In this document: piece after piece, positions 1 to 14,402 of the stretch | Layout: each line of letters begins with the position of its first letter | Numbering within the stretch: position 1 is the first letter of the stretch | From: Candidatus Iainarchaeum sp. | GTDB taxonomy: Archaea; Iainarchaeota; Iainarchaeia; Iainarchaeales; 0-14-0-20-30-16 | Reading direction: 5' to 3' | Length of the DNA: 14,402 nucleotides | NCBI GenBank assembly: GCA_903916665.1 | Contig: CAIWXP010000131.1 | Coordinates: 1 to 14,402, forward strand | Program-made: the position numbers and the translations under genes | The notes under the pieces: model-generated | Database searches by the model: none | Seen by the model: the letters and a program-made list of their open reading frames with translations, nothing else | Told to the model about the DNA's origin: nothing

Positions 1-285
1 GGAACTCAGGTAAAAAAACAAAGTGAAAGAAAAACAAAATTAATAACAATAGGAAGAATAAAAAGATTTTTTGCAAAAATAAATGTTGCAGAAATAAATG
101 CAGACATAGATTTTACAACAGGAAAAGAAATTATTGTTCAAGGTGCAAATACTTATTTTAGACAGCAATTAGATTCTGTTGAATATCAAGGTAAAAAAGT
201 TAAAGAAGTAAAAAGAGAACAGGATGTTGGAATTAAATTAAAAGAGCGCGCAAGAAAGAATGATTTAATTTATATTGTTGAGTGA
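1..285 (+). CDS. C-terminal part of an EF-Tu domain-2-like beta-barrel (translation-factor-like) protein; 5' end lies outside the window
   Basis: Frame 1 is open from the window edge to TGA at 283-285. The translation ...KLITIGRIKRFFAKINVAEINADIDFTTGKEIIVQGANTYFRQQLDSVEYQGKKVKEVKREQDVGIKLKERARKNDLIYIVE* follows the pattern I recall for small translation-elongation-factor-like barrel proteins and for the C-terminal barrel of IF2/aIF5B-type factors. This is recognised by eye, not by a search. Confidence 0.45.
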   Translation, partial: GTQVKKQSERKTKLITIGRIKRFFAKINVAEINADIDFTTGKEIIVQGANTYFRQQLDSVEYQGKKVKEVKREQDVGIKLKERARKNDLIYIVE

Positions 286-289
286 TTTT

Positions 290-595
290 ATGCCTAGAAA
301 ACCAGAAGAACCAAAACCAAGATCTAGTAAAGAAAATATTCCTAAGCGAAGAGCAGCAACAGAAAGGCCAAGAAAAATAAATGATTTAAAAAGATTAACT
401 CTTGGGTTAGACTTGCAAAGAACCTATGGCAAAGGATCTACATTATGTAATGCTTATTATGCATTAGCAACTACGCCTGGTTTAATTGAAGCAAAAGAAG
501 CTTTTGCAAGAACCCTTCAAGATTCACAAAAAAGAAAAGACATGTTGGCAATATTAAAGACAGCAAGAGAATATAGAGAAAGTATATTGGATTAA
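290..595 (+). CDS. Hypothetical small basic protein with a Lys/Arg/Pro-rich N-terminus and a helical C-terminus
   Basis: The track ORF is 275-595 and opens with TTG. The first ATG is at 290-292, 4 nt after the upstream TGA stop and preceded by GAGTGA (SD-like). The protein MPRKPEEPKPRSSKENIPKRRAATERPRK... belongs to no family I recognise. Confidence 0.5.
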   Translation: MPRKPEEPKPRSSKENIPKRRAATERPRKINDLKRLTLGLDLQRTYGKGSTLCNAYYALATTPGLIEAKEAFARTLQDSQKRKDMLAILKTAREYRESILD

Positions 596-1576
596 TTAAT
601 ATTTTCCAGGCAAGTATTCTTGTTTAATAGTATATTCCAATCGATGTATTCTGTGATAGCCTATATCTTTATCAAACCTATCTCTAAATTCTTTAATAAT
701 TTTATTTATTTCTGCTACATCTTTCACAATAACTTCTATTTCAACTTCTGGACCGCCAATAGTTTCCATTCTATAGGTTACATTTTTATGTTGCTTTGCA
801 ATAATGTTTATTTGATCTAGATTATCTAAATTATTTAAATAAAAATCAATTTTATAAAATCTATATCCTAATTTGTTAGTATCAATTAATGCATTGTATC
901 CTAAAATTATTTTATTTTTTTCTAATTTCTTAATTCTATCTATTATTGCTTTTGGTGTTAGATTTAATTTTTTTGCAATTGATACTGATGTTTCATTAGC
1001 TTTTTTAGTTAATATTTCTAATATTTTATAATCTAATTTATCATAATCTATTGCAGTTTCTTTTCCAACTATTTTCTCATCGTAGTTTATTTCATCCATT
1101 AATACTTTCATGGGATAATGTATTTGACTAACTGATTCATAGATTTCTTGTTTTAAAATATATTTTTTATATTTAATTAAAAAAGGTTTCCATTTATCAT
1201 AAAACTCAGGAATACTTTTTATCCATATATAAAATCCAATATCTACTTCGCCCTCAAATTTAACAATCCACATAAATAAAGGGTTTAATTTTAAATAATT
1301 ATAAATTTCCTGTTCTTTTTGTAAAGTTATATTTTGCCATTTAATATATATTCTAATTGAATTGTATCCTAAACGTCTCCAATCTATTAATGCGTGATAA
1401 CTTAAAATTATTTTATTCTTTTCTAGTTGATTAACTCTATATTTTACTACTTGTTTGGATATTTTATGTTTTTTGCCAATTTCAGATAATGGCATTCTAC
1501 AATTCCAGCCTAGTTCAAATAGTATTTTAGAATCAATAGAATCTATAATTTTATTACTTTTTGTATCTTTTGACAT
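596..1576 (-). CDS. Tandem (internally duplicated) Lrp/AsnC-family transcriptional regulator with two HTH plus RAM modules in one chain
   Basis: Module 1 (aa ~11-155) contains IDSKILFELGWNCRMPLSEIGKKHKISKQVVKYRVNQLEKNKIILSYHALIDWRRLGY. Module 2 (aa ~178-320) contains LDYKILEILTKKANETSVSIAKKLNLTPKAIIDRIKKLEKNKIILGYNALIDTNKLGY. Each HTH is followed by a beta-alpha-beta-type effector (RAM-like) segment. The ATG is at 1576-1574. Confidence 0.85.
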   Translation of the reverse strand: MSKDTKSNKIIDSIDSKILFELGWNCRMPLSEIGKKHKISKQVVKYRVNQLEKNKIILSYHALIDWRRLGYNSIRIYIKWQNITLQKEQEIYNYLKLNPLFMWIVKFEGEVDIGFYIWIKSIPEFYDKWKPFLIKYKKYILKQEIYESVSQIHYPMKVLMDEINYDEKIVGKETAIDYDKLDYKILEILTKKANETSVSIAKKLNLTPKAIIDRIKKLEKNKIILGYNALIDTNKLGYRFYKIDFYLNNLDNLDQINIIAKQHKNVTYRMETIGGPEVEIEVIVKDVAEINKIIKEFRDRFDKDIGYHRIHRLEYTIKQEYLPGKY

Positions 1577-1596
1577 ATAATACTATAATAAGTAAA

Positions 1597-1621
1597 GATT
1601 TTTAAACATATTTTAAATATA
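1597..1621. promoter_or_regulatory. Candidate back-to-back divergent TATA boxes: TTTAAAAAT on the minus strand for the Lrp gene and TTTTAAATATA on the plus strand for the operon
   Basis: The element at 1597-1605 is centred about 25 nt upstream of the Lrp ATG at 1576, which implies a leaderless mRNA. The element at 1611-1621 lies about 40-45 nt upstream of ATG 1659/1665, and AAGGGA (1654-1659) is a possible SD for ATG 1665. The calls rest on position and composition only. Confidence 0.3.
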
Positions 1622-1658
1622 CCTCTTGTGCTCCTAGTTATTTACAATAAATTAAGGG

Positions 1659-2297
1659 ATGTTTATGAAAATTGAGAATTATAGTTATTGGTTAAAATTA
1701 TTTAATGAAATACCTATACCTAAAAATTTAATTGAAATTAAAGATTATGATTTTATAATTAAAGATAATTCTAAAGATAGGTATTGGTTAAATCATTTTG
1801 GGGTTACAAATAAAGATAATATTATATTGAAAGTAACAAAAGAAACAATTAATAAAATTGAAAGCATTAAGAAATATCTTAAAAAAGATGAAAAGATTGT
1901 AATTTTAAGTGCGTATAGAACTCCAGAATTATTGGCAGCATTATGGACCAGAAGATTAAATGATGTAATTAATAAGTTTCCAGGATATTCTTATGAAAAA
2001 CAATTAGAATTTGCGAGTAAATATACTGCATCTCCTTTTCATCCTAATTTGCCACCACATTCAAGAGGTAGTTCAATAGATGTATTATTAATTAAAAATA
2101 ATAAAATATTAAAATTTTGTAATGATGATACTGATTACAATGAATGGAGATTTGATTATTTTGAAAATAAAGATAAGAAAATTCATGAAAATAGATTGCG
2201 ATTAAAAAATATTATGTGTTCAGCAGGATTTATTCCATATTCTAAAGAATATAATCATTTTGGACTAACTTCAACATTTGAAGGTGATGATTTATGA
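1659..2297 (+). CDS. VanX/DdpX-like zinc D-Ala-D-Ala dipeptidase (MEROPS M15D-like)
   Basis: The signature residues are present: SAYRTPE (Arg87), PPHSRGSSIDVLL (His134 and Asp141, the SxHxxGxAxD-type motif) and KEYNHF (Glu197-x-x-His200, equivalent to EWWH of VanX). An alternative start ATG at 1665 has better SD spacing. The TGA stop overlaps the next gene's ATG (ATGA at 2294-2297). Confidence 0.8.
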   Translation: MFMKIENYSYWLKLFNEIPIPKNLIEIKDYDFIIKDNSKDRYWLNHFGVTNKDNIILKVTKETINKIESIKKYLKKDEKIVILSAYRTPELLAALWTRRLNDVINKFPGYSYEKQLEFASKYTASPFHPNLPPHSRGSSIDVLLIKNNKILKFCNDDTDYNEWRFDYFENKDKKIHENRLRLKNIMCSAGFIPYSKEYNHFGLTSTFEGDDL

Positions 2298-4027
2298 ATG
2301 TAAATTTAATTTATCCCCCTGTGCATATGCCTGATGTGCCTCATATTGCGGTACCTATTTTGAAAGCAAATTTATTAAAACAAGGAATTGGGTGTAAATC
2401 TTTTGATGAAAATATAAATTTTTATCATCATGTATTATCACGAAGTGTACAAAAAAATCTTTTAGTTAAATTAAATATTCCACAAAATGAGATAACTAAA
2501 ATTTTAGATAATATTCAAAGAGATTCTAAATTATTAAGAACACCTGTAGAAAGAAATCAAATTAAAGAATATTTTGAAGCTAGAATCAATATAGAAAATT
2601 CATTAAATAGATATATGAATTTTTTTTCTGGCAGATTAGGTTTAACCTATGGTAGTTTAAGTTACAATCAAAGTGATTCTGAAGATGTTTTAAAAGCCTT
2701 AGTTGATCCTAAGAAAAATCCTTATATTGGTTATTTTAAAAAAAGATTACCATTATTAATAAAAAATACAGATATAATTGGAATAAGTATCGGAATTTCA
2801 GAACAAATGATTCCTGCTTTTACACTGGCAAAATTAATTAAAGAGTATAATAAAAATATTACAATAGTTTTAGGAGGAAATATATTTAGTAGAGTTTATT
2901 CTGAAATTATTAAAACAGACTTAACCAAATATTTTGACTATTCAATTTTAAGGGAAGGTGATTTAAAATTACCAGAATTAGTTAAAGCAGTTAGATTAAA
3001 TTTAACAAAAGATAAAATAAATGAAATAATCAATGATCCTAAATTAGAAGTACCAAATTTATTTGAAGAACTAATTCCTGATTTTTCAGATTATCCTTTG
3101 AGAAAGTATTTTGTTCCTGAACCGGTTTTGCCTGTTTTGGGATGTAGAGGTTGTATTCACAATAAATGTACCTTTTGTGCCATTCCTAAAATGTATGCAA
3201 ATTGTGGTCAATTTAGACCTAAATTGCCAGAACAAGTATTAAAGGAAACAGAATTTTATTATAAACAATATGGTGTTAAATATTTTAAATTTGTTGAAGA
3301 AAGTCATAGTCCATCATTTGCAAAAGAATATTGTCAATTAGTGTTAGATAAAAAATTACCATTTAGATATGAAGCATTTGCATCTTTAGATAAATGGATT
3401 TTAGAAGATGATGCAAAACATGTTGGCAAAGTAATAATAAAATTATTATATGGTTATGAGTCATGTTCTAAAAAAACTATTGCAAATTCAGAAAAAAGAA
3501 ATTTAGACTATAACAAAGTAAATGATGTAATTAAACGAACCTATGATTTAGGGATTGCGCCATTTGTTTTTTTAATTTGTGGAATTCCGGGCGAAAATGA
3601 TGAGGATTATTATAATACAATCAATGAAGTAATTCAAAATAAATATATTAAAGATAAATTGTTGTCAGTTTATAATTTATCTAAATGGTCTAAGGATGCA
3701 ATAGATAAACAATTTCATTTAGATAAAGGATTAGAAAATATTCGTATTAGAGGAGATATATCTTGCAATTATGATTATAATTTAAATGATATTGATGCTA
3801 GAAAACAATTGTTAGAAAAAGGAAAAAAATTAAATGAATATTTAAACAAAGAACGAAAAGATTTGACAATAATTTCTGCTTTGCAACCAGCTGCAAGAAT
3901 TTATTTTTTTTCTAAATTTGGAATTAATGTTGGCGAATATATTGCGAATAATTTAAATCTTTCAGAAGAGATATACAATTTAGCAAATAGTTCTTATTAT
4001 AATACTAAAATTAATAGGTTTGATTAA
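2294..4027 (+). CDS. Radical SAM enzyme with an N-terminal B12-binding-like (class B type) domain and a non-canonical cluster motif
   Basis: The N-terminus NLIYPPVHMPDVPHIAVPILKANLLKQGIGC ... DIIGISIGISEQMIPAFTLAKLIKEYNKNITIVLGGNIFS resembles the Rossmann-like B12-binding domain of class B radical SAMs. It is followed by GCRGCIHNKCTFCAIP (Cys284/287/292/295) and a TIM-barrel-like core (YGYESCSKKT, LICGIPGENDEDY). Confidence 0.8.
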   Translation: MNVNLIYPPVHMPDVPHIAVPILKANLLKQGIGCKSFDENINFYHHVLSRSVQKNLLVKLNIPQNEITKILDNIQRDSKLLRTPVERNQIKEYFEARINIENSLNRYMNFFSGRLGLTYGSLSYNQSDSEDVLKALVDPKKNPYIGYFKKRLPLLIKNTDIIGISIGISEQMIPAFTLAKLIKEYNKNITIVLGGNIFSRVYSEIIKTDLTKYFDYSILREGDLKLPELVKAVRLNLTKDKINEIINDPKLEVPNLFEELIPDFSDYPLRKYFVPEPVLPVLGCRGCIHNKCTFCAIPKMYANCGQFRPKLPEQVLKETEFYYKQYGVKYFKFVEESHSPSFAKEYCQLVLDKKLPFRYEAFASLDKWILEDDAKHVGKVIIKLLYGYESCSKKTIANSEKRNLDYNKVNDVIKRTYDLGIAPFVFLICGIPGENDEDYYNTINEVIQNKYIKDKLLSVYNLSKWSKDAIDKQFHLDKGLENIRIRGDISCNYDYNLNDIDARKQLLEKGKKLNEYLNKERKDLTIISALQPAARIYFFSKFGINVGEYIANNLNLSEEIYNLANSSYYNTKINRFD

Positions 4028-4028
4028 T

Positions 4029-4586
4029 ATGATTAGGAATACTAAAATAGAGGATATAAACGAAATCATTGAATTAATGAAATCAGTATATTTTAATGCG
4101 CCCTATGATTGTTATTTGGATTATAATTATTGGTTAGAGTTTATAAAAAATAACCATTCTTTTGTTTATGTAATTGATAATAAGATAGTTGGGCATAGTG
4201 CATTAGAAATTAAAGACAATTTTGGTATTCTTTCAAAATCATTTGTTGATGAAAAATATAGAAATCAAGGAATATATAAAAAATTAATAGATCACAGATT
4301 AGAATTAGCAAAATCGTTGAATTTGGACTTTTTAGAAACCTATGTTACTACTCATAATATTATACCTCAAAAAATATATTTGGAAGAATATGATTTTAAT
4401 TCGTTTGGATTAAAGTTATTAGATACTTCTGATTTATTCAATAGTGGTCAAAGAACTAGTTTAGTTATACTTAGAAAGAAATTAAATAATAATTATGAAT
4501 TTAAAACAGAATCTTTAAATTTTAGTAAAATTAAATTACATCCAATTGTGGTAAAACAATTAAATTTAGATAAATATTGTTTATAA
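4029..4586 (+). CDS. GNAT-family N-acyltransferase
   Basis: The GNAT motif A region is VYVIDNKIVGHSALEIKDNFGILSKSFVDEKYRNQGIYKKLIDHRLELAKSLNLDFLETYVTTHNIIPQKIYLEEYDF. The ATG at 4029 lies 1 nt after the radical SAM TAA stop (4025-4027). The track ORF opens with TTG at 4020, which I consider less likely. Confidence 0.75.
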   Translation: MIRNTKIEDINEIIELMKSVYFNAPYDCYLDYNYWLEFIKNNHSFVYVIDNKIVGHSALEIKDNFGILSKSFVDEKYRNQGIYKKLIDHRLELAKSLNLDFLETYVTTHNIIPQKIYLEEYDFNSFGLKLLDTSDLFNSGQRTSLVILRKKLNNNYEFKTESLNFSKIKLHPIVVKQLNLDKYCL

Positions 4587-5816
4587 ATCTTGAATTTCTT
4601 TTTTTATTTTTTCAATAATATATTGACTAGTTGTATCGGGATTATTTTCTTTTAGTAACTGAATAACTGTATCAATATCAATTGAGTTTTTAAAACCAGC
4701 TTCTTGTAAATTCTTGATAAATATTTCTTTTGATTTTTCTAAAGCGTTTATTTTATCCTGTTCAAAGTTTAGGTTTTCAATTTTGTTTTTTAATTCATCA
4801 ATTTCTAATTTTTTATCTAACAATAAAATAACATTTTTAGTATCAATGTTTTTTTCATTTAAATTAGTTGTTTCATTTAACGCTAACTTGGCTGCAATCT
4901 TAACCTTTAAAACAGGATTTAATACTAATTCTTTATCGTTATAATTTACAGTAACAATATTTCCTTTTATTTCGTTTAATTTTGTATTAATTTTATTTAT
5001 TATATCTTGCTTAGTTATATTGGTTTCATTTAATTCAAAGTAATAGTAGTTTCTTTGCAAAGGAATTTCTTTGAATATTAATTCTTTTGTAATTGTATCA
5101 AAGATATAAAAACCTCTAGGTTCTAAAATTTCGTTTTTCTTAATTTGAGTAATTATTGTTGATCCAGGAATTAGAAAAGGACCAATATTGGATTTTATTA
5201 AATGTTTTTTATGAATGTGTCCATTAATATAAAGATCAAAACCTTTTGGTAGATCTTCTAAAGATAAATTAGAAACCATTTCATCATCAAAAGCTAATAG
5301 TTCATCGTAACTTTGATGAGTCATTAAAATATTTATCGCGTTATCTTTTGGCTGAAAGTCAATTTTAGAGATAACTTCTTTTGCAACTTTTTCTGGGACT
5401 CCTGCCATTCCACAGATATTAACAGTTTCACTTTCATTAGAAAAACATATTGAATTGTGTTTTAATTGATAAATATATTCTGATTTTTCTAAAACATCAA
5501 TTGGTGAAGTATAACCTTTGCCTTTGTATTCATGGGTGCCAGCAATTGCAATTATTGGCTTTAATAAATGTTTTTTTTGTTTTGTTTTAGGAATAAGTTT
5601 TTGATTGCCAATGTATTTTGCAAAAATTTGAAAAACATTGTGCATAGTTTTTTGGCTAGGCTCTTCTAGATCAAATAAATCTCCGGGCATTAATATAATG
5701 TCACAATTTTGTTCTGCATAGTCTAGTGCTTGTTGAAAGTTAATGTAACAGTCACTTTCTAAGTCTTGGGTTTCTTTGTGGCCAAAATGAGTATCTGAAA
5801 TAATTGCTATGTGCAT
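4581..5816 (-). CDS. mre11: Mre11/SbcD-type calcineurin-like phosphoesterase (DSB-repair nuclease homologue) with a Lys/Glu/Asn-rich helical C-terminus
   Basis: The phosphoesterase motifs are IISDTHFG (I), MPGDLFD (II), IAGTHEY (III, with Thr where GNHD/E normally has Asn), LMTHQS (IV) and INGHIHK (V). The ATG at 5816-5814 gives MHIAIISDTH. The track start at 5831 is TTG and would overlap the promoter. Confidence 0.8.
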   Translation of the reverse strand: MHIAIISDTHFGHKETQDLESDCYINFQQALDYAEQNCDIILMPGDLFDLEEPSQKTMHNVFQIFAKYIGNQKLIPKTKQKKHLLKPIIAIAGTHEYKGKGYTSPIDVLEKSEYIYQLKHNSICFSNESETVNICGMAGVPEKVAKEVISKIDFQPKDNAINILMTHQSYDELLAFDDEMVSNLSLEDLPKGFDLYINGHIHKKHLIKSNIGPFLIPGSTIITQIKKNEILEPRGFYIFDTITKELIFKEIPLQRNYYYFELNETNITKQDIINKINTKLNEIKGNIVTVNYNDKELVLNPVLKVKIAAKLALNETTNLNEKNIDTKNVILLLDKKLEIDELKNKIENLNFEQDKINALEKSKEIFIKNLQEAGFKNSIDIDTVIQLLKENNPDTTSQYIIEKIKKEIQDL

Positions 5817-5838
5817 AGTATATTTAGGCAAGGAAAGG

Positions 5839-5848
5839 TATAAATAAA
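5839..5848. promoter_or_regulatory. Candidate single shared TATA element (TATAAATAAA) for the divergent mre11-like and CYTH genes
   Basis: This is the only strong A/T box in the 51-bp spacer. It lies 20-29 nt upstream of ATG 5868 on the plus strand and 23-32 nt upstream of ATG 5816 on the minus strand. That geometry is consistent with leaderless transcripts in both directions. Confidence 0.35.
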
Positions 5849-5867
5849 GCTCTAATATGTTATTATT

Positions 5868-6419
5868 ATGCAGATAGAGTCATTCTATGAAATTGAGCTA
5901 AAAGCACTACTTAAAAAAGAACAGTATGAGAAGCTATCTGAATTGTTGCAAAAAGAATATACAAAAATTAATGATGATGTTATACATAGCACAAGGTATA
6001 GACCTGGTGATATTAGGTTAAGGTATTCAAATAGAATTTTTGAATTGGTTCATAAAAGTGGAGATCCAACCTGCATATTTAGAAAAGAAACTAAAATGTC
6101 TTTTGATAATAAAGAAGATCTGGATAAAATGAAAGATATGTTTGATGAATTAAGCCTACAAACAGATCCACCTTGGATAAAACATAAACAAGAGTTTGAA
6201 ATAGAACTAGATGGTTCAAAATATACTATTTGTTTACAAGATATAAAAGATTTTTCCTATATTTTAGAAGTGGAATATCTGAGCGATGATGAAAACTATA
6301 TTTTGCATGAACGAAATATAAGAAGTATCTTTAAAAAATTAAAAGTTGAACCAATAGATCCAAAAGATTTTAATGATAGAATTTCAAGATACATAGTTGC
6401 AAATAGAAAATGGTTGTAA
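5868..6419 (+). CDS. CYTH-domain protein (triphosphate tunnel metalloenzyme; CyaB/ThTPase-like)
   Basis: The N-terminal ExExK signature YEIELK (Glu8, Glu10, Lys12; nt 5889-5903) is present. Alternating beta-strand charged motifs follow: IRLRYS, FEIELDG and ILEVEY. The size of about 180 aa is typical of stand-alone CYTH proteins. Confidence 0.75.
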   Translation: MQIESFYEIELKALLKKEQYEKLSELLQKEYTKINDDVIHSTRYRPGDIRLRYSNRIFELVHKSGDPTCIFRKETKMSFDNKEDLDKMKDMFDELSLQTDPPWIKHKQEFEIELDGSKYTICLQDIKDFSYILEVEYLSDDENYILHERNIRSIFKKLKVEPIDPKDFNDRISRYIVANRKWL

Positions 6420-12827: not shown

Positions 12828-13541
12828 ATGTTTGGTGTTTTAGTTAACTCATTTTTGGATGTTTTTAAAAAACCGTTAAATATACTATATAGTTATATCT
12901 TTTTAGTTCTATCTTCACTGGGTTTTAGCATAATAGTAGAATATACTTTTGACTATTTGCCAGGGGCAGATATTTCAGCAATGGGGCAAGTATTGTACAT
13001 AATCAAAAACTATTTTTGGATGTTCCTATTATTTCTATTTATAATTTTGTTATTTTTTTATCTAGTTAGTTTATTTATTACCTATATTATTAATAAAAAA
13101 TCAGGTGAAAAACAAAGAACATTGGGTGTTTCTAAGGTATTTGGATTTACTTTATTTTTAGGTTTAATTTCAATGATTCCAAATATGATATTTGGTTTAT
13201 TTGATTCTAGTTTAACTTTAACAATAATAGTTTTTATATTATCTTTAATTTATATTTTTATAATTTATCCGTATTTATTTTTGGTACCTGTAATTTTAGT
13301 AAGTAAAGATTTAAAACAAAGTATTTCGGAATCATTTAAATTTGCAAAAAAACATTATGGTTGGATAATTCTTTTACAAATATTGTTTATATTTTTGATA
13401 AGTATTTTAGGTCAATTATTTGATTTCTTGGCAACTTACTTGACAGAAATTGGGTCTACTCTATTATTTTTGTTAATTTTTTCAATACTATTTTTGTGGA
13501 GTATAAATTTTATATATAATTGGTATAAATCAGAAAATTAA
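12828..13541 (+). CDS. Hypothetical polytopic integral membrane protein (about 6 predicted TM helices)
   Basis: The 237-aa protein is dominated by long Leu/Ile/Phe-rich hydrophobic stretches separated by short polar or basic loops (NKKSGEKQRTLG, SKDLKQSISESFKFAKKHYG). I recognise no family. Confidence 0.6.
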   Translation: MFGVLVNSFLDVFKKPLNILYSYIFLVLSSLGFSIIVEYTFDYLPGADISAMGQVLYIIKNYFWMFLLFLFIILLFFYLVSLFITYIINKKSGEKQRTLGVSKVFGFTLFLGLISMIPNMIFGLFDSSLTLTIIVFILSLIYIFIIYPYLFLVPVILVSKDLKQSISESFKFAKKHYGWIILLQILFIFLISILGQLFDFLATYLTEIGSTLLFLLIFSILFLWSINFIYNWYKSEN

Positions 13542-13557
13542 ATAAAATCGTGATTAT

Positions 13558-14402
13558 ATGCAAATAAAAGAATTAGAATTAGAAAATTTTAAGTCATTTA
13601 AGCACCAGAAGTTTACATTTAATAATGGTATAACTGCAATAACTGGGCCAAACGGCTCTGGTAAAAGTAATGTGTTTGATGCATTAATATTTGTTTTGGG
13701 GAATAATTCGTCTCTTAAATTAAGATATAAGAAAATATCTGATTTGATATGTAGAGATCAAAAGGAAAAATTTGCAACAGTAAGATTAACATTTACTGAT
13801 GGCACAAGTATAGAAAGAACAATTAATGAAGAAGTTTCTATTTTTAGATTAAATGGTAAAAGAACTACGCAGGAAGCAATTGTTAGTTTTTTGAAAGAAT
13901 TAAAAATAAGTTCTGATGGTCATAATTTAGTTCAGCAAGGCAATAATAAAAGAATTGTTGATATTAATGAAGTTGAAAGAAAGAAACTTTTAGAAGATAT
14001 TGCACAGGTTAGTTTATTTGATGAACAAAGAGAGAAGTCAGATAAGAATTTAGATTTTGTTAAACAAAAATTATCTCAAGCAAAAGTTGTTATGGAAGAA
14101 AGAAAATCTATGCTTGAAAATTTAGAAAAAGAGAAAGCAGTAGCAGAAAAATATCTAAAAACAAAAGAGGAAGAAAGTATATTGAAAGGAATAATATTAA
14201 AAAAAGAAAAATTAGCTTTAGATCATGATTTGCAAAAAACACAAAAAAGAATTGAAACTTTAAATAAGAATATTCCTGATAATAAATTAAAAGTAGATGA
14301 AATAGTAAAAGAAATAAAGACATTAGATAAGACTATTTTAGAAGAAAAAGATAAATATAAAAAACACTATGATTCTCATTCTAAATTAGATGCGGAATAT
14401 AA
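13558..14402 (+). CDS. smc: SMC chromosome segregation ATPase, N-terminal head and start of the coiled coil; 3' end lies outside the window
   Basis: This ORF is not in the track because it is open-ended. The ATG is at 13558. The translation is MQIKELELENFKSFKHQKFTFNNGITAITGPNGSGKSNVFDALIFVLG (Walker A), followed by NLVQQGNNKRIVDINEVERKKLLEDIAQVSLFDEQREKS (Q-loop and an SMC-typical segment), and then heptad-rich coiled coil to the window end. Confidence 0.9.
   Translation, partial: MQIKELELENFKSFKHQKFTFNNGITAITGPNGSGKSNVFDALIFVLGNNSSLKLRYKKISDLICRDQKEKFATVRLTFTDGTSIERTINEEVSIFRLNGKRTTQEAIVSFLKELKISSDGHNLVQQGNNKRIVDINEVERKKLLEDIAQVSLFDEQREKSDKNLDFVKQKLSQAKVVMEERKSMLENLEKEKAVAEKYLKTKEEESILKGIILKKEKLALDHDLQKTQKRIETLNKNIPDNKLKVDEIVKEIKTLDKTILEEKDKYKKHYDSHSKLDAEY

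Follow-up and report, generated by a model that had tools for sequence, protein, structure and literature searches.

The locus described here raises the question of what a VanX-type dipeptidase homologue, a cobalamin-domain radical SAM enzyme and a GNAT-family acyltransferase might do together as one archaeal operon facing a Lrp/AsnC-type regulator. The window (the whole stretch of DNA analysed, 14,402 nt) has an archaeal context with about 25% GC, and its housekeeping genes include those for Mre11, CTP synthase, L44e, a RecJ/GAN-like protein, a CDF transporter and tRNA-Phe. The locus contains the following features.

596..1576, minus strand: tandem Lrp/AsnC-family transcription factor (326 aa; Pfam and profile matches)
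1577..1658, no strand assigned: divergent control region common to the Lrp gene and the operon (82 bp, 21% GC)
1659..2297, likely true start 1665, plus strand: VanX-type (MEROPS M15D-like) zinc dipeptidase homologue (PF01427, residues, fold)
2294..4027, plus strand: class-B (cobalamin-domain) radical SAM enzyme, 577 aa (Radical_SAM, Cys triad, fold)
4029..4586, plus strand: GNAT-family N-acyltransferase, 185 aa (Acetyltransf_1)

Gene layout and conservation of the module

The three enzyme genes are coupled on the plus strand, and both junctions were read directly in the sequence. The M15 and radical SAM genes overlap by 4 nt at an ATGA (2294–2297), and the radical SAM stop codon (TAA, 4025–4027) is followed by a T (4028) and the GNAT start codon (ATG, 4029–4031). 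For the M15 gene, the second ATG (1665) is the probable start and was preferred over 1659, since the gene is called at 210 aa in the database, the L002 orthologue begins with MKID and an AAGGGA lies 7 nt upstream of this codon. The GNAT starts at ATG 4029 (MIRNT; MIRET or MIRRT in orthologues); a TTG at 4020, given as the start in the ORF-finder listing, was rejected because the N-terminus of the orthologues fits ATG 4029. At its stop codon the GNAT gene shares 6 nt with the convergent Mre11 gene. Cassette and Lrp gene together have 23.3% GC versus 27.2% for the rest of the window, with GC3 of 11–14% versus 14–27%; their composition is slightly more AT-rich, yet inside the window's range. A preliminary description of this DNA had reported the coupled genes, the 82-bp divergent region, housekeeping flanks in an archaeal setting and an operon composition like that of the rest of the window, and these points stand, the last with the slight AT-richness added.

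The order Lrp (minus strand), M15, radical SAM, GNAT recurs in L001, L002 together with L003, L014/15/18, L030 and L031, and L005 contains an M15 gene followed by a radical SAM gene. The arrangement is found in at least six further lineages, in which the enzymes are 33–48% identical, the flanking genes differ and the 4-nt overlaps are conserved; such recurrence indicates a functional module. Association with the regulator is obligatory: a tandem-Lrp-type gene was present wherever the region upstream of a trio could be seen, and in L006 a 30% identical Lrp paralogue adjoins a 41% identical radical SAM relative. The module is also very rare. Orthologues of the radical SAM enzyme form about 4 clusters among 1.84 billion representatives and those of the M15 enzyme about 15, and members of these two tiny groups co-occur wherever their context was seen. 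The locus is therefore one instance of a rare four-gene functional module that is kept in a few lineages of tiny, symbiotic Woesearchaeota-type DPANN archaea. The trio had been proposed to be a self-contained cassette representing no described pathway; its order is conserved with the divergent Lrp gene in distant relatives (L001, L030, L031 and others), and neither the curated families nor the literature yielded a matching characterised cluster or paper.

The three enzymes

The M15 protein matches PF01427 with 29.5 bits, barely over the cut-off of 27, and its top NCBIfam matches are DdpX and VanX, both far under their equivalog cut-offs. Its length and single-domain architecture are as in VanX, and comparison of its AF2 model (pLDDT 89.5) with the PDB gave a single significant neighbour, VanX (PDB code 1R44), with a TM-score of 0.61–0.64 and a profile E-value of 3e-17. 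The zinc ligands H134, D141 and H200 (VanX H116, D123 and H184), as well as the catalytic glutamate E197 and the transition-state arginine R87 (VanX E181 and R71), are invariant, which suggests an active enzyme. In contrast to these shared features of the M15D family, the protein is about 18–27% identical to VanX, and it has no link to vanH/vanA or ddp transporter genes, being coupled instead to an archaeal radical SAM gene. The first serine of the VanX motif SxHxxGxAxD is replaced by an invariant proline in this subfamily (a Pro-Pro, within PPHSRG, in all members), and the position equivalent to VanX D142 is variable. Both differences, which were counted against the function preferred below, make specificity for D-Ala-D-Ala doubtful. 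No signal peptide was seen in the M15 protein, which is thus predicted to be cytoplasmic.

The radical SAM protein consists of an N-terminal Rossmann-like domain with a helical insert of about 120 residues, the radical SAM domain and a helical C-terminal domain. It matches the Pfam models Radical_SAM with 41 bits and B12-binding with 27.4 bits, under the latter's cut-off of 32.1; this shortfall and the bare margin of the M15 match were also weighed against the preferred function. The cysteines of the cluster motif Cx4Cx2C (C287, C292 and C295) are invariant in 38 relatives, so the enzyme looks active. The AF2 model (pLDDT 92.3, pTM 0.93) has TsrM, TokK, CysS, OxsB, AprD4 and MgmA as its closest structures by Foldseek and profile comparison. 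The first four share its three-domain architecture (Foldseek probability 1.0, E-values of 1e-12 to 1e-10, identity of 9–15%, TM-score of about 0.5) but differ in that the enzyme here has the large helical insertion and its use of cobalamin is putative. AprD4 reportedly works without cobalamin, another point entered against the preferred function.

The top curated match of the radical SAM protein is TIGR03975 (RiPP C-methyltransferase), a type to which the proteusin enzymes PoyB and PoyC belong. The alignment spans residues 3–444 and covers the unusual N-terminal domain together with the long helical insert, and Cx4Cx2C is common across the family; however, the score is 94 bits versus a cut-off of 282. 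PhpK ranks second (61 bits versus a cut-off of 600), and Sden_1168-family P-methyltransferases and ArsL are also among the matches. Several relatives occur in RiPP-like contexts: P0005 lies in a classic RiPP cluster together with two 32-aa ORFs, a radical SAM-SPASM protein, a C39 peptidase and ABC exporters; a PqqD/RRE domain is present in P0006; and P0037 and P0041 are radical SAM-GNAT fusions followed by a radical SAM-SPASM protein. In this module, by contrast, the radical SAM gene is accompanied by those for an M15 dipeptidase and a GNAT instead of epimerase, SPASM or C39 exporter genes; no precursor gene adjoins it, and a domain search detected no RRE/PqqD domain in its product. The wider family as judged from these matches is that of RiPP-type peptide C-methyltransferases, which favors a chemistry on peptides over the salvage of wall fragments; that the nearest curated family and several relatives' contexts belong to RiPP maturation was likewise set against the preferred function. 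Elp3 also combines radical SAM and GNAT/KAT domains in one protein, in an N-to-C order equal to the gene order here and to that of the P0037 and P0041 fusions, but its match to the radical SAM protein is marginal (Foldseek and profile E-values both about 6e-4), it is not a class-B enzyme and it acts on tRNA.

The third protein is by its sequence a clear GNAT and looks active, with 43.8 bits for Acetyltransf_1 (cut-off 20.7). Its top specific matches are weak and comprise RimI, ArsN2 and Sat, as well as two acetyltransferases of proteins, 4MBU and 3F8K, the latter deposited as 'protein acetyltransferase'. Orthologues are 33–39% identical and have in common an N-terminal MIRxT and a C-terminal extension, S-K-[IVL]-K/R-L-H-P-x-V-V. 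The GNAT fused in P0037 is not specifically related to it. The assignments first made from the sequence (M15D, B12 radical SAM and GNAT) thus survived HMM, catalytic-residue and structural comparison.

The tandem Lrp regulator and its control region

The regulator contains two complete units of HTH_AsnC plus effector domain in one 326-aa chain. The Pfam models HTH_AsnC-type and HTH_24 each match twice, and AsnC_trans_reg, the Pfam effector-domain model, was not detected in the protein. In profile searches both halves match genuine Lrp/AsnC regulators (FL11/PH1519, 2e-15; LrpA, 9e-14; LrpC; Lrp), with no match to siroheme decarboxylase. As with the archaeal regulators FL11, LrpA and Ss-LrpB (Lrp/AsnC, FFRP), the gene is divergent from its target and orthologous loci keep a palindrome between two TATA boxes; the fusion of two full-length units and the undetected AsnC_trans_reg set it apart. 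Lrp orthologues form about 80 clusters with 50–62% identity in Woesearchaeota/Nanoarchaeota MAGs, whereas the trio is present in only one of 12 reference genomes having the Lrp. The divergent partner of the Lrp varies between lineages, another radical SAM operon being a frequent one. The regulator is therefore a widespread, well-conserved Woesearchaeal gene that has a conserved promoter and palindrome of its own and is not private to the trio. The control region had been thought to tie operon and regulator together, and that link holds in one direction, the divergent Lrp being conserved beside the trio without being exclusive to it.

Orthologous divergent spacers measure 93–95 bp, versus 82 bp in the window, and have in common an ordered series of elements: a Lrp-side TATA (ATTTATATA), GGAAA, the palindrome TTTTGTCAAAA and an operon-side TATA (TTATTATA), followed by an inverted repeat (AACTAnnnTAGTT) that abuts the operon ATG. 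The window's spacer retains a TATA-like TATATTTAAAATA (about 1612–1624) and one TAACTA half-site. The family palindrome had no match, allowing up to one mismatch, when the whole window was scanned; the inverted repeats of the spacer are of low complexity, and a sigma-70-type scan of it gave results at or below shuffle expectation. The spacer thus appears to be a rearranged form of the conserved family architecture that has lost the operator-like palindrome. The missing palindrome and the non-exclusive Lrp were both counted against the preferred function. Back-to-back TATA-like boxes had been described here; the promoter architecture is indeed conserved across orthologous loci, but the window's own strings, in a spacer of 21% GC, are not significant alone, and their arrangement is altered.

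Proposed function and alternatives

We tentatively favor, at somewhat less than even probability, a role under Lrp control in tailoring a small peptide or amino acid that is not supplied by the ribosome and carries a D- or unusual residue. A small substrate rather than a cis-encoded RiPP is suggested because enzymes of the VanX subfamily are dipeptidases, no conserved small ORF was found outside the four genes in any trio locus compared and the radical SAM protein has no RRE/PqqD domain. Liv-type transporters argue in the same direction, a 29% identical relative (L004) lying inside a Liv-type amino-acid ABC transporter operon and another such transporter lying near the trio of L030, as does the Lrp family, whose members classically sense amino acids. 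Phosphinothricin-tripeptide biosynthesis offers a precedent, since a B12 radical SAM enzyme (PhpK/BcpD) acts there with a GNAT (Pat/Bar) on an N-acetyl amino acid, and PhpK is the second-ranked curated match here. That pathway, which involves a peptide, likewise combines a methyltransferase of the class-B radical SAM type with a GNAT that N-acetylates the amino-acid substrate; with no phosphonate genes here and PhpK so far under its cut-off, the resemblance is in logic only.

The main rival is a RiPP-like system modifying a ribosomal peptide or cellular protein whose gene lies elsewhere; in it the radical SAM enzyme would C-methylate residues, the M15 enzyme would trim the product by removing a leader or cutting beside an unusual residue, and the GNAT would acetylate the new N-terminus. 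We regard it as rather unlikely but serious: besides the TIGR03975 match and the contexts of P0005, P0006, P0037 and P0041, in L030 and L031 a neighboring cassette that is paired with a Lrp encodes a PapB-like peptide-maturase radical SAM enzyme and a methyltransferase, GNATs acetylate N-termini in some RiPP pathways, and RimI and 3F8K among the weak GNAT matches are protein N-acetyltransferases. The missing small ORF and RRE, the TIGR03975 score at a third of its cut-off and the unrelated fused GNAT of P0037 weigh against it. So does the closed, dipeptide-sized pocket of M15D enzymes, which to our knowledge are not leader peptidases.

Salvage or detoxification of bacterial wall debris by a murein-less symbiont, with imported D-Ala-D-Ala cleaved and the D-amino acid N-acetylated or converted, is improbable. 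It would suit the VanX/DdpX-type fold and catalytic residues of the M15 enzyme and has precedents, since enterobacteria use D-Ala-D-Ala by means of DdpX and PcgL, and yeast GNAT D-amino-acid N-acetyltransferases detoxify D-amino acids; the hosts, as named from the Lrp orthologues, are DPANN archaea, which depend on scavenging. However, it leaves the radical SAM protein, which is both the largest enzyme and the best conserved, without a role, the conserved module includes no transporter in the loci compared, the replaced motif serine is the one that contacts the carboxylate, and the module is far too rare for a general DPANN scavenging trait.

There is little to recommend self-protection against, or activation of, a Trojan-horse dipeptide, whereby the dipeptidase would free a warhead, the GNAT N-acetylate it and the radical SAM enzyme modify it, echoing phosphinothricin and arsinothricin. 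PhpK, Sden_1168-family enzymes and ArsL among the radical SAM matches, and ArsN2 and streptothricin acetyltransferases among those of the GNAT, hint at it, but all lie far under their cut-offs, and other class-B or GNAT families match at least as well. PEP mutase, arsenic and NRPS genes were absent from every trio instance compared, and PADLOC gave no defence-system match. Finally, the idea that unrelated genes came to lie next to a conserved regulator gene by chance or by synteny alone, which the variable divergent neighbors of the Lrp and the lost palindrome might suggest, is effectively refuted by the same order and overlaps in at least six lineages with unrelated flanks and by the co-occurrence of two tiny enzyme groups.

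In the favored tailoring of a small peptide or amino acid, the tandem Lrp/AsnC regulator, transcribed divergently, would set expression of the translationally coupled operon, presumably on binding an amino-acid-like ligand, and the operon would supply three cytoplasmic enzymes in fixed proportion. The VanX-type zinc enzyme may cleave a dipeptide-sized amide bond resembling that of D-Ala-D-Ala; the class-B radical SAM enzyme, probably derived from a peptide C-methyltransferase lineage, would act on an unactivated carbon through a 5'-deoxyadenosyl radical, probably with the help of cobalamin, methylating it or functionalising it in another way; and the GNAT would cap the free amine by acyl transfer from acyl-CoA.

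Organization and setting of the locus

The module consists of a gene for a tandem Lrp-type regulator and, divergent from it, three consecutive genes (the trio) for a predicted VanX-type dipeptidase (M15), a predicted class-B radical SAM enzyme and a GNAT acetyltransferase.

Features of the locus in the window
596-1576, minus strand: tandem Lrp gene (326 aa)
1577-1658, no strand: divergent spacer (82 bp)
1659-2297, plus strand: M15 dipeptidase ORF (ORF call; likelier start 1665)
2294-4027, plus strand: radical SAM ORF (ORF call)
4029-4586, plus strand: GNAT ORF (ORF call)

The ORFs recovered in the window are the same as those in the preliminary description of this DNA, and the two junctions it reported, an ATGA overlap between the M15 and radical SAM genes (2294-2297) and a TAA-T-ATG junction between the radical SAM and GNAT genes (4025-4031), are visible directly in the sequence. 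For the dipeptidase, the second ATG (1665) is the probable start, because the public gene call is 210 aa, the orthologue at the related locus L002 begins MKID, and an AAGGGA element lies 7 nt upstream. The predicted GNAT start is ATG 4029 rather than TTG 4020, since MIRNT at this position matches the MIRET and MIRRT of the orthologues. The Lrp and M15 proteins are present at 100% identity in the public protein collection (NCBI and ENA). The radical SAM protein was absent from the results of both protein searches of that collection, in which it may be uncalled or missing.

The GC content of the window is about 25%. At 23.3% GC (GC3 11-14%), the cassette and regulator fall a little below the remainder of the window (27.2%), so that the claim of a similar composition holds in that these genes lie inside the range of the others; there is therefore no strong sign of a foreign origin. 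The archaeal housekeeping flanks described earlier are indeed encoded in the window (L44e, Mre11, a RecJ/GAN-like nuclease, CTP synthase, a CDF transporter and tRNA-Phe, the last being the only hit of an Rfam search). The GNAT and Mre11 genes converge and share 6 nt at their 3' ends (4581-4586), and no terminator-like structure was found across 1400-4800; the operon thus ends inside its neighbour. Scans for sigma-70-type promoters and terminators were uninformative on this AT-rich, archaeal DNA.

Several other features of the window were recorded. The 3' end of an ORF running off the left edge (frame 1) lies at about position 285. A 106-aa TTG-start ORF (275-595) of higher GC content, whose stop codon abuts that of the Lrp gene, has no family match and no counterpart at the related loci. 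A 167-aa protein (8485-8988, minus strand), also with no family match, begins with MFKFDRKGQSSSVFNLLIAALVSLAILGLLL, which resembles a class III (archaeal type IV pilin-like) signal peptide with a hydrophobic helix after it. The CDF transporter (9922-11313, plus strand) is unusually long at 463 aa, and its ZT_dimer cytoplasmic domain is matched in three stretches instead of one.

The three enzymes

Assignment of the M15 protein by family models is marginal. It passes Pfam PF01427 (Peptidase_M15) narrowly (29.5 bits against a cut-off of 27) and fails NCBIfam DdpX (38.6 against 176) and VanX (24 against 320), and it is best classed as a superfamily or subfamily member, not as an equivalog of VanX or DdpX. 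Residues H134, D141, H200, E197 and R87 are invariant in five orthologues and in a 14-sequence alignment, and they align with VanX H116, D123, H184, E181 and R71, of which the first three are zinc ligands, E181 is the catalytic glutamate of ExxH, and R71 is the transition-state arginine. In the AlphaFold2 model (pLDDT 89.5), the sole PDB neighbour at E ≤ 0.001 is VanX (1R44; TM 0.61-0.64 over 191 columns), with ChiX and VanXYG next in the ranking. The family profile likewise retrieves VanX at E = 3e-17 and the other M15 branches only at about 0.07. The VanX motif, SxHxxGxAxD, is incomplete; all members carry P-P-H-S/A-R-G-x-x-[IV]-D (PPHSRG), with the first serine replaced by proline. Residues, fold and profile therefore agree on the VanX-type call made earlier, which is a call of type and does not extend to D-Ala-D-Ala hydrolysis. 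The enzyme is predicted to be cytoplasmic because no signal peptide is apparent in its sequence.

The radical SAM protein exceeds the Pfam Radical_SAM cut-off (41.2 bits against 29.5), and its match to the B12-binding model is below threshold (27.4 against 32.1). Cysteines C287, C292 and C295 are invariant across 38 relatives, with Cx4Cx2C spacing in place of the canonical Cx3Cx2C. The predicted structure (pLDDT 92.3, pTM 0.93) gave full-length Foldseek matches to the cobalamin-bound enzymes TsrM, TokK, CysS and OxsB as nearest neighbours, followed by AprD4, MiaB and MgmA. Together, the Radical_SAM score, the cysteine triad and the nearest structural neighbours uphold the radical SAM call. The model supports the class-B architecture as such, and this support does not extend to cobalamin use; AprD4, which is also a structural neighbour here, reportedly works without cobalamin. 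The best curated match is TIGR03975, a RiPP C-methyltransferase model (94.3 bits against a cut-off of 281.85, residues 3-444), to which the orthologue at L030 scores 65.3.

More distant relatives of the radical SAM enzyme occur in varied settings. The relative P0006 carries a PqqD domain (PF05402), and the window protein has no Pfam match to a PqqD-like RRE; C-terminal extensions are present in some relatives and absent from the window protein. Another relative belongs to a textbook RiPP cluster (L010), and two (P0037 and P0041) are fused to a GNAT domain, with an rSAM-SPASM gene then following. Reading these fusions as a Rosetta-stone link to the module's own GNAT was rejected, as the similarity in BLASTP is at motif level only (E = 0.064). 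An ABC transporter operon of the Liv (branched-chain amino-acid) type at L004 (117-7896) contains a 29% identical relative, with a 470-aa protein lacking any family match on one side and, on the other, a 56-aa ORF overlapping the relative's stop codon. Additionally, six giant proteins of 1,400-2,300 aa (P0226, P0228, P0229, P0230, P0242 and P0244), which score just under the orthogroup in the exhaustive search described below, contain four to six separate matches to the radical SAM profile and look like fusions of several class-B radical SAM copies.

The GNAT assignment is clear (Acetyltransf_1, 43.8 against 20.7), with further matches to Acetyltransf_7 (29.1 against 27) and Acetyltransf_10 (27.6 against 23.6). 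Beyond the domain level, the best hits are weak and non-specific, namely RimI, ArsN2 and Sat among the families and 4MBU and 3F8K among the structures. Motif A of the family, Q/R-x-x-G-x-G/A, reads R78-N-Q-G81-I-Y83 in the window and RNQGIY, RDEGIY or QNRGVF in the orthologues, the last position being aromatic instead of glycine or alanine.

Recurrence of the module and its regulatory setting

A word-index protein search returned two close relatives of the radical SAM enzyme (35-36% identity). Searched exhaustively with HMMER, 1.84 billion cluster representatives yielded about four clusters in the orthogroup (466-1069 bits); the scores beneath them belong to a large family, with 1,067 proteins at E ≤ 1e-30. 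The M15 subfamily comprises about 15 clusters (36-49% identity), followed by a cliff to E = 8e-9. The gene order at the related loci is as follows.

Gene order at related loci
L001: Lrp(-)/M15/rSAM/GNAT; flanked by thymidylate synthase and SNO/SNZ genes
L002 and L003: Lrp(-)/M15/rSAM/GNAT; Lrp truncated at the contig end
L014, L015 and L018: Lrp(-)/M15/rSAM/GNAT; on 23 contigs and one reference MAG
L030 and L031: Lrp(-)/M15/rSAM/GNAT
L005: M15 then rSAM; at the edge of the contig, an AsnC-like N-terminus and the promoter module of Lrp

The adjacency of the three genes to a divergent Lrp gene, proposed from the window, thus recurs in the same order wherever the context is visible. The enzymes share only 33-48% identity between instances, against 57-63% for the better conserved Lrp; the loci have different flanks and keep the 4-nt start/stop overlaps. 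Chance juxtaposition is effectively excluded. In a variant at L006 (2906-5046), beside archaeal LonB, a tandem-Lrp paralogue of about 30% identity is directly divergent from a 41% identical radical SAM relative with no M15 gene between them; the contig ends within the radical SAM gene, so that any M15 or GNAT gene downstream would fall outside the available sequence. A 100-aa gene downstream of Lrp at L030 and L031 was not found at the other trio instances. A reference-genome scan with radical SAM patterns returned nothing; these patterns are narrow, as an Lrp-anchored scan recovered a trio-bearing MAG that they had missed.

No adjacent precursor peptide was detected. When 1,052 small ORFs from eight trio loci were compared all against all, conservation was confined to the four genes, in agreement with local inspection, and the matches between loci are shadow ORFs that lie within the Lrp, M15 or radical SAM coding sequences. 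A 66-aa ORF antisense to Lrp (620-820, plus strand) was considered as a gene, being "conserved" at L001, L014 and L030 with E-values down to 3e-27 between loci; it was set aside as, most simply, a shadow ORF of the conserved Lrp coding sequence in AT-rich DNA.

The combination also has no described counterpart, as had been proposed. It matches no curated model set; the four proteins all fall within known superfamilies, and by the curated models not one of them is an equivalog of a characterised enzyme. PADLOC and PHROG gave no match for M15 or the radical SAM enzyme, only generic HTH hits for Lrp and generic acetyltransferase PHROGs for GNAT, and a defence or phage affiliation was rejected as nothing there is specific. 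In contrast to the vanHAX cluster, neither the window nor any related locus encodes a VanH dehydrogenase or VanA ligase domain. Literature searches on the gene combination, on DPANN with VanX, and on TIGR03975 found nothing relevant among the papers searchable. The cassette is a novel, very rare, conserved small cluster of known enzyme families in an unexpected host group.

The minus-strand protein has two Pfam HTH_AsnC matches, and profile alignments span full-length Lrp regulators in both halves (residues 164-289 against FL11 18-143; residues 3-118 against LrpA 1-114), the regulators matched being FL11, LrpA, LrpC and Lrp. By these alignments, it consists of two complete Lrp/AsnC units fused in one chain. 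Pfam AsnC_trans_reg was undetected in the window protein and is listed for several relatives (e.g. P0162, P0168 and P0175). The siroheme decarboxylases AhbA/B and NirDL are tandem Lrp-like enzymes that work alongside radical SAM enzymes, and this reading was considered for that reason. It was rejected on the scores for AhbA (45.8 against 140), AhbB (25.6 against 125) and NirdL-like_HTH (22.3 against 27), and siroheme decarboxylase structures are missing among the 25 PDB profile matches.

The Lrp protein is not private to the trio. About 80 clusters of orthologues (50-62% identity) were found in Woesearchaeota/Nanoarchaeota-type MAGs, and only one of the 13 reference-genome loci in the Lrp-anchored scan contains the trio. 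At L012 (3877-5877) and L013 (3613-5872) the divergent neighbours are an unannotated protein of 173 or 256 aa and a 491-aa weak Radical_SAM/BchE-like enzyme, and at L019 (5094-7021) the partner is a 514-aa TIGR03975/PhpK-like radical SAM enzyme. A 383-bp gap (6639-7021) separates the two genes at L019 and holds a 35-aa ORF (6809-6916, minus strand), which is a possible precursor. Unrelated genes are found at L016 and L020-L029. L030 (403-7884) and L031 (317-6883) each contain two tandem-Lrp paralogues (about 30% identical) side by side, each divergent from its own radical SAM operon, one being the trio and the other encoding a methyltransferase-like protein of 212-218 aa and a PapB-like, peptide-maturase-type radical SAM enzyme of 350-360 aa. 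Every trio seen has a tandem-Lrp-type partner, but most Lrp orthologues are partnered otherwise, disproportionately with radical SAM operons. Across these loci, pairing with a radical SAM cassette seems to be a recurrent feature of the tandem-Lrp family in these archaea.

Most Lrp orthologues share a control module that, on the Lrp strand, reads TTTTGTCAAAA-n-GGAAA-n-ATTTATATA, a palindrome followed by a TATA element, about 45-55 nt before the ATG, at a fixed distance and whatever the divergent gene.

Control modules at orthologue loci
L001: 4434-4528
L002: 361-453
L030: 4847-4940
L014: 5907-6000
L012, L013 and L019-L029: upstream of the Lrp orthologue

The palindrome is exact at 13 of the 19 orthologue loci inspected and has one or two changes at four (L002, L019, L025 and L031); it is absent from the window and from L016. 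The partial locus L005 carries it as well. At the trio loci, a second TATA-like element, TTATTATA, faces the operon, and an inverted repeat (AACTAnnnTAGTT / TTACTAnnnnnTAGTAA) abuts the start codon of the divergent gene. The TATA-to-ATG distance suggests transcripts that are leaderless or have very short leaders. Since the architecture is independent of the cargo present, the module looks like a conserved autoregulatory operator and promoter, a regulatory "socket".

In the window, the 82-bp spacer is rearranged. A TATA-like element (TATATTTAAAATA) and one TAACTA half-site are kept, an extra stretch of about 23 nt with the Shine-Dalgarno-like AAGGGA precedes the operon, and a search of the whole window for TTTTGTCAAAA gave no match at up to one mismatch. 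The back-to-back TATA boxes noted in the preliminary description are thus a real family architecture in the orthologues, but the operator is degenerate in the window, and regulatory coupling is less certain there than in the relatives.

Possible functions of the module

We tentatively favour, as the leading candidate though somewhat short of probable, a cytoplasmic pathway under Lrp control in which a small peptide or amino acid with a D- or otherwise unusual residue is tailored. M15 would hydrolyse a dipeptide-sized bond, the radical SAM enzyme would carry out a radical, probably cobalamin-assisted, C-methylation or related C-H functionalisation, GNAT would N-acylate a free amine, and Lrp would control the pathway. 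A small free substrate is suggested by the VanX branch of M15, whose members are dipeptidases with a closed pocket, by the amino-acid sensing of Lrp regulators, by the Liv-type operon that contains the 29% radical SAM relative (L004), and by a Liv-type transporter near the trio in L030. The phosphinothricin pathway, in which a GNAT-acetylated amino acid is the substrate of the class-B enzyme PhpK, is a precedent for this logic.

Modification by the trio of a peptide or protein encoded elsewhere is the main rival, though rather unlikely. The match to TIGR03975 over residues 3-444 of the radical SAM enzyme points in this direction, as do the relatives in a RiPP cluster, with a PqqD domain, or fused to GNAT ahead of an rSAM-SPASM gene; a classical RiPP system is disfavoured by a TIGR03975 score of a third of the cut-off, by the lack of a recognition element in the enzyme and by the lack of any conserved small ORF at the eight trio loci. 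Salvage of murein fragments is quite improbable, as it leaves the radical SAM enzyme without a role and the module is too rare for a general scavenging trait. A role in handling antimetabolites is very improbable; all the matches that suggest it fall below threshold.

In a further reading, improbable as a whole, a class-B radical SAM methylase of RiPP type would have been enlisted in a pathway that needs no precursor. Together with the VanX-type dipeptidase and GNAT, it would act on free D-residue dipeptides or amino acids, for example by radical C-methylation and N-acetylation of material scavenged from bacterial walls. The operon would then be one of several exchangeable cargoes of a conserved tandem-Lrp socket, in which radical SAM operons are found time and again. 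If true, this would constitute a new amino-acid salvage or signalling route for a murein-less, auxotrophic DPANN archaeon.

Without a substrate, no larger picture is changed yet, and the module is surprising enough to merit experiments; the four proteins are all of small to medium size and confidently modelled, which makes heterologous reconstitution realistic. If the module does process D-amino-acid peptides, a VanX-type enzyme would for the first time have a functional context in archaea, and a cobalamin-type radical SAM enzyme would have a new role that belongs to neither antibiotic nor RiPP biosynthesis. This would also bear on the ways in which DPANN symbionts with reduced genomes sense or exploit the bacteria around them. 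Whatever the substrate, the tandem Lrp, the palindrome and two leaderless-type promoters, with varying radical SAM operons across Woesearchaeota, form a compact and tractable regulatory unit, which offers a way into gene regulation in a group where experimental genetics barely exists.
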